This document shows positions 1 to 64,000 of a DNA stretch of 64,000 nucleotides, piece after piece (within the stretch, counting starts at the first letter, position 1; each line of letters opens with the position of its first letter). The position numbers and the translations under genes were made by a program. This stretch comes from a phage. The stretch is from the sequence record OZ413489.1. One strand, given 5' to 3'. Under the pieces are notes generated by a model. The model saw only the letters and a list, made by a program, of their open reading frames with translations. It had not been told where the DNA came from and searched no databases.

Positions 1-258
1 CTCTGGGATGCCAACCCAGGTCTTAAGGGGCGCAAAGAGGATCTGGAGAAATTCTGGGAAGCAACAGGTAAGAAGTTTATCTACTCTTTTGATGGTCATG
101 CTATCTGGACCCGATCTAAACACTCTTTACTTAATGCATACCAACAAAATGGCGGTGCATCGTTGTGTGACTTAGTTGGAATACTCATGCACCACCAGAT
201 GGTGAAGCGTGGGTGGTACGATGAAGGTGTTCGTCGTATTATTTATTACCATAAATAA
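1..258 (+). CDS. hypothetical protein (5'-truncated at window edge)
   Basis: Open frame 1 from window start to TAA at 256-258; same strand as downstream array. Confidence 0.5.
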   Translation, partial: LWDANPGLKGRKEDLEKFWEATGKKFIYSFDGHAIWTRSKHSLLNAYQQNGGASLCDLVGILMHHQMVKRGWYDEGVRRIIYYHK

Positions 259-282
259 CATTGTGGCTTCATAGAGTAATCT

Positions 283-441
283 ATGTCGAATAACCTCTTT
301 AACTGCGGGAAGCCTAAACCTTATGGCAAGGTAATCCGCAACGAAGCGCTCAAAAGAGCGAACGCTCAGAGGCCATTCCGAAAGGAAGTAGACCAGCAAG
401 TGCGGTCGAAATGGGAGGATTCCTGTGGTTGCTTATCATAG
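283..441 (+). CDS. small Cys-containing hypothetical protein (52 aa)
   Basis: ATG 283, weak RBS; not in ORF track (<60 aa). Confidence 0.25.
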   Translation: MSNNLFNCGKPKPYGKVIRNEALKRANAQRPFRKEVDQQVRSKWEDSCGCLS

Positions 442-525
442 GAATATGAGATGGTCCGATCCTACGTGAAAACGTATGGCTATGCACGTAATGGTGCGGG
501 GTAGCTTAACGACCTACCTGAACTA

Positions 526-882
526 TTGGATGAGTACCAACTTCAAGTGCCTGACACACCGAAGTATAAGACTGTGTACACCTTCGACACAATTGAAGAA
601 CTGGAAGCATTTAAGGCAGAGCAGGAAGCCAAACTTCATGTGTTCGACGGTCATAAGTACAAAAAGGCACGCAAGGATGAGGACGGAAACGAAGTGGTTG
701 ACAGAGACGGAAACACGGTGTACGATCCTATCCTGAACGATGACGGAAAGCTTGAACTTATCTGGAGCCCTGTGGGTGAAATGGTGGTACATTGCTTCTG
801 GCAAGCTTCTAAAATGATGGGAGTCCCGTTCCAGATCACAGGTGAATACTTGTGTGGTCGTAATTGGGGTGATTGTCACTAA
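526..882 (+). CDS. hypothetical protein
   Basis: 118-aa ORF, protein-like composition. Confidence 0.6.
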   Translation: MDEYQLQVPDTPKYKTVYTFDTIEELEAFKAEQEAKLHVFDGHKYKKARKDEDGNEVVDRDGNTVYDPILNDDGKLELIWSPVGEMVVHCFWQASKMMGVPFQITGEYLCGRNWGDCH

Positions 883-931
883 TGTAAACTATCAACACAT
901 GGAAGTGTTGTTGAGCAAAGAGGAGACTTTT

Positions 932-1216
932 ATGGTAGTAGAACCAACAAAAACATTTACATCCATGACTATCCCTGTTATTATGCAGGTGGAGTGTGTT
1001 CAGGTATCTCAAGTGTGGCCTGGCACCAAAATCCCAACAGGGCCTGATTTCTTTCAGGTTGGGAAAGTGTACAATGTCTGGAAGGCACCAGATTGTTACC
1101 CTTTCATTAAAGATGACCGTGGGATGCTGTGGTACCTTGGAAATGACTTGACACTGCACCTTGGGAATACTATTATTGCAGTATTCAGACTTAACAAGAA
1201 GGAGACCGATCAATGA
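932..1216 (+). CDS. hypothetical protein
   Basis: ATG 932 preceded by aggag RBS; track ORF 842..1216 probably over-extended. Confidence 0.55.
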   Translation: MVVEPTKTFTSMTIPVIMQVECVQVSQVWPGTKIPTGPDFFQVGKVYNVWKAPDCYPFIKDDRGMLWYLGNDLTLHLGNTIIAVFRLNKKETDQ

Positions 1217-1440
1217 CGACTTTGGTTAAAGCTACCTTTGTAGAAGAAAAGATGACAGACCTGTCATTCTTTAAAGAAGGAAAGACCTACGAGGTTTATT
1301 ACGATAAAGCTCGTGCAAACAAAATGATTAAAGACGAGGAAGGGGTTGCCTGGTATATCTCTCACCTGGCAAACGGTGAGTATCATATCTACGGAACCAC
1401 TTTGCTTGCCAAGTTTGTAGTTGTTGAAGAGGACCTATGA
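1213..1440 (+). CDS. hypothetical protein
   Basis: 75-aa ORF, start overlaps upstream stop (ATGA coupling). Confidence 0.6.
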   Translation: MTTLVKATFVEEKMTDLSFFKEGKTYEVYYDKARANKMIKDEEGVAWYISHLANGEYHIYGTTLLAKFVVVEEDL

Positions 1441-1631
1441 AAGTAAAGTATCTTGCTGAAGGTATGAATAGGTATTTTACCCTTGGTGAAGAATATTGGC
1501 CCTTTACAAACAACGGCGATGTCTACGTGAAAGATAATTTCGGCACGCCGTGGTTTCTGCACTCTAATGGGCTGGGATACTCCATTTACTGCGGTGCAGT
1601 GAACAACACAACTCTTGCAGAGTTCGTTTAG
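1437..1631 (+). CDS. hypothetical protein
   Basis: 64-aa ORF, translationally coupled. Confidence 0.55.
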   Translation: MKVKYLAEGMNRYFTLGEEYWPFTNNGDVYVKDNFGTPWFLHSNGLGYSIYCGAVNNTTLAEFV

Positions 1632-1641
1632 AGGAGGTAGG

Positions 1642-2013
1642 ATGTTAGTAAAAGGTACCCACACAGTCAAACAACGTATTGAAGTTGAGATTGATGATTG
1701 TGAGCTGAAGCATATTTTACGGTCATGCTCCAACGTTTTGCTCCTTAGTATTCTTCAGGAGCGAGCGGAGAACGAGTTCTTAAATGCATTGGCAGGCCGT
1801 CCCGGTGACTTCTGTGTGCGTAAGCGTGGTGACAACAAGTCGTGGTTGTGGGAGATCGATGCCGACTGGGATTACCACAAAAATGAGGGTATAGATGAGC
1901 CTATTCGTGAACTGACGGACAAAGAGATTCAGATGTACAATGAAGTTTGTCATTGGGCAACACGCCAACAAATTTACCTAGACCCTGTGTGGCTGATTGA
2001 AAATAGTCGTTGA
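1642..2013 (+). CDS. hypothetical protein
   Basis: ATG 1642 after GAGGAGG RBS. Confidence 0.6.
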   Translation: MLVKGTHTVKQRIEVEIDDCELKHILRSCSNVLLLSILQERAENEFLNALAGRPGDFCVRKRGDNKSWLWEIDADWDYHKNEGIDEPIRELTDKEIQMYNEVCHWATRQQIYLDPVWLIENSR

Positions 2014-2038
2014 CAAGAAGTAAGGCTAGATGTAAGAT
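2010..2038 (+). promoter_or_regulatory. sigma70-like promoter (ttgaca-17-taagat)
   Basis: -35 ttgaca at 2010-2015, -10 at 2033-2038; upstream aaatagtcgttgaca motif shared with 10591-10604. Confidence 0.55.
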
Positions 2039-2089
2039 ACTCCCCACAAACAGAGTATTGATTGTTAAATAATTAAGGAGACCTCTAAG

Positions 2090-2344
2090 ATGAAAATCAT
2101 GTTGAAACCAGAATGCGTTGCAAACGACCGAGCTTTTAAAGATTGCACACTTGGCGCTACTTATGAAGCAGAGTTTTGTGAGAACCCTTTGGTAAAAGCC
2201 CTTTTGGAAGAAGGGGCCCCTCTATCACAAGAAGAGCTTGATGAGCTGGAAAACTCAGCACAGTGCCTTACCTTTAAAGATGATGAAGGAGACTCTGTCT
2301 GGTGCACTGTTAATGAAGTAGTTTTTGTAAAACCTGAACATTAA
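2090..2344 (+). CDS. hypothetical protein, paralog of 2408..2668
   Basis: RBS aaggaga; shares DRAFKDCT / DSAFRDCT with next gene. Confidence 0.65.
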   Translation: MKIMLKPECVANDRAFKDCTLGATYEAEFCENPLVKALLEEGAPLSQEELDELENSAQCLTFKDDEGDSVWCTVNEVVFVKPEH

Positions 2345-2347
2345 TAC

Positions 2348-2376
2348 TTGACAACAGTGATGGGGCCTAATATAAT
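2348..2376 (+). promoter_or_regulatory. sigma70-like promoter (ttgaca-17-tataat)
   Basis: Consensus hexamers at 2348-2353 and 2371-2376. Confidence 0.6.
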
Positions 2377-2407
2377 GGCCCTATCAAAACGAAAGGGGAC
2401 CACAGCA

Positions 2408-2668
2408 ATGACCAAACAATATCAACGAATTAAAGCCAAGGTTAAGCCAGACTATCTGGAGAAAGACTCTGCTTTTCGGGACTGCACAGCCGACAAAGTT
2501 TACACAGGGGCTGTCCTGTTGAACGATAAACTTGAAGTAGATGTGCTGGGTAAAGAGGCCGTTATCGAGGATGACAACGGTGACTGGGTTTTCTGCACCA
2601 CACGAGAGCTAGAAGTCTTAGAATATTTCGGTGAAATCTTCAACTCCTTAGACGACGAGGAAGCGTGA
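2408..2668 (+). CDS. hypothetical protein, paralog of 2090..2344
   Basis: ATG 2408 downstream of promoter; track start 2348 lies inside the promoter. Confidence 0.6.
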   Translation: MTKQYQRIKAKVKPDYLEKDSAFRDCTADKVYTGAVLLNDKLEVDVLGKEAVIEDDNGDWVFCTTRELEVLEYFGEIFNSLDDEEA

Positions 2669-3057
2669 TGAAAAATATTTGGGATATCGATATCTTTGAA
2701 GCCTCTAAGCTTGACGGTGCTGATGGAGTGATTATGGTGTCTGATGGCAAGGCAACACTAACTTCCGGAGATATCATCTATGCCTTGGACGAGCTGGCGC
2801 TTCTGAAATCTACCGGTAACACTTTGGAGGAGCGTCTTCAAGGATTCGCTTTCAAAGAAGGTACAAATACAGCCATGATGTGCACCACACGGACAGTTCA
2901 GGTTGGTAACGGTGTCTATATGATTATTGCTGTGTGTCCTAAATTCAGCAACGTCAACAAAGATGATGCTGACGCGGTCAACGATGTGGTTGTTCTCTTC
3001 GTGGGTGACGCTATGGCAGATCTGATGAATGCAGGAGAAGCAGCAAATGAAGACTGA
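2665..3057 (+). CDS. hypothetical protein
   Basis: 130-aa ORF, coupled start. Confidence 0.6.
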   Translation: MMKNIWDIDIFEASKLDGADGVIMVSDGKATLTSGDIIYALDELALLKSTGNTLEERLQGFAFKEGTNTAMMCTTRTVQVGNGVYMIIAVCPKFSNVNKDDADAVNDVVVLFVGDAMADLMNAGEAANED

Positions 3058-3349
3058 AAACATCACCCCAGCAGGGTTCTTAAAAGTATACCGTGAACTG
3101 CTATATACTACAGAGGACAGTGTTCTAGAGTATCCAGAATATCTTTTGCTGTATAAGTATCTGCAGGAGGCTGGTGAAAATCTGCCAGTTAGTGCAGAAG
3201 GTGGTCCAAACTGGATATACAGCGCATGGAGAAAGGTTGACATTCTCCCAGACCCAGGTAAAGATATGGTAGTTTGGCAGCTTATCAACAACATCGGGAT
3301 TCCAATCTTTGATGAAGCTGTTAAAATCTATTTTGAACTTGACGATTAA
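3047..3349 (+). CDS. hypothetical protein
   Basis: ATG 3047 with ggagaag RBS; in frame with track ORF 3029. Confidence 0.55.
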   Translation: MKTENITPAGFLKVYRELLYTTEDSVLEYPEYLLLYKYLQEAGENLPVSAEGGPNWIYSAWRKVDILPDPGKDMVVWQLINNIGIPIFDEAVKIYFELDD

Positions 3350-3366
3350 TATCAGGAGACCTTAAG

Positions 3367-3612
3367 ATGACTGAAGCAGTTGCTCGCGCAGGACAGAAAG
3401 TACGTTGTGTTGAAGTAGGTTTTGGTGGCAAAGGGTGTCAAAACTTGACTCAAGGTAAGGAATACGCTGTTATCTCTGGGGGTGGAGACGAAAGTATTGT
3501 GTTCGAGGGCCACATCCTGGATGCTGAAAACTTTGAAATCTTTGACGACGATGGGGACCCGATCACCTGCCTGCTGGACGGGAATTGGGGAACTTTCGAA
3601 GTGATTGGCTAA
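3367..3612 (+). CDS. hypothetical protein
   Basis: RBS caggagacc upstream. Confidence 0.6.
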   Translation: MTEAVARAGQKVRCVEVGFGGKGCQNLTQGKEYAVISGGGDESIVFEGHILDAENFEIFDDDGDPITCLLDGNWGTFEVIG

Positions 3613-3695
3613 CAAATACCTATTGTAATTTACAGAAGGGGATGCTAAAATAGTGTCTCCTTCTATGTTGTTCAAATAAAATCGGAGATTCCATA

Positions 3696-4061
3696 ATGGA
3701 ACAAATGAACGATCAAGCGTCGGTTGCGATGAACGAGCAAGAACAACCTCAAGAATTTTTCTTAGGGTTAAGTAAAGATCAAGTGTCTCTTCTGCTAGTG
3801 CTTTCTTCTTTCATGGGAAGACTTCAGGAGCTTACACAACAGCCAGAGGCTGAACAATTATTCCAGGCTCTGCGTGAAGAAGAAAAATATCGTCGTTTGG
3901 ACTATGCCTTAGGTTGGGTAGCTCAACAACGAGATATGCTGATGGCCCTCTCTGGGACCACAAGTTTTGCAATGGGCCTGTTGGCTCAAGTTCAGGACAA
4001 ATTAATTCAAGCAGGGTTTGCACACACGGCAAACACTAACGAAGAACAAGGAGATAAATAA
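3696..4061 (+). CDS. hypothetical protein
   Basis: 121-aa ORF. Confidence 0.6.
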   Translation: MEQMNDQASVAMNEQEQPQEFFLGLSKDQVSLLLVLSSFMGRLQELTQQPEAEQLFQALREEEKYRRLDYALGWVAQQRDMLMALSGTTSFAMGLLAQVQDKLIQAGFAHTANTNEEQGDK

Positions 4062-5287
4062 TGAGCGTTATTCAACAATTCGCTAACCCGATGAATCCGC
4101 GTGAAACTGTTTTACTAGCTCACGGCATGATTAAACGTGTCAGCATCAAGCCTATCAAAGGTGCTGATCCTACAACAGGTATTAAAACCACTGTGTGGCA
4201 AGGTAAGAAAATTGAATCCAGCCACACCATCTCTTTACTGATTTCTGAACTGGATTCCTCTGATAACCTACTTCAAGGTGGTGAAGAAGTTTGGATCAGT
4301 ATGGGCGATAAGCTGCTTAAACCAGGTCATCAAGACTCTGTCTCTGTTAAAATTGATGACAAGTGGGAAACCGTAACGCCAGGATGGATCGTAAATATCC
4401 CTTTGAAGGCAAACGAGCATAACGGTAAGACCTACTACAAAGGCTCACTGGCTAAGATGGTTAAGCTGGGTGCAGGAGAGGCTCCAGCAGCGACTCAGCA
4501 GCAAAAACAGCAACAAGGTGCACAATCACAAGGCCAGAAGCAGAAACCTCAGCAGAATGCCAATCAGGACGTTTTACGCATCTATGGTGATGTGACTCAG
4601 ATTGTTGGCAACGTGGTTACTGTTAATGACCACAAGATTGGCGAAGGTGCTATGGTTGTCACTGATGAGCAGCTTAAAGACCTGGTGGTAGGTGGTCGTG
4701 TTGCAGCCATTGTTGACAAAGACACCGGAAACATTATCAGTGGCTTCAAGGCCTATCCTCCTAAGGCAGAGAACGGCACTCAAGGCTCTGGTGGCAAGCG
4801 TAAATCCTCTTACGACCCTATCGGTGTGGAGACGGGACATAGCATCAATGCGTTGCAGATCATCCTGGATCGCGGGTTTAAGGTGGACGACCCACTAGGC
4901 GTGGCTAAAACACTGCACGTAGTCACCATTGAGCTTAAGAAAGAGTATGCTCAAGCCACCAACCGAACTGAAGATGAAGTAGGTGCCAGTGTCGGCAATG
5001 CGGTGTTGAACGCTTGTCGCCGTATTGACAAGAAAACGAAAGTTGATGATTTTGCAGCGGCAATTACTGCAGAAGCAAAAGATGTCTTGACTAATCTGGC
5101 TGAGCCGTTGTACGATTGGATCAAGAACGGTGCTGGGTCCACTGACCATCAAGAACCTCAAGCTGCCAAACAGGAAGCAGCTCCACAGCAAAACACTGTA
5201 GACGCTCCTCCTGTAAATGACGAGGAAGATGACCCGATGGATCAGAATCCAGCACAGTATGAGTTCGATGACTCGATCCCTTTCTGA
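4061..5287 (+). CDS. SSB-like protein (Gln-rich linker, C-terminal acidic tail ...YEFDDSIPF)
   Basis: C-terminal DDSIPF resembles the bacterial SSB tail (DFDDDIPF); Q-rich low-complexity linker; N-terminal fold not verifiable by eye. Confidence 0.55.
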   Translation: MSVIQQFANPMNPRETVLLAHGMIKRVSIKPIKGADPTTGIKTTVWQGKKIESSHTISLLISELDSSDNLLQGGEEVWISMGDKLLKPGHQDSVSVKIDDKWETVTPGWIVNIPLKANEHNGKTYYKGSLAKMVKLGAGEAPAATQQQKQQQGAQSQGQKQKPQQNANQDVLRIYGDVTQIVGNVVTVNDHKIGEGAMVVTDEQLKDLVVGGRVAAIVDKDTGNIISGFKAYPPKAENGTQGSGGKRKSSYDPIGVETGHSINALQIILDRGFKVDDPLGVAKTLHVVTIELKKEYAQATNRTEDEVGASVGNAVLNACRRIDKKTKVDDFAAAITAEAKDVLTNLAEPLYDWIKNGAGSTDHQEPQAAKQEAAPQQNTVDAPPVNDEEDDPMDQNPAQYEFDDSIPF

Positions 5288-5295
5288 GGTCAGTT

Positions 5296-5874
5296 ATGAA
5301 ATGCAAACGTTGTGGAGAGGACAAGGAGGCCTCCGACTTCTACACCAGTAACAAATCAACGTGCAAAGAGTGTTGCAAGAAGGCCAGCAGGGAGGCTGAC
5401 CAATTTGCTAAAGACTCTTCAGAAAAAGGTGTAATACGTGTGTTGTACAAGGCTCAAAAGTGCAACAGCAAGCAAAGAGGTCACCCTCCTCCGACTTACA
5501 CCAAAAAAGAGTTTAAGGAGTGGCTATACCTTAACGGTTACAAAGAGTTGTATGATCAGTGGGTAGCCAGCGGATACGACAAAAGGAAAAAGCCTTCTTG
5601 TGACAGGATAGATGATTTCAAAGGGTACTCTTTTGATAATATCCGTTTAACGACTTGGGGAGAAAATAAAGACAAGCAGACAGAGGATATTCTGTTACAT
5701 AGAAGCACCAGCGGTAGACGGTGCAAAAATGTAAGGAGGTTGGACATGAATGGTAACGTTCTTAAAGAATGGGTATCTCACAACTCTTGTAGCAGAGAAA
5801 CCGGAATATATATTGGTTACTACATTCATGAAAAAATTCCAGCTCCAGATGGATACTTATACGAATACTTTTAA
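5296..5874 (+). CDS. Cys-rich protein with HNH_3-like domain (DRID in place of DHID)
   Basis: N-terminal CxxC...CxxCC; SCDRIDDFKGYSFDNIRLTTWGENK resembles HNH_3 but catalytic His position is Arg. Confidence 0.45.
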   Translation: MKCKRCGEDKEASDFYTSNKSTCKECCKKASREADQFAKDSSEKGVIRVLYKAQKCNSKQRGHPPPTYTKKEFKEWLYLNGYKELYDQWVASGYDKRKKPSCDRIDDFKGYSFDNIRLTTWGENKDKQTEDILLHRSTSGRRCKNVRRLDMNGNVLKEWVSHNSCSRETGIYIGYYIHEKIPAPDGYLYEYF

Positions 5875-5890
5875 CACATAACTAACATAG

Positions 5891-5917
5891 CCCTGCCCGA
5901 AAGGGTGGGGCATTTTT
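5891..5917 (+). terminator. putative intrinsic terminator
   Basis: ccctgccc-gaaa-gggtgggg hairpin followed by T-run. Confidence 0.45.
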
Positions 5918-5936
5918 GTATAAGGAGATCTGAAAA

Positions 5937-6353
5937 ATGACATTAGAAGATATCATTGTTAAACCTGAGAACTATGACCAATACAACCTGTCAACTCAAT
6001 CTGTAGACCTTGGATGCGCCACAGTTAGTGCGTGGCTGGTTAATGGAAAAGAGCTGGACAAGTGCTTAGAAGCTCACATGTCTGTTAACAAGTTTCTGGA
6101 TGAAAATACTCACTGGCTTGAGGGTGCTGGAGTATATGCTTCATGGTTGGAGAGCATGGGCTTTGACTATCAATCTGATGAAGGGTGGTGGAGCTATCTG
6201 GCTATCTGTCCAGAAACACTGCAATGCTTCATGAAATACTCTGAAGATCTTGAGTACCGAGCGGTGGTTGATAGTGCTATTGCCCGTTATAGCCGTAAAC
6301 CTTTTTCCCATGACATTAAAACTGTGGAAGAATTTGTTGAAGTTTTCTGTTGA
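5937..6353 (+). CDS. hypothetical protein
   Basis: 138-aa ORF. Confidence 0.6.
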   Translation: MTLEDIIVKPENYDQYNLSTQSVDLGCATVSAWLVNGKELDKCLEAHMSVNKFLDENTHWLEGAGVYASWLESMGFDYQSDEGWWSYLAICPETLQCFMKYSEDLEYRAVVDSAIARYSRKPFSHDIKTVEEFVEVFC

Positions 6354-6449
6354 CACAGGTTGAAAGGTGTGCAATTATAACTTCATAAAACGGGAGGACG
6401 CGATGAACGAAGAAAACTGGGATGTATAACTAACAGGAGACCACTGCCC

Positions 6450-6647
6450 ATGATTTATCGAATCCGTGTAAGAGAAGATGCACCAGGCTGTTACTTTGAC
6501 TGGCGTGGGTGGTGGTTTCTCCACCCGATGGATGGACTCACAGATAGAATGCTGGATGCTGCCCTTTATACAGATACCGACATAGAATATAATCTTTATC
6601 TGAAGGACGGTATAGATAACGGCCTATTTGAAGCAATTCCTGTGTAA
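6450..6647 (+). CDS. hypothetical protein
   Basis: 65-aa ORF. Confidence 0.5.
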   Translation: MIYRIRVREDAPGCYFDWRGWWFLHPMDGLTDRMLDAALYTDTDIEYNLYLKDGIDNGLFEAIPV

Positions 6648-6715
6648 GAGACTGCGATAGCCATGTTTTATGATCTTCCTGTAGCACCACCACCTATTGA
6701 ACCCGGAGAACCAAG

Positions 6716-7135
6716 ATGATCTATGAAATGCCAAAATTGATCCGTGACGATGCCCAAAACCACACCATTATTATGGGTAAACGCATGAATATCCTTTGCC
6801 GTAACGATTTCTGTGGTGGAGAATACGTTGCAGACTACTTCGGTGAGAATGGTAAACACCCTGTTCAGTTCTTCCTTGACCATGAGGATAACATTATCTG
6901 GGAGTTTGAAACTGAAGATATCCGCAACCTCTTCATCTTCCTCGGTGTCAAGGTTAAGGCCAATTTCGCAGAAGGTGAGTGCGACGATTGTGGATTTTAT
7001 GAGGTGACAGACTTTTATCTCCCGAGTGGCAAGAACCTTTACTATGAGAGTCACTTCGGAAACACCAACATGCCTCAAAGCTGGGAAGAATTTTTCAGTA
7101 TCGTAGAAGAGGAGCTGGCATACCGTGATTATTGA
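6716..7135 (+). CDS. hypothetical protein
   Basis: 139-aa ORF, overlaps start of macro-domain gene (operon). Confidence 0.6.
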   Translation: MIYEMPKLIRDDAQNHTIIMGKRMNILCRNDFCGGEYVADYFGENGKHPVQFFLDHEDNIIWEFETEDIRNLFIFLGVKVKANFAEGECDDCGFYEVTDFYLPSGKNLYYESHFGNTNMPQSWEEFFSIVEEELAYRDY

Positions 7136-7583
7136 TACTGTAAAGGGAGATTTAATCTCCCTTTTTAAGAGCGGTGCTGGTCACCTGATCCACGGTTGTA
7201 ACTGCTTCCACACAATGGGTAAAGGTATAGCAAAACAGATTGCCCGTGAGTTCCCTCAAGCATTGGCAGCCGACAAAGAGACGAGACACGGTTGCCTAAG
7301 TAAACTGGGTGCGTTCTCCCGATGGGAGCACTTATCTCCGATAGGTATTGTCTACGGAATCAATCTGTATACTCAGTTCTACCCAGGGCCTAATGCTGAA
7401 TATTTCTCAATCCTGAAAGGCTTTGAGCTAGTCAATGAGGTATTCAAGGGATCGACTTTACCATTCTACATCCCTAAGATCGGGTGCGGCATAGGCGGTT
7501 TGAAGTGGGAGCACGTAGAGGACGTTATTAACCTCGCCACTTTTGATATAGATATTATCGTGGTGGAGTACAAAGAGTGTTGA
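7125..7583 (+). CDS. macro-domain protein (ADP-ribose binding / O-acetyl-ADP-ribose deacetylase family)
   Basis: GHLIHGCNCFHTMGKGIAKQI and IGCGIGG match macro-domain signatures; GTG start. Confidence 0.7.
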   Translation: MIIDTVKGDLISLFKSGAGHLIHGCNCFHTMGKGIAKQIAREFPQALAADKETRHGCLSKLGAFSRWEHLSPIGIVYGINLYTQFYPGPNAEYFSILKGFELVNEVFKGSTLPFYIPKIGCGIGGLKWEHVEDVINLATFDIDIIVVEYKEC

Positions 7584-7609
7584 CAGCTGGCTTTTGAGAT
7601 GGTATAGTC
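7580..7609 (+). promoter_or_regulatory. sigma70-like promoter (ttgaca-18-tatagt)
   Basis: Hexamers at 7580-7585 and 7604-7609. Confidence 0.5.
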
Positions 7610-7636
7610 ACCACAACGATTGAGAGAGGGAGCACT

Positions 7637-7837
7637 ATGGAGACTAAAATCTTAATTCTGGCTGTGATAGATACGACCGAAGGGGCCGTGTTCGAATCTG
7701 CAGGAGGGTATTTCTACCTGCCCTACGGAAAAAGAACTTCCGAACCGAGTAAAGATTCAATCCTTAAAGTGTTCCCTTGTGCTTTCTGGCTGGAGATTCT
7801 GGTAGAAGATTGCAGAGGATTGGGGAGAGAATTATGA
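7637..7837 (+). CDS. hypothetical protein
   Basis: 66-aa ORF. Confidence 0.5.
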   Translation: METKILILAVIDTTEGAVFESAGGYFYLPYGKRTSEPSKDSILKVFPCAFWLEILVEDCRGLGREL

Positions 7838-8028
7838 GAAACAAGAAAGAGCTTTACTCTGGCGAGTGGATCAACGATCAACAGGTCGGAGAGGTAACCT
7901 GCTTCCGATGTTTTACCAGGTACAATCTTAAAACTGCACCAAAAAGTGTTCCAAAGACTGATGGTTATTATATAAAAGAACCTCATTGCCCAAAATGTAA
8001 ATGCCGATTGTACTGGAGCAATCTGTAA
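7834..8028 (+). CDS. zinc-ribbon protein (CxxC...CxxC)
   Basis: ATG 7834 after ggggagag RBS; CFRC...CPKCKC. Confidence 0.5.
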   Translation: MRNKKELYSGEWINDQQVGEVTCFRCFTRYNLKTAPKSVPKTDGYYIKEPHCPKCKCRLYWSNL

Positions 8029-8041
8029 GAGGTTGACATCT

Positions 8042-8069
8042 GAAAACTGCAGTGTATAATATACGCATA
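8042..8069 (+). promoter_or_regulatory. sigma70-like promoter with extended -10 (ttgaca-16-tgtgtataat)
   Basis: Consensus hexamers. Confidence 0.6.
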
Positions 8070-8091
8070 AACTAACAGAGAGCGATGTATT

Positions 8092-8283
8092 ATGGTAATT
8101 TTTAACCGGGATGGTATCATAGTTAGACAGCACCCGTTCCTTGAATACTATCAAATTGAGCAATGGTGCTACGGGGATTGCAGTCACTCCTATGGGCAAA
8201 GTTGGGGATACCGTACAGTTTTTGAATCCACAGACCTTGACAAAGTAAGACAGAAAGTTTTAGAACTTATTAACAACAAGTGA
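8092..8283 (+). CDS. hypothetical protein
   Basis: 63-aa ORF downstream of promoter. Confidence 0.5.
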   Translation: MVIFNRDGIIVRQHPFLEYYQIEQWCYGDCSHSYGQSWGYRTVFESTDLDKVRQKVLELINNK

Positions 8284-8290
8284 GTATGAT

Positions 8291-8623
8291 ATGGTAACAT
8301 TAGAAAGACGTAAAGCTATTGCCGCCACACTGGCAGACATCTTTTGGGATTGTAATTTAAAATCTACCCGAAATTGTGGCGCATCTGTAGATGTATTATT
8401 CCCACGGCCTACTATTGTTGCAATGGGCAACCTTCTTGATGTGGTATATGGAGCATGGGACAAGGAAGGTGGATTCTATATCTGGCAACCTGACTACGGG
8501 ACTTGGAAAGAGGTTAGTGGTTCTACGGACTTCACTCCTGCAGTGGCTAAAATGGATGGCTGGAAAATCTATGTCGGTAACGACATGGAACTGAAAGGCG
8601 AAATTGTTTACTGGTTACCTTAA
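8291..8623 (+). CDS. hypothetical protein
   Basis: 110-aa ORF. Confidence 0.6.
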   Translation: MVTLERRKAIAATLADIFWDCNLKSTRNCGASVDVLFPRPTIVAMGNLLDVVYGAWDKEGGFYIWQPDYGTWKEVSGSTDFTPAVAKMDGWKIYVGNDMELKGEIVYWLP

Positions 8624-8644
8624 GAGAATGCAGGAGATAAAGTT

Positions 8645-8890
8645 ATGAACAAAGGGTGGACATTTGTAGACGGCGTTAAAAACATGCCTCTAGGAAAGTA
8701 TATTGTAGCCATGGCTGATGAGGATGGCAATGTGGATTTCGGAGCTTGCGAGGTTGTTCTTGCAGGATCTGGTAACTATGTGGACAAAACCGGGATAATT
8801 AACGGTCAGTTCTACTTTGATCACAACCCTGTTGTAGCGTATATGGCTATGCCAGAGTTTAAGTTCCCAAAGGATGGTGCTGATGTTTAA
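8645..8890 (+). CDS. hypothetical protein
   Basis: 81-aa ORF, RBS gcaggaga. Confidence 0.55.
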   Translation: MNKGWTFVDGVKNMPLGKYIVAMADEDGNVDFGACEVVLAGSGNYVDKTGIINGQFYFDHNPVVAYMAMPEFKFPKDGADV

Positions 8891-9080
8891 GCTTAAATCC
8901 GCATGGAGCATTGCTGTGGGTGATGAGATCCGTATCCCCGGTGGGAAGACCATTATGAAGATATCTCGTATTGAGTACGAAGGTGACCGTGTATTCCACA
9001 TCTTCGCAGAAGATGGTCGAGAAATTTATATACAGGCAGGTTCTCACATTTATATCCGTAAGAAAGGGGACGACAAATGA
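8874..9080 (+). CDS. hypothetical protein
   Basis: 68-aa ORF. Confidence 0.5.
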   Translation: MVLMFKLKSAWSIAVGDEIRIPGGKTIMKISRIEYEGDRVFHIFAEDGREIYIQAGSHIYIRKKGDDK

Positions 9081-9406
9081 CAGAAATCATCATTTCAACT
9101 GCAGGGTATGTGTTCCTGACAATCATTGCACTGACTATTTTGGTGACAGTGTATGGGTTTGTTATCCTTCCTATCCTTGAGACATTTAGTTTGTGTCGGT
9201 GTTGGAGAAAAGCTTACGGTCCACAACCATGGAAGGACTGGCCCCACCTGGTGCGCTTAGCGTTCTCTTATGCTTACGATCACTCCAGTAGTGCATGCAT
9301 AACCGGATACCACGCCCACAACTGGAGCTGGGAAGGGTTGAGGAAATGGAATGTTACAAAGACCATACCTCTGCGCATGTACAAACCTAAAAACAAAGAC
9401 AACTGA
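9077..9406 (+). CDS. membrane protein (N-terminal TM helix)
   Basis: Hydrophobic N-terminus IISTAGYVFLTIIALTILVTVYGFVILPIL. Confidence 0.55.
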   Translation: MTEIIISTAGYVFLTIIALTILVTVYGFVILPILETFSLCRCWRKAYGPQPWKDWPHLVRLAFSYAYDHSSSACITGYHAHNWSWEGLRKWNVTKTIPLRMYKPKNKDN

Positions 9407-9419
9407 TACTTGAAAATTC

Positions 9420-9990
9420 TTGGCATATCAAGTATAAGGGGGATTTCTAAAATGGATTTCCTCCTTTTGATATTTCACCGGGCCGGATATTTTAAAATTC
9501 TTAGAAAATCAGAAAATGGATCGAAAACTAAAATGGATTTTTCAGAGTAGGCGCGACAAGCTGAATAACTCATCCTATCGTTTGCACCATATTCCAGGCC
9601 ACCATTATAGATTTCCCACACATGCTAACCTCCCTCTACTAGAACTTCCTCCACTTACCCTTGACCTTCTATGGTAACAATCTAACCGCTATCTTGAAGT
9701 TGCTGTGCAGCTTTCCAGGTACTCGATCTACTTTTCATTTCAGGGCTTGGATTTTCTGAAAATTTTTCTCGATAAATTTCTCAGTACTCGATCTGTTTTT
9801 CGTTTTCTGAATCGGATTTTCTGGAAATCGTTCCGGCTCTCGACCTGAAATTTTTGGGGACGAAATCGATTTTTCGTTTTCAGAAATGGATTTTTAAAAT
9901 TTCTATATGGGAATATTTTATGGGATACTGTTTTATAGGAAATTGTTACGGAGGGTAATTAGCGTGCTAATTAAATTTATTAAATGCGAG
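9420..9990. repeat. ORF-free region of degenerate direct repeats
   Basis: Recurring tactcgatct, ggattttctg, tttcgttttc, aaatggattt motifs; no ORF of 60 aa or more. Confidence 0.6.
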
Positions 9991-10004
9991 GAGTTCTCAT
10001 TTAG

Positions 10005-10225
10005 AATTTTGAATGATAATCATTCTCGTTTGCAGAATAACGGGCAGGCCCGGTGATTGTCTCCCGGCCCCTACTGCCCCGGCTTGTTATTATAGTATCA
10101 CACAGGACAAAGAAAGCAAGGATTTTTTGCATAAATTTTTAAATGATAATGATAACCGTTCTCATTTTATGCAGCGCCCATCCCCGGTGGTTGTCTCCCC
10201 CGTCACCGGTGCCTGCCGTCCTTTC
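10005..10225 (+). repeat. two tandem ~75-nt GC-rich units containing ccggtgRttgtctccc
   Basis: Unit 1 ~10005-10085, unit 2 ~10143-10225; each begins aatgataat and contains a GC hairpin. Confidence 0.6.
10045..10067. repeat. 23-nt inverted-repeat arm, left (ggcaggcccggtgattgtctccc)
   Basis: Exact reverse complement of 17486-17508. Confidence 0.75.
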
Positions 10226-10422
10226 GATAGGTATATCGTGCCACCTGGCGGGGCCGCTGTCAACACTTTTCAAAAAATTTTTCTAACCTGATGCGCTAAC
10301 CGCTGCAACCTGGCGGGGTCAGCCTGGCAGGACCTAACTGACCGGGTAGGAGAGAATGAAGGCTTGTAAACCTGGTGGGCCTATGCTACAGGATAGGTAA
10401 CAATTGAAGAGGAGGTACAAAA

Positions 10423-10590
10423 ATGAAAGGTAATATGATCCCCCTAGAAAATGTAGCTATTAATGACGCTGAGGCTATCGCCCTGGTTGAAAAGGCTATG
10501 GCGGGAGCGTTGGAACATAAAGAAGAGTACGAAAAATGGTGGTTAACCTGGCGGGGGCGGCAGGTGGATTCTATCATAAAAATAATTTAA
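10423..10590 (+). CDS. small hypothetical protein (55 aa)
   Basis: Strong RBS gaggagg; not in ORF track (<60 aa). Confidence 0.45.
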   Translation: MKGNMIPLENVAINDAEAIALVEKAMAGALEHKEEYEKWWLTWRGRQVDSIIKII

Positions 10591-10598
10591 AATAGTCG

Positions 10599-10626
10599 TT
10601 GACAACAAGGTTAATCATGGTATTAT
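10599..10626 (+). promoter_or_regulatory. sigma70-like promoter (aaatagtcgttgaca...tattat)
   Basis: Same upstream motif as promoter at 2010. Confidence 0.5.
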
Positions 10627-10676
10627 TACCCTACAAGGTGAACAACACCGCACTAACCAGTAAAGAGGATAAATTT

Positions 10677-10874
10677 ATGAACGCATACGGGATCAAAGTA
10701 CGTCGCAACACTCGCCAGGTGGTCACCAATCAAGTGATTTGCCGGGTGGATGTAACCATCAACAACGGGCAAGGCCTTTATAAATTTCGTCGCGGTCATA
10801 GCTATACCCTGCAACAGCTTAATCGTTGCGCCCTGACAAAAGGTCAGATCAACCATTGGTTTAATAAAAAATAA
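10677..10874 (+). CDS. hypothetical protein
   Basis: ATG 10677 after gagga RBS; track start 10599 lies in the promoter. Confidence 0.5.
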   Translation: MNAYGIKVRRNTRQVVTNQVICRVDVTINNGQGLYKFRRGHSYTLQQLNRCALTKGQINHWFNKK

Positions 10875-10877
10875 GTA

Positions 10878-10906
10878 TTGACATACAGTCCGACACCAAA
10901 TACACT
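10878..10906 (+). promoter_or_regulatory. sigma70-like promoter (ttgaca-17-tacact)
   Basis: Hexamers upstream of 10939 gene. Confidence 0.5.
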
Positions 10907-10938
10907 AAAAGCACAAAAGACACTAAGAGGATAAAATC

Positions 10939-11337
10939 ATGAAAACCACTACCTTTAATTTTGATAATGCAGACTTTTCTTTTTCTGATGTCAAGAACTG
11001 CCGCCGTGATCGTGGATTTTACAAGGCTTATAATCTGGTGGGCCTGGACGATGACAATAATTTGCACGAAGTAGCTGAGATCCGGTATTATGCCGCCGCC
11101 AGCGGTAACACTAACTACTGCGTTTTTTGGATACACGACAACAAGAACAATAAGTACGGTTATACTGGTGGCAAGGCTAGCGGTCACGGTTATGATAAAG
11201 CCAACGCTGCACTTGAAAGCGCATTAAATGCCATGGGAATCACTGCCGACGGCTGGATCTATGAAGAAGAGTTTTTGGCGGCACTTGCTGCCCACCTGGG
11301 CTATAAAAAGCACATTGTAACATGCGCCCACGAATAA
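10939..11337 (+). CDS. hypothetical protein
   Basis: 132-aa ORF, RBS aagagga. Confidence 0.6.
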   Translation: MKTTTFNFDNADFSFSDVKNCRRDRGFYKAYNLVGLDDDNNLHEVAEIRYYAAASGNTNYCVFWIHDNKNNKYGYTGGKASGHGYDKANAALESALNAMGITADGWIYEEEFLAALAAHLGYKKHIVTCAHE

Positions 11338-11347
11338 AAAAAAAATT

Positions 11348-11376
11348 ATTGACACGCTGCAAAATTCAAGTAAACT
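11348..11376 (+). promoter_or_regulatory. sigma70-like promoter (ttgaca-17-taaact)
   Basis: Hexamers upstream of 11425 gene. Confidence 0.5.
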
Positions 11377-11424
11377 AGGCACAAAAGGCGGGAATGTTTC
11401 CCGCCAACACGAAGGAAAAAGATC

Positions 11425-11820
11425 ATGAATAAAAACGTACGCCGCATCATGAACGAACTGGCAAACGATGAAAAAATTATTGATATGCATTTGGTCAACA
11501 TTTGCCGCCGTTGTGTAACATATAACAACCGCGCCGCAAAAGCGCGTGAGATGAACGCAAAAGGCACCTTAAAGCCCTTTCAGGTGGTTGTAAAATCTAT
11601 GACCAGTGCAGCAGGCCAGGCGCATGACCACAACAACGGGAGCACTAATATTGATCCATCTTACGTAATGAAACGGATCCGGACTTGCAAGAATAAAGAG
11701 CAGGTGTATAACGTCATAGATTGGCTGGACTCCCTGGGTGACGTGGTTTACAATAGGTTTTCTGCAGCTATTGAAATTCAGTTAGACAGGTTGGACGGGA
11801 AAGTACTGAAAACTTACTGA
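11425..11820 (+). CDS. hypothetical protein
   Basis: 131-aa ORF. Confidence 0.6.
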   Translation: MNKNVRRIMNELANDEKIIDMHLVNICRRCVTYNNRAAKAREMNAKGTLKPFQVVVKSMTSAAGQAHDHNNGSTNIDPSYVMKRIRTCKNKEQVYNVIDWLDSLGDVVYNRFSAAIEIQLDRLDGKVLKTY

Positions 11821-11822
11821 GT

Positions 11823-11868
11823 TTATTTTTAGATGGCCTTGACTCCAGGGCCATCAATAAAGTAAACT
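11823..11868 (+). promoter_or_regulatory. conserved promoter-stem-loop module, copy 1
   Basis: ttatttttagatggccttgactccagggccatcaataaagtaaact: 7-bp stem gatggcc/ggccatc enclosing ttgact. Confidence 0.6.
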
Positions 11869-11900
11869 AATCCCAGTTAAGCGAAAAAGGAGGCTTGAAG

Positions 11901-12020
11901 ATGAGCACTACACGCCAGCACACAAAGGTAACTATTATCGTTTGCATCATTGGTTATATCCTGGCGCAAATGTTGATGGGTAGCGCTAACGGTGTCGCAA
12001 AATTTTTCTTAAACTTTTAA
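11901..12020 (+). CDS. small hydrophobic peptide (39 aa)
   Basis: RBS aaaggagg; TM-like IIVCIIGYILAQMLMG; below ORF-track cutoff. Confidence 0.4.
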   Translation: MSTTRQHTKVTIIVCIIGYILAQMLMGSANGVAKFFLNF

Positions 12021-12049
12021 TTGACAAGCTAACTTAGATCAGTATACTA
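12021..12049 (+). promoter_or_regulatory. sigma70-like promoter (ttgaca-17-tatact)
   Basis: Hexamers upstream of 12098 gene. Confidence 0.55.
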
Positions 12050-12097
12050 AACACATAAACGGGAAAACTTCCCAGAACACCAAAAGGAGAAAACATT

Positions 12098-12448
12098 ATG
12101 AATACTTCCATCACTATGACCGCCGAAGAAAAAGCCCTGCAGATCGCCGCTCTGAAAAAACAGATTGCAGAACTTGAAGACAAGATCGACAATTTTGAAA
12201 TCGACGAAGACAAATACGACGATAAATATGATGAATGGTTGGACGAGATCTACGGCGAAATTATGATCGGAAACATTTCTTTTCTTCCGTCGCGTATCCT
12301 CAAGGAGCTAGATCCTATCGCTTACCGCTGCGGATTTAGCGACTACATCGACAGCCTGGATATTGAGGACGATGAAGAATACCAGGAATTGCAGACAGAG
12401 CTTGAAGAAGTGAAAGAAGAGCTTGCAGAACTGGAAGAAAACGAGTAA
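12098..12448 (+). CDS. highly acidic coiled-coil protein
   Basis: 116 aa, Asp/Glu-rich with heptad-like N-terminus. Confidence 0.6.
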   Translation: MNTSITMTAEEKALQIAALKKQIAELEDKIDNFEIDEDKYDDKYDEWLDEIYGEIMIGNISFLPSRILKELDPIAYRCGFSDYIDSLDIEDDEEYQELQTELEEVKEELAELEENE

Positions 12449-12450
12449 GA

Positions 12451-12496
12451 TTATTTTTAGATGGCCTTGACTCCAGGGCCATCAATAAAGTAAACT
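12451..12496 (+). promoter_or_regulatory. conserved promoter-stem-loop module, copy 2
   Basis: Identical to copy 1. Confidence 0.6.
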
Positions 12497-12537
12497 TTAT
12501 ACTGTTAACACTGAACTAATGCATAGGAGTTAAAACC

Positions 12538-12783
12538 ATGGCAGCACTAATCACCAAATATTATGCCCCTACCAACACCAAAAGCGCCCGTATCATGGTA
12601 AAAGGCTTCGGACGTAAAAAGGTTTACACTTGGGATTATTCCCTAGACATGGAAGACAACTACACCAACGCGATGACCGATTTTATTAATGAACTAAATA
12701 AGCAGATCTTAACCAATTATAAGGTGACCGACATCGCCTATGTTGGGGAAGGTGGGATCTGTTTTGTCGGTATTGTCAAATAA
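12538..12783 (+). CDS. hypothetical protein
   Basis: 81-aa ORF. Confidence 0.6.
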   Translation: MAALITKYYAPTNTKSARIMVKGFGRKKVYTWDYSLDMEDNYTNAMTDFINELNKQILTNYKVTDIAYVGEGGICFVGIVK

Positions 12784-12835
12784 GCTGTTTTTTCGGTGGT
12801 CCTGGTGGCAGGGCCATCTATAAAGATAGTTTATT
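12784..12835 (+). promoter_or_regulatory. diverged promoter-stem-loop module
   Basis: gtggtcctggtggcagggccatctataaagatag; same layout, different stem. Confidence 0.4.
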
Positions 12836-12858
12836 AACACCATGAAAGGAGAAAGTAC

Positions 12859-13212
12859 ATGATCAGCGGGGCTAGTTTTATTATTGGCGCTATTGCTACA
12901 GCTTTAATTGTAAACAAGATCCAGGATAAAAAGGAAAGAGGAAGTACCGCCCTTGCAGAATATCCATTTTGGACATTCAACGATAACGAAGATTATATTA
13001 TAAAGTATAAAAATAAAGAAGGTGACCAAGTAACACCGCGACCGATCCCGGCTTACAAGATGCAGGAAACACTATACCGCTTGGAGGCAGGGGGCGCAAA
13101 AATTGTGGACTTTTGGGGATACGATCACACAGATCAGGAAGTTATAAAGCGCCGTATCCGGGCTATTCAGGCCAATATTGAAGTTAGCAAGGGGGGAATA
13201 TATGAAGATTAA
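12859..13212 (+). CDS. membrane-anchored hypothetical protein
   Basis: N-terminal TM helix, 117 aa. Confidence 0.6.
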   Translation: MISGASFIIGAIATALIVNKIQDKKERGSTALAEYPFWTFNDNEDYIIKYKNKEGDQVTPRPIPAYKMQETLYRLEAGGAKIVDFWGYDHTDQEVIKRRIRAIQANIEVSKGGIYED

Positions 13213-13399
13213 TTTTGAGAAAATTGTAAAGCGATCTCATGATTCCGAAGAGCTGCCGGAACGCCGCCAGCGTAACAATAAACTGAATAAGCCAAAAAGA
13301 TTTGGGAAGATCTGGCGGAATCATTATGATCGTAAATTGCCGGGCCTCCTTTTGGAACGTGAACGGCAGGCGGAACGATACCGCCACAAAGGCAACTAA
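13202..13399 (+). CDS. small basic protein
   Basis: ATG 13202; Lys/Arg-rich. Confidence 0.4.
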   Translation: MKINFEKIVKRSHDSEELPERRQRNNKLNKPKRFGKIWRNHYDRKLPGLLLERERQAERYRHKGN

Positions 13400-13406
13400 C
13401 AACCAA

Positions 13407-13434
13407 CGCCCCGCCATCGTGCGGGGCTTTTTAT
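13407..13434 (+). terminator. intrinsic terminator
   Basis: gccccgc-loop-gcggggc followed by tttttatt. Confidence 0.65.
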
Positions 13435-13556
13435 TTCTACCCTACGAATAGCGCCCCTGGTTGGCCCCACAACGCCCTAAAAGCCCCCTACCCATGCAAT
13501 CCCATTTCTTAACCTGAAAACATCGTCAAAGGCTGTTTTAAAGCGTTAAAAATATT

Positions 13557-13584
13557 GTTGACATCTAAAATATTCTAGATATAC
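13557..13584 (+). promoter_or_regulatory. sigma70-like promoter (ttgaca-16-tatact)
   Basis: Hexamers upstream of 13621 gene. Confidence 0.55.
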
Positions 13585-13620
13585 TAATCACATCAAAGCG
13601 AGAAGTAAGGAGTAAACGCC

Positions 13621-13881
13621 ATGCGTAAATTAAAAAATTTTGATAAAGTTGATATTGTCCTGAATAATTTTTACTACTGCAATAACAAGGCCGTTTGGTG
13701 GCGTGATAGTTCCACCGATAAAGTCAAGGCGCGCTTTCTCCAGGGGCACTGGCAAGGCCGCCCAGTGATTAAAATCATGGGGCAATTGGTAGCGTTTAAA
13801 AATTGCCGCCGTGTTGATGACGTTGAAGAGATTTTAAACATTTTGCGCCACAATAATTTAAAAAATAGTGTTGACAAGTAA
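13621..13881 (+). CDS. hypothetical protein
   Basis: 86-aa ORF, RBS aaggag. Confidence 0.55.
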   Translation: MRKLKNFDKVDIVLNNFYYCNNKAVWWRDSSTDKVKARFLQGHWQGRPVIKIMGQLVAFKNCRRVDDVEEILNILRHNNLKNSVDK

Positions 13882-13898
13882 ATCTCAATAAGTATAAT
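13871..13898 (+). promoter_or_regulatory. sigma70-like promoter (ttgaca-16-tataat)
   Basis: Consensus hexamers; overlaps 3' end of previous ORF. Confidence 0.55.
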
Positions 13899-13955
13899 TA
13901 AAAACACAGGCGGGAAAACTTCCCGCCACTAACAAAGAAAACAGGAGAAAATATC

Positions 13956-14579
13956 ATGACCACCGTTAACATTACCACAGGTTACAATTTATCTTTCGAC
14001 GTGCTGACCGACGAACAAAAAGAAAAAGCCGTGGAAATGGTCCGCGAAAGAGAAGAACACAGCGGGGATAACTTTTTTGCAGAAAGTGTAATTGAGTACT
14101 ATAAAGAATATGTTTTTCCAGAGTACGGCCTTGAAGATACCGATGTACATTGGTCAGGCTTTTGGTGCCAGGGTGACGGCGCGTCAATCAGTGCGGAAAA
14201 CGTGGATTTAGAAAAATTCTTGCGTAAAGTCAAGTCTCTGACTAAATTCCGCTCAATTCGTCACTTGTTCGGCACAATGCACGATGGCGAGTTATCCGCA
14301 AGTGTTGAGCGTGATCCATATAGCCGCTATAGTCACGAAAACACTGTAAACGGATACATCGATACTACATGGCTAGACCTGACCACCAAACAAGAAAACA
14401 AAGTGGAAGATCTGGAAGAGCTGATCACCGAGACGGTACGGGAGTTATCCCGCAAGGTTTACGTAGACCTGGAGGAGGCCTATCTTGAACAATTCACCGC
14501 CGAAAACTTGATCGGCCTTATCGAGGCCAATGATTGGCGGTTTGATGTCGATGAACACGGTAAGATGACTTTTTCATAA
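13956..14579 (+). CDS. hypothetical protein
   Basis: 207-aa ORF. Confidence 0.65.
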   Translation: MTTVNITTGYNLSFDVLTDEQKEKAVEMVREREEHSGDNFFAESVIEYYKEYVFPEYGLEDTDVHWSGFWCQGDGASISAENVDLEKFLRKVKSLTKFRSIRHLFGTMHDGELSASVERDPYSRYSHENTVNGYIDTTWLDLTTKQENKVEDLEELITETVRELSRKVYVDLEEAYLEQFTAENLIGLIEANDWRFDVDEHGKMTFS

Positions 14580-14667
14580 ATAAAGTGTTGCAATAACCTA
14601 AAAACCTGCTATATTAAAACTCAAGGGGCAAGACGTTTGCCCCACACAAAACAAAGAGGTAAACATT

Positions 14668-15048
14668 ATGAAAAACACTACTAAAGCTATTGACACCGTT
14701 ATGTTTAACCTGGTTACATTCCGTGAAGATATGAAAGATCTTCCACGTGAAACAGTGTGCGATCACATTGAAAACTATCGCAAACTAATCAAAGAGTTGC
14801 CTTTAAAACGTGACCAGTATGCGGCTAACGCTATGCTTAACGCCATGATCAAAAAGATGATTCAGTGTGATTTAACTCTGGCCTATGATTATGCAGGTGG
14901 TCGTTTTGCAGTATACAATCAGCCCGTGCCTGGTATGAGCACCACCGAAGAATTGCACGCGTTAAATCTGAAACAAGATGTATGGGATAACATGCCCCGC
15001 GTGGTGGTGTGGGCAGAAAGCGGAAAGATTTACGGCGATAATTTTTAA
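14668..15048 (+). CDS. hypothetical protein
   Basis: 126-aa ORF. Confidence 0.6.
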   Translation: MKNTTKAIDTVMFNLVTFREDMKDLPRETVCDHIENYRKLIKELPLKRDQYAANAMLNAMIKKMIQCDLTLAYDYAGGRFAVYNQPVPGMSTTEELHALNLKQDVWDNMPRVVVWAESGKIYGDNF

Positions 15049-15112
15049 TCAGGTAACAGGCGGCATATTTGCCGCCTTATTGTTAAACAGAACTGCAAAA
15101 GAGGTACATAGA

Positions 15113-15484
15113 ATGGAATTTATTATTTTGGCTGTAGTAGTTGCCTTGTTCAACGCCTGGATCGCTGGCAAGATAGGTAGATCCGCTTTTCTATGGTTTG
15201 TTATATCTATTTTCCTGGGAGTGGTTGCAACTATTGTATTGGTTATCCTTGCAATTGTTGACAAGGGCGATAATAGAAAGGGTAAAGTGTTTTCCGACCT
15301 GTATGACGCACAAACGTTTGTCAACGCCTATTATAGTGATCTTCCAGTCTCCCTACGCTGCAGCCTGGCACAACAGGTTTTTGATGAGGCTAAAACCAGA
15401 GACCAAGCCCATGAGATATGTTTAACTGAAGCGGATCGCCTATTTGAGAGGAATAGAAAATATGTGGACCAGCCGTTTAAATAA
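15113..15484 (+). CDS. membrane protein (two TM helices)
   Basis: ATG 15113 after aagagg RBS; hydrophobic N-terminal half. Confidence 0.55.
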   Translation: MEFIILAVVVALFNAWIAGKIGRSAFLWFVISIFLGVVATIVLVILAIVDKGDNRKGKVFSDLYDAQTFVNAYYSDLPVSLRCSLAQQVFDEAKTRDQAHEICLTEADRLFERNRKYVDQPFK

Positions 15485-15683
15485 CGCCACGTTAATTAAT
15501 CCCTTTAGTGAAGATTTGAAGCCAGCCGCCTGGCGTGACGGATTCAATAACGAACGCTTTATTTTCAGGCCTGATCTTGAGGAATTTTATAACAATGGAT
15601 CGAACAACAGCGGAGATAATTTTTCTTGTGGTGTGCGTGGTGATAGGACTCCTGGGGGCCATTGTAAACCACGTCACTACTAA
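15462..15683 (+). CDS. hypothetical protein (alternative: overlapping frame 15535..15720 with a TM segment)
   Basis: Two overlapping frames; neither resolvable from sequence alone. Confidence 0.3.
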   Translation: MWTSRLNNATLINPFSEDLKPAAWRDGFNNERFIFRPDLEEFYNNGSNNSGDNFSCGVRGDRTPGGHCKPRHY

Positions 15684-15703
15684 CAGGAGGGAAGGGGGAG
15701 ACG

Positions 15704-15823
15704 ATGACAACCAAAGATAAGCCATGCGCTGATAAGGTGCGCCGTGTTATGGTATGGCTTGAGATTATCGCCCTTGAAATATTGTTAGGCGTAGGGATGT
15801 ACTTTATCGCTGTAAGTAACTAA
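15704..15823 (+). CDS. small membrane peptide (39 aa)
   Basis: RBS aggaggg; hydrophobic core; terminator immediately downstream. Confidence 0.4.
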   Translation: MTTKDKPCADKVRRVMVWLEIIALEILLGVGMYFIAVSN

Positions 15824-15825
15824 GA

Positions 15826-15856
15826 GCGGCCCCCGATCATGGGGGCCTATCTTTTA
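15826..15856 (+). terminator. intrinsic terminator
   Basis: ggccccc-gatcat-gggggcc followed by T-run. Confidence 0.65.
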
Positions 15857-15961
15857 AAAAATTTTTCTTCCGGGGTGTTGCAATCCGGTCCGGAATGTGG
15901 ATAATAACAATCAACGGGGAGCTAATCCCCACCACCACAAAAACCAGAAAGGAGAAACAAA

Positions 15962-16162
15962 ATGAGCAACAATATCCGCGTTATTAACTTCAAAAAAGAA
16001 GAAAAAATTGCCGTGCTGATTGACGGTCAAGAAATCTTCAAGGGCGACTATGAAGATCATCAAACGGCGATTAGTATCACTCGCGTGATTGGTTATCATA
16101 ATTTCTACCCCCAAGGCGCTGAGGCAGCAGTTAAACGAATCAAAGAGATTGTAGGCCTGTAA
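15962..16162 (+). CDS. hypothetical protein
   Basis: 66-aa ORF, RBS aaaggagaaa. Confidence 0.6.
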   Translation: MSNNIRVINFKKEEKIAVLIDGQEIFKGDYEDHQTAISITRVIGYHNFYPQGAEAAVKRIKEIVGL

Positions 16163-16165
16163 AAT

Positions 16166-16210
16166 TTATTTTTAGATGGCCTTGACTTCAGGGCCATCGA
16201 TAAAGTAAAT
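16166..16210 (+). promoter_or_regulatory. conserved promoter-stem-loop module, copy 3
   Basis: tttatttttagatggccttgacttcagggccatcgataaagtaaat. Confidence 0.6.
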
Positions 16211-16255
16211 TTAAACCCTGTTAAAATACCACGCAGTTAACAAGGAGTGATAGAC

Positions 16256-16555
16256 ATGTTTATCCAGGCTAATAATCTTTATTTCTTTGATGGTCAGATC
16301 GTAGATGGTGTGGAAGTGGAGATCACCGGGTGCCCTGGCGGTCAGGCTATGACTTTTCGGAATAATGCCTTTGATGATTCTCATATCGTTATAAGAATGG
16401 AAGTTACGAAGCTGGACGACAAGAAAACACTTATTGACTATTCTGTGAAAGATCATCCAGACTACCGCATGATCCATGGTGATTTGTGCATTGTTGACCG
16501 TGACAAGGTGGGCGGCATTGTGATCGCTATTGTGAACGATGTTTTCTCAAACTAA
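16256..16555 (+). CDS. hypothetical protein
   Basis: ATG 16256 after aaggag RBS. Confidence 0.6.
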   Translation: MFIQANNLYFFDGQIVDGVEVEITGCPGGQAMTFRNNAFDDSHIVIRMEVTKLDDKKTLIDYSVKDHPDYRMIHGDLCIVDRDKVGGIVIAIVNDVFSN

Positions 16556-16572
16556 TTTCAGCAGGCGATTTT

Positions 16573-16923
16573 ATGAAAGTCAAACTATATTACCTTAATG
16601 AGCTTAACCCCCTTGCCCAGGTCCGCGCCCTAGCTAATACCTTGATTTGTGAGAAATCTGTATATTGTGTTGAGCTTAACGCCATGCGTGAACGTCTCAA
16701 AGGTGGTTACTTTGACATCCATGCTGCAATCAACGGCCTGAATATGGAATTTATACGCTTACGTAACAGCCGCCGGAATCTGGCAAGAATGGAACAAGAT
16801 CCGGCCCACCTTCGTAAACTGGTTATTGAAAATCATCTGATGTTTAATGCCGAGGGGGATTATTACCATTTTCACCGCAAACGCTGGTACCGTGGCGGCA
16901 ATACAGGCAAGAATGCAAAATAA
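16573..16923 (+). CDS. hypothetical protein
   Basis: 116-aa ORF. Confidence 0.6.
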   Translation: MKVKLYYLNELNPLAQVRALANTLICEKSVYCVELNAMRERLKGGYFDIHAAINGLNMEFIRLRNSRRNLARMEQDPAHLRKLVIENHLMFNAEGDYYHFHRKRWYRGGNTGKNAK

Positions 16924-16957
16924 GGCCCCTAGCAGGGCCTGCAGCAATATAATCACA

Positions 16958-16992
16958 TAAAGGCCATGCGGTTGCATGGCCTTTATTATTTT
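16958..16992 (+). terminator. intrinsic terminator
   Basis: aggccatgc-ggtt-gcatggcct followed by ttattatttt. Confidence 0.6.
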
Positions 16993-17048
16993 GGCGTTAC
17001 AACGGCATACGGGGCGCTTAAAAAATTTTTAAAGAAGTACTTGCATCA

Positions 17049-17530
17049 TTCCCGACAATATGGATAATAAGAGTTGTCGAGGGGGAGGCCCCCAATCGTT
17101 GACCAGATAGATAGGAGTTAAAATCATGGCTATTGTTACCGCTGGCTATCTTCAAAGATGCGGAAGCAAAACAACGCCGGATCTCAATACATGAGATCAT
17201 CAACCTTAACGCTGGAGGCACACCATACCGCCCAGGACCTGGCCGTGAGATGGACAATACGCTAGCGATCCTGAAGATACGCCGTAAACGGTCCTCCCTT
17301 ACTCTGGACTCATTACACACAATGCAGCCTCCGTTCCAGGTGACCGGGAAACGGATCGCCAGGTCCTGGACAAAGGCCAATGATCGGACCGTATAAATAA
17401 AAGTGTTTTGGTACTGATTTTGGGGTTGACTTGTTCGGCCCCTTTTGCTATTCTTATTAAACGGGCGGCACTTGGGAACAGGGGGAGACAATCACCGGGC
17501 CTGCCTGTCATATAAGAACTATAAAAACCG
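17049..17530 (+). other. promoter-driven GC-rich leader region: candidate 22-aa leader ORF or structured RNA
   Basis: ttgcat-16-gataat promoter at 17049-17076; 22-aa ORF at 17126 with aggag RBS; both long ORFs here look non-protein-like. Confidence 0.35.
17486..17508. repeat. 23-nt inverted-repeat arm, right
   Basis: ggagacaatcaccgggcctgcc is the reverse complement of 10045-10067. Confidence 0.75.
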
Positions 17531-17559
17531 TTGACATCTGCCATGGGGTGGGGTAACAT
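17531..17559 (+). promoter_or_regulatory. sigma70-like promoter (ttgaca-17-taacat)
   Basis: Hexamers upstream of 17614 gene. Confidence 0.5.
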
Positions 17560-17613
17560 TTATCTTGAAGGGGCAAAAGTGCCCACACAACAACCAAGAG
17601 AGAGGAAAACACT

Positions 17614-17886
17614 ATGTCAAACTGGATTAATCAAGAAGTCGAATCACGTTTTAATGCTATTTGGGATCTCATCGAAAAAGAAGACGGCACATCAAGCCCC
17701 TACCTCAACAATTTGGAATTCCATTTTGTGGAAGCGATGAACGCAGAACATGATCACGAAGGTGGCGCGGATGAGTTCGCTAAAGGTTATGGCTTTAACA
17801 ATGCCAACGAAATGATCGAGGCGGTAGTACTCCAGGCTGAGGAAGATTATCAACTAAAAACGCTTGAATTCTGCCGCCGCAAGTAA
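17614..17886 (+). CDS. hypothetical protein
   Basis: 90-aa ORF, RBS agagagga. Confidence 0.6.
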   Translation: MSNWINQEVESRFNAIWDLIEKEDGTSSPYLNNLEFHFVEAMNAEHDHEGGADEFAKGYGFNNANEMIEAVVLQAEEDYQLKTLEFCRRK

Positions 17887-17946
17887 TAAGATAATGACAC
17901 GGGCCAAAAGGCCCACTAATCAGAACCGCACAAAGAGGTAAACATC

Positions 17947-18210
17947 ATGAAACGTCTTGATCAGCTCAAATTAGTTCAATATATGGCTTATCGTGTTCTT
18001 GAAGTCCAGAAAGGTAGCAAAAAAGAGGTTTGCGAGAAAGCTTATAAGATCTTCACTCGCAAAAAAGATGACTGGATGCTACGCCAGACTAAAAAGGCTG
18101 ACATCTTGGGGTACCTGGAAGAAGAGATCCGCCTTGAAGAGCAAGAAGAGATCCGCCGTAGTGAGGCAGATTATCAGGCAGCTTGGGAAAACTGGATGAG
18201 CAACAAATAA
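17947..18210 (+). CDS. hypothetical protein
   Basis: 87-aa ORF, RBS aagaggtaaa. Confidence 0.6.
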   Translation: MKRLDQLKLVQYMAYRVLEVQKGSKKEVCEKAYKIFTRKKDDWMLRQTKKADILGYLEEEIRLEEQEEIRRSEADYQAAWENWMSNK

Positions 18211-18228
18211 TACAACAAGGTGCACGGT

Positions 18229-18256
18229 CAGGGGCTTAAAGCCCCTTTCTTTTTGT
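18229..18256 (+). terminator. intrinsic terminator closing the + strand block
   Basis: aggggc-ttaaa-gcccct followed by ttctttttg. Confidence 0.65.
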
Positions 18257-18859
18257 CTCCTCTTTTCCTACCACAAATGGCCCCGCCTGGCAAATGGAAT
18301 AATCAACAAGCCAGCAATTAACCCCACTGTACAAACATACATATAAAATAACTATTGCATAATTTTTCATTGTGTGGTAGCAGTGCCATTTTTACACGTT
18401 TTTCCTTCCAAAATTGCACGTAATGCAGCATTTGCACAAAATTTAACCTGATGCATATCTTCAATAGCTTGTCAACAACTAAAAATCTTTATAAGTCATA
18501 CACTTACATAACTACAAAAACGTTTTCTACGTGAAAAATCGAGTATAACTATAGCCGCCAGATCTCAGAATTTACGTACGCTCGCCATTCTATAGCCTGC
18601 TAAGCATTTATTCCAACCATAGAATAACGGAATAGTCAATACCTGCATAAAATAATTATTCGTGTAAACTGCATAACATAAATCGGCCCAGGTGTCAACA
18701 TTTTTCGTAAACAGTCTGGAATTGTCACGTTAGGTTACCATAAGCAGAGAAATCTTTAGTCGTCTAATGTTTACTGTACATTACTATACTGACTGGAATC
18801 ATTAGATGACTAAGAGAAAGATAAGAAATAATTAATAATGTAATTATTTTACCTGTAAC

Positions 18860-19125
18860 AATAAGGCAACTATGCAAACGAATGGCATGGCGCGACGGAG
18901 TCGCGACATAATATAAAAGCAGTAACCATCACCCCCGTGATAGTTTGTCTGCAAACTATTAATCAGATCATAGTTGCCTTGTATTTAGTTAATCATGACA
19001 TGACAAGCAAGGCAACTATAGATCTGCTAATAGTTGCCCTGCTTTTATATTATGTCATGCTAATTATAATCAGTGCGATTATTGTCATGTATAATTATTG
19101 TCATGCAAACGAATGGCATGGCTGA
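18860..19125. repeat. array of aaggcaactat motifs in both orientations plus duplicated gcaaacgaatggcatggc
   Basis: Copies near 18863, 18970 (inverted), 19009, 19031 (inverted variant); 18-mer at 18874 and 19106; cgcgac-ggag-tcgcg palindrome. Confidence 0.6.
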
Positions 19126-19132
19126 TTATCGG

Positions 19133-19230
19133 TGTGTAAACAGTCAATCATGTAAATGGTTAGCATGTGAACAATCAGGAATGTAAACAATCCAGTGTGT
19201 AAACTAATAGGTGTGTAAAAGTGTCATGTT
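19133..19230. repeat. iteron-like array of six tgtaaac-type direct repeats
   Basis: gtgtgtaaacag, atgtaaatgg, atgtgaacaa, aatgtaaacaa, gtgtgtaaact, gtgtgtaaaag at 10-20 bp spacing. Confidence 0.55.
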
Positions 19231-19364
19231 GTGTCAGTTAGGTCACATTATGTCAGACAAGTTTTTCTCCTCTTTGTCAAGTGCTGCATGAAAAATTTAC
19301 AAGCTTGTATGGTAGCATTTTTGCGGCCCTGTTTACATTCAGTAATGTATGTATAATCCTTGTT

Positions 19365-19527
19365 GTGTGGGCGTTTAGACGTCTAGACGGTTGGAAGTCC
19401 ACAGGTCAATATCTAATCTATCGGCTGCTAACTATATCCCACACATGTGTGGGCGTTTAGACGTCTAGACGGTTGGAAGTCCACAGGTCAATATCTAATC
19501 TATCGGCTGCTAACTATATCCCACACA
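19365..19527 (+). repeat. perfect tandem duplication of an 81-bp unit (82-bp period)
   Basis: Unit gtgtgggcg...tagacgtcta...cccacaca twice; 7-bp terminal inverted repeat gtgtggg/cccacac; tataat hexamer at 19351-19356. Confidence 0.8.
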
Positions 19528-19789
19528 AATAGTAAGAAATATGATTGTTATATGCGTAAACTGTAACTCATGTTATCAATCCCTGTATGGATCGCCAGTG
19601 GTGCGCATAATAGGTATTATGTTAAATTGCCCGTAATGATAACAGTTCTCACAATGATAGGTATTCTCATTCATCCACACAAAATAGGTTGCAAATGTTG
19701 TGCCACTGTGTGAACGGCCTGGCCTATTAATTTCTCTCACTGCCTCGATATTTGAGAATTGTTATAAGAATGAGAAGTATTCCCATTCC

Positions 19790-20130
19790 GTCCGCCTGGC
19801 AGCACTCCTGTAGGTCCTGCAAGGACTCTAGCTGAAAGCTAGACCCTTCGGGCCTCCCTGTAGGTCAGGTCAAAATCGTGGTAGAATTGGGCCTGTTCAG
19901 ATATTTCTGGCTGACTCTTCAGGTCTGTGTGGGAAAAGCCAACCTCTCCGGCGGGGCAGGGGGTCATGACGGGAAAATTGCAGGTCAATTAAAAAATTTA
20001 CGTGGTGTATGAAGCGCTCTTCAGGTAAGGCATGTATTATGGGATGAAACCCTCTTCAGGCAATGATATTTGTGGGTGTGATATTTGCTGGAAAGCCAGA
20101 TATGACGGGACTCCCGGCGGGGATGGGGTA
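19790..20130. repeat. GC-rich segment with recurring short motifs
   Basis: ctcttcagg x3 (plus one at 20465), ccggcgggg x2, cctgtaggtc x2, atgacggg x2. Confidence 0.55.
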
Positions 20131-20823
20131 GTACAGACAGGGAAAATATGAGAATGTAGTTGGGGAAATTGATCAGACAGGTAGAGTATGGAATATGTTA
20201 CAAGTATGTTAAATATGGAGGTTGAATATCTGTAGGATTTGTGTGTAAAATCAAAGACTTAAGGGGTGTTGTGGTATTTTCTATAAATAATTCAAGTTTA
20301 ATAGGCAATATTTGTCTCTATCCGCTTTGTGTGGTAAACAGATTCAGATTAGATTGGTTTACAAGTGTATACATAATATACAAATTAAAGATACAAGAAA
20401 CCCCCCTCCCCCTTCGGCTACCATTCACCTTTTCCTCTGACTGGTACTTAAACACTTATTCAGACTCTTCAGGTTATCACCCATATATCATATGGCAGTG
20501 ACTGGTGTCCTCCGGCCCCTCTTTCGTCACCCGTCCGCTTCGCCATGCTAATGCCATAGCCAATGGTTCGGTTGTTCACTCTGTTCACTCAGGTGTATCT
20601 CCATACCCCTTCAAACCGAAGAGAACAGAAAACCCGAATTACTCGGTAAAAGAAAAGAGAAGAACTTAATTTTATCAGGATAGGCAAGAATGTCAAGGCA
20701 TGACTGCTCACTAAACAAGCAAACAGTCATGTGTGGAAGGTAAGTGATTGTGGTGGTGGGAAATTTAGTTGAAAGATGTGTTATAGGTGCTCCCAGCACT
20801 TTAGCCGGGTAGCTAATTGTGTG

Positions 20824-21039
20824 TCAGTCCAGTGGTTCATCACCTACTTCACTGAAATCAATGTTCATGGTCTCCTCCCAACCATCAATCTCAGCACCAG
20901 AGTAGAGATCTTTAGGACTTACTCCCAAAGCATCAGCAACAGAGTCCATATTTAACACCTCTGGCAGGTATGATTCATCGAATTCAAGGTAAATCAGGCC
21001 ACGAGTGTTGTCAGCTCCACCAAATATTTCTATCTTCAT
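20824..21039 (-). CDS. hypothetical acidic protein
   Basis: Start at MKIEIF after aggag RBS; last gene of minus block. Confidence 0.5.
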   Translation of the reverse strand: MKIEIFGGADNTRGLIYLEFDESYLPEVLNMDSVADALGVSPKDLYSGAEIDGWEETMNIDFSEVGDEPLD

Positions 21040-21159
21040 GAAATCTCCTCTGGGAATGAGAGTGTGAACAGGGTTTATACGTTCCAATGCGCTGGAATTA
21101 TGCACGTTTGCCTCTTCAGGCCATGCTTCAGCATGAGGAACCTGTGTGGGCTCGGTGCT

Positions 21160-21372
21160 TCATAGTCTACCACCCCTGAACTCTTCGTGCTCAGGCATAA
21201 TAGAGAACCAGATATCTACGATGTCTTCCCACGTCAGGTCATCAGCCTCAGGATCTACCTGGAGCGAAGATGAAGAATCTTCAGAATCGAAGTTTTCCTC
21301 TTGCACTGGCTCAGTCAAGGGACATATAGTCACTCCTTTGGATGTCTCTTCAGATGCATGTGTGTTTATCAT
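21160..21372 (-). CDS. hypothetical acidic protein
   Basis: 70-aa ORF; start overlaps stop of upstream small ORF. Confidence 0.35.
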   Translation of the reverse strand: MINTHASEETSKGVTICPLTEPVQEENFDSEDSSSSLQVDPEADDLTWEDIVDIWFSIMPEHEEFRGGRL

Positions 21373-21470
21373 GTTCCACCCGTGAGTATTCCGGCAACAG
21401 CTGCTATGGACGTAATGATCATCAGGATCACCACTAAAACTTCGGACAATGTTCTCATTGTGTACTCCAT
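21369..21470 (-). CDS. small membrane peptide (33 aa)
   Basis: Hydrophobic LVVILMIITSIAAVAGIL; ATGA coupling to next gene; no clear RBS. Confidence 0.25.
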   Translation of the reverse strand: MEYTMRTLSEVLVVILMIITSIAAVAGILTGGT

Positions 21471-21732
21471 ATTCTACAAACTATGTGTGGATACTATCAC
21501 TGGATCGGTAATGTGTCAACAGAAACGCCGCGAGGGTTTGGTTAAAATCCGAGCGTATGGTGATTTGGGTCAAAACGGACGTGCGTTCTCGCTACGCTCG
21601 AAATATGGAGTTGTTTGTAGGGAGCTCTTAAACGCTCTGTAATGAAATTAACTACCCAAGGTATGCAATCGTGCACCAGACAAAGAAAAGGACGCCACAG
21701 AGCGTCCTAGGTGTCTTAAATTTGATATTTTG

Positions 21733-22044
21733 CTATACCCACGAGGGCTTATCAAGGTTGGAGTAGCTGAAAGGTGTCAAAAGGTGACTGTCAAAATCTC
21801 TCAAACTATCCAAATCTTTTTCCTCGTCCTGACACCATCTGTGCCTACATTTGTTGTTGTAGTGCATGGAATGCATAGCGTTCTGCAACTTAACAGGCAC
21901 AAGTGATTCAGGAGTAGATAGTATTGTTGGGTATGCCAGAACCACCTCAAACAGTGGAAACACATCGAAACTAAAGTCTACCTCTGCAGAGGTTGATGGC
22001 ATATAGGAGTATTTAGCCGCCTTTGTAGACATAATCCACCTCAC
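21733..22044 (-). CDS. hypothetical protein
   Basis: 103-aa ORF. Confidence 0.55.
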   Translation of the reverse strand: MRWIMSTKAAKYSYMPSTSAEVDFSFDVFPLFEVVLAYPTILSTPESLVPVKLQNAMHSMHYNNKCRHRWCQDEEKDLDSLRDFDSHLLTPFSYSNLDKPSWV

Positions 22045-22373
22045 ACAGGTTTGATAATACCTTCACCGAATAGCTCTTCGTATCTAATCTTGTCCGGATC
22101 CCACTCCTGTATAATTTCGAAGACAATATCCAACCCAGGAACAATCACTTCTCCAGTGTCAAGCTTAGCAAGAACAAAACCGGAAGGTTGAATGGTTTCC
22201 CAGTTACGGCGATCAGAATAAAATACTTCGAAAATATCACCAACCTCAATCCGTTTCTGTTGCTCAAGATGCTGAAGGTTCTCTTTCATACGGATGCAGC
22301 GTATTTTTCGTGCAGGCCATAGACCACCTGCATCACGTTCATTCAATTCTTTTACAGTGATCGGTATACCCAT
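22041..22373 (-). CDS. hypothetical protein
   Basis: 110-aa ORF. Confidence 0.6.
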   Translation of the reverse strand: MGIPITVKELNERDAGGLWPARKIRCIRMKENLQHLEQQKRIEVGDIFEVFYSDRRNWETIQPSGFVLAKLDTGEVIVPGLDIVFEIIQEWDPDKIRYEELFGEGIIKPV

Positions 22374-22428
22374 CTCAAGTCTCCTTCATGGATAGTAAAA
22401 AGAGGGGCCTAAGCCCCCCTCTTTGTCA

Positions 22429-22734
22429 TTATTCTACAGAGCGTTTGAACAGAATGTCTGCCTCAGACATGTGCTCAACCTCTTCTTCGATTTTAGCTCG
22501 ACGTTTTTCAGCCTCATATCGAATATCGAACTCGGTAGCCACCAGAGATTTGATGAATTTAGGAGAATACAGATGATCCTGCTTCTCAACAAGAATGATA
22601 TCCTTGATGGCATCTTTCAAATCTTTAATCTGAAGCTGGAGTTCCACCAGTTCTTCAATTGTTTTGCGAAGGCGATCACGTTCTGCAGTGTCAGAAGGAA
22701 GAGAGGTGAACAGTTCAACTTTAGATTTAGCCAT
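22429..22734 (-). CDS. coiled-coil hypothetical protein
   Basis: 101-aa ORF, charged heptad-like sequence. Confidence 0.6.
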   Translation of the reverse strand: MAKSKVELFTSLPSDTAERDRLRKTIEELVELQLQIKDLKDAIKDIILVEKQDHLYSPKFIKSLVATEFDIRYEAEKRRAKIEEEVEHMSEADILFKRSVE

Positions 22735-22762
22735 AGTAAGAGTCTCCTTATGTTGTTTTAAA

Positions 22763-23014
22763 TTAACGTTCTACAAAAATACCGTTCAGTTCAATAACCA
22801 GGAATTTCTGGTCTTCACTATCGTCTCGTGCCAGCACCTCACAGACGTATCGGTCATCCCCATCATCATCGCAGTCAAATACAAGACTGAGGACTTTATC
22901 ATGGTAAACCTTCGCCACTACCGCCTCGTAAGTATTGCCGATTGTGAATCCAAGATAATCTCCGATGCATTTGACAACAACATGGTCTCCAGCATTTAAG
23001 TCAATCTTCGTCAT
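22763..23014 (-). CDS. hypothetical protein
   Basis: Start at MTKIDL after aaggag RBS; track ORF extended to 23080. Confidence 0.55.
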   Translation of the reverse strand: MTKIDLNAGDHVVVKCIGDYLGFTIGNTYEAVVAKVYHDKVLSLVFDCDDDGDDRYVCEVLARDDSEDQKFLVIELNGIFVER

Positions 23015-23169
23015 TACTGCGCTCCTTGGGTAATAATACTGTATGTAAAACTTTAACCAGAGATGTGAATAACGCCCCAAAACACACCGATAGCGCTAAA
23101 ACAGACAAGGCCATCATTAAAGCTTCAGTAAAATCCGTCATTCCTCACCTCTTGTTAGTCACTATACTA

Positions 23170-23433
23170 TCATTTATCCTTGTCGTCAAGAACTTTTTTA
23201 AATCTTTCAGGGATATCTCCCGTTCTTAGATAGTTCATGACCTCGCAAGGTTCCCACTTGAATTTCTTACAGAGCAGGGCGGCTGAGATTGTTTCATTGC
23301 GAAAAGAAAGGATATTAATATCCCACTCTGAGAACCCCAACTTCCGAAGGGTAGCTACAGAAATCCTCACCGCAACCCAGCAGCAAAAACATGCAACAAA
23401 CGCCACTGCTACAACCCACATCAGGATGTTCAT
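23170..23433 (-). CDS. membrane protein (N-terminal TM)
   Basis: MNILMWVVAVAFVACFCCWVAV hydrophobic N-terminus. Confidence 0.55.
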   Translation of the reverse strand: MNILMWVVAVAFVACFCCWVAVRISVATLRKLGFSEWDINILSFRNETISAALLCKKFKWEPCEVMNYLRTGDIPERFKKVLDDKDK

Positions 23434-23522
23434 ATAAGCACCTTACTGAAATACAAGACACAGTGTTAAGGTTACTGACCAGCAAATAATTAACAGTGCC
23501 GTTGCAACCTTGGCAAGATTTA

Positions 23523-23810
23523 TCATAGTGCCTCTAAGATTTCATATCCTTCGGGTCGGAATACAAGCCACTCCGTGGCTCCGTTTGGTCGATACGCTTT
23601 ATACAGAACAACCTGATCTCGGCACATGCACATGGCTACATAGTTTTCATCCACACCTGCAGCCTGCATTGCATCTTCTTCTCCGGCAACCGCTTTGCTT
23701 ACAACTTCCTTGGTAGGCAGGTGTGCGATCAGCTCGTCACCATCATTAATTCCAAAATGGCTGAGTTCTCCATTGGTATCTTTGATCTTAATCTTAACCA
23801 GATCTTTCAT
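23523..23810 (-). CDS. hypothetical protein
   Basis: 95-aa ORF. Confidence 0.6.
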   Translation of the reverse strand: MKDLVKIKIKDTNGELSHFGINDGDELIAHLPTKEVVSKAVAGEEDAMQAAGVDENYVAMCMCRDQVVLYKAYRPNGATEWLVFRPEGYEILEAL

Positions 23811-24139
23811 TAGTCTTTCTCCAGGTTCAAAGGTCCTAAGATTTCATATGCCAGATTAGAAGTTACAAGAGGGTCTTCTGCGTCTTTAGTATTATACCAC
23901 CCGTGAATAACCAGAGTCCCACTTTGTTTCATGTCCAACTGTAACTCTTCTGCCGTTTCCTCATCCAGCTCCAAGATTTCCATAAGGTATTTGATGTTAG
24001 GGAGGTATGCAGCTGTTACAGTCCCCTCTACCAGACCTTCAGGCCAACCTACATCTGGATGACAAGTAGGAACCAGGTTGGTCAGCTTAATGGTGTACGC
24101 TTTTTCTGCACGAGCCTTCAGTAACGGGTCAATCTTCAT
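23810..24139 (-). CDS. hypothetical acidic protein
   Basis: 109-aa ORF, coupled. Confidence 0.6.
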   Translation of the reverse strand: MKIDPLLKARAEKAYTIKLTNLVPTCHPDVGWPEGLVEGTVTAAYLPNIKYLMEILELDEETAEELQLDMKQSGTLVIHGWYNTKDAEDPLVTSNLAYEILGPLNLEKD

Positions 24140-24489
24140 TATTCGTCCTCCTCTTCGGTACCTGCTTCCAGTAATAAGTTAAGAATATCTTCTGCACAAG
24201 GCTCATAGAACTCTTGGCCTTCATTATCGATGATTTTATAGTCATCTCCACGAATAATCAGGGGATCACTCTCAAAATTATCGAGACCTTTAACAACGAC
24301 AACACGATCGATTGCCATCATTGTAAGAACTTTATCGACATCTTCCTCTGCTACACCATACTGCAGCAGAATGTCTTTGGTAGGAGGAACAGCATCCACC
24401 ACAACGCCGTTACCAAAACCTTCTGGAAGTTTAGCTAAAATATCTTCCGGAACCACATTCACATCAAAACCGGTAATTTCTACTTTCAT
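24139..24489 (-). CDS. hypothetical acidic protein (MKVEITG family)
   Basis: 116-aa ORF. Confidence 0.6.
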   Translation of the reverse strand: MKVEITGFDVNVVPEDILAKLPEGFGNGVVVDAVPPTKDILLQYGVAEEDVDKVLTMMAIDRVVVVKGLDNFESDPLIIRGDDYKIIDNEGQEFYEPCAEDILNLLLEAGTEEEDE

Positions 24490-24750
24490 TTACAGCACCT
24501 CTTCGTCAACTACTTCATAAAAATGGCCTGGGATTGCAATAGCGTTCTCACCTTCACCTACAAACACAGTTCCGTCAAGAATCAACATCATAAGAATTTC
24601 TGTAATATCCTCTTCCGGAACGTTGCCAAAACCTTTAATCAGCTCGTAGGTTGGAATATTTACCTCTAAGATGTCACCATCTTTAGAACGGAAATCAACA
24701 CCGTCCTGAATCTCTGCCGTTTCAAGGTTTTTCAATTTAATCTTCATCAA
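24490..24750 (-). CDS. hypothetical acidic protein (MKIKL family)
   Basis: 86-aa ORF. Confidence 0.6.
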   Translation of the reverse strand: MMKIKLKNLETAEIQDGVDFRSKDGDILEVNIPTYELIKGFGNVPEEDITEILMMLILDGTVFVGEGENAIAIPGHFYEVVDEEVL

Positions 24751-24826
24751 TCGGTCTCCTGTCTTGTTAAGATGAAGGTATTATTTCACACAGGGTTGGC
24801 GTTGTCAACACCTGTGTGCAAGAAAA

Positions 24827-25222
24827 TTACTGAAACAGTGCGGATAAATTACCTTCTGGTGGGAACTTATCTGCCAAAAACGGTGTTAGCACAGTAGCCC
24901 TCTGAAGATCTGGGGTCCACTCGTTGTTCAGAACATCCCAGTAGTACGCAATGTTGCTGTGTGGGTGCCGCATTACGAACTTTTTCCCTTCGTAGTCATC
25001 TGAAACCTCTACAGAAGAAATAACAACAGAATCTTCAAGGGTTTCTTCATAGAAAGATCCACCTTCAAATTTCCAACGAGATGCAAGAGCCCCTGCCTTG
25101 AACGCTGCAGATAACGGACTGTCGGCAAGAACATACATTTCTTGCACTCTGTCGCTGCGATCTTTGCTTCTTACGTTGTATACAGTATCTGAGCTATACT
25201 CAACACGGTATAGGCTTACCAT
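24827..25222 (-). CDS. hypothetical protein, paralog of 27029..27427
   Basis: Shared HP(H/D)S...YW...W TP block. Confidence 0.65.
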   Translation of the reverse strand: MVSLYRVEYSSDTVYNVRSKDRSDRVQEMYVLADSPLSAAFKAGALASRWKFEGGSFYEETLEDSVVISSVEVSDDYEGKKFVMRHPHSNIAYYWDVLNNEWTPDLQRATVLTPFLADKFPPEGNLSALFQ

Positions 25223-25554
25223 TACCGAACCTCCTCAATAACTTCCACATCTGAACCTACCACAAATGCAAAAGGACAGGTTTCATGAAAGATATCCGGA
25301 TCGCCGCCAAGCTTGCTAACAATTTCTCCACCACTAATAAACACAAGCTCACCGATATTCATCAGATTGCTGAAATAGTACCCATAATGATTAAAGAATG
25401 CAGCAGGGTCAGGTAGACTAGTAGCCTCAAGCACTACATCGGTTGAGGTTACTTTCTTATCATAACCTCTCGCCTTTTGAGATGCAAGATCTGCAGAATC
25501 CTCAGGCGACCGGAGATGCACAGGAATTGTTTCACCAATAAAGCGTACTTTCAT
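25222..25554 (-). CDS. hypothetical protein
   Basis: ATG start at MKVRFIGE; track start is TTG. Confidence 0.55.
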   Translation of the reverse strand: MKVRFIGETIPVHLRSPEDSADLASQKARGYDKKVTSTDVVLEATSLPDPAAFFNHYGYYFSNLMNIGELVFISGGEIVSKLGGDPDIFHETCPFAFVVGSDVEVIEEVR

Positions 25555-25558
25555 ATTA

Positions 25559-25822
25559 TCACCCAACAACCATAGCTTCAAAAGGAGTCATGAACGAATA
25601 AACGGCATCATCATCTGCTTCAGGGAATGCTCCCAAAGACTTCATATCTGAGCCCTTGACAAATACAAGGTTTTGATCAAAGGCTTCTTGGGGGTCAATC
25701 CGATACATATTTCGTAAAATATCGCTTACCTCCTCATCAAGAGGTGAGTATGCTGTGCACGTTTTTCCGATCAAGCTTTGAGAATCAGGGTATCCACCTG
25801 AAGTTTTAAAATAAACAATCAT
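25559..25822 (-). CDS. hypothetical protein
   Basis: 87-aa ORF. Confidence 0.6.
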   Translation of the reverse strand: MIVYFKTSGGYPDSQSLIGKTCTAYSPLDEEVSDILRNMYRIDPQEAFDQNLVFVKGSDMKSLGAFPEADDDAVYSFMTPFEAMVVG

Positions 25823-25913
25823 ATAGTATCACCTCTGGTAAGAGATTGGGACTCCTTTCCCACAAATAATTACAAATCTTCCTTAGCGAGGAAGTATGCT
25901 AATCCAAGCAGGA

Positions 25914-26183
25914 TTATTCCTCTACAATCTCATACACATCAGGAGTTACAATCAACTCTTCTCCGTTACCCGGTGCAACAAACACCACCAAACCTTCAGG
26001 TGTGTGCTTTTTAGCCATCTCGATAACATCTTCTCGCAGAGCTGGCTCCATCAGATCAAAACCTTCACCTAGGGCATCACGAACCACCTTCATATAGTCC
26101 ACTGGTTGTGCTTCAACAATCATGCCTTCAACCAGTCCACAATTTTTGTCTGCCAGCTCAGTTTGGAATAATTTAATTTTCAT
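25914..26183 (-). CDS. hypothetical acidic protein (MKIKLF family)
   Basis: 89-aa ORF. Confidence 0.6.
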   Translation of the reverse strand: MKIKLFQTELADKNCGLVEGMIVEAQPVDYMKVVRDALGEGFDLMEPALREDVIEMAKKHTPEGLVVFVAPGNGEELIVTPDVYEIVEE

Positions 26184-26320
26184 TTAGAGGTCTCCTCAAT
26201 TATTTGATATTAATAGCCGTAACCTAACACATTAACTACAACTGCGATTGCAAACATAATTTCAAAGCATGCAATCTCTACATTTGGGACTAATTTCTTA
26301 ATCACACCCATTGTAGCACC

Positions 26321-26638
26321 TCATTCTCCAAAGTCAATCTTTACTTTGCCTTTCCCCTTACCTTTCTTTCCACCGCATTTAGCCAGCTGACGTGCTGCAA
26401 CATCTACCATACGGTCAGTTGCCTCGTAAGCATCACTGCCTTTAGCCTTGGCAATAACTTCTTTTCCAGAATTGTCAAAAATGAACGCCATAACTTCCTG
26501 GTGATCATTTTCAACTTTTACACTCACACGTGCATAGTTGGCAGAGGGATGCAAACGCTCCAACTTAGACATTTTGTGGGAAATGAAAGACACCATACCT
26601 TCAGTGATTTCTACGTTGCCAGTGATTTCAATTTGCAT
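26321..26638 (-). CDS. ribosome hibernation promoting factor / RaiA (YfiA) family homolog
   Basis: MQIEITGNVEITEGM...KVE...AKAKGSDAYEATDRMVDVAARQLAK aligns by eye with E. coli HPF (MQLNITGNNVEITEAL...ASAEGQDMYAAIDGLIDKLARQLTK); Lys/Gly-rich C-terminal tail. Confidence 0.7.
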   Translation of the reverse strand: MQIEITGNVEITEGMVSFISHKMSKLERLHPSANYARVSVKVENDHQEVMAFIFDNSGKEVIAKAKGSDAYEATDRMVDVAARQLAKCGGKKGKGKGKVKIDFGE

Positions 26639-26720
26639 AACGTGTTCCTTTTAAAGAAGAGGGAACCGAACCCTCTTTGAAAACAATGATACTAAATCTG
26701 AAGCGTTGTGTCAACAGTTT

Positions 26721-27011
26721 TTACAGATTGTTGTCGATAGTTTTTAAAATATCCACAGCAAGATCTGCCATTTTTCGAACATACTCTGCAAACTCAACAG
26801 GATCCTTGATCAAAGAATTCACAGGGTCGTACCCTAGAGCGTTCAAAATGGCTGCAGCATCTACAACCTTCTCATCATTTGCGAAGATCTCTCCATCAAA
26901 CTTGTAGGTCCATTTTGAGTCAATCTTGGCAGGGAATGATTGGTCAACGCTTGTTACACCATCCTTTTTAAACGCTCCGGTGTTATCAGTGTCTAGAACT
27001 AAATCCATCAT
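26721..27011 (-). CDS. hypothetical protein
   Basis: 96-aa ORF. Confidence 0.6.
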   Translation of the reverse strand: MMDLVLDTDNTGAFKKDGVTSVDQSFPAKIDSKWTYKFDGEIFANDEKVVDAAAILNALGYDPVNSLIKDPVEFAEYVRKMADLAVDILKTIDNNL

Positions 27012-27028
27012 GTTAGTACCTCACCGTT

Positions 27029-27427
27029 TCAGTTTAGCTTTTCTTCAACAACCCCATAGCTCGGGACAGAGTCAAGAGCTTTCTGGTTTAAAAGTGGTGT
27101 AGCAGAATCTGCAAACGGTGTCCAAGTTTTTGTTCTGGCGTTCCAGTAATGCTTCACTCTGGAATCTGGATGCACTATAACAAAAACTTTTTCACTTGTC
27201 AACACATTAATTTCTTCCACACCCCTGCTGATAATTTCTCCGTCATATCCCCCGGTCTGGTATCCTTCGTACCAGGTTCTTGCATAGGCATAGCCAGCCT
27301 GCCAGCATGCAGCCTCCTCCGAGGTGGAGACTACGTAGAAGTCTTTCTCAAATTCTGGGATACGCCCTTGCTTTACGCTCCAAGCTCCGCGAATTTTCAT
27401 TGTAACTTTGAATAGTTTATTTTTCAC
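27029..27427 (-). CDS. hypothetical protein, paralog of 24827..25222
   Basis: 132-aa ORF. Confidence 0.65.
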   Translation of the reverse strand: MKNKLFKVTMKIRGAWSVKQGRIPEFEKDFYVVSTSEEAACWQAGYAYARTWYEGYQTGGYDGEIISRGVEEINVLTSEKVFVIVHPDSRVKHYWNARTKTWTPFADSATPLLNQKALDSVPSYGVVEEKLN

Positions 27428-27439
27428 AACGGTTACCCA

Positions 27440-27694
27440 TCACAGTTCTACAATATCTGCATCTGACCCTGCCCCAAAGGCATAATAGGACTCTTCCCCG
27501 AAATAATATTCCGGTGCACCAGCAGCGATCAGGTCTGATCCCAAAATGAATACCACGTTGTGGCCTACATAGCTGTGATTTTGCCGCACAGGATCATCCC
27601 ACGGCAACCCTTCGAAGTATACCGCAGGGACGACCTTTCCTTTCAGGAAGGATTGCCCCAAGTAGACGTTAGAATCAAGAATTTTAACCTTCAT
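27440..27694 (-). CDS. hypothetical protein, MKVK(I/V)LD paralog family
   Basis: Shares MKVKxLDS...GKV...DLIAAGA with 27684..27911 and 31324..31557. Confidence 0.65.
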   Translation of the reverse strand: MKVKILDSNVYLGQSFLKGKVVPAVYFEGLPWDDPVRQNHSYVGHNVVFILGSDLIAAGAPEYYFGEESYYAFGAGSDADIVEL

Positions 27695-27911
27695 GATCGT
27701 CCTCCACTATCTCTACATCCTCACCTAGGGCAAAGTTGTAGGTCCACTGACTGTCAAAGCATTCCTGAGATGCACCAGCGGCAATAAGATCTGCCCCTTT
27801 TATTTTTAAAAGGTCAGGGTAATCTTCGTTAGGGACAGCAGTAAACACTTTCCCTACTAAAGGCTCCTGACCAATATAGAAGCTTGAATCTAAAACTTTA
27901 ACTTTCATCAA
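27684..27911 (-). CDS. hypothetical protein, MKVK(I/V)LD paralog family
   Basis: Tandem paralog. Confidence 0.65.
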   Translation of the reverse strand: MMKVKVLDSSFYIGQEPLVGKVFTAVPNEDYPDLLKIKGADLIAAGASQECFDSQWTYNFALGEDVEIVEDDHEG

Positions 27912-28195
27912 CGGTCTCCATCAGGTGGTTGTGGGACGTAAACACTGTTACGAATATCGTCCGCAGTATAGTAATAAGTGTCTCCAACCCTATCTCTGGC
28001 TGCAATGTACTCTGCTATACCAATAAGTGCCATTGATTTGGTGGCGTATCTTCCCCACTCGTTAGCTCCCCAGTAGAATTTAGACCAGTAGGGAATAATA
28101 CCGAACAAATATACCTTTTGACGAACTTCCCAGTAAGTGCCTTTTCCGACAAGTTTAAACTCTACTTCACTACTGTTAATCTTTTTCATTATCAA
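27908..28195 (-). CDS. hypothetical protein
   Basis: 95-aa ORF. Confidence 0.6.
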   Translation of the reverse strand: MIMKKINSSEVEFKLVGKGTYWEVRQKVYLFGIIPYWSKFYWGANEWGRYATKSMALIGIAEYIAARDRVGDTYYYTADDIRNSVYVPQPPDGDR

Positions 28196-28488
28196 TCTCC
28201 CTCTACCGTGGTCGGATTGTCAGTAAGAAATTGAGCATTGGCTGGAGGCACGCCTGACATTTTCCACACAACCATAAGTTTGTAACCAGGAACTCTATTA
28301 AGTGCAGATCGAGTAGAGTTTGTGCACGTATACTTTCGCTTTCCAAACCCGTTCTCCATCATAATCCAGTACCCAGTATCTTTGTCACCAGGTATCGGTA
28401 GACCACCTTCATCAACCCACTGAATGGACCACGGCACGATGGCTACAGCTTTATATTTAAACTTTTTAAACCACTCAAAAAGTTTCAT
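28192..28488 (-). CDS. hypothetical protein
   Basis: 98-aa ORF. Confidence 0.6.
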   Translation of the reverse strand: MKLFEWFKKFKYKAVAIVPWSIQWVDEGGLPIPGDKDTGYWIMMENGFGKRKYTCTNSTRSALNRVPGYKLMVVWKMSGVPPANAQFLTDNPTTVEGD

Positions 28489-28491
28489 AAT

Positions 28492-28581
28492 TCAGCCTCG
28501 CATAGACATAATCACTATAAACAGGCAAACAATGAATCCGAATGCCACGCCACCCATAAACGTTAATATTGATGCAATCAT
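28492..28581 (-). CDS. small membrane peptide (29 aa)
   Basis: MIASILTFMGGVAFGFIVCLFIVIMSMRG; fits exactly between flanking genes; below ORF-track cutoff. Confidence 0.35.
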   Translation of the reverse strand: MIASILTFMGGVAFGFIVCLFIVIMSMRG

Positions 28582-28583
28582 AG

Positions 28584-28769
28584 TCAATCAGCCTCGCTTG
28601 GCAACTCTTCTACCTTAACATGCCGAAAAGTGTTACCGTAATGGTTGATCCATGACATCAGCTCGCTTTCTTGCTCTTCCTCTGGGATGAACTCTCGAAT
28701 GCTGACAAGTTTTAAGAAAACCCAATCACAATCTGCACCCATTCTACCAGACAGGCAATAGTGCTTCAT
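28584..28769 (-). CDS. hypothetical protein
   Basis: 61-aa ORF. Confidence 0.5.
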   Translation of the reverse strand: MKHYCLSGRMGADCDWVFLKLVSIREFIPEEEQESELMSWINHYGNTFRHVKVEELPSEAD

Positions 28770-28787
28770 AAAAACCCCCCGCCTGGT

Positions 28788-28982
28788 TTAGAATATTGCT
28801 TCTTCCATTGCACCTGAGAGCAACAAAGAGGTGATCTGGCTAACATTCATCTCAGACTCTACTTCCTCCCCTTTGAAAGGTTCGCGGCAGAATAGGACTG
28901 TTTCAGGACTTTTACTTCGAACAATATAATACAAATCATTCAATGTGTTGTAGTAATAAGTGTTAAAACGTAAGTTTTTCAT
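28788..28982 (-). CDS. hypothetical protein
   Basis: 64-aa ORF. Confidence 0.5.
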   Translation of the reverse strand: MKNLRFNTYYYNTLNDLYYIVRSKSPETVLFCREPFKGEEVESEMNVSQITSLLLSGAMEEAIF

Positions 28983-29266
28983 TTTCTAGTCCCCTTCTTA
29001 GATTTTTGTGTAGAAACGCTTTCTGCAATACGAGACAAACGTTCTTCTGAAGCCTTGCCTATTCCAGGTTTTTTGAGTGGGTTATCTTTATGACCACAAT
29101 CCAATTGGATATTGGATACCTCTCCAACCTTGTAAGTCAATTCTAGCAAAAGGTTGTCGTCCTTGTCAAATGTTCTTACGATAAATTTTTTATCGTTCTC
29201 CTGAACTTCGTATCGGGTACCCGCAGTATACAGCATGGTGCCATCCGCATAGGATATCCAGATCAT
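28979..29266 (-). CDS. hypothetical protein
   Basis: 95-aa ORF. Confidence 0.6.
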   Translation of the reverse strand: MIWISYADGTMLYTAGTRYEVQENDKKFIVRTFDKDDNLLLELTYKVGEVSNIQLDCGHKDNPLKKPGIGKASEERLSRIAESVSTQKSKKGTRK

Positions 29267-29610
29267 TGAACCTCCTTCTGCTGCAACAGCATTAACTCTT
29301 TGTTGGAGATTTTTACTGCTGTTTTTATTGTTCCATCTTCACGAAACCACGACCAGAACTCTACAGTGTCCCCACTGTCAAGCAAAGCATACCCGTGGTA
29401 GAAGTCTTTGTCCTTAGACAGTTTCTCATCTATGTCTGCATCGACACATTCGTGATCCATAGCATTTTGCCTGAATGCATCGGTTATACCAATGCACGCC
29501 TTGCTCTCAAGACTGGTATATCCGATATCTTTTAATTCAGTTTCCCAAGTCCAGTACCCTATAAAAGCTAAAACAGCTACCCACATTAATAACGTTTTAA
29601 TCTTTGGCAT
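29263..29610 (-). CDS. membrane-anchored hypothetical protein
   Basis: N-terminal hydrophobic LLMWVAVLAFIGYW. Confidence 0.6.
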   Translation of the reverse strand: MPKIKTLLMWVAVLAFIGYWTWETELKDIGYTSLESKACIGITDAFRQNAMDHECVDADIDEKLSKDKDFYHGYALLDSGDTVEFWSWFREDGTIKTAVKISNKELMLLQQKEVQ

Positions 29611-29672
29611 TCTCTCTACCTCTTTCTTAGTTTATTTCACTATGGCACATCCTTTGTGCCATATCTCAACCA

Positions 29673-30134
29673 CTACTTAAATAGTAGTCCAAAATAGTGC
29701 AAAATTAACAGAAGTTGAACTACACCTAGTGCAACGGCGAGTATGTTAATCTTAGAATCGAAAAACTTCTTAACTTTTACTCTAAAAGGTTCCTTAATGT
29801 CCTTTACGATCCTATTTATAGATGATTTCATATCCCTGATTACCATCCTAAACATTAGAGACGGATCTTCCTTCTCTGTAATAGAATCGAAAACATACTC
29901 TCTTCGGTCATAAGGACCTCCAGATCTGCGTATTAACCTCTCCACAGAGACCTCGTACGACACACCTGTAACGTAATCATCTATGATAAGTAGTGACGGG
30001 TCTTTATCGTCCAAGGGTATTAAAGTTATCTTTCCAGATTTTGTTAAAATTTCTCCTTTTTCAAGCAAGGTGTACCAATGCTCTCTACCAAGATTGTTGA
30101 GGCACGTTTTTACATATTTAACAAACATCGTCAC
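29673..30134 (-). CDS. hypothetical protein with C-terminal TM helix
   Basis: C-terminal NILAVALGVVQLLLILHYFGLLFK. Confidence 0.6.
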   Translation of the reverse strand: MTMFVKYVKTCLNNLGREHWYTLLEKGEILTKSGKITLIPLDDKDPSLLIIDDYVTGVSYEVSVERLIRRSGGPYDRREYVFDSITEKEDPSLMFRMVIRDMKSSINRIVKDIKEPFRVKVKKFFDSKINILAVALGVVQLLLILHYFGLLFK

Positions 30135-30334
30135 CCCTCATCGCACGTCTGATATAACCACTCTATGAAATCTTGATACCATTCGCCCTCTGAGCGCTCC
30201 GTAGGCCAATAATCTTCACCCTCTCGTGCATTAAAATCTGAGTATTCAACTTTCCACTCCTTTACCAGCTCGTGGAGAAGGTTTTCAGCCTGCTCTAAAG
30301 ATTTATTTTTTGCCATTGCTGTCTCCTTTTTCAA
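30131..30334 (-). CDS. hypothetical protein
   Basis: 67-aa ORF. Confidence 0.55.
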   Translation of the reverse strand: MKKETAMAKNKSLEQAENLLHELVKEWKVEYSDFNAREGEDYWPTERSEGEWYQDFIEWLYQTCDEG

Positions 30335-30535
30335 GATAGTTATACATCAGAACTGCACCACCTAAGATGGCTACCAGTAACAATATCCCAGATAGCATCT
30401 CAATAAACATGGCTTGAAACACTGGAAGGTCTCCCTAAATTAACGCACCATTTTAAATACATGCTCTTTTCCCATAAAGGTGCCTGGCTAAGATCTGCGT
30501 AGAACGCAATCTCTTTAAGAACAGTATAGATAGTT

Positions 30536-30763
30536 TTAGGTGCGGTCTCCATCCCTACTCTCCTTCCTGATATTCTTGTAGTAATCAACTAGGCACATTG
30601 TTACGATGAAGATAACAACAGGCCAAAAAGGTGCAGCAGTGATGATGGTGATAAAATCATCAAACTTCACCCTTCGTCTGGACACGATGCATACACCTGT
30701 CAAGAATGCCGCTGTTATAACGGACATTACCAGGTAACCTATTAGCACAACATTTATACTCAT
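30536..30763 (-). CDS. small two-TM membrane protein (holin-like topology)
   Basis: Two hydrophobic segments and charged C-terminus; holin role is speculation. Confidence 0.5.
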   Translation of the reverse strand: MSINVVLIGYLVMSVITAAFLTGVCIVSRRRVKFDDFITIITAAPFWPVVIFIVTMCLVDYYKNIRKESRDGDRT

Positions 30764-30793
30764 TGGTCCTCCCTTTGTAGGTTAAATTGTATA

Positions 30794-31327
30794 CTACAAA
30801 TGGTCGCTGAGGGTGTCAAGAAAATTATCCCGTTCTTTCTCAGAGTTTTCATGTGTGTAGCTGAAAAACATATCGAGAATAACCTTATTGATATATTCCA
30901 GCTCCTCTGTGTTCAGATGCTTAGCAGGATCTACAATGACATCCCAAATATCATACAGACCACACTCATGATACCCATAACGCCACTCAATTGTCAAGCT
31001 GAGCGGCAAATCTTTACCTTCACAAACAACCTTCCATCTACATATGTTGGTATCTGGTCGTACCTGTGCACGGTACACCTGCACAAAATCCAATTTGAAT
31101 TTGAGGTACTCGTCATACAATTTAAGCACAAAGCTCTCGATTTGTGGAGACACTTTTGCAGCAAACTGTGCGTATTTGTACTTGCACTGGATGATCTTTC
31201 TACGTTTTGCAGTTAAATTTTTTGCCGCCAGTTGTTCTTCAGTGTATCTCCACCTACGATCAACAAACGCAACAGGGTCTTTGTCCCCATAGAGGTCTTC
31301 CCAGTTAATCAGAAGCATACCTGTCAC
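30794..31327 (-). CDS. hypothetical protein
   Basis: 177-aa ORF. Confidence 0.65.
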   Translation of the reverse strand: MTGMLLINWEDLYGDKDPVAFVDRRWRYTEEQLAAKNLTAKRRKIIQCKYKYAQFAAKVSPQIESFVLKLYDEYLKFKLDFVQVYRAQVRPDTNICRWKVVCEGKDLPLSLTIEWRYGYHECGLYDIWDVIVDPAKHLNTEELEYINKVILDMFFSYTHENSEKERDNFLDTLSDHL

Positions 31328-31557
31328 TCCTCCACAACTTCAAGGCCTTTACCGCCTCGCTCTGGCAGATTACTTAAAGATAGGTAATACATATAATCAG
31401 GAGAGATCCTGCCAGACTCTGCACCTGCAGCTAGTAAATCCTTCCCTTTAACCAGGACAACATTCTCGTTTGCAGATAGCCGTTTTGCTTCCACAATTTT
31501 ACCAACACAGTCAACCAAGGAAGGGTACCCTAAATCTGTAAGAAATTTAACTTTCAT
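31324..31557 (-). CDS. hypothetical protein, MKVK(I/V)LD paralog family
   Basis: MKVKFLTD...GKIV...DLLAAGA. Confidence 0.6.
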   Translation of the reverse strand: MKVKFLTDLGYPSLVDCVGKIVEAKRLSANENVVLVKGKDLLAAGAESGRISPDYMYYLSLSNLPERGGKGLEVVEE

Positions 31558-31594
31558 GCTACCTCCTACCTACCGTCCCTGGTAAGATAAATTA

Positions 31595-31993
31595 TTACTG
31601 AACAGAGCGCGGTGCTGGGAAGGATAACTCCTCTAAAGAGAAGATTTCATTTCCTACCACCCAAGTTGCTGGGTCATCTGGATCAACAGGTTGGATAATC
31701 ATTACCTCATCCGCCTCGCACACACGTTTCCCACCCATAGTAGCGTCAGCCACTAACATACGCGGCTCTTCAGAAATGCACAGGTAGCCACCTCGGCCCA
31801 CTGTTCCTTCCACGGGATCCTGCCCTTTGACCACAATGAATACCTTCTCTCCTGTGGAGATATTACTTTTCACACTAACAGTTTGACCAACTTTAGATGT
31901 ACCGATCTTGGTGGCTTCAAACATTAAATCCCGAATTACTGTTGCATAGTTGCCGGACACTTTCTTACCTTCTTTAGTAATCTCAATCTTCAT
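31595..31993 (-). CDS. hypothetical protein
   Basis: 132-aa ORF. Confidence 0.6.
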   Translation of the reverse strand: MKIEITKEGKKVSGNYATVIRDLMFEATKIGTSKVGQTVSVKSNISTGEKVFIVVKGQDPVEGTVGRGGYLCISEEPRMLVADATMGGKRVCEADEVMIIQPVDPDDPATWVVGNEIFSLEELSFPAPRSVQ

Positions 31994-32265
31994 AATCTAG
32001 GCTCCTTAAATGAATCTATGTAATCAATTAAATCCCAAGCATCGCGATGGGCTGTCAGAGGGTATACTTCTCCGAGAGGGATCATAGCAATAAGTCTATC
32101 AAAAACCCAGTCTGGACGCAACATTTTATGGTGATATTCCCACTCACCTTCCACAGATTTTTTCTGAGTTATCAGGATCTCTGTGTAGTGTTTCTCCTGT
32201 CTTGAGTAGATTGAAAATGACTTGTACATAAATGACCCCCTCTTGTTGAAAACAACAATACACAA
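31990..32265 (-). CDS. hypothetical protein
   Basis: 91-aa ORF. Confidence 0.6.
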   Translation of the reverse strand: MCIVVFNKRGSFMYKSFSIYSRQEKHYTEILITQKKSVEGEWEYHHKMLRPDWVFDRLIAMIPLGEVYPLTAHRDAWDLIDYIDSFKEPRL

Positions 32266-32580
32266 CTACCAGGTTACTGTCAAGTAGGCAACCGTATTAT
32301 TTTTCTCTGGGGAGATGCCAACAACATCTACCTGCAGACCTCCTGCCCTTAAATCTCCAACAATGTGAGGGAAGTAATCTGAGAGATGCGAGGGTAGATT
32401 TATCGAAAATCCGCACCCCAGAAAGCCTGCTAACGCTTTATTTTGTATCTCCCCCACAATCGCATCATAAATGGAGTTAAGCTCGTCAGGGAGCGTTACA
32501 GGACGTTTTAGCGCTAACTGGTGTAATTTGTCCTTAGCACTCATTTTCATTTCAGGTCTACCTCTGGAGGTGCCAACCAC
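32266..32580 (-). CDS. hypothetical protein
   Basis: 104-aa ORF. Confidence 0.6.
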   Translation of the reverse strand: MVGTSRGRPEMKMSAKDKLHQLALKRPVTLPDELNSIYDAIVGEIQNKALAGFLGCGFSINLPSHLSDYFPHIVGDLRAGGLQVDVVGISPEKNNTVAYLTVTW

Positions 32581-33080
32581 ATAAACGGCGGCAAGTCTAA
32601 ACGGTTTTTCTTATCCCACACAAAATATGCATATGCTTGCCCGTCAGTTCTGCCGTTTGATTGAAATGATGGACGCTTAGATATTGTGATCACAGTAGTA
32701 GGTGCATTATCAAGCCACCATTCAAATCTGGCTTTGCTTTCCAGAAAATTAAGACGCAAAAGCATAATAACTACGTCAGCATCTTTCAACGCCTTGTCTA
32801 CAAACTCACGAGCCAGGCTGTATGGTGGGTTGGTGATAATACAGTCAACATGGTTGTATTCTGTATTCAGATAGTCAACACCTTCTTGTATTTCTCCCCA
32901 TGCAGATCCTAACGGCATACGGGAGTAGAACACACCTGAGGCACTATTCCTGCAAGGCTCTAAGTAGGTCCAGTCTTCTGGGAACGGAATAAGGTCATAC
33001 AGCCCTTCTGCACACCACTCCGGTGTCACATACTCATCGTAGGCGTTACGTTGTTCATCAGGTTTTCGAGCACAAGTCAT
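32547..33080 (-). CDS. DNA N6-adenine methyltransferase (small phage Dam-like, NPPY motif)
   Basis: IITNPPYS catalytic motif; 177 aa. Confidence 0.6.
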   Translation of the reverse strand: MTCARKPDEQRNAYDEYVTPEWCAEGLYDLIPFPEDWTYLEPCRNSASGVFYSRMPLGSAWGEIQEGVDYLNTEYNHVDCIITNPPYSLAREFVDKALKDADVVIMLLRLNFLESKARFEWWLDNAPTTVITISKRPSFQSNGRTDGQAYAYFVWDKKNRLDLPPFMWLAPPEVDLK

Positions 33081-33131
33081 GCAAATCTCCAGATCATAAA
33101 AGCCCTCCGAAGAGGGCTTTAGAATTAATGT

Positions 33132-34181
33132 TTAAGCTTCTTCGACAATTCCTGCACCCAGGATTTTTTCATTGAGCTCTTTTGCTGTTTTAATAATATT
33201 GTCCACCAGACGCTTGCGAGTCTTATCTTTTACCTTAACCTCTTCACCGCCGTTTAGGGTTGTCTTCAATTGGGACAAAATGTCTTGAAGTTCAACGACA
33301 GAGAATCGCTGCAGATCTTCTGAGGTAATCTCACCTAAGGCAATCTTAACGGTCTCACCACTTTCCATCTGCAGGTTCAGGAACACAGTGTGAACATCCC
33401 CTTTCGAACCACCCGCTTTTGCAGATTCAACAGCATGAACTAACTCATCTAAAGATGTGCACTGGTGAATCTCCGGAAGACCTGCTTCACCTAACACGCC
33501 TTCTTCATCACCTTTTGCCAGAAGCTTTTTCGGTTTTTGTCCGTTCTGGATGCGTTGTATGTTGCCTTCATCCAGAATAATAGCTCCAGTGCGTGCTGCC
33601 AGCTCTTCTCCGTCCAACCACACTTCGCCACCAGCTGTGATGGATGCGATCTCATCTTCTGTCAGCACCCCACCGTAGTATTTTTCGATCAGGCGTTCAA
33701 AACGTTTTTTCCAGTAGCTGACCTGAGTATTCATGTTCACACCGTTACCATAAGTGCCACCTTGATAGTAGTGGAACATAAACTCTGTGTCCGGAGCCAC
33801 AGTACGTTCTTTGCAACCCAGCCATAAGATTGTTCCCGCAGAGCAGCACATCCCTTCCGCATGTGCAACAACGCTTGCCTGAGACTCGCGGAATGCCTGC
33901 AGATAAGCCATCGCAATGTGCACGCAACCACCAGGGCTGTTAATGATCACTCGAATGCTTTCTTCAGGCTGAGCCATACGGATCGTCTGCAGGCGAGACA
34001 TATGATCCTGCAGGTCTTCCAAATCGTCGATATAAAGAACGTGGTCAACAACAGGTGTTGGGTAGCTGTATGTTTCCATGATACCGCCCGGCATACCAAA
34101 CATTTTATTACTCATAGGTTCGAAACCGTTCTGTTTCTCTTTCATGCCGTGTACCATGGTGCTGCGAGGTGTTAAATTCAT
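33132..34181 (-). CDS. ClpP/S14-like serine peptidase with C-terminal extension
   Basis: VIINSPGG and GMCCSAGT match ClpP-family motifs; about 150-aa C-terminal extension. Confidence 0.6.
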   Translation of the reverse strand: MNLTPRSTMVHGMKEKQNGFEPMSNKMFGMPGGIMETYSYPTPVVDHVLYIDDLEDLQDHMSRLQTIRMAQPEESIRVIINSPGGCVHIAMAYLQAFRESQASVVAHAEGMCCSAGTILWLGCKERTVAPDTEFMFHYYQGGTYGNGVNMNTQVSYWKKRFERLIEKYYGGVLTEDEIASITAGGEVWLDGEELAARTGAIILDEGNIQRIQNGQKPKKLLAKGDEEGVLGEAGLPEIHQCTSLDELVHAVESAKAGGSKGDVHTVFLNLQMESGETVKIALGEITSEDLQRFSVVELQDILSQLKTTLNGGEEVKVKDKTRKRLVDNIIKTAKELNEKILGAGIVEEA

Positions 34182-34241
34182 GAGAAATCCTTAATATTGG
34201 AAGTTGAAAGCTATTTATTTAAACCTGATTCACATTTACCT

Positions 34242-34553
34242 TTATTTAGCAATCACTATGGAATACTTACGATTGTCAGAAGCATCACAGCTCAATGATT
34301 GCCAGTCTACCACATACCACGTATCATTGTCAACAATTACTTTATCGCCTGTTCTGTAGCAAGTGCTGCTTTCAATAATTCGAGACTCGATAAAGAATCT
34401 GTGTCGGCGCTCACGTAGCAACGCTAAGTTAATTATATTACCACCGCTGTCCTTGGTCCACACATTCTTGGATCCCTTATTTGCCAAAATTGTCTCGCCG
34501 TTATAGACAAACAGGCAGTATATTTTATTCAGTTTCTCTTGTATTGTAGCCAT
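34242..34553 (-). CDS. hypothetical protein
   Basis: 103-aa ORF with minus-strand ttgaca/tattat promoter upstream (~34593-34622). Confidence 0.6.
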   Translation of the reverse strand: MATIQEKLNKIYCLFVYNGETILANKGSKNVWTKDSGGNIINLALLRERRHRFFIESRIIESSTCYRTGDKVIVDNDTWYVVDWQSLSCDASDNRKYSIVIAK

Positions 34554-34654
34554 ACTGTCCTTCTCTCTGTTTTGTCCGATAATAATATCTAAAGCTTACC
34601 TATTTGTCAACAACTGTTTTAGATATTTAAGGGTGGAATAACCACCCTTCTGTA

Positions 34655-35443
34655 TTACTCGGAAACAGGGGTCCAAATATGATTTGCACGATCCTCAATA
34701 AGATTGAGTGCGATCTGACGACCCAACCCAGAACGAACGACATCGTCTGGACTATCAAAGCTGATCATTCCAACCTCAGGATCTGGATGACGAGTAAAGA
34801 AATCCGTCACCCATGCAAGGCCAGATTTACCAGGGATGTCACGTTGGCTATTATCACCCATAATTACAAGGGTGGCTTGATCAGAGATCCTTGTGATAAT
34901 TGACAACATTTCTTCAGGGTTAGTTTGCTGTGCCTCGTCAATCAGGACAAAGCATCGCTCATCGAAACTACGACCACGAATGCTTTCAACTTCACAAATC
35001 TCGATACGACTGTTCTGACCGTCTCCCAGCATTGCGGCAAAAGCACCTTTGCCAACACGACGACAAATCGTGTCCATCATGCTTCGAAGATAGGGCCACA
35101 GTTTCTGCATTGCATTTCCGGGTTTAAATCCTGAAGTCTTTCCTGTCTGGACGTAAGGACGTGCAACAATGATCTTATCAATCTCATTCTTACGCAGAAG
35201 ATCACCTGCATATGCAGATGCCATGAATGTCTTACCGGATCCAAACACACCGTTTACAATAATAATCTTACGTGACCCTAGATAATCAAGATACTTTTGC
35301 TGCTTTTTATTCATTGGTCGGAGAGCTGGAGCGGTGTGCTCTCGTTCGTCAGCAAATTTCTCAGCAGCCTTACGCAGGCGATCAGATTTGCGAGCCTCTC
35401 TAGCTTCATCACGCATGCGTTTTGTTTCTTTAGCTCGACCCAT
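34655..35443 (-). CDS. phoH: PhoH-like ATPase
   Basis: Walker A GVFGSGKTFMA; size and basic N-terminus typical of phage PhoH. Confidence 0.7.
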   Translation of the reverse strand: MGRAKETKRMRDEAREARKSDRLRKAAEKFADEREHTAPALRPMNKKQQKYLDYLGSRKIIIVNGVFGSGKTFMASAYAGDLLRKNEIDKIIVARPYVQTGKTSGFKPGNAMQKLWPYLRSMMDTICRRVGKGAFAAMLGDGQNSRIEICEVESIRGRSFDERCFVLIDEAQQTNPEEMLSIITRISDQATLVIMGDNSQRDIPGKSGLAWVTDFFTRHPDPEVGMISFDSPDDVVRSGLGRQIALNLIEDRANHIWTPVSE

Positions 35444-35481
35444 GTTGGGACTCCTTTCAGATTGAGATGTGCCAAGTACTT

Positions 35482-35832
35482 TTACTGCAACAGTTTTTCA
35501 ATAGCCGCTTCCATGCTGCTTGCAACAGCCTGAACTCGGATATTCATCTCTTCTTGGTGGATCAGCTCCTTAAGCTCTTTAATGGTAAATTCTTTAGAGA
35601 AACCTTCCACCATAATCTTGTGCAAGGCTTCTTGCGTGTCTACTTGCAAGAACTTTTCCAGTTTGTTGGCAGAGGCTTCTAAATCAGCCCGAATACGAGG
35701 GTCATCTGTGCGATTCAGCATTAGGCGTAAGCCATCAAGATTAGTAGAAATAGCGTCTGCATGTTGAGTAACTAACCGTGGCAAAATGAGATCTACAAAC
35801 TTATTAGCCAAATCGATACGTTCTTGTGTCAC
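35482..35832 (-). CDS. hypothetical protein
   Basis: 116-aa ORF, GTG start. Confidence 0.55.
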   Translation of the reverse strand: MTQERIDLANKFVDLILPRLVTQHADAISTNLDGLRLMLNRTDDPRIRADLEASANKLEKFLQVDTQEALHKIMVEGFSKEFTIKELKELIHQEEMNIRVQAVASSMEAAIEKLLQ

Positions 35833-35942
35833 TGTTGCACCCCCTCTTCATCCTCATGATATTTCTTTTCACGCTTGTGTTTTTTCTTAAGCTCAAGCGC
35901 AATCTCTTTTTTGTACGCCTTCTTCAAGGCTTTTTTAGCCAT
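35829..35942 (-). CDS. small Lys-rich peptide (37 aa)
   Basis: Perfect RBS gaggagg 6 nt upstream of ATG; GTGA coupling to next gene; below ORF-track cutoff. Confidence 0.5.
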   Translation of the reverse strand: MAKKALKKAYKKEIALELKKKHKREKKYHEDEEGVQQ

Positions 35943-36004
35943 TTGGCACCTCCTCTGCTCTCATTACGCTAATTATAACCAACTTAACAAAGCTTTGTCA
36001 ACGA

Positions 36005-36478
36005 TTAGTCAACCTGAACCCAACCATCTGCTACCTTTTTAAACATTCTTTGGTTATCACTACCTCTGAATGGTTTTTTGGTGGGGTTATCTTTTTCGTA
36101 CTTACCATCCATAATGTAATCGACACTATCTTTAATATAATCTGGGACTTCTTCAAACAAATACCCTGTGTACACCCAGATAGTTTTTGTGTTGCCGAAG
36201 CGTTCACGGATAGCGAGAATGATCGAGTACATACCATCGATATTGTAAGGCGCTAAAGGTTCGCCACCACACAATGTAACTCCGGTAATATGTTTCGGCT
36301 CTATAGAGTGAAGTATACTCTCAATTGTGTCATTTGTTAACGGTTCCCCTTTAGCGGGTGACCAAACACTTTTGTTTTGGCAACCAACACAGTGATGTGG
36401 ACAACCAGAACAGAACACCGTTGTCCTAATGCCTGGGCCGTCAACCATGCTACACTCTATAATATTAACAACATTCAT
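36005..36478 (-). CDS. nrdG: anaerobic ribonucleotide reductase activating protein (radical SAM)
   Basis: CSGCPHHCVGC cluster near N-terminus; adjacent to nrdD. Confidence 0.75.
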   Translation of the reverse strand: MNVVNIIECSMVDGPGIRTTVFCSGCPHHCVGCQNKSVWSPAKGEPLTNDTIESILHSIEPKHITGVTLCGGEPLAPYNIDGMYSIILAIRERFGNTKTIWVYTGYLFEEVPDYIKDSVDYIMDGKYEKDNPTKKPFRGSDNQRMFKKVADGWVQVD

Positions 36479-36711
36479 TCCTTACCCTCTTTGAGGTAGG
36501 GATATTCAGGCCCACAATAAGCTCTATCTAAGAAAACAGCTTCTTCCCCTCTGGAATCAGTAGATCTATAATACCCATCACCCTGGTAACTAACGAACCA
36601 GTAGCACCCATCATCGCTTTCTACTGTTGTGGCTCTGTCCGAATGAAAGATAATTTCGTAATCCTTGCCGAATGTAAACCATCTGTTAGCTTTTACACAG
36701 ACACCTACCAT
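36475..36711 (-). CDS. hypothetical protein
   Basis: 78-aa ORF between nrdD and nrdG. Confidence 0.55.
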   Translation of the reverse strand: MVGVCVKANRWFTFGKDYEIIFHSDRATTVESDDGCYWFVSYQGDGYYRSTDSRGEEAVFLDRAYCGPEYPYLKEGKE

Positions 36712-36862
36712 AAGGAACCTCTCTTCTGTGGTGTGCTTCTATTCAAGATAAACTTATAAAAGTCCATTTGATGAAGCCGTATAACTTTTTATACTTACGC
36801 TTCAGTGCTAACAATTTTATCTTGAGTTTCTTGATAGATTTCCGCATTTCGACCCCTTATGC

Positions 36863-36979
36863 TTATAAGTACTCTGCATCGCATTCAGGACAATGCCAAA
36901 TAAAATCGTCCAGTGCCTTGCACCAACGAAGATTGCAACGACAACCACACTTGCAAATTTTATAAATACCTTTAGACAT
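36863..36979 (-). CDS. small zinc-ribbon protein (38 aa)
   Basis: aggagg RBS; MSKGIYKICKCGCRCNLRWCKALDDFIWHCPECDAEYL; preferred over track ORF 36817..37008. Confidence 0.45.
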   Translation of the reverse strand: MSKGIYKICKCGCRCNLRWCKALDDFIWHCPECDAEYL

Positions 36980-37042
36980 ACTGTACCTCCTAGCTCACTG
37001 TGTGTCAATAATATGCCACATCCTTGTGGCTTTTGTCAAGTA

Positions 37043-39166
37043 TCAGCAAATACAACTTCCATAGTGCTTAACTCGCTCGATAACTTCCGCTTGCTTACCT
37101 TTATTGTAAGGACGGGAGTTAGGACTGGAAAGGTATCCAGACACACGTCGAATTACACTGATCGTTCCCTCTTCATGGTTTCCACACTCTGGGCATACAA
37201 AGCCTTTAGCTGTTGCACTGAACTCACCAGAGAAACCACACTTGAGACATTTATCCACAGGTTGGTTAATACCAAAATACATAATATGTTTATATCCGAA
37301 ATCAACAAGAGTTTCCAAAGCATCTAAGTTGTTTTTCAGATTTGGTGTCTCTACGTATCCGATGTTGCCACCAGAGGAGATCATAGCAAAACCTTCCTCA
37401 TACTCCCACTTATCAAAAGGAGAGCTACTGATCCATACTGGCTGATGGAAACTGTTGGTGAGATATTCATGCTCGTGCTTCAACACTTCCGGATATTCAC
37501 GATCCAGACAGGTTGCAGCTTTATAGCATAGACTTTCAGAAGGGGTGCCGTACAAGCTAAATGCTAGTCTACTTTCCTTCTTGTATCTCTCACAAGCATC
37601 TCTCATGTGCTGAAGGATTCCAAGAGCTAAAGCCTTGTCACCCTCTCTGCCCAAAATCTTACAGGTTTCATACACACCAATATACCCAATACTGATGGAA
37701 GCGTACCCGTCATAGAAGAGTTTATCAATACTCTCTTCAGGATCCAGGCGAGCAAGAGCGCCTTCACACCACATGATAGGGTTCTGCCCTGCCTTGGTGC
37801 CTTTCAGACGGTTAACCCTTACAAGGTGAGCTTCATATGCCAAATCCAGATACTCGTCAAGAACGGCAAAGAAATCAACACCTTCCGTCTTAGCTTTTGC
37901 CGCAATCATTGGTAGGTTAAGGCTAACAACACCCAAGTTGAATCTGCCGAGGTATTTCTCCTCACCTGTTTCCAAGTCATTGTATTTGCTAAGAAAACTC
38001 CGGCAACCCATACTCGTTACTTTGCCATCTGTCGAGCCTGTCACTTTACGATTTAGTGGAACAGAAACAAAGTCAGGATAAATCCGCTCTGCAGAGCATT
38101 CCAGAGCTAATCGTTTCAAATCATAGTTGGGATCTCCAGGGTTCATGTTGACACCCTCTTCTAGGAAGAACAGCACTTTAGGGAACACAGGTGTGATACG
38201 TTCTTCACCAAGACCCATTTTGTGGACTTTCAAGTAGTTTTTGGTAATCATTCTACCAAAGACTGAGGTGTCCAAACCTAAACTCAATGTGATGAATGGA
38301 GTTTGCCCGTTGACAGAAGTTAACGTATTGATTTGATAGAGCAAAGTCTGCATGCTGTCAAATACGTCTTTATCTGTCATTTGCATTGCAACAGTCTCAG
38401 CATCTGGCAACCAATGTTCCTGGCAAAATTTAAGGTTCTTCTCATAAGTCGCCTCAACATACTGTGCCAAATAATGGTCAATATGGCTCATAGTCTGACC
38501 CCCATATTGAGCACTAGCTACTGCACTAGAGATTTGGCTAAGGATTGTTGTTGCAACCCCTATTGACTTCGGCTTACTGACATGGGCGTTACCAATGTTG
38601 AATCCGTTTTCCAACATATCTGGATAATTTACCAAACAACAGTTTGTTAACGGACTGATCAAGTAGTCAAGATCATGCACATGGATGAAGCCTTTATTGT
38701 GCTCTTCTGAGACACGGTCTGGCAGGATCTGTGTTGATGCAAGGTGTTTGCTAAGGATGCCTGCAAGCAGGTCACGATGAGTGTGTACATGATTGGTAGG
38801 CTTATTTGCGTTTTCTTTTGTAAATTCATCACAAGTTCGATCCAAGAAGCCACTAATATCTGCAAGCAGTTTTCCACCTGCCTCTCTGTTATTATCTCTT
38901 GTCTGTCTATACTGGATGTATTCTCTGGCTGCACATTTTAAACCCATATCCATAAGAGCATCTTCAACAAGGATATGGATATTTTTTACAGAGATCGTGC
39001 ACTGGTCGGTTGGTAGATTGTTAGCAACAACTTCATTAACCGCACAAGCGATCCGGTAAGCTTCTTCTTCAGTATGTCCAGACTCAAGTAAGGCGGACTC
39101 TGCCGCCTTGATCACCTTAATTCCGTTATAGACCTCTTCTCTACCGTCCCGTTTTACAACTTTCAC
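37043..39166 (-). CDS. nrdD: anaerobic ribonucleoside-triphosphate reductase (class III)
   Basis: N-terminal ATP-cone; C-terminal Cys cluster and glycyl-radical motif RVSGYL; 707 aa. Confidence 0.85.
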   Translation of the reverse strand: MKVVKRDGREEVYNGIKVIKAAESALLESGHTEEEAYRIACAVNEVVANNLPTDQCTISVKNIHILVEDALMDMGLKCAAREYIQYRQTRDNNREAGGKLLADISGFLDRTCDEFTKENANKPTNHVHTHRDLLAGILSKHLASTQILPDRVSEEHNKGFIHVHDLDYLISPLTNCCLVNYPDMLENGFNIGNAHVSKPKSIGVATTILSQISSAVASAQYGGQTMSHIDHYLAQYVEATYEKNLKFCQEHWLPDAETVAMQMTDKDVFDSMQTLLYQINTLTSVNGQTPFITLSLGLDTSVFGRMITKNYLKVHKMGLGEERITPVFPKVLFFLEEGVNMNPGDPNYDLKRLALECSAERIYPDFVSVPLNRKVTGSTDGKVTSMGCRSFLSKYNDLETGEEKYLGRFNLGVVSLNLPMIAAKAKTEGVDFFAVLDEYLDLAYEAHLVRVNRLKGTKAGQNPIMWCEGALARLDPEESIDKLFYDGYASISIGYIGVYETCKILGREGDKALALGILQHMRDACERYKKESRLAFSLYGTPSESLCYKAATCLDREYPEVLKHEHEYLTNSFHQPVWISSSPFDKWEYEEGFAMISSGGNIGYVETPNLKNNLDALETLVDFGYKHIMYFGINQPVDKCLKCGFSGEFSATAKGFVCPECGNHEEGTISVIRRVSGYLSSPNSRPYNKGKQAEVIERVKHYGSCIC

Positions 39167-39441
39167 TTTTTCTCTCCAAAACCATTCTTAACAAAAGAGA
39201 TGAAATCGTCGGCACCGCCTATATGGACACTTTCAAGATTGCTTTCTAAGAAGATCTGCGGCAACGTTCTGGGTACGATTGGACTGCACTTCTCAATAAG
39301 CTCTTCTTTTGTGTAACCCTCGCCAAGTGTCTTATATACAAAAGGCAGACCTTTACTGACTGCAAATTCTTTTGCTCTTACACAATGTGGGCAGTTATCT
39401 TTACCGTAAATAATAAAGAAAAAAGATTTTTCACAGCTCAT
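39163..39441 (-). CDS. glutaredoxin/thioredoxin-like protein (CPHC)
   Basis: GKDNCPHCVRAKEF redox motif; between nrdB and nrdD. Confidence 0.7.
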   Translation of the reverse strand: MSCEKSFFFIIYGKDNCPHCVRAKEFAVSKGLPFVYKTLGEGYTKEELIEKCSPIVPRTLPQIFLESNLESVHIGGADDFISFVKNGFGEKK

Positions 39442-39444
39442 GTA

Positions 39445-40533
39445 TTAAAACTCCCAAATTTCTTCTTCAGCGTCATTAACAGTTGTGTTGACGCGGTAGT
39501 CAGTGTTCGACATTTCTTGGTTCGCCGTCTGTTGCAATGAAGGTTTCATCCACACCTGCATAAACGGTAGAGGGTCCTTTGTTGGCGGCACAAAGTCTTT
39601 GTCGATGCCGTAGTAATCATAAATCGGTGAGCAGTTATAGTCAACCCATTCTTTAAGCAACGGTGAGTTAAGACCTATAATCGCTCTTCCTTCGCTGAAA
39701 ATATAGTCACTCCAACCGTACTCTTTGGTTCGTACTTCATCAAGAATCTCTTTTAACTCCCCTTTTATCTCAAGGAAGCTTTTCTCCCATGCCGGATCAT
39801 TAAGCAGGATATCAATGATGGCAAAATCACCTTTCGAGTGTAGCATTTCGTCAAGCATGATTTTTTGAACAAGCTGCGCCACCTGAACAAAAATACCCTG
39901 TTCAGCTACTGCGAAAGTGCATGCAAAACTTGCAATAAACTCAATACTTTCCAGGGCTAAAAGTGCAAAAAGCGCTCTAAGAATGCATTTCCGCACAATA
40001 TCTTCTTCAACACTAGAAGGATCCAGTCGGTATTTTGCACCAATAACCTCAAGCTCTTGCATGTATTTGACAATAACGCCAGATCTGCTCAGAACGTTTT
40101 GGTTTTCCTGAATCTCTTCTATAATCTCACGGGCATTGGGGAGGCATTGTCTAACAATCTCTGAGTAAGTTAGTGCGTGAAGAACTTCAATCTCTGACTG
40201 TTTCATCAATAGAGTGAAAAGCTCACTATTAGTGATGAATGGTGAAAAGAGGCAGATGATCGATCTTGCCGCAACGCTATCAGCCTCCCATTGCCACATC
40301 AAGGTCTGCACCATCACGTCATAAGTTGACTTGGAGCATGTTACAAAATCTGAAATAGATTGCGACAAATCCACTTCATCCTCTGCCCAATCTTGCTCTT
40401 TTTGTTTTTTGTATAGTTCAAACAGTTGTGGATATTTTTTGTTGATAGAGTCATACATACCCATTTGCTGTCCTAGAAACAGCGGATAGTCACCAGTTTT
40501 ATGAGCGGTGTTCTCAGCATTAAATACAGCCAT
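39445..40533 (-). CDS. nrdB: ribonucleotide reductase class Ia beta subunit
   Basis: 362 aa immediately downstream of nrdA; called from length and operon position. Confidence 0.75.
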   Translation of the reverse strand: MAVFNAENTAHKTGDYPLFLGQQMGMYDSINKKYPQLFELYKKQKEQDWAEDEVDLSQSISDFVTCSKSTYDVMVQTLMWQWEADSVAARSIICLFSPFITNSELFTLLMKQSEIEVLHALTYSEIVRQCLPNAREIIEEIQENQNVLSRSGVIVKYMQELEVIGAKYRLDPSSVEEDIVRKCILRALFALLALESIEFIASFACTFAVAEQGIFVQVAQLVQKIMLDEMLHSKGDFAIIDILLNDPAWEKSFLEIKGELKEILDEVRTKEYGWSDYIFSEGRAIIGLNSPLLKEWVDYNCSPIYDYYGIDKDFVPPTKDPLPFMQVWMKPSLQQTANQEMSNTDYRVNTTVNDAEEEIWEF

Positions 40534-40572
40534 TATTCTAACCTCTAAAATGGGGCCGAAGCCCCTTTAAAA

Positions 40573-42888
40573 TTATAGTGCACAACTTTCGCAATACGGA
40601 TCTTCAACCGAACTATCTGCAATCAAAGGGTAGTTCTTTCTGGTTTCATCTTCAGCCTGTTTCTTGGCATGAAGTTCCTCTGCCAATGAGTCACCAGCAC
40701 CAACCCTGGAGTTTAAATAATACCATGTCTTCATCCCGAATTTAGTGGCACGGATAAGGTACCCTAGCTGCTCCTTCATTGAAATTTTACCATCTTTCAA
40801 CTTGGTGTAGTCTATGTATAAATCCGCGCTGATTGCCTGACCTGTAAATTTTTGAATCACAGCATACATATCGATCATGTCGTTAGTATCAACGTCCCAA
40901 GCCGAGGTGTAATACTCTTTCAACTCATCATAGTCAGGAACGATAAACAGCACCTGCCCTTGTGGCGACTTTTTAAAGATAATGTGCTCACGGACAGGAT
41001 AAACCCCGTTAGTGGTGTTTGTTGCCAGCGAAGAGCTTTCATTAGGCATATATGCTTCAAGAACGCTATTACGTAGCCCACCATTTTCAATGATTTCTTT
41101 ACGTAACCCTTCCCAATCCTGTTTAAGAGAAGGATCTTTCACCACGCTATCGACCTCTTTGTTATAGGTGTCGATTGGTAACCAACCTTCTGGATATTTT
41201 GTTTTATGCATCCACTCGCAGACACCACGCTCTTTTGCCAACCGTAAACTTGCCTTATGCAAGCTGTAGCTGTGAAGTTCTGCAAGATCGTGAACAAGCT
41301 GTTTACTTTCAGGAGATCCGTAAGTAACCTTGTGGCTGGCAATAAAATGTGCAACATTGGTAAGGCCAACCCCGATGGATCTGCGTTTTTTAACTGTGCT
41401 TTCCATATTTTCATACGGATATGTCATGATTTCCATAACATTGTCAATCATAAGCACCGTGTAGTATGCAACATCCTCATACTCCTCTGGAGTAACCCTT
41501 CCAGCTACAAGAGATGACAGGAAGCACAATGCAACCTCTCCATCATCAGCATCGTACTTGAAGATATTACGCATATCTGAATAGCCTTTTGTAGGGAGGG
41601 CTATTTCTGCACACAGGTTACTTGAATAGATCACATCTTTAAAAGGTGTATGTCTATTCATCTCATCTGTCCAGTATACATACAGCCTTCCCACCTCAGT
41701 ACGCTGCGTGATCAGTTCAACAGCAAGATCTCTGGCTCGGATCCATGTTTTAGGAATACTGTCATCTTTAGCAATACGATCAACCTCTGCATCAAACTCC
41801 TCCATAGACATGGTGAAGATACCCTCATGCAGTTGAGGAGCGTGCTTATAAGAAACAAGCATCCAATCTAAATTCTTAGCCACACGGTTGATAAACGACC
41901 TATTAATACCGATGGAGTAGTCCATGGTGTTGATTCTTTTTGAAGCAACAGTCATAGGGTTTCTCAAGCGGATTAGCTCATCAATCTGCGGGTCTAGTGC
42001 AAGGAATGATACTGTTGCAGAACCGCCACGTGATTGTTGTCTGTTCTCCTTAACACCAGCATCAATACCTCGATAATATGGAATCTTACCCATGTGTTTA
42101 ATAGTGTTACCGCGAACACCATCACCTGCAGATCTTGATGATAAATAGTAGCCGATACCTGCTTGGTTAACCGTCATTGTGTACGCAACTTCACGTGCCA
42201 CACCAATAGATTTTGCTGTATCGTCAGCTTTTATTACACAACAAGATGCATACCCTGTCTTACCTGTGCGCAGCCCGTTTAAGTACGGTGTCGGGGCATT
42301 GATCTTTAAGTCGGACAGATAAGTGTATAATTTTACAACATCGTTGATACGACGTTCTTTTGGCATATTCTTCATGACAGCCATTGCTATCCCCATAAAC
42401 ATCATCTGGGGAGATTCAAACAAGGTGTCTTTAAGAGTATCCTTGATCCCGTATTTGTCGCGAAACTGTTTAAGGACTGCATAGCCATAACCGAGATCTT
42501 TACTGTGGTCAATAACAGCGTCTAAAGTGTTTAGCTCGGTAAAGCTATATCCCATATCCTCCCAATACCCTTTCTCAACCATGTCGTTGTAAAATGATGG
42601 TAAGGAAGGGATCTTTGTAAACCCTCCAAAAGCCTCTTTATAAATCTGACCAATAAGAACACGACCAGCCATACGGGAATGTGCTTCGTCTTTACGGCTA
42701 ACACAGGAGTCTATGATAGCTTGGTTAACTTCTTTGGTTGTACATCCATCATACAGTCGTTTGTATGCATCCAGTGCAATATGTGACCAATTGCCGTTAC
42801 CGTCGTCACCGAAAATAGCTGCCTTATTTAAACGTTCTGGATCGAATGCCACTTCACATCCGTTGCTTTTAATTACCTTGGTGATCAA
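40573..42888 (-). CDS. nrdA: ribonucleotide reductase class Ia alpha subunit
   Basis: N-terminal ATP-cone (VIKSNGCEVAFDPERL); 771 aa. Confidence 0.85.
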   Translation of the reverse strand: MITKVIKSNGCEVAFDPERLNKAAIFGDDGNGNWSHIALDAYKRLYDGCTTKEVNQAIIDSCVSRKDEAHSRMAGRVLIGQIYKEAFGGFTKIPSLPSFYNDMVEKGYWEDMGYSFTELNTLDAVIDHSKDLGYGYAVLKQFRDKYGIKDTLKDTLFESPQMMFMGIAMAVMKNMPKERRINDVVKLYTYLSDLKINAPTPYLNGLRTGKTGYASCCVIKADDTAKSIGVAREVAYTMTVNQAGIGYYLSSRSAGDGVRGNTIKHMGKIPYYRGIDAGVKENRQQSRGGSATVSFLALDPQIDELIRLRNPMTVASKRINTMDYSIGINRSFINRVAKNLDWMLVSYKHAPQLHEGIFTMSMEEFDAEVDRIAKDDSIPKTWIRARDLAVELITQRTEVGRLYVYWTDEMNRHTPFKDVIYSSNLCAEIALPTKGYSDMRNIFKYDADDGEVALCFLSSLVAGRVTPEEYEDVAYYTVLMIDNVMEIMTYPYENMESTVKKRRSIGVGLTNVAHFIASHKVTYGSPESKQLVHDLAELHSYSLHKASLRLAKERGVCEWMHKTKYPEGWLPIDTYNKEVDSVVKDPSLKQDWEGLRKEIIENGGLRNSVLEAYMPNESSSLATNTTNGVYPVREHIIFKKSPQGQVLFIVPDYDELKEYYTSAWDVDTNDMIDMYAVIQKFTGQAISADLYIDYTKLKDGKISMKEQLGYLIRATKFGMKTWYYLNSRVGAGDSLAEELHAKKQAEDETRKNYPLIADSSVEDPYCESCAL

Positions 42889-43115
42889 TTTGCTTCCTCC
42901 ACTTCATCAACGTATTTATCAAGGCAGGTATCAGTATCTTGCTGGATAAAGGTATCCTCTTCTACAGAGATATTTATAATTTTGCCTGTATACTCGTCAT
43001 AATAAACATCATCATACATTTTAATATCGTTTGTCAGGCCGTTGAACCAAAGCCAACCAACATACTCTGACCGACTTGCAAAACCAAGATCCTTCCACTT
43101 GGAGTTATGACTCAT
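42885..43115 (-). CDS. hypothetical protein
   Basis: Start at MSHNSKW after aaggtgg RBS; track ORF extended to 43193. Confidence 0.5.
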   Translation of the reverse strand: MSHNSKWKDLGFASRSEYVGWLWFNGLTNDIKMYDDVYYDEYTGKIINISVEEDTFIQQDTDTCLDKYVDEVEEAN

Positions 43116-43125
43116 CTTCACCACC

Positions 43126-43626
43126 TTAGCTTTCAATACCGAATAATTTTTCCAGGCGATGCAGATCTTCAAAATTGAAAGGTTCATCAACAATATGAAT
43201 ATCTTCAGCCTTTTCAGATTGTTTTGTATACTTTCTTACATTAACACGATCCTCTACAGGAATATCATACGGAAGATCTTGAACAAGCATTGCCTCACCA
43301 GGTGCTTTATCCACATCTAAAATATCTACACCGTTATACATTTGCGGGTATCTAAAGTCTGCACGCATGACACCAGCAAATACATCTGCCTTTCGATAAT
43401 GTGTTGGCTTATTTTTGCATCGAACGTTTTTTCCACGAAGAACATCAATACTTTTTAAATCAAACCCTACGGCAAAGAGTGCAGCTCGGAGACCGTTTCG
43501 TGTGCGAACGTTAAACCCGGGAACGGTAGATAGGAAATCCAAAGTAACTGAAATAAATGTCTTTTTAGGAATCATAACATTACTCATATCTGTCTCCATT
43601 TCTGGCTCACCAACAAAGTGAGCCAT
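43126..43626 (-). CDS. hypothetical protein (nucleotide-metabolism context)
   Basis: 166 aa between thyX and nrdA; no motif recognised. Confidence 0.55.
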   Translation of the reverse strand: MAHFVGEPEMETDMSNVMIPKKTFISVTLDFLSTVPGFNVRTRNGLRAALFAVGFDLKSIDVLRGKNVRCKNKPTHYRKADVFAGVMRADFRYPQMYNGVDILDVDKAPGEAMLVQDLPYDIPVEDRVNVRKYTKQSEKAEDIHIVDEPFNFEDLHRLEKLFGIES

Positions 43627-43685
43627 TATTATAGATTATCTAATACTATTAGTCAACACAAAAGTTACCTATCGCTGTGATAGGA

Positions 43686-44669
43686 TTAACCTTTCACGAA
43701 GTGGTTATTAAGCAGTTGTCTGTGCTGAACCCACCCACAAAAGTTGGCAGACCAGAATTTACCATCACGGTCTTGATGGGTTACACCTTCCTGCCAAGTA
43801 CTGATGTCTTGTGTGATTTCACATGAAGACAGGTAGTAGTTTAAACGTTCCATTGCGTTATCGTGATCCATAGGTGTTGCCTGGTGCTCGTAAGGGCTTG
43901 CATGAATACGATCCCCACCAATCAATTTTTTAGCAACACTATCTGCCTTTTCAAACGTGCTGTCAATATTTCGATAAGATACTTGTGCACAGCAACTAGC
44001 ACTGATAGACAGAGCTTCTTTAGTATCGAGAATGCAAAGCTTTCCTTCTGTGTCACGTACAGCGTAGTTAAACTCTCCGTCCAAATAAACGTGCTCTACA
44101 TATGGGGTGTGCCATTGACCCGGTTTAAGGATTTCAGGAGTGCTATTCTCAAGAGCCTCCCACATACAATTAGCTAACATCTGAATCGTAGGATCCGCAT
44201 CGTGCCAGCAACGGAGGTGGAAAAAATTATTCCACTCGGTGCTTGTTACAACTGTTTTCATGCGCTGGAACGGCTCCACTAAGCGGTTACATACTTGCTT
44301 ATGGTAACCAGCAAGGGCGAACTTCTCTGCATGCCAAGCGGCGTTTTTTGCAGCTTCTTTCCAAAACTCTTCAGGAGTTAGCTCCATGTCAGTGTACTCT
44401 ACACGGATCTTTTGATCGTGTTCCCCACCATCTTCCATTCCTCGCTTATTTACACCGAAGCGAACTGGCATTGCCGGATTCTCCACAATCTGTTGCAGCA
44501 TCTTTCCGACAGGCACTGCACGGGAAGACATGGCGTTTCGGCTGAACACTCGGTGCGTCATAAGCTCTGAGTGAATAATTCGAGGATACTCTAGCTCAAA
44601 AGTGGTGATGCGCTTACCTTTCTCGGAAATGCTGTCAGCAATGATCTTTGCAGTGCACAGTTTTAGCAT
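43686..44669 (-). CDS. thyX: flavin-dependent thymidylate synthase (ThyX-like)
   Basis: HRVFSRNAMSSR matches the ThyX RHRx7S motif with Thr in place of the first Arg. Confidence 0.6.
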   Translation of the reverse strand: MLKLCTAKIIADSISEKGKRITTFELEYPRIIHSELMTHRVFSRNAMSSRAVPVGKMLQQIVENPAMPVRFGVNKRGMEDGGEHDQKIRVEYTDMELTPEEFWKEAAKNAAWHAEKFALAGYHKQVCNRLVEPFQRMKTVVTSTEWNNFFHLRCWHDADPTIQMLANCMWEALENSTPEILKPGQWHTPYVEHVYLDGEFNYAVRDTEGKLCILDTKEALSISASCCAQVSYRNIDSTFEKADSVAKKLIGGDRIHASPYEHQATPMDHDNAMERLNYYLSSCEITQDISTWQEGVTHQDRDGKFWSANFCGWVQHRQLLNNHFVKG

Positions 44670-44869
44670 TATTTAGCTCTCCTTGTTTTAATTTTGGAAA
44701 TTTCGTCTGGGTTTATGTTGGCCTTAAATGCAAGGTATCTGTTGAACATATCGGAGCACATGTCTTGGGTGATCCTAGAGGCATACACTAGCTTACCTCC
44801 TAGATCATACACCTCTAGCCAGTCACCGTATCTGACTACAGGATCGCCACCTTTAGAACATCTGCCCAT
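44669..44869 (-). CDS. hypothetical protein
   Basis: 66-aa ORF. Confidence 0.5.
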   Translation of the reverse strand: MGRCSKGGDPVVRYGDWLEVYDLGGKLVYASRITQDMCSDMFNRYLAFKANINPDEISKIKTRRAK

Positions 44870-44870
44870 T

Positions 44871-45464
44871 TCAAATACCTTCTAAAAATTTTCCTATTTT
44901 ATACCAGCTATTAGCGGTATAGTCAACACTGACCTTTAACTCCTCGAATTGCTCATAAGGCGTATCTTTTAGGATTTTAATAACTTCAGGTCGTGAAGCG
45001 AATTGGTTCAGGTATTCATGCCTGTCATCAATTATAACATCTACAGCCACATTTCCTTTGAAATGTGTGGCGTAGAATCCGTGGCCCTGGGTGTGATCGT
45101 CCAGATCCATAAAATCACTGGTCCAACGCTTTAAGAACCTTGATTTAGATGCAAGGTGACCTTTCTTGCATACCGAGATAAATGCAAGCTTGTGACCACG
45201 AGCCACCAAATCTTTCATAACCTCAATAGCCCCCTCTTCAGGCTTAAGGAAGTCGTAGAGGGACGGATCACTCCAGAAATCAAAAGGTCCTATGATGTTT
45301 TCTTTGGGACGATCAGGCCAATACTTTGACAGATCGTAATACATTAGCCCATTAGAAGGTTTAGCTACTGTCTTACTGGCTGGACCATACAAACGCTCCA
45401 ACCACTCCCACCATGCTGTTCCTGAATCTACCAGTGTCAGATCTACATCAATTCCGATTAACAT
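44871..45464 (-). CDS. HAD-family 5'(3')-deoxyribonucleotidase
   Basis: N-terminal IGIDVDLTL (DxDxT) motif. Confidence 0.6.
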   Translation of the reverse strand: MLIGIDVDLTLVDSGTAWWEWLERLYGPASKTVAKPSNGLMYYDLSKYWPDRPKENIIGPFDFWSDPSLYDFLKPEEGAIEVMKDLVARGHKLAFISVCKKGHLASKSRFLKRWTSDFMDLDDHTQGHGFYATHFKGNVAVDVIIDDRHEYLNQFASRPEVIKILKDTPYEQFEELKVSVDYTANSWYKIGKFLEGI

Positions 45465-46072
45465 TCTTCTTGGGCCTCTTTAGCATCAATATACTTGCAC
45501 ACAATCTCCGATGCACACTCCCAAGGTGCACCTTCAGGGTTTACAACATCAAACTCAACCCCTTTTATTCCGTTCTTTTCCAGACTTAGATAGGTTCTGG
45601 AATCATTTCCCCAGTCATATCCTACACGGTGAATACGGAACAACAACAGATCTCCACCTGTGCTGTATGCGTACTCGCTAAGGCATGCCAGCTCCTCTTT
45701 GAATCCCCCATCGGAGTAAACAATAACCCCTTTACCTTCAGGGAAATCTTTCTTCAAAGATGCGACTGCGGCTTTACCGAAAGCATCTTCACCAAAGATA
45801 GGTTTAATCAGATTTTCACTACAATGGATCATCCATTCTCGCGGAGAAACATGCTTGCCGTCTATCATTAAGAAAGGGCAAGGCTCTTCTTTGTAGTGAC
45901 GGTCATAAAGTGCATTCCAGAGTTGAGGAGTTACACCAGCTGCCTTAATTGCCACACTGAAGAGCATTTCCTTAACCTCGCGGTGGTGTGAGTTAGGAAT
46001 AGCTTCCAACAAGAGATCTGCAATGTGATCCTTACCACTGCTGGGTGGGGCGTTAAGAACAATAATATCCAT
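45458..46072 (-). CDS. P-loop kinase, probable dNMP kinase
   Basis: Walker A NAPPSSGKDH; layout resembles T4 gp1. Confidence 0.5.
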   Translation of the reverse strand: MDIIVLNAPPSSGKDHIADLLLEAIPNSHHREVKEMLFSVAIKAAGVTPQLWNALYDRHYKEEPCPFLMIDGKHVSPREWMIHCSENLIKPIFGEDAFGKAAVASLKKDFPEGKGVIVYSDGGFKEELACLSEYAYSTGGDLLLFRIHRVGYDWGNDSRTYLSLEKNGIKGVEFDVVNPEGAPWECASEIVCKYIDAKEAQEEC

Positions 46073-46275
46073 TAAAAACCTCCGTGGTATTCTTCAACTG
46101 CATCAATAATACTTTTACACTTATCTACCAGCTCGTTAGCCACTACAGAATCGTCTTCCCAAACAGCCTCCTCAATCTGATCAAGCAATGATCGCATCTT
46201 ACTCATCATTTCTGGGATAAAGTTTTCTGAAAAGTTGTCTGGAATTGTTAACTCTAGTGTCATTTCGGTCTCCAA
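46072..46275 (-). CDS. hypothetical acidic protein
   Basis: 67-aa ORF. Confidence 0.5.
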   Translation of the reverse strand: METEMTLELTIPDNFSENFIPEMMSKMRSLLDQIEEAVWEDDSVVANELVDKCKSIIDAVEEYHGGF

Positions 46276-46290
46276 TCATACTATGCGTTA

Positions 46291-46749
46291 TTAGAAGTTT
46301 GTTTTTACACGTCCCTTCTCATCAACCTCGTTGTTAGCTAAAAGCGTTACAAAGTCTGTGAAACGAACATGAAGAACCCTTTTCTTATCAAGGTATCCTA
46401 AAGCCACCCCTGAGAAATTTAGCATCAAAGGGGCTAAAGAAGCTCTGGCACTGAAATGCTGTTGTTCTACCCTTCCAACACCCTTAGTGTAGGATGGGTT
46501 AAGATTGTAAGTTCTGAATCCCAGTTTTGTTGGAGCTTTAGAATTAAAAACGACTTTATAGCGTTTCTTACTCAACTTATGCTCCAGGATAAGCATTCCC
46601 TTATCACCTTTGATAAGTTGAAAATCTGTAAAGTGCTCTTTTAAGACGAAAGGTAGTGCCAGTCCCATCGCCTGTCCTCTTTGTACCGCTGTCTCACCAA
46701 AAGCTTTTGCATCAGTAAGTTCTTTGGTCAAGTCTATGCTTTTGATCAT
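46291..46749 (-). CDS. hypothetical protein
   Basis: 152-aa ORF. Confidence 0.6.
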   Translation of the reverse strand: MIKSIDLTKELTDAKAFGETAVQRGQAMGLALPFVLKEHFTDFQLIKGDKGMLILEHKLSKKRYKVVFNSKAPTKLGFRTYNLNPSYTKGVGRVEQQHFSARASLAPLMLNFSGVALGYLDKKRVLHVRFTDFVTLLANNEVDEKGRVKTNF

Positions 46750-47533
46750 ACCTGGTCTCCAAAATGTATTGTAGTTCTTTCTTACCTATACTCTTCATTC
46801 CAGCAGTCTTACCTGCTTCTTCTTGAAAAGAAGAATAGCATTCAGCAAACACTCTGTCAACACCGTTAACTAAAGATTTTATGAAATATGTTGATTCTTC
46901 AGATTTTGGGTCATCATCCCCCAATACTTTTCCAGCATTATACCCAACACGTCTTACACAGAAGTCGTAGTCATCTGGTGTGCTAAAAGAAAATAACTTA
47001 TTCTCTCCAATCTCTACAGGATCCCTATTGCACGCCTTTTTCTCCCAAATTTGGAAAACACATGGCACGTCATAAGGTTTGCCATTAAGTAAAAACGAAT
47101 TCTTAGGGCACCTTTCGCTGTAGACAAGGTGCATCGACATGTCCAGTTTGTTTGCAAAAAATATTTTTTCAAATGTCCGTGGCAAGATGAAGGCTATAGC
47201 CCCTCCAAGCTCTAGCAATGATGCACAATGGTTAAAGAATTTGCAAGCTAAGGATGAATTCTTGCCAAATGGTGGGTTACCTATGAAGACATCTGCCTTG
47301 GGATGCACCTCCAAGAAGTTTGCCTGAATGCACGGTGTTGGTCCTTCAAATTCAGGATCTGGTACTAAATCGTACGACAGTATCTCTGAAAATAGTTTTG
47401 AAAAAGAACCCCTTCCAGCAGAAGGCTCAACGTATGCACAATTCCCATACTTATCTTTTACTTTACCAACAAGATATTCTGCATACTCAGGGTTTGTGTA
47501 GTATTTGTCGTTGGACTCTTTCTTGCTCAAAGT
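46712..47533 (-). CDS. DNA N6-adenine methyltransferase (NPPF motif)
   Basis: VEPSAGRGSF (motif I) and IGNPPFGK (motif IV); TTG start after ggagg; stem-loop gggaggc-gcaa-gcctccc just upstream. Confidence 0.65.
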   Translation of the reverse strand, partial: TLSKKESNDKYYTNPEYAEYLVGKVKDKYGNCAYVEPSAGRGSFSKLFSEILSYDLVPDPEFEGPTPCIQANFLEVHPKADVFIGNPPFGKNSSLACKFFNHCASLLELGGAIAFILPRTFEKIFFANKLDMSMHLVYSERCPKNSFLLNGKPYDVPCVFQIWEKKACNRDPVEIGENKLFSFSTPDDYDFCVRRVGYNAGKVLGDDDPKSEESTYFIKSLVNGVDRVFAECYSSFQEEAGKTAGMKSIGKKELQYILETRYDQKHRLDQRTY

Positions 47534-47575
47534 GCCTCCAAAAGGAAAAGGGAGGCGCAAGCCTCCCTATAATTG

Positions 47576-48559
47576 TTAGATTATCTGAATCAGGGTATTT
47601 TTCATTTCTTCTCTGGTTCGGATGTTGTTACGGTCACGAACAACAGATCCACAACCTTCGCAGCGGTATGTTTTAAATGCACTCAGTTGAGTATACGCCA
47701 AAGCTTCTTCCTCGTGAAGGTGTTCTCCACCACAGCGTGGGCAACGAACTTTTGGCTCCTCATCCTGGTAGTACAATGACATGTTGGGGTGCTGCTTAGC
47801 AAACGGGCGAGCCAGCAAATACAGGCCTTCCAGAGATAGGATATCGCCAACATTGTACTCCCGCATCTGTTTAAACGCCTCAAGATCACCGTGAACACAC
47901 TTGATCCACATTTCAAATGTGTGGTCAATCAGTTTCTGTCGGGCAAGTTGGAAGTATTTGCATGCATACTCCAAAGTGTTTGCATTCAAACGGAATGCCT
48001 TCTTGATCATTTTAAGGGTGTCAACCTCTTTGTAGGGGCTTGTTGGAGGCAATCCGTGAAATGCAAATCGTTGGTTGGCCCACCCACAGTCAAAACCTGA
48101 ATTGTGGGCTACTGCGACATCACATTTATCCAGATAATACCACAAATCCTGAATCAATTCGAGATCATTGTGAATATCCTCATCCCACATTTTGTAATCA
48201 GGAAGAGCGCAGTCAACCACACTAGGACTGTCTAACCACTTACCTGCGAAAGTTAGCATGTAGGGCATAATTTCAATACCACAGGTTTGAATGTTGGTCT
48301 TATAGTGCCCAAAGAACCAGCCGTTTGTTGGGGATGTCTCTGTATCATACACCCAAACTTTAGCACCTTTGTGCTCCTCAAGGAAGCGCTCCGTTGCCTC
48401 TCCTACAATCTCTGACATATTCTCTTGTGCACGTTTAAGCTGTAGTCGGATCCAGCTCTCACGTGACTCACGGCCTAAAAATTCACGAGCAATTTGTCTA
48501 TTAGTGTATCCCTGTTGCTTTAGTGTTAAAATTTGCTCAAGAGTTAACTTTGTCATCAT
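47576..48559 (-). CDS. DnaQ-like 3'-5' exonuclease with N-terminal HTH
   Basis: VWVYDTETS, VAHNSGFD and HGD exonuclease motifs; C-terminal CxxC...CxxC. Confidence 0.65.
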   Translation of the reverse strand: MMTKLTLEQILTLKQQGYTNRQIAREFLGRESRESWIRLQLKRAQENMSEIVGEATERFLEEHKGAKVWVYDTETSPTNGWFFGHYKTNIQTCGIEIMPYMLTFAGKWLDSPSVVDCALPDYKMWDEDIHNDLELIQDLWYYLDKCDVAVAHNSGFDCGWANQRFAFHGLPPTSPYKEVDTLKMIKKAFRLNANTLEYACKYFQLARQKLIDHTFEMWIKCVHGDLEAFKQMREYNVGDILSLEGLYLLARPFAKQHPNMSLYYQDEEPKVRCPRCGGEHLHEEEALAYTQLSAFKTYRCEGCGSVVRDRNNIRTREEMKNTLIQII

Positions 48560-48571
48560 CGTTAAGATTCC

Positions 48572-48793
48572 TTAGTAAAACTGAAGAATGTCTTTTAAAG
48601 CGAAGTCACGATATTCGCCCTTGTCTACATCGAAGGCACGCATCAACCACTGCTCTTCTTTATGATACTCTGTAGAGCCAAACCATAAATTAGGCTCAGT
48701 AACGCAGCGATCTGCAACAACACCTTTCCAGTTACGGTATTTCATCCTGATCAGGACTGAGTCGCAAGGATTGAATACCTTTTTCATCCCCAT
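48572..48793 (-). CDS. hypothetical protein
   Basis: 73-aa ORF; start uncertain. Confidence 0.45.
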   Translation of the reverse strand: MGMKKVFNPCDSVLIRMKYRNWKGVVADRCVTEPNLWFGSTEYHKEEQWLMRAFDVDKGEYRDFALKDILQFY

Positions 48794-49337
48794 AGAAATC
48801 TCTCTCCTCAGTTTTCTTTATAAACTCTTGCATGTAGGACTCAATAGCCTCATGCTTGGTGCACTCCGGATCAATGACAAGATTGAGATCTGATTCTGCT
48901 CGTGCAATAATCGTAGCTTTAGAGCATCTCCTCAAGAACTTTGTCATATCATCTCTGTAGTTTTTGTGGAGCGGGAAGTCGCTGTAGTCTTTCTCCAAAT
49001 AGTCAGCCATCCGGCGCAACGCCTCTGATAAACTGCAATCTGTATACTCGTTACAGTATTTCATCCAGTATTTAAGCACATACCCCTCAAAGGTATTAGT
49101 GCATTGAGACAAAACACCCCTGCAACGACCAGTCAGATGATCATGATCTAAACAAGGCTTACGAAGTGGCTCGCACAAGATCGGATCAAGACCATCCTGC
49201 TCCTCTGACAATTCTTTTCGAAAGTTGGCTATGTCCTTAGAATCTTTTAACCACCCGTTATGAACTGGGGCTTTGACAGCTTTCTTTCTTATTTTACGCT
49301 TTGCGATAATCCCTCCAGATGAGCCCTGCCTATCCAA
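48732..49337 (-). CDS. endonuclease VII-like Holliday junction resolvase
   Basis: CLDHDHLTGRCRGVLSQCTN matches the T4 gp49 HLDHDHxxG...RGLLCxxCN signature. Confidence 0.7.
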   Translation of the reverse strand: MDRQGSSGGIIAKRKIRKKAVKAPVHNGWLKDSKDIANFRKELSEEQDGLDPILCEPLRKPCLDHDHLTGRCRGVLSQCTNTFEGYVLKYWMKYCNEYTDCSLSEALRRMADYLEKDYSDFPLHKNYRDDMTKFLRRCSKATIIARAESDLNLVIDPECTKHEAIESYMQEFIKKTEERDFYGDEKGIQSLRLSPDQDEIP

Positions 49338-49918
49338 TAAGCATCTGCGAGATCGGCCTTACCTTGTACCAAATTGATCCCGTCTAGGAACCCAGGTTCA
49401 GATACTTCGCAGGCCTTAACCATCAACTTTTTATCCATTGTAACAGGTTTCTTCACAGTATGCTCTTTACCTGTCTTTTTGTCAAGCTTTTTCTTCTCCT
49501 CAAAAGCAAGTTCTTCAGGAAGATGACTACGAGCAAACTTTTTGGCAGTTGTTGGTGTCACTGTGTGGACCTTAAACAGGCCGTCATTTTCACAATCAGC
49601 TAAGGCATCCCAAAGCATAATTTCAAGACCGTAAAACAACCCAGCCAGTTCACGTGTGGCATCCCCGCGTGATCCAAAGGAAAGCCCTTCCATAACCACG
49701 GTGTCAACGTGATGCGTGTGGATATAATATCTGACCTGTTTGCAGATCCAGTCAATACGCTCAGCAGCTGTTGCAAAAGAAACCGTCCCTGGTTTCTTCT
49801 CTTTTGCAGATGAGCTTTGAGTTCGTAACACAACCTTATGAACAGGCTTTCCATCGTCCCATACAACGCAAGCTGTGTGTGTCAACGACTGGTCTATGGA
49901 TAATAGACGCTCTCTCAT
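49289..49918 (-). CDS. RuvC-like resolvase/nuclease (putative)
   Basis: N-terminal LLSIDQSLTHTACVVWD and later VMEGLSFG resemble RuvC/YqgF folds; weak. Confidence 0.45.
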   Translation of the reverse strand: MRERLLSIDQSLTHTACVVWDDGKPVHKVVLRTQSSSAKEKKPGTVSFATAAERIDWICKQVRYYIHTHHVDTVVMEGLSFGSRGDATRELAGLFYGLEIMLWDALADCENDGLFKVHTVTPTTAKKFARSHLPEELAFEEKKKLDKKTGKEHTVKKPVTMDKKLMVKACEVSEPGFLDGINLVQGKADLADAYWIGRAHLEGLSQSVK

Positions 49919-50250
49919 ACTTCCTCATCCTCCTCTCCTTCATCAGGAGCATAAGCCTTATCTTTGAACAAGACGAGAGAGCAAAGCTTAACATCTGTTT
50001 CCACACTGGTGAACATGCATAACCGCTCGCCCTCAATCAGTTCACAATCCTCTTTTAAAACAGCAGACCATACACGGTCATCTGCGTAATCATCAGTGTA
50101 CAGGATGTATGAAATGGTGTCATCTTCATACAACCGCCACATACCTGTGGCAACAACGAATGTATTTTTTGTTTTAAGTGTCCCTGTTGTATGATCATCC
50201 TCAAAAACAGCTTCCATAATTGCACTATCTACAGAATTTTTAGTCATCAA
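49915..50250 (-). CDS. hypothetical acidic protein
   Basis: 111-aa ORF. Confidence 0.55.
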   Translation of the reverse strand: MMTKNSVDSAIMEAVFEDDHTTGTLKTKNTFVVATGMWRLYEDDTISYILYTDDYADDRVWSAVLKEDCELIEGERLCMFTSVETDVKLCSLVLFKDKAYAPDEGEEDEEV

Positions 50251-51386
50251 ATTGCTCCAACATTTCTAAGAACGTTAACAAGTTTTGTTTGATCATTGAA
50301 TGTTCGCTTCATATACAAACAGTCAAAAATTATACTCATCCATTGACCTACGGAAATTCTACGATCAACACCATTGAAGTCAGTATACTTAACAACACCT
50401 TTCGGGAACCACTTCTTGTACTGATCAATAATAGCCACCCACATCTCCTTTGGAGTGCTGCACTGAGACAGTAGGTAGAATGCTGAGGCATCTCCGAACT
50501 TACCCTTACCGATAAGTCCCTGATACGGCTTGATGTTGTCAGCAGAGTCACCACACAGCATTTGGTATCCGAAGAACAGCATTCCGTAACCACCAACCTC
50601 TCCATTAGGCTTCATGAAGATGTTCCCCATACCGTTATCGATCAGCATAGGGGTTTCTCTTACAAAATCTCCCTTATCGTTTCGCATGGGATCGAACACA
50701 AGCCCCGGTAGTGTTCTTTGGTCCTTATCAATAGAGATAATAAACTTGTTGAACTTACCTGTTTTTTGGTAGTGGTTCCAACCTTCAAATTGCTGGATAG
50801 CTAACCAGTCGTCAGCCTCGATACCGTTGATCACTTGAGCATTATACTGCTTTTGGAGATACTGTCTTGCATCTCCAAGCAGCAGTGGTCGAAGAGTATT
50901 GTTACGGTTGGCTTTATATCTTTCCGGCATGGGAAGATCTAGTCTGAAATTACCTGTGCCTCCAAGTACCCCCACGCACCGATCTTCCGGAATACCGAGA
51001 TAATTAAGGACTGCATTAGCTTTACACTTAATTGTGTGCAAGCAGTTCTCTACAGGATCAGGGGTTTGGATATCCAAGACATCGAAATCTTCTCGTGTCC
51101 ACGGAATAAACTCCTTGCCAGCCTTTTTACATGCAGCTTCACGGTTGGTATTCTCAGCTTTTAACCAACCACCAACGGTGTTCTTCTGCCGCCCCCAGAA
51201 CTCTGTTCGTGTTTTAAACATCTTCTTACGTCCGGAGGCTTTGTGTGTTACCTCAATTGTCCTTTTTTCACAACTTGCTGCAGCTTGATATGCAACCTGA
51301 TCGAAGTCATAATAAACTATAGCGTCAGGTTCAAGAAGATCAGCCAGACAATCTATGGACTCAATAAGTGGATATTCTCTACTCAA
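50247..51386 (-). CDS. FEN-family 5'-3' exonuclease / RNase H-like protein
   Basis: GIEADD and GDSADNIKPY acidic motifs. Confidence 0.6.
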   Translation of the reverse strand: MSREYPLIESIDCLADLLEPDAIVYYDFDQVAYQAAASCEKRTIEVTHKASGRKKMFKTRTEFWGRQKNTVGGWLKAENTNREAACKKAGKEFIPWTREDFDVLDIQTPDPVENCLHTIKCKANAVLNYLGIPEDRCVGVLGGTGNFRLDLPMPERYKANRNNTLRPLLLGDARQYLQKQYNAQVINGIEADDWLAIQQFEGWNHYQKTGKFNKFIISIDKDQRTLPGLVFDPMRNDKGDFVRETPMLIDNGMGNIFMKPNGEVGGYGMLFFGYQMLCGDSADNIKPYQGLIGKGKFGDASAFYLLSQCSTPKEMWVAIIDQYKKWFPKGVVKYTDFNGVDRRISVGQWMSIIFDCLYMKRTFNDQTKLVNVLRNVGAI

Positions 51387-51687
51387 AGACCCTCCTGTTA
51401 GTTATTCTGCAAGATGGTTGGATGCTGTAATGGAAGGCATCATCACTCTCTGCAATAAGTGACTCAACATCCCAATACTTTTCAAAAAGGAACGGATTAG
51501 ACCCCCAGTGGTGGGTTATTTTCATCAAGGAGTCTGGTATCATATAACCACAGATCTTAATTACATCGCCAGGTTGAATTGTGTTTTCATGAAGGTTGCT
51601 TGCCTTCTTCAGAATCATACCTTTATGATTCTCGTTTGCATACAACTGGACAATATCTTTATCTTCAACAATAAAAATTTTAAGCAT
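51379..51687 (-). CDS. hypothetical protein
   Basis: 102-aa ORF. Confidence 0.55.
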   Translation of the reverse strand: MLKIFIVEDKDIVQLYANENHKGMILKKASNLHENTIQPGDVIKICGYMIPDSLMKITHHWGSNPFLFEKYWDVESLIAESDDAFHYSIQPSCRITNRRVFE

Positions 51688-51746
51688 ATCTAGTTCTCCT
51701 AGTTTATAGATATCTTACCGATAATATCAGATTAATAACACTTTTG

Positions 51747-52040
51747 TCAAGACTTTTTAGTCTTTCTTGGAGAGCTTTTTGTTGATCTTTTCCTTTTGTG
51801 GTAGATTCCAAGTGCAGCGTTTTCTTGGGCGCACGTTTTAACAGTTCTCAGACAAGAACTTTCAGCTTTAGGCAGGTTTAACTCCCACCAACCAAGCCAG
51901 TAAAGTTCTGATTCAGACAACTGCTCAGATTCAGCCTTCCGATACAAGGCTTGCATACCTCTGATGATATCGTCCAGAGGTGTATCGAATACAAAAGCTG
52001 TCTTATCGAATTTCTCTTTTACAGGTTTCTTAGCCATCAA
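51747..52040 (-). CDS. hypothetical protein
   Basis: 97-aa ORF, basic C-terminus. Confidence 0.55.
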   Translation of the reverse strand: MMAKKPVKEKFDKTAFVFDTPLDDIIRGMQALYRKAESEQLSESELYWLGWWELNLPKAESSCLRTVKTCAQENAALGIYHKRKRSTKSSPRKTKKS

Positions 52041-52494
52041 GGTAACCCTCTATCCACGAAAAGTCAGTCTTCCACTCTGGAACTTTACTAAGCTCACGCC
52101 ACTCTGCAAAGCAGTCTCGGTAATACTCCTCTGCCATACCTTTGGTGATCTTATTCACCTTAGCCAACTGATTAACTGCCTGAGCATACTTTCCACGGAT
52201 ATTTGCTAACCCAGGGTGCACCGATGTGTGACAATCCGGGCACAACGCTATCAGTCCGACAAGCCGGATCACTCCCTCTTCGAAAGTGTAAAGTTCATGA
52301 CACTCCACTGGGTGTTTGCTGCCTTTACCGCCGCACACCTCACAGGTGTAGTTGGCTTCTCTATAGCACTTCTTGCGGATCTTATCCCACTCACTCTTCT
52401 TTACAGCGTTTCGGAGGTTATTATACCAAGCTGTTTCTGGGATCAGTTGCACAATAAGCCTGCGTTCAGACTTCATTAAACGTCCGTCTTCCAC
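52030..52494 (-). CDS. HNH-like endonuclease (putative)
   Basis: CEVCGG...HPVECHE...CPDCHTSVH arrangement. Confidence 0.5.
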   Translation of the reverse strand: MEDGRLMKSERRLIVQLIPETAWYNNLRNAVKKSEWDKIRKKCYREANYTCEVCGGKGSKHPVECHELYTFEEGVIRLVGLIALCPDCHTSVHPGLANIRGKYAQAVNQLAKVNKITKGMAEEYYRDCFAEWRELSKVPEWKTDFSWIEGYLDG

Positions 52495-52503
52495 GTATCC
52501 TCC

Positions 52504-52710
52504 TCATTCAAAGAAATGGGTACGAGGGCAGGAACCTGCCTCTCCTTGTTTCACAAGTTCGTAGAGCTCACCTTGGCTTGTCTCATAAAGGCAAATACGT
52601 TTACCATTGTCCCGATATACATCGACAAGATACGCTGTTTCACCTGCAAACACTACACCACAGGCCAGACATGCCGCCATGAACAAAATTGCCAACAGAA
52701 AATCTTTCAT
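52504..52710 (-). CDS. small secreted protein or lipoprotein (68 aa)
   Basis: Signal peptide MKDFLLAILFMAACLACGVVFA with possible lipobox Cys; downstream of endolysin. Confidence 0.5.
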   Translation of the reverse strand: MKDFLLAILFMAACLACGVVFAGETAYLVDVYRDNGKRICLYETSQGELYELVKQGEAGSCPRTHFFE

Positions 52711-52778
52711 GGTTAAACCCTCTCAAACATTTTATGAGGTGACAATACCACGTCCGTGTGGTTATGTCAATGATACTG

Positions 52779-53477
52779 TTACAAGCTTTCAGTAAGAGCC
52801 TTTGCGTAACACGCTTCAGCAGACTCTTTGGTGTCAAACCTGCCTAACGTTTTTCCTCTGAAAGTTACTTTCCATTTGCCCCTGTCTGCTTCAAATCTGA
52901 CACCTCTAGATTTATCCCTCCCTAAAGGCTGTCCACGATATTCCCTGACAAACGTGCCACTTTCAAAAGACTTTTGAGCAGCAATGGCCTCTTCTAAGGT
53001 ATCGTATTCTCCTAAATCTTTCTTATAGTAATGACCTACCTTACCAAAAGCAGCATACCTTCCAGATCTAGCATGAAAATATACACCCAAATGTCCAGTA
53101 TTGGATTTAGGTATCTTGCGTGCCAGGCATCCGTCATCTGCCGCCTTTTTTGCATTTTCTTCTGGTGTTAACAGTTGTAGGTTTTCTACCCTATCATCCG
53201 CAACACCATCGGAATAGAAAAGTGGCTTTATGTGATCAACTTCGTACCCTTCTGGGATTGGTCCATAGTGCATCTCCCACACCAATCTATGCCTGTAGTA
53301 ATGCACGCCACAATAGACTATATCCCTGTACCCGTCCATGTTAGTACATCCAGCCTCCTTTCCCAGTAGTTGAGGTTTGTTTTTTGGCGGGGACTTCCAA
53401 AACAACCTTCCAGTTCCTGTATCGTATCTAAAGACACTCCACCAGTTAATCCCGTTACTCATCTGTAACAACTCCAC
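52779..53477 (-). CDS. HNH homing endonuclease with AP2-like DNA-binding domain
   Basis: GYEVDHIKP...NLQLLTPEEN HNH core; C-terminal AP2-like segment; overlaps endolysin 3' end. Confidence 0.7.
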   Translation of the reverse strand: MELLQMSNGINWWSVFRYDTGTGRLFWKSPPKNKPQLLGKEAGCTNMDGYRDIVYCGVHYYRHRLVWEMHYGPIPEGYEVDHIKPLFYSDGVADDRVENLQLLTPEENAKKAADDGCLARKIPKSNTGHLGVYFHARSGRYAAFGKVGHYYKKDLGEYDTLEEAIAAQKSFESGTFVREYRGQPLGRDKSRGVRFEADRGKWKVTFRGKTLGRFDTKESAEACYAKALTESL

Positions 53478-53943
53478 CTGCCTTCTTAAAGATATCCAGC
53501 ATCTTGTCTATACTTTCTGCTCGCTGATTGTACAGCTTTCCAGCTCCTGGCGGTGGTGGGAAGCTTGCCCAGCGGCTGCGGCATTTATAAATGGCCTGAT
53601 GAATACGCCCTTCGTCAATGTCAGCGAGAGCCTTGCACTCACGGATCAGTTGCAACGCAATCTTGTCCTGACTGGCAGGGCCAAAATCTGGTAATCCTAA
53701 CTGTTTCATGTAGTGTTTAGCAAACTTCTCCAAAACCTGGTAACGACCAGCAGCGGAGGAGGTAAGTTTAGCATTTAGCTTAACGTAAACACCTGGATGC
53801 TTGCTGTAATCGCTGAACAGCTTGCCGCCGACTATGACATCGTACCCCCGATCCTTGGTAGGTTGTCTACCATTATCTGTTCCTTCCGAATATGCGATCA
53901 TATCCAAGAAAGCTTTTCGTTGAACATTTTTATCAAGTTTCAT
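53455..53943 (-). CDS. endolysin, lambda R-like
   Basis: NVQRKAFLDMIAYSEGTDNGRQPTKDRGYDVIVGG aligns by eye with phage lambda R. Confidence 0.8.
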   Translation of the reverse strand: MKLDKNVQRKAFLDMIAYSEGTDNGRQPTKDRGYDVIVGGKLFSDYSKHPGVYVKLNAKLTSSAAGRYQVLEKFAKHYMKQLGLPDFGPASQDKIALQLIRECKALADIDEGRIHQAIYKCRSRWASFPPPPGAGKLYNQRAESIDKMLDIFKKAGGVVTDE

Positions 53944-54067
53944 TTTTCATACTCTCCAGTTTGCTCATAACTAACCCGATCAACAACACTGCATAGTGTG
54001 GTTATGTAGGTGCCAATTGAAAAACCATCATTCAATTGGCTACCGTTACCTACTAAACCATCCTACA

Positions 54068-55351
54068 TCATTCCAGAACCTCCCAAGTGTCTGGGTCAAC
54101 ATTTCGGACGCAGATACCGACAGGGAATTGGTAGTTGTTGTCTTCTGTCCTTGATTGATATTTGAAGGTGACAAACTTGCCGATCATTTCCTGCATCCTG
54201 TCATAGCTACGCTCCTCGTGCGTGCCTTTCATCTTCATTTTAACAATAACACCTTCCTTGTCAACACAGATAAGAACACCTTCATCATTCTTATCTTTCT
54301 CAACGTCAATAACTTTCACCTCTGCGTCGTTGAACTTTTTCCATTTCAATGCTTCAGATGTTCGCTGACCGTACTCGTATTTACCGCAGAAATTACGCAT
54401 GATAGTACCTTCATATCCTTCGGACATGAATATACCAACAGATTCTTCGCAATGATCAACTGTGTACGCAAGCTCTGCGTCAACAACCTTGATATGGTCA
54501 AGCATCAGAGTGGTAACGGTATCCTCTGCATCCATAAGATCCTTGCAGCGTCCAGACTCTGTTTCTGGATCCCACCACACCTTGTCGCTAGGAATATCAA
54601 AAATGTGATACTCCAGATCGTAGCTACAGTACCCACCGTAACGCAAATCATCACGAACAGGCTCAACATCGACAGGAATATCTACCTTGTTGAAGTTTTT
54701 GTATGTTGATAAGCCTGCCTTAATTGCTGCATGACGGCGTTTTTTATCTGCCTCATAGTCTTTATCGATCTCGGCCTGAATTTCTTCCTGTGTGCGCCAC
54801 CGTTTAGCAAGAGACACTATTTTCTGCAGAGGAAGACCATGAATATAGAGCTCTCCGTCGAGCTGTTTAATCCCGGTGGTTAGGTGGAAAGAGCGAAGTT
54901 GCTCCAGAAGCTTTCCTTGAATAGGGTAGGACTTATTACCACGGGAAATAAATTTAGGCTCACCATTTTGGAAAACAACAAGCAGACGAAGGCCATCTAA
55001 CTTACGCAAGATCCAGCAAGGTAATTTAAGTGCCTTGCCACGCTTCAGGTAGTCATGCACCAGCATGGGTAAAAGATCAACACCCTGCTCGCAATCTTCC
55101 ATGTTTTCAACATACCCCAGACGGACTTGTTTTTCCCACTTGCTGATAGCCTCAAGCTCGGCCTGTTGCTCAGCTGTAGTCTCGTTGGCACGACCTACGT
55201 TCTTAGGTGTGCATACCGTCTCTTTGTACTGCAGTTTACCATCAAGCTTGCCAAACTCTACGATAACCTTATCACCATCCGTGAATACTTTCCACTGTTG
55301 GTAGCTGCCATCTTTATTCAGTGCGTACAGTGTTGTTTTGATCTGATGCAT
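54068..55351 (-). CDS. ATP-dependent DNA ligase (putative)
   Basis: Motif I KxDGxR (RKLDGLR); 427 aa; ligase versus other nucleotidyltransferase not fully resolved. Confidence 0.6.
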   Translation of the reverse strand: MHQIKTTLYALNKDGSYQQWKVFTDGDKVIVEFGKLDGKLQYKETVCTPKNVGRANETTAEQQAELEAISKWEKQVRLGYVENMEDCEQGVDLLPMLVHDYLKRGKALKLPCWILRKLDGLRLLVVFQNGEPKFISRGNKSYPIQGKLLEQLRSFHLTTGIKQLDGELYIHGLPLQKIVSLAKRWRTQEEIQAEIDKDYEADKKRRHAAIKAGLSTYKNFNKVDIPVDVEPVRDDLRYGGYCSYDLEYHIFDIPSDKVWWDPETESGRCKDLMDAEDTVTTLMLDHIKVVDAELAYTVDHCEESVGIFMSEGYEGTIMRNFCGKYEYGQRTSEALKWKKFNDAEVKVIDVEKDKNDEGVLICVDKEGVIVKMKMKGTHEERSYDRMQEMIGKFVTFKYQSRTEDNNYQFPVGICVRNVDPDTWEVLE

Positions 55352-55620
55352 TACTCGGCCTCTTCCTTAAAAATTTTAAACATCTCTTCTTTACTCATTA
55401 CCAACCAGTCTCCCATAAAGTCAACTAGCCAATCTCCCTGGTACAAGACAAGGTTACCAAAAGGCTCGACAAGCTCACACATGCGACGAAGATCTCTGGT
55501 CCGAACAGGTGACGATGTAAACACACCTGTATCAATCCACCGTTGCAGATCAGATACTGATGAAGAGCTTCCGTCAAACTGATGTGCTTCTACAGGTTTA
55601 GCAAGATTAAATAACGGCAT
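55351..55620 (-). CDS. hypothetical protein
   Basis: 89-aa ORF. Confidence 0.55.
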   Translation of the reverse strand: MPLFNLAKPVEAHQFDGSSSSVSDLQRWIDTGVFTSSPVRTRDLRRMCELVEPFGNLVLYQGDWLVDFMGDWLVMSKEEMFKIFKEEAE

Positions 55621-55945
55621 TGCAGTCCTCCTTCTGTAGTAGGTCTTTTATAGGATAAACAAGTAAGTGTGGGTCGTAATAACGTATAGTCCTATTCTGC
55701 CACACTATGAACTTTATTACAACCAAATTTACAATATCTTTATCACCATGTAGCCCAACACACACATTTGTCCATATTTTGTGGTTGAAGACCTTGCTAT
55801 CGATGTAGATTTTAGTGTCAAACTTATCCTCCATTCTACCAATAAGTTTAACCAACTCTTTCATCTGATCCCCAAACACAGCATCGTTTTCAAGATCTCT
55901 AGAGTGCTTGTACATAACTATCTGCCTCACTTGCATACTTTCCAC
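55607..55945 (-). CDS. hypothetical protein
   Basis: 112-aa ORF. Confidence 0.55.
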   Translation of the reverse strand: MESMQVRQIVMYKHSRDLENDAVFGDQMKELVKLIGRMEDKFDTKIYIDSKVFNHKIWTNVCVGLHGDKDIVNLVVIKFIVWQNRTIRYYDPHLLVYPIKDLLQKEDCNAVI

Positions 55946-55978
55946 AACAAGTAAAGCCGGGTAATCCCGGCTATGTTG

Positions 55979-56692
55979 TTAAATATACTCTGTTACATCC
56001 TTGAAGCTCGAAGGCTTCATGATCTTACCTTTACTGTCAAGGAATATGATAACTTTATTACCGTTGTAGAATTCTTCCTTAGCAACAAAACCTTCATATC
56101 GACCATCAAAGCGTCGTTCAAGATCTTTAATCTCCAACTCGATGAGTTGTTCAGCAGGCATATCTGCACTGGCACCGTGTGAATACCGTAGATGGTTGAC
56201 CCGTGCAAACTTGCTGTCATTCGATTTGAGAACCTTACGCATCATCCCGCACACATCGCCGCGAAGCTGGAACAGCAAAGCTGTTGACAACTCTGCTAAG
56301 CGGTAAGCGGATGCTCTTTGCTTAGAGGTGTTTTTCGCAGCGATCAGTGTATCATAGAACTCACCGATCTTGAACTTAAGACCTCGTGGATTATCAAACA
56401 GGTTTGACCACTTTTCGTGATTGTCATTAACAAGATAAGCGGCATAACTTGTGACAACGTGAAGATCGCAGGCCTCTTTTAGCAGGTGATCTCCACCATC
56501 CCCTTTCTCCAGCTCTTCCAAAACTTCATTGAACTCTTCCTCAATGAAGCTAAGCTGTAATTCGAACGGTATGTATGATTTTTTCACTTTAGCTGCCACA
56601 CGGTTCCAGTTTTCCACCCAGTTGGCAGACCAAAGGTAGTTTTCAGGTTGGGACAGTTTTTCCAGGTTGTCAATTAATTTGGTATTCAGCAT
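55979..56692 (-). CDS. hypothetical protein, possible MazG-like NTP pyrophosphohydrolase
   Basis: EEEFNEVLEELEKGD...LLKEACDL resembles the MazG EExxE...D pattern; weak. Confidence 0.35.
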   Translation of the reverse strand: MLNTKLIDNLEKLSQPENYLWSANWVENWNRVAAKVKKSYIPFELQLSFIEEEFNEVLEELEKGDGGDHLLKEACDLHVVTSYAAYLVNDNHEKWSNLFDNPRGLKFKIGEFYDTLIAAKNTSKQRASAYRLAELSTALLFQLRGDVCGMMRKVLKSNDSKFARVNHLRYSHGASADMPAEQLIELEIKDLERRFDGRYEGFVAKEEFYNGNKVIIFLDSKGKIMKPSSFKDVTEYI

Positions 56693-56705
56693 TAAAGGTC
56701 TCCTT

Positions 56706-57467
56706 TTAAAGTTCCATAAAGTTTTCTACGGTCTCAATGAATGTTTTATCAGAGAAGGCATCAACCGCACCGTTAAACCAAACTGGGATGCCGCGATCCT
56801 CATACTGGTAAATATCACTACGTGAAATGCCATTCTCCTCTAGATGCTGTGAGTCGTATTTATTAACGATCAGTAGTTTGGTTCCCTTATTGCAGGCAGG
56901 GAATAGCTCCCAGTTAAAATTGATAACTGTGTTGGAACACCCTACAAGGATAACCATATCATTGCTTGTAAGAGAAGTCAACAGGTCATACATGTCTGTA
57001 TACTTCGGAGCTACTTCTCCGAAGAACACCACATTAGGTTTAACCCAGGTATACTTTCCTGCATCTACCTCAGAGTATCCAATGTCCTTAATGACGTCAC
57101 TTCCTTCATCGTCCTCATAGACTATTTCTGGCAAATACCCGTGAACATGTAAAATATCTTCATGTTTTACACCAGCACGCTCCAGCAAATCATCTACATT
57201 GGTGGTAAGGTTGATCACACGACCAGACCAGCGGGAATACCACTCAGCGATCCGAAGATGTGCAAGGTTAGGCTCAACACCGCCTAGAGCTACACGACGT
57301 GCATTGTAAAAGTCATGCACCTTGTAGTAGTTCTTGGCAAAGGTGTGGATGTTGCACACCTCATCGATGCTGAAATTCTCCCACATTGCAGTGCTACCAG
57401 ATCGGAAAGTGGGAATACCAGATTCAGCGCTCAAACCAGCACCGGAGATAATAATCAGTCGTCGCAT
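56706..57467 (-). CDS. Sir2-family (sirtuin-like) NAD-dependent protein
   Basis: GAGLSAESGIPTFR, TTNVDDL and HG motifs match Sir2/CobB; no Zn-ribbon Cys pairs seen. Confidence 0.7.
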   Translation of the reverse strand: MRRLIIISGAGLSAESGIPTFRSGSTAMWENFSIDEVCNIHTFAKNYYKVHDFYNARRVALGGVEPNLAHLRIAEWYSRWSGRVINLTTNVDDLLERAGVKHEDILHVHGYLPEIVYEDDEGSDVIKDIGYSEVDAGKYTWVKPNVVFFGEVAPKYTDMYDLLTSLTSNDMVILVGCSNTVINFNWELFPACNKGTKLLIVNKYDSQHLEENGISRSDIYQYEDRGIPVWFNGAVDAFSDKTFIETVENFMEL

Positions 57468-57475
57468 AAGTGTCC

Positions 57476-57826
57476 TCAGTAGATGTTTTGTTTAATCTCT
57501 ATTCCAAACTTTTTAAACGAGTCAGCTGCAAGCATGAATTTACGAGCCGCTGATGGGTTAGAAGTATGCACGAAAATCTTCACGTTGTCAACTACAGGGG
57601 GCTTACCAAATACAAATTTTTCCTCCAACATAGATAGGCAATCGTACCCTTCGAACACCTCTCCAAGGTCGTTGTCCATGTGCCACTCAGAAACGCGTCT
57701 GTAGAGCTTTCCCCTATCGTTAATAAAATCTATAAACTCGGAGGAATTCTTTAGCCAAATAGCGTCTGGGAGCCCATAATTTGACGGATCTCTCAAGTCA
57801 TCCAGCCACACAATCAACTTCTTCAT
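57476..57826 (-). CDS. hypothetical protein
   Basis: 116-aa ORF between Sir2 and RNA ligase. Confidence 0.55.
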   Translation of the reverse strand: MKKLIVWLDDLRDPSNYGLPDAIWLKNSSEFIDFINDRGKLYRRVSEWHMDNDLGEVFEGYDCLSMLEEKFVFGKPPVVDNVKIFVHTSNPSAARKFMLAADSFKKFGIEIKQNIY

Positions 57827-58758
57827 TGCATATAGTTCTCGTTGTGGAAATAGTAATCAAGTATCTCACGGCGTTCCTGCTCCAGGAGGCAGTTCCACAC
57901 ATCTTCTGTGTAATTGTTACGAATGAAGTTTACCATGCCGTAAAACTCTTCGTCAACACGTTTAAAGATATCATCATCCCAAATCCTCCAAGCTTTACCC
58001 CTCATTACGGCCTTCCGTGCCAGGTAGTATGGAGACTTGATCTTCAGCTGCAGGTCATAAGGGTAGTAAGGCTTACGGATCATATACCCTTCGCCCCTTG
58101 TTTCTGCGGCTAATTCTTTTGCATAGCTGAACGGGATTTCACGCACAGTGTGAGGACGTTTTGCACCAAGGTATTTGGCAATCCCATCTAAAGCTGCTTC
58201 TGGTAGCATTATTCCAGAATCATTATATCTGCAACCTATCAAATATGCGCCATGGTCTTCTTGAACAATATGCGGATCTGAAGGGTGACAAATTTCAAAC
58301 ATGAATGTCATGTTTTCATTGCCCATAACCTTCTTGATAAGATCTAAATTACCACATTGCTCTTGGATGGTTTCCTTTGCAAGGTTACAATATGGAGAAT
58401 CAAGAGACCCGGTTGTTGAGAACAATAGGTCACCTTTATGAGATGATACCACACCAAGGAATCCGTTCTTTTTCTCTACCGCAGTCACAAGCTTATTGTC
58501 AGGCAGGTTGGTGGAGTTTTCTCCCAAGTTAAACACTTTTGTGAAGGGCCATGCCACAACATTTCCTTCATTACCTACAACAATGCCTCGACACTCCAGT
58601 AAACGAGGGGACAAATGCCATAAATTGTTGTAAAATACTTTTCTAGCATATTTATAGATCTTTAACCCAAGATCCGGGTAATATCTACTGGTTACAAGAC
58701 CTTTGTCAACTAGGTCGTCTGCATTAAAATACTTCATCATACGTTCCTCATTTGTCAT
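57823..58758 (-). CDS. RNA ligase, T4 RnlA (Rnl1)-like
   Basis: LLECRGIVVG...KVFNLGEN resembles T4 Rnl1 (ALECRGIMFE...FFNLNENP); nucleotidyltransferase motif EKKNG. Confidence 0.6.
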   Translation of the reverse strand: MTNEERMMKYFNADDLVDKGLVTSRYYPDLGLKIYKYARKVFYNNLWHLSPRLLECRGIVVGNEGNVVAWPFTKVFNLGENSTNLPDNKLVTAVEKKNGFLGVVSSHKGDLLFSTTGSLDSPYCNLAKETIQEQCGNLDLIKKVMGNENMTFMFEICHPSDPHIVQEDHGAYLIGCRYNDSGIMLPEAALDGIAKYLGAKRPHTVREIPFSYAKELAAETRGEGYMIRKPYYPYDLQLKIKSPYYLARKAVMRGKAWRIWDDDIFKRVDEEFYGMVNFIRNNYTEDVWNCLLEQERREILDYYFHNENYMQ

Positions 58759-58801
58759 TTTGTCAGTCTATCCTGCCACACAAATAACCTAGTGTCAACA
58801 C

Positions 58802-58830
58802 TTGAAATTAACAAAACAGTTAGGTATACT
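58802..58830 (+). promoter_or_regulatory. sigma70-like promoter (ttgaaa-17-tatact)
   Basis: In the divergent intergenic region upstream of the kinase gene. Confidence 0.5.
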
Positions 58831-58858
58831 ATCGTTGAAATTAAAACGGAGTATTACT

Positions 58859-59269
58859 ATGTCTAAAATGCTATATATCGTGCGTGGTCTACCAGGGTCT
58901 GGCAAATCAACACTGGCAAATGCGCTATCTTTAGAAGGTCTGTATCCACATTTTGAGAACGACATGTTCTGGTACGACGATGATGGAAATTACAACTGGG
59001 ATGCAAGTAAAGTAACACTTGCAGCAAAATGGTGCAAAGATAACGTAGAAGATATGATGCGTATGGGATACGACCGTATCGTGGTAAGTAATACGTTTAC
59101 AAAAGAAAAATATGTGCAAGAATATATTGACATGGCGATCAGTCATGGGTATAGTTATACCGTGATCGTGGTTGAAAACCGCCATGGTAATAAAAGCATT
59201 CATGATGTTCCAGACAGGGTTGTGGATCGTATGGAACGCCAGCTTAAAAACTGCATTAAACTTAAATGA
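58859..59269 (+). CDS. P-loop polynucleotide 5'-kinase-like protein
   Basis: Walker A RGLPGSGKST; layout similar to the T4 Pnk kinase domain; track start 58802 lies in the promoter. Confidence 0.55.
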   Translation: MSKMLYIVRGLPGSGKSTLANALSLEGLYPHFENDMFWYDDDGNYNWDASKVTLAAKWCKDNVEDMMRMGYDRIVVSNTFTKEKYVQEYIDMAISHGYSYTVIVVENRHGNKSIHDVPDRVVDRMERQLKNCIKLK

Positions 59270-59276
59270 GGAATGT

Positions 59277-59831
59277 ATGAAATACTTTGTAACAAGCGAC
59301 ACACACTTTCTCCACCAGCGGGTCATGGAGTTCGATTCATGTCAAAAACACAGATCTCAGTATGATCACAATCTTGACAGTATGAATGCGGGAATCATCG
59401 CCGAGTGGAACTCTGTTGTGTCACCTGCAGACACTGTGTTCCACTTGGGAGATATTGCGTGCACTAATGATAAGAATATCAACAACTTACTTCCAGATAT
59501 TCTAAATATGTTGAACGGACATATTATTCTTGTTCGTGGCAACCATGACACAAGGACGACTGTCAGAATTATGAAAGAGTTCGGTCATGAGGTTGTAGAT
59601 TATTACGAGCTTCGCCACAACAAGAATTTGATCTGTATGAGCCATTACCAATTTGCAAAGTGGAACAGAAAGCCTCACGGATCAGTCCAACTGTTCGGTC
59701 ATGCTCACGGAACCACACAACAGTTGTTTGGCAGGCAGCTTGATGTCGGTTGGGATGTGTGGGGGAGACTCTTACCATTAGAAGAGGCATACCGTATTGC
59801 AATGAGTTTTGCTATTGACAGCGGGGAGTAA
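59277..59831 (+). CDS. calcineurin-like metallophosphoesterase
   Basis: VTSDTHF, HLGDI and GNHDT phosphoesterase motifs; start at MKYFVTSD. Confidence 0.7.
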   Translation: MKYFVTSDTHFLHQRVMEFDSCQKHRSQYDHNLDSMNAGIIAEWNSVVSPADTVFHLGDIACTNDKNINNLLPDILNMLNGHIILVRGNHDTRTTVRIMKEFGHEVVDYYELRHNKNLICMSHYQFAKWNRKPHGSVQLFGHAHGTTQQLFGRQLDVGWDVWGRLLPLEEAYRIAMSFAIDSGE

Positions 59832-59878
59832 TCCCTGCTATTTTAAAGAAAATTGCCACACAAGGAGAATCAGGAGAT

Positions 59879-60229
59879 ATGAAAGATGGGGATAAGCTGC
59901 TATATCTTAAAGTCCCCCTTGAAATACTGTCTATGTCAAAAGTTTTGAATGACACAACTGGAGAGGTTGTTGTTCTTGACTTGTATGACAAGATCGTATA
60001 CTGCTACCTGCACAACTGGTATAAGCTTGGAGGAAATTCACGCTTCACACCCAGCACAAGGAAAATTGCAGCAGATGTTGGGATAAAGAAAACAAAAGCA
60101 GCAGCGTGCGTTAAAACTTTAGAGTGTGCAGGGGTGGTTGAAACATCCACACAAGGGAGAGGTAAAAGATGCACATTTTCCAAAGTTTTGCCACCAGAAG
60201 AAGTTATTCGGATGTCAACAACTGGTTAG
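59879..60229 (+). CDS. winged-helix DNA-binding protein (replication-organizer or repressor-like)
   Basis: PSTRKIAADVGIKKTKAAACVKTLECAGVVE resembles HTH of phage replication initiators; operator array immediately downstream. Confidence 0.5.
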   Translation: MKDGDKLLYLKVPLEILSMSKVLNDTTGEVVVLDLYDKIVYCYLHNWYKLGGNSRFTPSTRKIAADVGIKKTKAAACVKTLECAGVVETSTQGRGKRCTFSKVLPPEEVIRMSTTG

Positions 60230-60288
60230 ACCAGTAAAAACTTAAATATCTGTACTATAAGGATTCGTATGTTTTATGTTCGCCATGG

Positions 60289-60386
60289 AACGGATACTAT
60301 TAACTGTCCGTGATACGGACACTACTGTCCGTCACGCGGACACATCTGCCCGTAATACGGACACTAACTGTCCGTGATACGGACAC
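60289..60386 (+). promoter_or_regulatory. array of four palindromic operators (ctgtccgt-N3-acggacac)
   Basis: Copies at 60304-60322, 60325-60343, 60346-60364, 60368-60386; 21-22 bp centre-to-centre. Confidence 0.7.
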
Positions 60387-60529
60387 ATAAAGAATATAAC
60401 TAAAATAACTAAATAATAAAAAATAAAAGATCTAGTACTTATGGTACTAAGTACATATACTTAACTTATGTAGAATATACTAGATCCTAAGTACCATGTT
60501 TTAAATTTATTACTTACTATGGGCAGTGT

Positions 60530-60790
60530 CGGCCCTTCATTGGCACTCGCCTACGAGGGGCGAGATGCCGTGCCTCCTTGGTGTACACAATAACAGAAGT
60601 GCATACATGCAGGTCTGTTAACATGTGTGGGAGCGAAGCGATAGCGCAGGCCAAAGGCCGAGCACTGCTGTGGACCACCGACGAAAGCTTGCCAGCGCCG
60701 TAAGGAGTCGGTTGAGAGTCTCCCGCGCGAGCTTGGATGAAGTTTATGTGTGGAAACTGACAAGAAGGTCCCTAAATCGCTCCACAGCCA
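60530..60790 (+). other. GC-rich hairpin-dense island; candidate structured RNA or leader
   Basis: Sharp composition shift; multiple stem-loops; only ORF is antisense and non-protein-like. Confidence 0.3.
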
Positions 60791-60889
60791 TGTAAACTAT
60801 ACCAAGTAAGGCAATCGCACCAGTTTGATAGAAAAGCTCGTTACAAAGCGATACAGTGAGTTTTTCTATAACTTGAAGAGGAGGCAGCT

Positions 60890-61468
60890 ATGAGTCCACG
60901 CAAAGATGACCGTGAAAAGATTGCAAAACGTTATCAGAATGAAGAACAGATGGAGAAAACTTTCAAGTGGAAGCCAGGTTTCCAGCGTAATCATTCTAAC
61001 GCTCGTGATCGTAAGCATCCGGATAAGTGGTTAACACCGCCAAATGATGGCATGCAGGTTGGGGATGAGAAGGAGCTGTCACCTGGAAAAGATGGCAACT
61101 ACATTCGCACTAAGGAAGCAGGTCCAAAGGATGACAGCTATCTTGTAGATAAGGTTCTTGATGGTATTGATGTAGATGTTGACACTGCACGAAACCTTTT
61201 TCTTGGTTGGTATCGTACAGGGTTTTTCGACATCAAGGCTATTCGTCGTGTTTGTGATATTAAAAAGTCTGCATATGATGATGACTCTCTACATCGCACT
61301 CTGAGACAATGCTCAGAGAGATACGGTCATCCAGTTATCACTCTTGACGATATTAACGAAGTGATGTATCATGCAGAGGTTGTTGCAGGTAGATTCGGTG
61401 ATGCATATCTCGGTATTCTTTCTGCAAAAGATGAGGTAATGTTAAATAAAATTTACTATGAACGCTGA
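60890..61468 (+). CDS. hypothetical protein
   Basis: 192-aa ORF, RBS gaggagg. Confidence 0.65.
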   Translation: MSPRKDDREKIAKRYQNEEQMEKTFKWKPGFQRNHSNARDRKHPDKWLTPPNDGMQVGDEKELSPGKDGNYIRTKEAGPKDDSYLVDKVLDGIDVDVDTARNLFLGWYRTGFFDIKAIRRVCDIKKSAYDDDSLHRTLRQCSERYGHPVITLDDINEVMYHAEVVAGRFGDAYLGILSAKDEVMLNKIYYER

Positions 61469-61667
61469 GGAGCGCTTAATGAACAACCCGGTAGCAAAGA
61501 ACTGTAATAAGTTCAACAAGTCTGCAATTCACACTGACAGGAAAAAGAGCTGGTCTCCTGACATTGACGAGGAGCTTGAGAGTTACTTTGAAGACCTGGT
61601 CACTAATGCAGATGAGGTTGCGATTAAAGAATACGCAGACAGGAAGGATAAGGCCGGAATCTGTTGA
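61458..61667 (+). CDS. hypothetical protein
   Basis: 69-aa ORF. Confidence 0.5.
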   Translation: MNAEERLMNNPVAKNCNKFNKSAIHTDRKKSWSPDIDEELESYFEDLVTNADEVAIKEYADRKDKAGIC

Positions 61668-61743
61668 CAAAAATAGTGTTACCTGATAAGATCTGCAATA
61701 TGATGTGATGCAATTTTAACTTACGAGGTCTACAGGTAATGCT

Positions 61744-61986
61744 ATGTTTAAGGTTAAGCTCGTTTTTCGTTCCATGAATGAGGATTATTTAGAAGATGAA
61801 GGTGAATTTCGTGCACTGGATGATGCAATAGATTTTGCCAACGACTTAGCTTGTATGAATACAGGTTATGGGCTATGTTGTTGGGATGGTGGTGTTCAGA
61901 TCGGTGATAGCAAGATCTTCTACTTCTACCCTGAGCCTGATAACAAACAAATTAAGTATGTTTTATTTATTTGTGCTTTACAATGA
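61744..61986 (+). CDS. hypothetical protein
   Basis: 80-aa ORF. Confidence 0.55.
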   Translation: MFKVKLVFRSMNEDYLEDEGEFRALDDAIDFANDLACMNTGYGLCCWDGGVQIGDSKIFYFYPEPDNKQIKYVLFICALQ

Positions 61987-62039
61987 GGTTGTTTTCGTGT
62001 ATCATGATGAATATCCAATTTAAAGATGAATTTGATGGC

Positions 62040-62300
62040 TTTATCTCTGGATGCTTTGAAACAGGGTTCGGAGAAGACTGAGTTCCCCTTAGAGGGCTTG
62101 ATAGTGCACCACACTTAAAATGGTAGGGGCAGCCAGCACATGACGATGTGACCCCAGCCAACCTGTAACAAGGTCGAGCCGAAGCGCGGGTAATAGGCCT
62201 CTGGTAACCCACTTGTTGGGTCTTGCTGGCCCAGGACGCTGGACAAGTCGCAGGGAATACCACCCTGCGGCGAACTTGACAATCAGTATTTGCTATGATA
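62040..62300 (+). other. GC-rich island; candidate structured RNA or leader
   Basis: Composition shift; stem-loops; in-frame extension upstream of ATG 62333 looks non-coding. Confidence 0.3.
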
Positions 62301-62332
62301 AAATCCACCTATCACGTGATAATGGAGGAAAC

Positions 62333-62671
62333 ATGGCGGATACAACTAAAAAGCGTCGCCGTAGAGGCAGACCTCTGAAAGAGGAGTCCAACGCCATTCA
62401 GCTAGAGAAGAACATCCTTGATATGAAGGAATCTTTTATAGCGATGGTTCCAGAAGCTCACAAAGTTTTAAGAGAGCTGATGTTGGACCCGAAAACCAAA
62501 CAAAATATTCGTCAAAGCATTGCAGAGTATGTTCTTGATAAGGCAGACCGAATGCAGGAAGAATATGATGAGATGTTTGGTGAAGAGGAAGAGGTGGTAG
62601 TGGAAGAGGCTGAAAAACCAGCACCTTTTATGCCATTTACTACAGAAATACAGCCTGTTAGCAATAGCTAA
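62333..62671 (+). CDS. AT-hook-like basic/acidic DNA-binding protein
   Basis: N-terminal KKRRRRGRPLKE (RGRP AT-hook core) and acidic C-terminus; RBS ggagga. Confidence 0.55.
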   Translation: MADTTKKRRRRGRPLKEESNAIQLEKNILDMKESFIAMVPEAHKVLRELMLDPKTKQNIRQSIAEYVLDKADRMQEEYDEMFGEEEEVVVEEAEKPAPFMPFTTEIQPVSNS

Positions 62672-62680
62672 AATATTTTC

Positions 62681-62709
62681 TTGACAAACTTTGCTTAACA
62701 GTGTAATAT
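62681..62709 (+). promoter_or_regulatory. sigma70-like promoter upstream of tRNA cluster (ttgaca-17-taatat)
   Basis: Hexamers at 62681-62686 and 62704-62709. Confidence 0.55.
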
Positions 62710-62767
62710 TGTAAACATGGTCTCCCACCTTTTCTGGCGGCTAAGGTGTAAAAGAAAGCCACCCAGT

Positions 62768-62842
62768 GCCCTGTTAGCTTAGTGGATAAAGCAGCGGCCT
62801 TCTAAGCCGTTGACACTGGTTCGAGTCCAGTACGGGGTGCCA
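62768..62842 (+). tRNA. tRNA-Arg (anticodon UCU)
   Basis: Cloverleaf folded by hand; loop cttctaa; TTCGAGT T-loop; encoded CCA. Confidence 0.75.
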
Positions 62843-62846
62843 AATT

Positions 62847-62933
62847 GGGGAGTTATCCCGTAGAGGTAGCGGTGTAGACTGTAAATCTATTGTCATTGCG
62901 ACTCGGGTGGTTCGACTCCACCACTCCCCACCA
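62847..62933 (+). tRNA. tRNA-Tyr (anticodon GUA), long variable arm
   Basis: Perfect acceptor ggggagt/actcccc; loop ctgtaaa; encoded CCA. Confidence 0.75.
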
Positions 62934-63047
62934 AATTTATATTTTTAGATGCATAAATAATACAGATAATGGCATTGATATTTATCGTCGTTTATACTAG
63001 TCACTAACTGCTCGAAAATCAGTGTCATTATCAGTATAATTTATAAA

Positions 63048-63138
63048 GGAGGGTAGGGAGCAATGGTGCTCAAGCGGTCTTGAAAACCGTCCCGTTGAGG
63101 ATGACTCGATGATGGTTCGATTCCATTACTCTCCGCCA
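63048..63138 (+). tRNA. tRNA-Ser (anticodon UGA), long variable arm
   Basis: Anticodon arm gcggt-cttgaaa-accgt close to E. coli tRNA-Ser(UGA); encoded CCA. Confidence 0.7.
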
Positions 63139-63236
63139 CATTGTTGACCTTGTAATTAAGCGAAAGCCGGAAGCAGAACCGGATTATCAAATGTTACAGT
63201 CGTCATCGCCGACTAGCAACATGGTCAACATGCTGA

Positions 63237-63335
63237 GCTAGGTAAGCCCTTTGGCAAGGGCGAGGATTTTTAATCCTGAAAATAGACGAGGTAGTCGTTG
63301 AATACATAGGTGGTTCGATTCCATCACCTAGCACC
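63237..63335 (+). tRNA. tRNA-like gene with aberrant anticodon arm
   Basis: Acceptor gctaggt/acctagc, D-arm and T-arm fold; anticodon region is either a 5-nt loop or a 4-bp stem with loop tttttaa; 3' end is CC then T. Confidence 0.35.
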
Positions 63336-63340
63336 TTTTT

Positions 63341-63416
63341 GCTGATGTAGCACAATCGGTAGTGCAATTGATTTGTAATCAATAGGTTGTAGGTTCAAAT
63401 CCTGCCATCAGCACCA
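63341..63416 (+). tRNA. tRNA-Thr (anticodon UGU)
   Basis: Perfect acceptor gctgatg/catcagc; loop tttgtaa; encoded CCA. Confidence 0.8.
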
Positions 63417-63417
63417 A

Positions 63418-63492
63418 GGCCCTGTAGCTGGAAGGTTCAAGCAAGCGACTCATAATCGCCAGACGGTGGTTCAATTCCACCCAGGGCCACCA
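63418..63492 (+). tRNA. tRNA-Met (anticodon CAU; could be Ile-lysidine type)
   Basis: Perfect acceptor ggccctg/cagggcc; loop ctcataa; encoded CCA. Confidence 0.75.
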
Positions 63493-63503
63493 AATAGTAA
63501 ATA

Positions 63504-63580
63504 CTCCGCGTAGCTCAGCTTGGTAGAGCGCCTGATTTGGGATCAGGAGGTCGAGTGTTCGAATCACTTCGTGGAGACCA
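63504..63580 (+). tRNA. tRNA-Pro (anticodon UGG)
   Basis: Anticodon arm cctga-tttggga-tcagg; canonical D-arm; encoded CCA. Confidence 0.75.
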
Positions 63581-63626
63581 CTTTCAGTTATACTTTAAAC
63601 ATATATAAACAAAAGGAACCTTTAAA

Positions 63627-63896
63627 ATGTATACACTTAAAATTGTAGAGCGTGTAAATCCAACCCATACTGTAGATTTTCGTGACGATTTCAATCCTCT
63701 GGCTGTAAATCTTCGAGAGTCATATCATGAACTCAGCTGCGATGCAGTGGTGGTCTTTTTTGAAGACAACTCTGAAGGGGCGGTAGCTTGTGTTGTTGAT
63801 AGTGAGCAGAAGTTTTATATTTACAGAGATGTAGATGCATACTTGATGAATGAAAACGCAGTTACTGTTAGAATCATCCACCGAGTGCCTCGATAA
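63627..63896 (+). CDS. hypothetical protein
   Basis: 89-aa ORF, RBS aaaggaacc. Confidence 0.6.
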   Translation: MYTLKIVERVNPTHTVDFRDDFNPLAVNLRESYHELSCDAVVVFFEDNSEGAVACVVDSEQKFYIYRDVDAYLMNENAVTVRIIHRVPR

Positions 63897-63949
63897 GTAT
63901 TAGTCTCCTTTTAGTTAGTTTCGATCTATTTAGGTTACTCAATTTTAAC

Positions 63950-63986
63950 CCGCCCCGTTAGCTGTATAGCTGCGGGGTTTTTTCGT
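63950..63986 (+). terminator. intrinsic terminator
   Basis: ccccg...cgggg stem followed by ttttttcg. Confidence 0.6.
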
Positions 63987-64000
63987 TTCTGGAGCCTTAA

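Follow-up and report, generated by a model that had tools for sequence, protein, structure and literature searches.

The repeat cluster around positions 18860-19230 of the window, the 64,000-nucleotide stretch of record OZ413489.1 analysed here, is best explained as the unique-sequence flank at the edge of a direct terminal repeat (DTR), where it would act in cis in the processing of the genome terminus and in packaging, in the manner of the SRL and SRR regions of phage T7. The probability of this explanation is put at roughly one half. A sequence-only reading of the same stretch had interpreted it as a platform for protein binding, for instance an initiator or terminase small-subunit site. 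The terminase or packaging option of that proposal appears partly supported by position and comparison, as the array ends at the DTR edge mapped in relatives, the 9-mer at the edge is rare, and single copies of the motifs occur in other genera. The cluster resolves into three modules rather than one array: a block with a GC box and an inverted repeat, a series of YGTRAAY units, and a series of TGTCA repeats (Table 1).

Position of the cluster at the genome terminus

The window derives from an rV5-like coliphage (Vequintavirus), and more than 100 Vequintavirus genomes match it, mostly with 90-99% identity. The cluster is located in a 2.6-kb gap without open reading frames (ORFs), between two convergent gene blocks, and the rV5 genome paper labels the stretch merely as 'non-coding'. 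The GC content is 32-37% across 18300-19300, compared with about 44% in the flanking genes.

The DTR of the window phage is placed at 19256-19796, with the cluster ending at its left edge, 19255/19256 (the slash marks the edge), on the basis of homology to phages with measured ends. The virion DNA of the subfamily carries exact DTRs of 458-519 bp, with measured lengths of 459 bp in Gotham, 458 bp in EdH4/HdK5, 514 bp in KPP-1 and 519 bp in Hena1, the ends of which are homologous to those of the window. Position 1 of Gotham corresponds to window position 19796 and its position 459 to window position 19256, and independent records beginning or ending exactly at these two positions are the bov10K2 series, ECP2309, YN3, HdK5, Pr121LW, ECP2303 and OX460980. 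The published DTR of KPP-1 (116,316-116,829, from PhageTerm; T7-type class) falls exactly at GTGCTA/GACGGAC and, as the reverse complement, at TTGCTA/AACAC, in agreement with the motifs that homology had predicted. One DTR edge is an inverted copy of the other (TGYYA/RRC); it counts against the packaging reading that this motif is short and low in information and that the compared lineages are not independent.

Table 1. Features of the terminus region, in window positions.
Feature	Positions	Strand	Remarks
Strong terminator closing the last + strand gene	18230-18246	+	
AAGGCAACTAT copy 1	18863-18873	+	Overlaps start of first 20-mer; outside the inverted repeat; kept in 16/16 relatives examined, FV3 included
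20-mer direct repeat copy 1, ATGCAAACGAATGGCATGGC	18872-18891	+	Directly 5′ of GC box
GC box/hairpin	18890-18907		Stem 18891-18896 with 18900-18905; CGCGAC-GGA-GTCGCG at 18891-18905
Left arm of perfect 18-nt inverted repeat, GACATAATATAAAAGCAG	18905-18922		
Small GC hairpin ACCATCACCCCCGTGATAGTT	18924-18945	-	Terminator-like on the - strand
Palindrome ATAGTTTG-TCTG-CAAACTAT	18940-18959		Counterparts in the same flank of the PVP-SE1-size contig and KPP-1
Operator-like palindrome 1, AACTAT-N10-ATAGTT	18953-18976		Includes AAGGCAACTAT copy 2 (18970-18980, -)
Operator-like palindrome 2, CAACTAT-N10-ATAGTTG	19013-19036		Includes AAGGCAACTAT copies 3 (19009-19019, +) and 4 (19030-19040, -)
Right arm of perfect 18-nt inverted repeat, CTGCTTTTATATTATGTC	19039-19056		
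Two ATTATTGTCATG units, TGTCA family	19079-19106	+	
20-mer direct repeat copy 2, ATGCAAACGAATGGCATGGC	19103-19122	+	
Six YGTRAAY(WRT) units	19133-19220	+	15-16-bp spacing
TGTCA-type repeats	19221-19255	+	19222, 19232, 19241 (GGTCA), 19251; 9-10-bp spacing; end at cut site ATTATGTCA/G
DTR equivalent (by homology)	19256-19796		541 bp here, 459 bp in relatives; edges GACAAGTTTTTC... and ...CCGTCCGCC
Perfect 82-bp tandem duplication inside DTR	19364-19527	+	Single-copy in all listed relatives
GTAAACTGT, iteron-core copy inside DTR	19556-19564	+	
28-nt block GGTGCGCATAATAGGTATTATGTTAAAT inside DTR	19600-19627	+	Unique in window
Other DTR flank	19797-19867		TGGCAGCACTCC conserved, then variable small duplications/insertions; CCTGTAGGTC twice (19807, 19857)

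The TGTCA repeats stop exactly at the left edge and the YGTRAAY units lie 36-121 bp from it; both series are found within 125 bp of this edge. The sequence preceding the cut, ATTATGTCA, has two exact copies in about 137 kb, one at the DTR edge and the other in the right arm of the inverted repeat, where the 9-mer (19049-19057) extends past the 3′ end of the arm by one base. The opposite flank (19797-20300) bears different repeats, CCTGTAGGTC and CTCTTCAGG, with GTAAAC-like sites just scattered over 20241-20363. The same repeat unit was not found on both DTR flanks, unlike in T7, and this also argues against packaging.

Inside the DTR, the 9-mer GTAAACTGT recurs as one of only three occurrences in the window (18707, 19136, 19556). 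The 28-nt block is matched exactly, apart from three free positions and one Y, in divergent genera with unalignable flanks. It was not accepted as a sigma-70 promoter, as there is no conserved -35 element and TTTTAT replaces TATTAT in KPP-1; on the - strand, an rrn-P1-like reading is confined to the window and contig L024. In an unrelated uncultured phage (contigs L024/L028), which gave no megablast match and a weak cyanophage protein match only, three copies of the 28-mer are set between groups of perfect DnaA boxes. This arrangement is a point against packaging and suggests a possible replication role for part of the region.

In the corresponding origin model, a phage initiator would bind the YGTRAAY units as iterons, unwinding or priming would take place at the AT-rich inverted-repeat block or at the 28-mer, and the origin would merely happen to adjoin the genome end. 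Iteron origins (lambda ori, plasmid oriV) and the nic/bind loci of rolling-circle origins combine direct repeats, an AT-rich segment and a hairpin-forming inverted repeat, and the cluster resembles them in its regularly spaced direct repeats of one orientation, adjoining both an AT-rich segment (18300-19300) and such an inverted repeat. The invariance of the 28-mer across genera, the origin-like layout of L024/L028 and a borderline HTH_36 match in ORF 59879-60229 point in the same direction, as does the T7 genome, where the phiOL and phiOR promoters adjoin SRL and SRR and act as secondary origins. The model is nevertheless unlikely. The repeats are neither flanked nor enclosed by an initiator gene, and the neighbouring ORFs have no Pfam match above threshold and no Rep or HTH domain. 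The region of the window has a single 8/9 DnaA box (19671), with no cluster at any Vequintavirinae locus, and a core of 7-10 bp with about three-fold copy-number variation among near-identical phages is unusual for iterons. Iteron origins have at least three such repeats of about 17-22 bp in helical phase, to which the initiator binds. The skew analysis of the rV5 authors found only shifts tied to transcription direction. An origin would also leave unexplained why the repeats reach exactly to the cut site and share its sequence.

The same domain searches bear on the two ORFs that the sequence-only reading had named as candidate DNA-binding proteins, neither of which was borne out. ORF 59879-60229 has sub-threshold HTH matches (HTH_36, 24.5 bits against a cutoff of 25; DUF6945, 27.4 against 28), and the 152-aa ORF 62213-62671, which contains 62333-62671, gives no match. 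The label 'FtsK DNA translocase' carried by a neighbouring ORF of 87 aa is without support from Pfam.

Composition of the three modules

All elements described from the sequence alone were recovered at the positions given for them, and the specificity of each motif was examined over a set of about 137 kb (Gotham 1-95 kb together with window 19797-64000). A similar density of the motifs elsewhere had been named as the observation that would speak against the platform; none of them is clustered elsewhere in this set. Several features of the region are absent from the sequence-only reading, namely the 18-nt inverted repeat, the AACTAT-N10-ATAGTT palindromes, the TGTCA repeats at 19221-19255 and the adjoining genome terminus.

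The first module consists of the GC box and the perfect 18-nt inverted repeat enclosing three of the four AAGGCAACTAT copies, with 20-mer direct repeats on both sides. The AAGGCAACTAT motif is present in both orientations, as had been claimed, with exact copies at 18863 (+), 18970 (-) and 19009 (+) and a copy with one mismatch at 19030 (-). With up to one mismatch allowed, the window contains 9 matches against 1.6 expected, a number reached by no shuffle, and every one of the 4 occurrences of RGGCAACTAT in about 137 kb falls in the array. The duplication of an 18-mer is real and extends to the 20-mer ATGCAAACGAATGGCATGGC (18872/19103; two copies, zero expected); however, it flanks the inverted-repeat block and is not interleaved with the motif. 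Both occurrences of the 18-mer in about 137 kb are inside the array, and an exact-pattern scan of viral contigs with it returned three close relatives only. The reported cgcgac palindrome corresponds to a hairpin, and the GC box sequence, GGCGCGAC..G.GCGAC, is conserved over six lineages of the subfamily.

The second module agrees with the six tgtaaac-type direct repeats described earlier. All of its units are on the + strand and start at 19135, 19151, 19166, 19182, 19198 and 19214, with a spacing of 16, 15, 16, 16 and 16 bp. TGTAAAC is exact in three of the six, and the remainder read TGTAAAT, TGTGAAC and TGTAAAA. Five matches to YGTRAAY occur in 64 nt, compared with a background of 0.66 per kb per strand, and the densest 100-nt stretch holds 5 matches in the array but no more than 2 elsewhere (about 137 kb). 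Only a core of 7-10 bp is conserved among the units while the spacers drift. Tandem Repeats Finder calls the period-16 array of rV5 and misses the six units of the window because their spacers are too divergent; the 82-bp duplication is its sole call on the window.

The sequence GTAAACWGT occurs three times in the window, always within the terminus region; the PVP-SE1-size contig, L023 and Hena1 also carry it in their own terminus regions, and the KPP-1 flank has it once, as GTAAACTGTCAAG. Over the terminus regions of seven lineages, ATTATG and TTATGT are the 6-mers with the most consistent enrichment. The TGTCA and iteron series were also compared by eye with Pho-box and IHF sites, but the spacing or consensus fits too poorly for either to be claimed. 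A promoter scan showed no enrichment of sigma-70-like sites (11 against 9.0 expected), and no site fitted the array.

The hairpins of the first module also suggest transcription termination or regulation where the two convergent blocks meet, with the AAGGCAACTAT inverted repeats as terminator stems and the palindromes as operators. Operator-like palindrome 2 is the stem of the hairpin at 19005-19044 (-25.3 kcal/mol, z = -4.6), which is followed by TTTTATATT and was labelled a terminator by the annotators of Alma and Murica; on the - strand, CTGCTTTTAT comes after the hairpin 18945-18924. In the rV5 paper, the interval between genes 163 and 164 was expected to hold bidirectional terminators. 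Termination is quite unlikely all the same, since the last + strand gene is already closed by a strong terminator upstream, the U-tracts of both hairpins are weak and interrupted, and the inverted repeat is conserved although the arms of other genera have no T-run. On linear virion DNA, moreover, the gene blocks run toward free ends and never meet. The six direct repeats and the TGTCA series would be left unaccounted for, and an Rfam scan of 17000-23000 (E ≤ 1) gave no match.

Conservation and turnover among relatives

Of 16 aligned relatives, 15 have the left block, the 20-mers and the inverted repeat, and FV3 alone lacks the block; a search of 120 records found a matching drop in coverage in FV3 only. 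FV3 has lost the 231 bp between the two 20-mers, and with them the GC box, both arms of the inverted repeat and AAGGCAACTAT copies 2 to 4. Provided that its assembly is correct, this module and three of the four AAGGCAACTAT copies would be dispensable, which argues against an essential packaging role. A mobile insertion of the 231 bp with target duplication was considered and rejected, as other genera keep the same order: a lineage-specific direct-repeat copy directly 5′ of the GC box, then the inverted repeat. The shared order therefore makes a deletion in FV3, through recombination between the 20-mers, the more likely event.

The comparison with other genera of the subfamily reveals the same layout in different sequences. 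In six lineages, perfect inverted-repeat arms of 16-22 nt, differing in sequence, adjoin the conserved GC box, and the arms change yet stay perfectly complementary. The six-unit array is genus-specific, a further point against the packaging reading; other genera have single copies of both motif families in the same flank. The GTTGG repeats of A5-4 resemble variant iterons, but the alignment puts them inside its putative DTR and they are not equivalent. Among the Vequintavirus relatives, the number of YGTRAAY units varies from roughly 4 to 12, as neutral slippage near an end would give, and V18 appears to have none, although its record is short and contains a suspicious T12 run; both observations weigh against packaging.

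Such variation raises the question of whether the cluster reflects largely non-functional repeat turnover, in which end-proximal DNA is prone to slippage, small insertions and recombination, and short motifs are gained and lost unused. Both DTR flanks are hot spots, where unit number changes and small GC-hairpin inserts come and go, the other flank carries duplications of the GGCAGCACTCC and CCTGTAGGTC modules, the 82-bp duplication is found in the window phage only, and FV3 has its deletion. Turnover alone is distinctly improbable, as it would not be expected to conserve the repeat cores while the spacers drift, to retain the first module in nearly all aligned relatives, to maintain one layout with compensatory changes in six divergent lineages, or to place the motif cores at the same position in other genera.

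A proposed T7-type model of terminus processing

The T7 concatemer junction is the closest known counterpart of the region. In T7, CCTAAAG heptamers directly follow the terminal repeat (1-160), with 13-bp spacing from position 175, and more are found inside the repeat and on the other flank. Both phages have a short exact DTR, here by homology, and in both a one-orientation array with a 7-nt core begins tens of bp from the repeat edge (here YGTRAAY at 15-16 bp spacing, 36 bp outside), with further core copies inside the terminal repeat and no coding sequence in the region. To our knowledge, the function of SRL and SRR is not settled. The window phage differs in being a myovirus of about 137 kb without a phage RNA polymerase, and in having a large perfect inverted repeat, a GC box and operator-like palindromes with no obvious T7 counterpart. 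Hairpin intermediates have been described for T7, as has the pausing of RNA polymerase at the concatemer junction; lacking such a polymerase, the window phage would not use the T7 pause signal.

Other terminase sites offer a looser comparison. The R-sites of lambda cosB and the hexamer clusters of P1 pac are short repeats on one or both sides of the cleavage position, within about 200 bp, thought to position terminase. The cluster resembles them in having short repeated sites near a putative cleavage position, whereas those systems generate cohesive ends or headful series and not exact DTRs, and share no sequence similarity with it.

In the proposed mechanism, terminase or an accessory specificity factor would load on the repeated YGTRAAY and TGTCA sites, which may have arisen by amplification of an ancestral composite sequence, GTAAACWGTCA. 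The loaded factor would thereby be placed to nick after ATTATGTCA. The same nuclease would nick the opposite strand at the other DTR edge, and strand-displacement synthesis would then duplicate the repeat. The inverted repeat (18905-19056) may help as a snap-back hairpin, the 3′ end of which would prime rightward synthesis through the DTR; a comparable hairpin was proposed for T7. A dimeric accessory protein would probably bind the AACTAT palindromes that the inverted repeat encloses.

The distance of the cluster from one virion end, 0.5-0.9 kb, and its many direct and inverted repeats would also suit the control of DNA entry at the leading end, through a pause or stop signal for stepwise ejection or a host-factor binding site. 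The injection stop region of T5 is likewise rich in repeats and palindromes. In relatives, the TGTCA repeats are spaced 10-11 bp apart, in loose similarity to tandem response-regulator sites, and DnaA boxes lie near the 28-mer in L024. There is no convincing match to any host-factor consensus, and this role is considered very improbable.

Returning to packaging, the cross-genus layout can be extended, tentatively and with considerable doubt, to a 'terminus module' shared by the Vequintavirinae. It would comprise the invariant 28-nt DTR core, inverted nick-site edges (TGYYA/RRC, here ATTATGTCA/G), the GC box, a perfect inverted repeat that bears the nick site and snaps back to prime DTR duplication, and genus-specific amplified terminase loading sites, of which the six YGTRAAY units would be the form found here. 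If this holds, short-DTR myoviruses would have their first defined signal for packaging and processing, one not described before.

The making of exact short DTRs is still modelled almost wholly on T7, and the rV5-like phages are widely isolated and included in typing sets and therapy cocktails. The cluster at the DTR edge, together with the layout across genera, provides concrete candidate sites for terminase recognition and terminal-repeat duplication. It also provides a sequence rule for opening Vequintavirinae genomes, at the edges ...TGYYA/RAC... and ...GTCCGYC/T.... Should the region prove sufficient in cis for packaging, plasmids could be made packageable and these phages engineered more cleanly.

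Position of the motif cluster at a genome end

The window was compared with more than 100 rV5-like coliphages (Vequintavirus), to which its identity is mostly 90-99%. The motif cluster is located inside a 2.6-kb gap without ORFs, bordered by + strand genes, which stop at 18210 and are followed by a strong terminator, and by - strand genes, which stop near 20.8 kb. The rV5 genome paper labels this stretch only as 'non-coding' and was unable to locate an origin. The direct terminal repeat (DTR) of Vequintavirus is already published: short exact terminal repeats are reported in two papers, and those of EdH4 and HdK5 are 458 bp long. The Gotham record opens with an annotated repeat, position 1 of which aligns with window 19796 and position 459 with window 19256. 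Exactly the same positions form the start or end of other records, namely the bov10K2 series, ECP2309, YN3 and HdK5 at 19796, and Pr121LW, ECP2303 and OX460980 at 19256. Since the ends of the relatives map to these two positions, the motif cluster is unique sequence abutting one DTR edge. The DTR equivalent contains an 82-bp perfect tandem duplication, single-copy in all listed relatives, which would lengthen the DTR of the window phage from 459 to 541 bp.

Coordinates of features in the window
Feature	Position	Strand
87-aa gene	17947-18210	
Terminator closing the + strand genes	18230-18246	
AAGGCAACTAT, exact	18863; 18970; 19009	+; -; +
AAGGCAACTAT, one mismatch	19030	-
20-mer ATGCAAACGAATGGCATGGC	18872; 19103	
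CGCGAC/GTCGCG hairpin	18891-18905	
Inverted repeat GACATAATATAAAAGCAG / CTGCTTTTATATTATGTC	18905-18922 / 19039-19056	
AACTAT-N10-ATAGTT palindromes	18953-18976; 19013-19036	
TGTAAAC-type units	19135; 19151; 19166; 19182; 19198; 19214	+
TGTCA repeat series	19222-19255	
GTAAACWGT	18707; 19136; 19556	+
DTR (by homology)	19256-19796	
82-bp tandem duplication	19364-19527	
28-nt block	19600-19627	
CCTGTAGGTC	19807; 19857	
C-run box CCCCCCTCCCCC	20401-20413	
Terminator-like hairpin	20646-20634	
Near-consensus sigma-70 promoter	20696 to 20669	-
tRNA	63237-63335	

Several records name the 87-aa gene beside the gap 'DNA translocase FtsK', a label without Pfam support; homologues with 42% identity occur at the termini of some Salmonella siphovirus records. 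A 420-nt ORF (rV5 ORF164; 292-711 of the rV5 locus L008) separates this gene from the array in rV5, Murica, YP-6, V18 and others, and its equivalent is absent from the window (18236-18700 compared), FV3, slur16 and JeffSchatz. Beyond the DTR, the + strand GC skew reaches +0.57 over 19900-20400, the C-run box also occurs in the corresponding flank of A5-4, locus L030, the putative PVP-SE1 contig and KPP-1, and a near-consensus promoter (TTGACA-16-TAAAAT with TG) is directly followed by the terminator-like hairpin. The region 19900-20413 / 20634-20696 may encode a small RNA. The 99-nt tRNA with a four-base anticodon (ARAGORN), represented in Gotham by a 97-nt tRNA-Lys, may be unusual or intron-containing. 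About 18 GenBank MG0656xx 'Campylobacter phage' records (UNVERIFIED), which over the region share 93-98% identity with E. coli rV5-like phages, are probably mislabelled or contaminant genomes.

Motifs, their specificity and their variation

The sequence-only reading described an aaggcaactat-type motif in both orientations, a cgcgac palindrome and six iterons, all of which are present, the latter as units 15-16 bp apart. The duplication of an 18-mer is also real, but the true repeat is a 20-mer. That reading missed the perfect 18-nt inverted repeat (IR), the TGTCA series and two operator-like AACTAT palindromes; because of these palindromes, the orientation pattern of AAGGCAACTAT copies 2-4 does not represent a loose 'bidirectional array'. 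Each unit is a repeat of ~16 bp in which the core, YGTRAAY(WRT), is conserved and the spacer is free; the six lie 36-121 bp from the DTR edge, at which the TGTCA series terminates (...ATTATGTCA/GACAAG..., the slash marking the edge). As single-stranded DNA, the IR region (18850-19125) has a strong predicted fold, with an energy of -58 kcal/mol (z = -8.7). Two hairpins with weak U-tracts, one of them annotated as a terminator by two other groups, could indicate transcription terminators, but the T-run is not kept in other genera and the direct repeats are left unexplained; this explanation is improbable.

In the whole window, AAGGCAACTAT with at most one mismatch has 9 matches against 1.6 expected, and the YGTRAAY background is 0.66 per kb per strand. 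The search was extended genome-wide over ~137 kb (Gotham 1-95 kb and window 19797-64000), where the motifs are nowhere as dense as in the array. All four occurrences of RGGCAACTAT and both copies of the 18-mer fall within it, and the densest 100-nt window of YGTRAAY holds 5 copies there against at most 2 elsewhere. There are exactly two sites for ATTATGTCA, one at the DTR edge and one that overlaps the right IR arm at its 3' end. The three GTAAACWGT sites of the 64-kb window are all in the terminus region.

Among close relatives, the left block (first copies of AAGGCAACTAT and the 20-mer) is kept in 16/16 examined, and the TGTCA repeats reach the DTR edge in every one compared. The unit number is phage-dependent, from roughly 4 to 12; the rV5 array has a period of 16 (Tandem Repeats Finder), and units are apparently absent from V18, the record of which is short, with a T12 run at the junction. 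The module of GC box and IR is kept in 15 of the 16 aligned relatives. The exception is FV3 (JQ031132), in which a clean 231-bp deletion between the 20-mers removes the GC box, the IR and AAGGCAACTAT copies 2-4, all present in SYGMH1 of the same species; a search of 120 records gave a matching coverage drop in FV3 only. The missing segment reflects either natural recombination or a collapsed assembly; provided that FV3 was assembled correctly, the module is dispensable in culture.

Both DTR flanks are especially prone to small insertions and duplications. Small GC-hairpin inserts (...GGCATAGCC..., GAAACACCCGAAGGGGTG), possibly tiny elements that are mobile or stem from slippage, come and go at several array points in A147, SYGMH1, V18 and rV5. 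The other DTR flank (19797-19867) is a patchwork with CCTGTAGGTC duplicated around a 40-nt GC-hairpin insert, in place of which relatives carry duplicated GGCAGCACTCC modules. Neutral repeat turnover near the genome end would account for the variability, but the conserved cores and layout do not fit it, and it is considered quite improbable.

DTR edges and the proposed terminus processing

The DTR contains a 28-nt block, GGTGCGYATAAnnnGTATTATGTTAAAT, unique in the window. An exact-pattern scan of viral contigs found it exact in very divergent genomes with unalignable flanks (loci L020, L023-L030, L031), among them contigs putatively of Salmonella phage PVP-SE1 and Escherichia phage Av-05, and KPP-1 has a near-copy. 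Its behaviour does not fit a sigma-70 promoter. Erwinia phage Hena1 carries the 28-mer, and its record annotates direct terminal repeats, the two ends being an exact 519-bp repeat which starts with AACACTTTTCTATCTTCCTGTCAAG and ends with ...TTGTCCGTC; the window DTR starts with GACAAGTTTTTCTCCTCTTTGTCAAG and ends with ...TTCCGTCCGCC. For Klebsiella phage KPP-1 (Mydovirus), a 514-bp repeat of 'T7 type' was published at 116,316-116,829 (coverage and PhageTerm). These coordinates fall exactly at GGTGCTA/GACGGAC and, in reverse complement, GTATTGCTA/AACACAAT, the edge motifs predicted from homology.

DTR edges by lineage; the slash marks the edge
Lineage	Array side	Other edge, reverse complement
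Window	TGTCA/GAC	TGCCA/GGC
KPP-1	TGCTA/AAC	TGCTA/GAC
Hena1	TGCTA/AAC	TGTTA/GAC
Putative Av-05 contig	TGTTA/AAC	GGTTA/GAC

In every lineage tabulated, the array-side edge and the other edge, once reverse-complemented, resemble each other. Such a likeness would be expected if a single nuclease nicked the two edges on opposite strands; given the shortness of the motif and the kinship of the lineages, it is only suggestive.

These comparisons show that the cluster sits at a fixed genome end, that its motifs are specific and that the layout is conserved. The favoured reading, with a probability of about 0.5, is a cis-acting region for terminus processing and packaging of the T7 type. For the protein-binding platform proposed earlier, position and comparison speak for the terminase/packaging option; an initiator site is less likely, and the candidate binding proteins are not supported. 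The packaging machinery would load on the repeated YGTRAAY/TGTCA sites and nick after ATTATGTCA, the other DTR edge would be nicked on the opposite strand, and strand displacement would then duplicate the DTR. Ends of the T7 type are classically explained by such a nick and strand displacement. If the bottom strand were also nicked in the left arm, at its copy of the edge motif, the 3' end might snap back and prime rightward synthesis through the DTR; this step is speculative, and FV3 argues against its necessity. In T7 infections a hairpin was observed, for which the same priming role was proposed. The T7 sequence itself has a terminal repeat at 1-160, followed at once by CCTAAAG heptamers with 13-bp spacing, and further copies both inside the repeat and in its opposite flank. 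Unlike in T7, the two DTR flanks of the window carry different repeats, and the window phage has no phage RNA polymerase. That the region is instead an element controlling DNA entry is highly improbable.

Layout of the terminus across genera

The literature searched gave no account of the flanking arrays, of the conserved pair of IR and GC box, of the invariant 28-mer or of the inverted motif at the DTR edges. In six lineages, a GC box (GGCGCGAC..G.GCGAC) is followed by perfect IRs of 16-22 nt. The arm sequences are lineage-specific (e.g., GACACTATAACACGAGAG, GACACAATAACGCAGTAG, GACCAATAGAAAACAGGTA, AGCCACCTATAAACGCTGATAG), and each arm exactly matches its partner 61-204 nt away. Therefore, the symmetry itself is maintained, be it by selection or by arm-to-arm conversion.

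Two contigs of an uncultured phage (IMG/VR; L024, ~1050-1450, and L028; 261,806 and 43,922 bp) have three 28-mer cores within 135 nt, flanked by seven DnaA boxes, four of them perfect TGTGGATAA, in an origin-like layout at a distance of ~1.3-3.6 kb from the ends of the contigs; a search of the phage collection yielded no relative. A replication origin would agree with this locus, with the invariance of the 28-mer and with one-orientation repeats adjoining AT-rich DNA. It is nevertheless unlikely: an initiator gene was not found nearby, no Vequintavirinae locus has a DnaA-box cluster, and the unit copy number is unusually fluid.

In an unbiased 6-mer scan of seven lineages, ATTATG and TTATGT ranked highest (5-6 times background); GTCAAG and ATAGTT were enriched too. 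In other genera, the corresponding flank carries single copies of both motif families, a palindrome, ATAGTTAC-N5-GTAACTAT, and a composite, GTAAACTGTCA(AG). Judged from these single copies, the Vequintavirus arrays appear to have arisen from older single sites by amplification.

Follow-up and report, generated by a model that had tools for sequence, protein, structure and literature searches.

Genomic Setting of the Repeat

The stretch of DNA analysed here (the window) comprises 64,000 nucleotides of the record OZ413489.1 and comes from an E. coli phage of the rV5-like genus Vequintavirus, as judged by the 120–132 phage records that match the region at 85–100% identity. Within it lies a zone of about 2.5 kb that holds no credible genes and separates two convergent gene blocks. 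The genes to the left are on the plus strand, the last of them ending near 18210 and followed by a terminator at 18230, while those to the right are on the minus strand. It is within this zone that an 82-bp unit occurs twice in tandem. The same zone was drawn as a "non-coding" box in the paper describing rV5, where circular permutation was assumed, and no transcriptome or functional study of the unit's region was found in the literature.

Several other features of the zone and its borders deserve mention. In many relatives, an 87-aa gene is closely followed by one of 139 aa (for example, at positions 1372–1791 of locus L005 and 2909–3328 of loci L025–L031), which in Murica was noted with a Rel homology domain. 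This 139-aa gene is missing from the window (approximately 18250–18700) and from the phages Alma and pangalan, and so constitutes a presence/absence polymorphism beside the non-coding zone. Further along, 18804–19060 forms a highly conserved non-coding block whose column identity reaches 100% at 18864–18883. This block contains nested inverted repeats, with perfect outer arms of 18 nt at 18905–18922 and 19039–19056 and perfect inner arms of 12 nt at 18970–18981 and 19008–19019, and its predicted folding is among the strongest in the zone. An exact 20-bp direct repeat, ATGCAAACGAATGGCATGGC, occurs at 18872 and again at 19103. As candidate roles, the block may serve as an origin or as a packaging signal, or it may be expressed as an RNA.

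Elsewhere in the window, a full-length group I catalytic intron is found at 243–478 (Rfam RF00028, 64.7 bits), and a cluster of seven tRNA genes occupies 62768–63580. One of these tRNAs (63237–63335, about 97 nt) was assigned a four-base anticodon by ARAGORN and scores only 35.5 bits with Rfam; the gene may be aberrant, or an intron may interrupt it. An intergenic array at 60303–60388 comprises four tandem units of 21 bp, all with the palindrome GTCCGTNNNACGGAC, and is a candidate set of operator-like binding sites. As for the records matched by the region, some 17–19 entries labelled "Campylobacter phage" (MG0656xx series) are 93–97% identical to this E. coli phage region. Together with CP057073.1, they have the appearance of rV5-like phage genomes present through mislabelling or contamination.

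An Exact Tandem Duplication of 82 bp

A single tandem array was found here by TRF, extending from 19364 to 19527 with a period of 82, 2.0 copies, 100% matches and a score of 328. A repeat search of the window likewise returned two head-to-tail copies, at 19364–19445 and 19446–19527, that are 100% identical. An earlier sequence-only reading had described a perfect duplication of an 81-bp unit; the identity of the copies and the 82-bp period hold, while the unit itself proves to be 82 bp and to start at 19364. The first copy is the equivalent of the single copy of relatives (88–100% identity to 32 related loci), and the second is an extra one, private to the OZ413489.1 phage. Chance origin is far exceeded by an exact repeat of twice 82 bp. 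Identity between the copies extends for 0 bases further on either side, an abrupt end that leaves only one way to delimit the duplicated segment and no microhomology.

Each copy begins with TGTGTGGG and ends with CCCACACA, so that the inverted-repeat ends seen in the earlier reading are present, with arms that are longer than it had noted (8 bp). Where only one copy is present, the inverted repeat is in fact 9 bp long, T-TGTGTGGG and CCCACACA-A, and the end-points of the duplication fall one base inside it on both sides. Where the copies abut, the duplication has given rise to a perfect 16-bp palindrome, CCCACACA/TGTGTGGG, at 19438–19453, which can be read directly. An 8-bp inverted repeat would by itself be unremarkable, as a few such pairs fall within the 459-bp block that relatives have here. 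Inverted ends of 8 bp, on the other hand, occur in only 2.6e-5 of random segments of 40–200 bp taken from the window. The non-random feature is the coincidence of the duplication end-points with the inverted repeat.

Within each copy, a sequence search recovered the previously reported 10-bp palindrome TAGACGTCTA, at 19376–19385 in the first and at 19458–19467 in the second, and this motif shows no enrichment (3 matches at ≤1 mismatch versus 1.3 expected). A plus-strand TATAAT hexamer is indeed present upstream, at 19352–19357; it lies 6 nt before the repeat and not about 10 bp as first read, and it is not conserved as a promoter element. A resemblance between the sub-motif CAGGTCAATATC of the unit and CAGGTCAAAATC at 19866 was considered and set aside, being within chance by our own estimate.

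The 8-mer of the arms, TGTGTGGG/CCCACACA, has a wider distribution. It occurs at 14 sites in the window (for example, at 1658, 9615, 14641, 17582, 19926, 21143, 24958, 32615, 59756 and 60624) versus 2.06 expected, and none of 100 shuffles gave a count as high. At both 14641 and 17582, the 8-mer comes immediately after a GGGGCA...TGCCCC hairpin, and a start codon follows about 20 nt downstream. This distribution suggests a putative recurrent intergenic motif with a regulatory or processing role.

The Unit Lies in a Block Homologous to the Terminal Repeat

A terminal repeat (DTR) is the sequence found at both ends of packaged phage DNA and once at each concatemer junction. Several have been defined in Vequintavirus. 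The terminal repeats of Gotham are 459 bp long, with one fixed packaging start (PMC7471380), and the terminal redundancies of EdH4 and HdK5 are 458 bp (PMC6563267). In the Gotham record, a repeat_region is annotated at bases 1–459, and the 82-bp unit lies inside it. This repeat aligns end to end with 19256–19445 plus 19446–19796 of the window at 94.6–94.7% identity, the sole interruption of the alignment being the extra 82 bp. A DTR-homologous block of 541 bp can thereby be placed at 19256–19796, on the strength of the Gotham homology and of the conserved island in which it lies. In an alignment of 19 genomes, that island spans 19244–19805, with a column identity of about 90–99%, between hypervariable flanks at 19144–19243 and 19806–19865.

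The boundaries of the block are equally well kept. From GACAAG to CCGTCCGCC, it measures 458–461 bp in 31 of 31 relatives versus 541 bp in the window. Its left boundary reads ...TGTCA/GACAAG in all 31, and CCGTCCGCC is followed by TGGCAGC in every one of them save Gotham, where the record ends, and CM1, where a second repeat copy follows. Among the matches listed, the unit is found at bases 237–385 of six records, four of which hold the match twice; such a position implies that these records begin at the same base. In Shigella phage CM1 (MK962749.1; locus L014, 840–1885), a perfect 523-bp tandem repeat consists of the DTR plus 64 bp of its left flank, and its right end, ...CCGTCCGCC, matches the right boundary of the Gotham repeat. 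The CM1 doublet probably reflects a rotated record in which the two terminal repeats stand side by side, or else a longer DTR in that phage.

Judged by this homology, the 82-bp unit belongs to the interior of the Vequintavirus DTR and is non-coding, and the physical ends of the OZ413489.1 phage would lie at the end positions of its relatives. The terminal repeat itself has already been published for relatives; what is new is the duplication, and it is an ordinary variant.

The sequences that flank the DTR are of a different character. On the left (19112–19255), short degenerate repeats, at first (G/A)TGTAAAC-like and then NNTGTGTCA-like, form a hypervariable array; their number and order vary among relatives, and the array always ends ...TGTCA at the DTR boundary. 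The right flank (19797–19880) starts with a near-invariant TGGCAGC(A/G)CTCC and continues into variable inserted modules, these being alternative segments of 40–50 bp between 10-bp direct repeats, CCTGTAGGTC or GGCAGCACTC. It is also the strongest-folding 82-nt window of the zone. No description of hypervariable arrays flanking the DTR was found in the literature on Vequintavirus.

Copy Number and Conservation in Relatives

The unit is present once in all 32 related loci except CM1, where two copies result from the duplicated terminal repeat. Sixty matches were listed out of 120 records, and in the 59 of these that are complete, the single-copy span is 148–150 bp without exception, the sixtieth being incomplete because it ends at the edge of its record. 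A second copy of the 82-bp unit is missing from 120 related phage records and from 13 further assemblies. A 70-mer centred on the junction has no match in 50,697 phage records, the exact junction has none in IMG/VR, and a metagenome collection yielded none even with a tolerant pattern. Further relatives (one from IMG/VR, three from metagenomes and 10 places from a protein look-up) are all single copy. Within these collections, the tandem doublet is private to the OZ413489.1 phage. The single copy of relatives, together with the identity of the two copies here, supports the recent duplication that had been proposed from the sequence. No relative closer than about 96–97% (over 15 kb) was found, so the duplication can be dated only as having acquired no substitution since.

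Strong selection had been offered as the other explanation for the perfect identity of the copies, and this finds no backing, for the 82-bp unit is conserved no better than the remainder of the terminal repeat. It is kept throughout the genus, though as part of that repeat, so the lack of conservation that would have told against the earlier reading is not what is seen. Among the 32 loci, the left arm TGTGTGGG is kept in 30, while the right arm reads CCCACACA in 20 and CCCCCACA, CCACCACA, CCCGCACA or CCCCCCAC in the other 12. The 10-bp palindrome is perfect in 13 and imperfect in 19, most relatives having TAGACGTCTG, and the hexamer upstream is TATAAT in 20, TATAAC in eight, TATAAG in three and TACAAT in one.

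The unclassified Vequintavirinae A5-4 and UPEC06 are syntenic and more distant. In these phages, the unit has no counterpart, and the only part of the zone that can be aligned to them is a 28-bp stretch at 19600–19627. This stretch lies outside the 82-bp unit, where conservation of the terminal repeat is highest. A motif, GCC/TGGCAGCA, also recurs in A5-4 where the right end of its DTR would be expected, and on the basis of this recurrence, it is a candidate for a conserved terminase cut-site context. In locus coordinates, these sequences fall at 6462–6489 and about 6691 of L023 and at 6188–6214 of L024.

The possibility that the unit encodes protein was also considered and rejected. By our own count, the 17 sites that vary are split 8/5/4 among the first, second and third codon positions in the only ORF, without third-position bias; magaca carries an insertion of 1 bp; and the majority of records leave this stretch unannotated. 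The "hypothetical proteins" that some records place over the unit are probably spurious.

Origin of the Duplication

The best explanation, and one that is somewhat favoured overall, is that a non-coding segment inside the terminal repeat was recently duplicated in tandem in this phage alone, probably with neutral effect. An exact tandem duplication of the 82-bp stretch would lengthen the DTR from 459 to 541 bp. Slippage requires short direct repeats at the end-points, and the lack of microhomology indicates that ordinary slippage between direct repeats was not the maker. The end-points are symmetric on the 8/9-bp inverted repeat, and an event guided by that repeat is therefore the most likely source. 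Conceivably, nascent or single-stranded DNA could have folded into a hairpin while the terminal repeat was being replicated or repaired; alternatively, the two arms could have been cut symmetrically and then rejoined. No fully satisfactory template-switch path to a direct duplication could be derived, and the mechanism is put forward as inference only. We know of no documented case in which a direct duplication arose at the ends of an inverted repeat.

In T7, the terminal repeat depends for its function on terminase cutting at the outer boundaries and on the two end copies being identical. By analogy, the extra copy in the OZ413489.1 phage would probably be neutral, as it would leave both the outer boundaries and the identity of the end copies unaltered. 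A constant length of 459 ± 1 bp in relatives nonetheless hints at some constraint on length or content, which counts against strict neutrality.

The most serious rival is that the second copy is absent from the phage DNA and is an artefact of assembly, consensus or amplification, such as an overlap between contig ends that survived rotation of the record without being trimmed, or a chimera that arose at the inverted repeat. None of about 130 relatives shares the duplication, and it is located in the terminal repeat, a place at which assemblies often break because coverage is doubled. The artefact is also made a serious rival by the CM1 record, which holds the whole terminal repeat twice in tandem and illustrates that artefacts of representation occur in this very region. 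Against this, 82 bp is an unusual k-mer overlap, the end-points of the duplication match neither boundary of the terminal repeat, and an assembler artefact would leave exact inverted-repeat end-points (2.6e-5 by chance) unaccounted for. The position of the end-points on the inverted repeat argues in particular against a plain assembler overlap. On balance, an artefact is unlikely, though by a good deal the readiest alternative to a genuine duplication.

Other Roles Considered for the Unit

A functional reading would make the unit a cis-acting module of the DTR bound by protein, with a second copy that is functional and may be selected. One putative binder is the small terminase subunit; another would be a protein of replication or end processing, with the arms or the GACGTC palindrome as the recognised sequence. 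In keeping with this, every Vequintavirus retains the unit, at a constant place within the terminal repeat, the length of the block is invariant (458–461 bp in 31 relatives), TGTGTGGG is over-represented in the window (14 versus 2.06 expected), and symmetric end-points would suit a nuclease that cuts both arms. The arms and the palindrome, however, are precisely the parts that vary, the right arm being altered in 12 of 32 loci and the palindrome imperfect in 19. Moreover, the unit is no more conserved than the rest of the repeat, the neighbouring genus has no homologue of it even though other parts are retained, and no relative has two copies. None of the tests supports the duplicated protein-binding site that the sequence-only reading had proposed, and such a role is quite improbable.

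A related and still more doubtful idea is that the arms are sites in a discrete cis-acting DTR module that a phage enzyme cuts or processes as hairpins when the ends are replicated or the DNA is packaged, the duplication being a footprint of symmetric processing. One arm would be cut in one copy of the genome and the other arm in a second copy, and the products would then be rejoined. If this were true, there would be a previously unrecognised processing site within the Vequintavirus terminal repeat. We know of no role for an internal inverted repeat in Vequintavirus.

A third proposal was that the unit is a gene for a small structured RNA, present in two tandem copies and transcribed from the TATAAT upstream. 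The plus-strand RNA fold of the unit (−26.1 kcal/mol, z = −3.2) is in the lowest 1.3% of the 82-nt windows of this stretch, and the hexamer does lie 6 nt upstream. Nevertheless, Rfam 15 gave no match at the unit even at E values up to 10; at gathering score, the window contains only tRNAs and one group I intron, and ARAGORN made no tRNA-like call at the unit. Covariation was tested on both the single-sequence minimum-energy structure and an RNAalifold consensus. Changes on both sides were seen in 0 of 28 base pairs among 15 distinct variants, and the covariation score equalled that of shuffle controls, with power limited by identities of 88–100%. Pair 5–78, in the outer stem, is broken in seven of the 15 and pair 29–67 in 10; across the 32 loci, the outer stem is disrupted in 12. 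The minimum-energy structures of relatives also differ when folded as single-stranded DNA, in which form hairpin folding of the unit is non-significant (z = −1.4 and −0.9).

The transcriptional setting is no more favourable to an RNA gene. The hexamer is mutated in 12 of 32 loci and has no −35 box, no σ70-like promoter was called at the unit, and neither a called terminator at the unit nor a T-run after it was found on either strand. In addition, two transcription units run towards each other here, and the unit lies beyond the terminators of both. Given the Rfam null, the lack of covariation, the broken pairs, the variable hexamer and the missing promoter, the structured-RNA reading is rejected as very unlikely, and with it the TATAAT-driven tandem RNA first suggested. 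Some structure-related role of the unit is possible, as its predicted fold is better than that of 98.7% of 82-nt windows.

Finally, a miniature inverted-repeat mobile element, with a second copy inserted beside the first, is the least probable reading and has largely been refuted already: its 8/9-bp terminal inverted repeats do have TG...CA ends (with the repeat imperfect in 12 of 32 relatives) and its abutted ends do resemble an IS-circle or tandem-dimer junction, but there is no target-site duplication or flanking direct repeat, each phage has one locus only, no copy occurs in 5,426 E. coli genomes, the sole match in a plasmid collection (CP057073.1, E. coli, 137.6 kb) looks like a mis-filed phage genome, no further TGTGTGGG...CCCACACA pair within 100 bp exists anywhere in the window, and no transposase was found nearby.

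Relation to Known Terminal Repeats and Significance

T7-type phages have a short terminal repeat flanked by arrays of short repeats (SRL/SRR), and a hairpin-intermediate model exists for the T7 terminal repeat. The arrangement described here is similar in that a gene-free repeat of hundreds of base pairs has fixed ends and variable, degenerate arrays on both sides. It differs from T7 in having no sequence similarity and in belonging to a phage of another family, a myovirus of about 137 kb. A relative within the Vequintavirinae, KPP-1, was called T7-type by PhageTerm.

The closest likeness is, of course, to the DTRs of Vequintavirus itself (459 bp in Gotham; 458 bp in EdH4 and HdK5). The block in the window is collinear with that of Gotham at about 95% identity, with the same boundaries and the same place between convergent gene blocks. 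It differs from these DTRs in being 82 bp longer, and its ends have been placed by homology only. As a duplication, it resembles the products of slippage in that the copies are exact and head-to-tail and the event is recent and confined to one lineage. It departs from them in that its end-points are the arms of an inverted repeat, without direct repeats. The modules of the right flank, unlike the 82-bp unit, are bracketed by 10-bp direct repeats.

Taken overall, the doublet is an ordinary polymorphism or an artefact in a known terminal repeat. It carries little weight for biology at large, and the fact that its end-points coincide exactly with an inverted repeat is of minor mechanistic interest. 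For annotators of rV5-like phages, a puzzling repeat is now placed in its proper context, the terminal repeat, with the accompanying warning about the probably spurious hypothetical proteins that some records annotate over the unit. If the duplication is real, the terminal repeat of these phages tolerates an increase of 18% in its length.

Follow-up and report, generated by a model that had tools for sequence, protein, structure and literature searches.

Gene-free DNA abutting the terminal repeat of an rV5-like phage: modular anatomy and a possible role in genome-end formation

Introduction

What is the function of a long stretch of phage DNA that carries no gene? rV5-like phages are common candidates for therapy and biocontrol, and a 2.6-kb "non-coding" box in their genomes has gone unexplained since 2013. 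In the rV5 genome paper, Kropinski et al. placed this box between ORFs 163 and 164 with no stated function or link to the terminal repeat, and saw a change of GC skew at 104425-105475, which is this same gap (PMC3606486). Furthermore, the literature is split over whether the DNA ends of rV5-like phages are fixed or permuted.

Here we examine the locus in a window of 64,000 nucleotides of the phage genome OZ413489.1. Part of it had been described, from the letters alone, as one GC-rich non-coding segment that might hold structured ncRNAs or a recombination or packaging signal. While the setting of this segment is known, its anatomy was previously undescribed. Our analysis puts the box at the terminal repeat and identifies its constrained parts, namely a short element beside the presumed cut and a unit of 300 bp, from promoter to G-run, whose conservation exceeds that of a core enzyme gene. 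In three genera, an orphan promoter faces the repeat. Together, these features are concrete, mutable targets for studying end formation and packaging in large myoviruses with short terminal repeats, and they tell genome engineers which non-coding DNA to keep when rebooting or minimising these phages.

Results

The segment begins at the inner boundary of a direct terminal repeat

The window belongs to the genome of a Vequintavirus, an rV5-like phage of E. coli, with 122 Vequintavirus records matching it at 86-99%. The segment is housed in an ORF-free gap of ~2.6 kb between two convergent gene blocks, the + strand genes ending at 18210 and the - strand genes at 20824. Phage Gotham is annotated with a 459-bp repeat_region at both ends of its record, and we used this annotation to map the direct terminal repeat (DTR): base 1 of the Gotham locus falls on window position 19256 and base 1 of the other Gotham copy on 19796. 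The left edge of the segment (19796/19797) is the inner boundary of the DTR, most of which lies outside the segment, and the window shows one DTR copy only. At 541 bp, compared with ~459 bp typically, this copy is longer by an 82-bp tandem duplication (19364-19527) found only in the window; the duplicated stretch is single-copy in all relatives.

Short repeats of this kind are reported for several relatives. For EdH4 and HdK5 the published account gives "terminal redundancies of 458 bp" (PMC6563267). The KPP-1 repeat measures 514 bp, shows twofold coverage and is T7-like according to PhageTerm (PMC9862379), and in phage Jab, from a putative new genus, a 475-bp repeat was identified by CheckV. 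The KPP-1 repeat also sits in a convergent gap of the same type. In conflict with fixed ends, two PhageTerm-based papers describe Vequintavirus genomes as circularly permuted or headful-packaged (PMC8407724, PMC13211470). By analogy with the relatives, the phage studied here probably has fixed ends with a short direct repeat.

We infer that the terminase cut, or the end of the repeat, lies between 19796 and 19797. The DTR start reads GGCGGACGG on the - strand, to be compared with GACGGACAG at the PhageTerm-mapped start of the KPP-1 repeat (PMC9862379). Furthermore, TAGACGGACA at the repeat boundary is common to the Seunavirus and Mydovirus relatives, the motif GNCGGAC is found at the boundary in three genera, and both repeat boundaries have homologous sequence contexts across genera. 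The gap in the other genera was located by the published KPP-1 repeat coordinates instead of the gp153-like "transcriptional regulator", which we discarded as a synteny marker as it sits elsewhere in PVP-SE1, KPP-1 and PBES02.

The segment is composed of modules

The segment is indeed non-coding, but it is not a single GC-rich unit. Two GC-richer blocks, at 19800-20150 (GC 0.45-0.54) and 20400-20600 (0.46-0.56) against a genome mean of ~0.43, are split by an AT-rich stretch at 20150-20400 (0.29-0.34). The two blocks have opposite GC skew, +0.3 to +0.77 in the former versus -0.2 to -0.5 in the latter. We found that the segment consists of modules: a variable module, a block A and, beyond an AT-rich spacer, a block C (Table 1). 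Its right-hand functional unit extends to 20697, so that the end originally set at 20620 was too short. The right part of the spacer (20317-20400) is replaced in some relatives.

Table 1. Features of the segment and of the adjoining terminal repeat (window coordinates)
Feature	Coordinates	Strand	Remarks
Direct terminal repeat (DTR), one copy	19256..19796		Gotham repeat mapped onto the window
Conserved sequence across the inner DTR boundary, ...CCGTCCGCC / TGGCAGCACTCC	19785..19808		Invariant or nearly so in 16 genomes
Hypervariable indel module	19809..19884		Holds both originally noted hairpins and CCTGTAGGTC direct repeats
CCTGTAGGTC direct repeats	19807-19816, 19857-19866		Exact pair
Hairpin UCUAGCU-GAA-AGCUAGA	19827-19843		Only in the window and Alma
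Hairpin GACCCTTCGGGCC	19842-19854		Only in the window and Alma
Block A	19885..20200	+	G-rich; two diverged copies of one unit
G-run boxes CCGGCGGGG-NN-GGGG	19948-19963, 20114-20128	+	Two copies in block A
Quadruplex-prone motif	20107-20142	+	In block A; such motifs are rare in these genomes
AT-rich spacer	20201..20400		GC 0.29-0.34; between blocks A and C
Block C	20401..20697	-	Promoter and ~265 nt predicted untranslated transcript towards the DTR; no ORF
G5AG6 run, then T-rich tract	20401..20413	-	On the non-template strand; downstream edge of conservation
Short hairpin CCGAGUAAUUCGG, then GUUUUCUGUU	20634..20646	-	~16-40 nt past the predicted start; invariant in all relatives
Predicted sigma-70 promoter	20669..20696	-	TTGACA, 16-nt spacer, TGaTAAAAT (extended -10); 11/12 matches plus TG

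The short motifs that had been seen to recur in the segment are real. CTCTTCAGG occurs eight times in the window against 0.51 expected, always on the + strand, with three copies in block A (19915, 20017 and 20052), a fourth in block C (20465-20473) and another at 21112. CCGGCGGGG is found at 19948 and 20114, the only two copies in the window (0.10 expected), and CCTGTAGGTC has two exact copies, at 19807 and 19857.

The hairpins pointed out in the same description also exist, but they are not conserved, both being confined to two of 16 genomes. The module that contains them comes in at least four length or sequence variants among these genomes (71-121 nt across 19785-19905), and the version in the window is otherwise found only in phage Alma. 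rV5 and YP-6 are without the 50 nt between the CCTGTAGGTC direct repeats, and most other genomes carry a different sequence there. This module is presumably the dispensable part of the non-coding box. A boxB-like reading of the CCUGAAGAGG hairpins, by comparison with lambda boxB, was rejected, the motif being in the loop in some copies and in the stem in others.

Searches for further sequences added few relatives, 2-3 from the IMG/VR scans and five from a metagenome scan; one metagenome match (L029) was dropped as a chance match to GC-rich bacterial DNA. A host origin was rejected, with no match in 5,426 E. coli genomes.

Tests for protein-coding and structured RNA genes

Next we examined whether the segment encodes a product. 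The statement that no ORF explains it holds, with ORFs broken in relatives and no codon signature in block C. Among ORFs of at least 36 aa in 19839-20501, all are intact in at most two of 15 relatives, save two overlapping ones that are intact in eight. Tests of ORF retention among relatives, of a synonymous bias in substitutions and, for two ORFs, of Pfam likewise do not support a protein gene.

For structured RNA, the original prediction found no support where it could be tested, that is in Rfam, folding energy, covariation in block A and conservation of the hairpins. No Rfam 15 family matched 19790-20700 at the gathering score or at E ≤ 10, a silence that covers self-cleaving ribozymes, 6S, tmRNA, Y-like RNAs and group I/II introns, and ARAGORN found no tRNA or tmRNA in the region. 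Folding energies were no better than those of shuffled sequences (z = +1.54 for 19785-20210, + strand; z = -0.18 for 20385-20665, - strand). We found no compensatory change among 62 predicted pairs in block A, across 16 distinct sequences with many variable columns. The count was also zero among 87 pairs in block C, where ~13 variable columns are too little variation to decide. A hammerhead core read by eye (CUGAAGAG...CGAAA) was rejected, as no stem III can form and Rfam is silent.

A conserved G-run box lies just outside the repeat

The two units of block A share the order CTCTTCAGG ... GGAAA(A)GCCA ... CCGGCGGGG-NN-GGGG ... ACGGGAAAAT. Identity of the block among relatives is 0.75-0.96, indels break every ORF, and no + strand promoter comparable to that of block C was found for it.

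The G-run box, on the other hand, recurs in two further genera of the subfamily. Read on the - strand it is ACCCCCTGCCCCGCCGGAGAGG here versus ACCCCCTCCCCCGCCCGGAGGG in Seunavirus, where it lies 75-95 bp outside the repeat boundary, with a Mydovirus version at ~125 bp. Taken as ACCCCCTSCCCCGCC(C)GGAGRG, it is a conserved element whose relative place agrees in three genera, at 75-150 bp out from the boundary. With 458 bp queries, the non-coding stretch with the box and a promoter island turned up in a wider set of genera than its neighbouring genes did (31 versus 12 records). On the coding strands of these genomes CCTGAAG is a common word, and its recurrence across genera may therefore be partly due to chance. 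As an intrinsic terminator the G-run box works only in PVP-SE1 and not in Vequintavirus, and we dropped this reading.

Because the segment starts exactly at the DTR boundary and the CCGGCGGGG box is conserved beside that boundary in three genera, the recombination or packaging signal of the original prediction fits the data better than its structured RNA.

Block C is conserved from promoter to G-run

Block C has a mean pairwise identity of 0.98-0.99, the highest in a 4-kb neighbourhood, and is at least 98% identical in 118 of 118 full-length GenBank Vequintavirus matches. A control of 306 bp from nrdA shows mostly 95-99% identity, i.e. below block C. The conservation spans exactly the DNA from the -35 hexamer to the G5AG6 run with its T-tract, and its edges remain well defined even in the divergent contigs L003 and L027. 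No homologue of block C was detectable outside Vequintavirus, and it is absent from other genera that share the replication genes.

The predicted promoter is directed into the DTR from outside, with a predicted start near 20662 and no ORF downstream. Near-consensus promoters, this one included, are common in the window (21 versus 1.9 in shuffles) and are all co-oriented with their own gene block. The block C promoter is missing from the rV5 promoter table (PMC3606486). In L003 its hexamers are kept, while the spacer has diverged and is 2 nt longer. An untranslated transcript from block C is plausible because this conserved promoter sits there, and the invariant hairpin at its beginning could act as a 5′ stem-loop or as an attenuator.

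At the other end of the block, 262 nt after the predicted start, G5AG6 is followed by TTTCTTG. From its sequence, this arrangement is a candidate 3′ end or R-loop element. The length of the G-run varies by one base either way among relatives, and in L027 the T-tract after it is degraded. We found no canonical terminator or adjacent hairpin at the G-run, where only a long-range helix between the 5′ and 3′ parts is possible.

Furthermore, Seunavirus and Mydovirus each have a conserved promoter-like island pointing at their own repeat; those of PVP-SE1 and KPP-1 are 78.7% identical over 75 nt in otherwise unalignable DNA. The distance from promoter to boundary is ~900 bp here versus 320-450 bp in the other genera.

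A possible role in the formation of genome ends

On this evidence we propose that the segment is cis-acting, gene-free DNA abutting one copy of the DTR, with a role in genome-end formation or packaging, a proposal whose chances of being correct we consider evenly balanced. E. coli RNA polymerase would start at ~20662 and transcribe ~265 nt leftwards, and the transcript, or the act of transcribing, would serve the formation of the genome end. By priming synthesis or opening the DNA, either could allow the lone repeat of a concatemer to be copied; it could also, or instead, flag the site to terminase. Within this signal, protein recognition would fall to the G-run box and the CTCTTCAGG repeats beside the cut site. 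Counting against a genome-end role are the ~900 bp between promoter and boundary, the lack of a canonical terminator and the confinement of block C to one genus. In addition, protein-binding DNA rarely requires conservation of every base over 300 bp.

In a more specific version, the host RNA polymerase would make a pre-primer from block C. This ~265-nt transcript would stall at G5AG6 and, as a persistent RNA-DNA hybrid at the AT-rich spacer, prime synthesis through the DTR. We consider this version unlikely. If true, it would solve the duplication of the single repeat in concatemers and would amount to a myovirus counterpart of the T7 right-end replication promoter, using a stop signal like that of mitochondrial CSB2.

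Alternative explanations

Block C could instead be the gene for a stable, trans-acting structured RNA with a host-takeover, anti-defence or regulatory function, its place beside the DTR being incidental, an explanation that we take seriously while finding it somewhat unlikely. It corresponds to the main idea of the original prediction, confined to 20401-20662. Its conservation resembles that of RNA genes in affecting all positions and that of a transcription unit in running from the -35 hexamer to past the G-run, and it has its own promoter upstream. Two hot spots of variation lie within the loops of predicted hairpins (CCAUAU-GAU-AUAUGG, 20488-89; GUAU-GGAG-AUAC, 20602), a 13-bp pairing is possible between the pyrimidine leader at the 5′ end and the purine run at the 3′ end, and four of four one-sided changes keep their pairs. 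These features have to be set against the absence of Rfam matches at E ≤ 10, the z-score of -0.18, the lack of compensatory changes in all 87 pairs and three changes that break predicted pairs. The sole apparent compensatory change, C20535T/G20566A in L003, was downgraded, as 20564-20566 is hypervariable with five variants. Moreover, complementarity to the rest of the window never exceeds 12 nt (11-mer matches in this antisense search were at ~2x the chance expectation), and no homologue was found beyond one genus. That block C encodes a small protein we find scarcely credible. Candidates are a 54-aa ORF (20505-20669, +) and a 39-aa ORF (20469-20588, -), both intact in 14 of 15 relatives, and an 18-aa ORF with a GAAGGGG stretch ahead of its AUG (read by eye). 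However, the near-invariance of the DNA is all that keeps the two longer frames open. Their amino-acid identity, mostly 90-98% with a few records at 60-90%, is below the nucleotide identity of 98-100%, and third codon positions make up three of nine and three of 11 variable sites, with no excess. The 54-aa ORF is without a Pfam match, tblastn found nothing outside the genus, most annotators call nothing in block C, and the AUG of the 18-aa ORF is destroyed in L008 while a stop is introduced in L011.

Other readings dispense with a product. As a general replication origin with no genome-end role, the locus would form a G-run-stabilised RNA-DNA hybrid that primes the leading strand beside an AT-rich unwinding element, on the model of ColE1 RNA II, the T4 and T7 origins or the mitochondrial LSP/CSB2 origin. 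The order of elements is suggestive, with a promoter, ~260 nt of conserved transcript, G5AG6 with a T-tract and then 200 bp at GC 0.29-0.34; it corresponds in form to CSB2 (G5AG7 plus T-tract), whose hybrid quadruplex brings transcription to a stop and generates the primer (PMC5027508), and the rV5 skew change falls in this gap. We nevertheless hold such an origin to be quite unlikely: the skew change coincides with the switch of transcription direction, the run has only two G-tracts, block C is absent from genera with the same replication genes, and the AT spacer has a replaceable right half. Very unlikely is the notion that the segment is a remnant, made up of decayed genes or of neutral spacer where the gene blocks converge, its motifs being residual codon-biased words or slippage products. 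The variable module does behave in this way, with 10-bp direct repeats on either side of its indels, coding strands in general are rich in CCTGAAG, and several annotators call short ORFs in the segment. On the other side are the broken ORFs of relatives, the eightfold occurrence of CTCTTCAGG against 0.5 expected, the greater conservation of block C than of nrdA, and the conservation of box and boundary across genera where the neighbouring genes are not conserved. For block C and the box, this explanation is refuted.

Comparison with known systems

The logic of the proposed genome-end role would be that of the T7 concatemer junction, with the host polymerase in place of the phage enzyme. In T7, the polymerase pauses at the concatemer junction and maturation starts (PMC3276506), and T7 phagemids need the origin, the pac site and the terminal repeat for packaging (PMC13236587). 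Like the T7/T3 junction, the locus combines a short DTR of fixed sequence, adjoining non-coding DNA with repeated motifs and a promoter outside that would fire into the repeat. Unlike T7, this is a myovirus of ~137 kb without a phage RNA polymerase, and the promoter is of the host sigma-70 type. There is also no sequence similarity, and both flanking gene blocks here run towards the ends rather than inwards from them.

The downstream edge of block C resembles human mitochondrial CSB2 (G5AG7) in having G5AG6 on the non-template strand, a T-tract, a promoter upstream and AT-rich DNA beyond (PMC5027508). The resemblance is one of form only, as the polymerase here would be the multisubunit bacterial enzyme and there are only two G-tracts.

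The lambda cosB R-sites and the pac repeats of SPP1 and P1 are arrays recognised by terminase. Reminiscent of such arrays, short motifs recur unevenly spaced over the few hundred bp next to the presumed cut, with four copies of CTCTTCAGG and two of the G-run box, although they have no similarity to those sites. CTGAAG is also the recognition site of Eco57I/AcuI, which we take to be a coincidence.

The segment starts at the inner edge of the terminal repeat

We found that 122 phage records match the 2.5 kb around the non-coding segment at 19790-20620 with 86-99% identity, nearly all of them Escherichia Vequintavirus (rV5-like myoviruses of ~137 kb). The + strand genes stop at 18210, with a terminator just downstream (18230-18246), and the - strand gene block ends at 20824. 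The segment thus lies where the two blocks converge, in a gap of ~2.6 kb that is free of ORFs. In the publication of the rV5 genome this gap is a grey "non-coding" box, drawn between ORFs 163 and 164 and left without explanation (PMC3606486). Nineteen UNVERIFIED "Campylobacter phage" records (GenBank MG0656xx, e.g. L008 and L012) are ordinary Vequintavirus genomes, 87-97% identical to the window; a wrong label or a contaminating phage is the probable explanation.

"Terminal redundancies of 458 bp" were described by Korf et al. for the vequintaviruses EdH4 and HdK5 (PMC6563267), and the Gotham record carries a 459-bp repeat_region annotated at both ends. Mapping the record ends of relatives onto the window placed one copy of this direct terminal repeat (DTR) at 19256-19796, so the start of the segment coincides with the inner DTR boundary. 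The ends are putative, being deduced from relatives' records, and two reports using PhageTerm, to the contrary, class vequintaviruses as circularly permuted or headful-packaged (PMC13211470, PMC8407724). The window copy is 541 bp long because of a perfect 82-bp tandem duplication (19364-19527), each unit with TGTGTGGG at its start, CCCACACA at its end and the palindrome CGTTTAGACGTCTAGACG inside. This duplication was found in the window alone; each of the 20 relatives read has the unit once, and the duplication is therefore either genome-specific or an assembly artefact.

The arrangement extends to other genera. In KPP-1 (Mydovirus), a 514-bp repeat shows twofold coverage by reads and was classed as T7-like by PhageTerm (PMC9862379); it sits in a convergent ORF-free gap, and the layout of PVP-SE1 (Seunavirus) matches. 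Weak, colinear similarity inside the repeat equates the window - strand with the + strand of both phages. Both DTR boundaries lie in homologous contexts across the three genera, the repeat starting with GGCGGACGG in the window and with GACGGACAG or TAGACGGACA in five Seunavirus and Mydovirus genomes.

Modular anatomy and a conserved G-run box

Comparison of 20 relatives resolved a modular region at the DTR boundary (table). Where the original prediction saw a single GC-rich segment, an AT-rich spacer (GC 0.29-0.34) divides two blocks that are richer in GC and whose GC skews have opposite signs. It was right that no ORF explains the segment: ORFs at 19839-20501 are broken in most relatives, and the two longest in the region match no Pfam family above threshold. 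The recurring motifs are also real and commoner than chance, with eight copies of CTCTTCAGG against 0.51 expected (all on the + strand, five within 19915-21120), two of CCGGCGGGG against 0.10, and two exact copies of CCTGTAGGTC.

Features of the region, of the window and of two related phages
Feature	Position	Strand	Remarks
Boundary sequence	19785-19808		Conserved across DTR boundary
Hypervariable indel module	19809-19884		Predicted hairpins; second CCTGTAGGTC
Block A	19885-20200		G-rich on + strand; two diverged copies of one unit
AT-rich spacer	20201-20400		Right part replaceable
Block C	20401-20697		- strand promoter; 0.98-0.99 mean pairwise identity
Sigma-70 promoter	20696-20669	-	TTGACA, 16 nt, TGaTAAAAT
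75-nt island	L030 (PVP-SE1) 8766-8840; L021 (KPP-1) 2696-2767		Extended -10; towards DTR
Group I intron	243-478		Rfam, 64.7 bits
Cluster of six tRNA genes	62768-63577

The two predicted hairpins exist; Alma is the only relative to share them and the second CCTGTAGGTC with the window, so the hairpins are not conserved. In rV5 and YP-6 the 50 nt separating the direct repeats are missing, and most genomes have different sequence in this module. Block A is not a conserved RNA structure either: RNAalifold on 16 distinct sequences predicted 62 pairs, none compensatory and many broken, and the fold energy is worse than that of shuffled sequence (z = +1.54). The structured RNA originally proposed is thus not supported for the hairpins or for block A.

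The block A unit comprises CTCTTCAGG, GGAAA(A)GCCA, a box of the form CCGGCGGGG-NN-GGGG, and ACGGGAAAAT. On the - strand the box reads ACCCCCTGCCCCGCCGGAGAGG in the window and ACCCCCTCCCCCGCCCGGAGGG in PVP-SE1, LNA4 and GAP31, and KPP-1 and Ro1 have a related form. Like the boundary motif, the box is conserved across genera, lying 75-150 bp outside the repeat boundary in every case compared. These genomes have few quadruplex-prone motifs, yet one is found at the box location in each of the three genera. Furthermore, parts of a 458-bp PVP-SE1 query spanning promoter, box and boundary were matched in 31 records (six host genera), against just 12 records for the neighbouring coding DNA of equal length. 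The box is most readily taken as a putative DNA signal linked to the repeat boundary, and the packaging signal named as an alternative in the original prediction, which as a whole is partly confirmed, fits both this box and the location.

CTCTTCAGG, or CCTGAAGAG read towards the repeat, is enriched in the gaps of the window and PVP-SE1; since CCTGAAG is a common coding-strand word, this recurrence is weaker evidence. The fifth copy (21112-21120) is intergenic, within a small hairpin GCC-TCTTCA-GGC between two - strand genes, and the ATG at 21039 follows ~70 nt downstream. In the AT-rich spacer, an exact TATAAATA (T4 late-promoter consensus; 20282-20289, + strand) is invariant in all relatives read.

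Block C runs from an orphan promoter to a G-run

Block C is the most conserved stretch of its 4-kb neighbourhood, at least 98% identical in 118 of 118 full-length GenBank matches versus mostly 95-99% for a 306-bp nrdA control. Conservation starts at the -35 hexamer of a - strand promoter oriented towards the DTR and stops immediately past a G5AG6 run (20413-20401) that leads into a T-rich tract. These edges hold even where the flanks are replaced, in the divergent contigs L003 and L027; L003 retains both hexamers with a diverged spacer two bases longer. Searches beyond the genus and in E. coli gave no match to block C.

Near-consensus sigma-70 promoters (11 or more of 12 positions matching) number 21 in the window, where 1.9 would be expected. 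All share the orientation of their local gene block (e.g. 2348, 8033, 13871 and 36001) and nine have an extended -10 TG, which fits heavy use of unmodified host polymerase. The block C promoter was the only one of these noticed, short of an individual check of each, to lack a downstream ORF. It is missing from the rV5 promoter table because that search covered just 100 bp upstream of genes. Directly upstream of its -35 hexamer, an 8-bp inverted repeat, CATGACTG ... CAGTCATG (17-nt loop, 20699-20731), is conserved in relatives.

Promoter-like elements are also present in PVP-SE1 (TTGACG, 17 nt, TGcTACTAT) and KPP-1 (TTGACC, 17 nt, TGcTATTCT), which share, at 78.7% identity, an island of this element and a leader. 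The island is aimed at the repeat from 320-450 bp away within otherwise unalignable non-coding DNA, and is also carried by Cronobacter, Enterobacter and other Klebsiella phages. Judged by these sequences, a putative orphan promoter facing the DTR is not restricted to Vequintavirus.

A candidate control region for genome ends

The most economical reading is that the region acts in cis in genome-end formation, and we rate it among phage chromosome-end control regions. We infer that the orphan promoter fires and that ~265 nt are transcribed, as well as the role of the transcript. Terminase would recognise the box, repeats and boundary, and transcription towards the DTR would provide priming, strand opening or a maturation landmark. 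In T7, the origin, pac site and terminal repeat are required for plasmid packaging (PMC13236587), and maturation begins at an RNA polymerase pause at the concatemer junction (PMC3276506). As a lead by analogy, the G5AG6 run and T-tract resemble in form mitochondrial CSB2, at which transcription is halted by a hybrid quadruplex, yielding a replication primer (PMC5027508). The locus and the terminal repeat are already in the literature; in the papers we searched we found no description of their link, the conserved box or the promoter-to-G-run unit.

Among the rivals, we place highest, while considering it unlikely, that block C is a gene for a trans-acting RNA. Its two variable hot spots fall within hairpin loops and its 5' pyrimidine leader is predicted to pair with the 3' purine run, but the fold energy matches shuffles (z = -0.18), an alignment with little variation gave no compensatory change among 87 predicted pairs and target complementarity was not above chance; a folded structure is unproven. 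That the region is a general R-loop origin seems more doubtful still. Neutral leftover DNA comes next and holds for the variable module alone. A small protein in block C, ranked last, is rejected: the DNA is better conserved than its conceptual translations, third positions hold no excess of variable sites, and the 18-aa ORF loses its AUG in one relative (L008) and gains a stop in another (L011).

Across the DTR from this region, a second non-coding block, at 18850-19050, is ultra-conserved (0.97-0.98 identity). It holds four ATAGTTGCCYTG copies whose orientation alternates (18865, 18970, 19011, 19030), as well as an 18-nt inverted repeat with no mismatch (18905-18922 / 19039-19056); from its sequence it looks like a protein-binding array. 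Directly beyond the outer DTR boundary, TGTAAAC and GTGTGTAAA repeats cluster at 19128-19210 in an AT-rich part of the gap, and the gaps of PVP-SE1 and KPP-1 also have recurring GTAAAC-type words.
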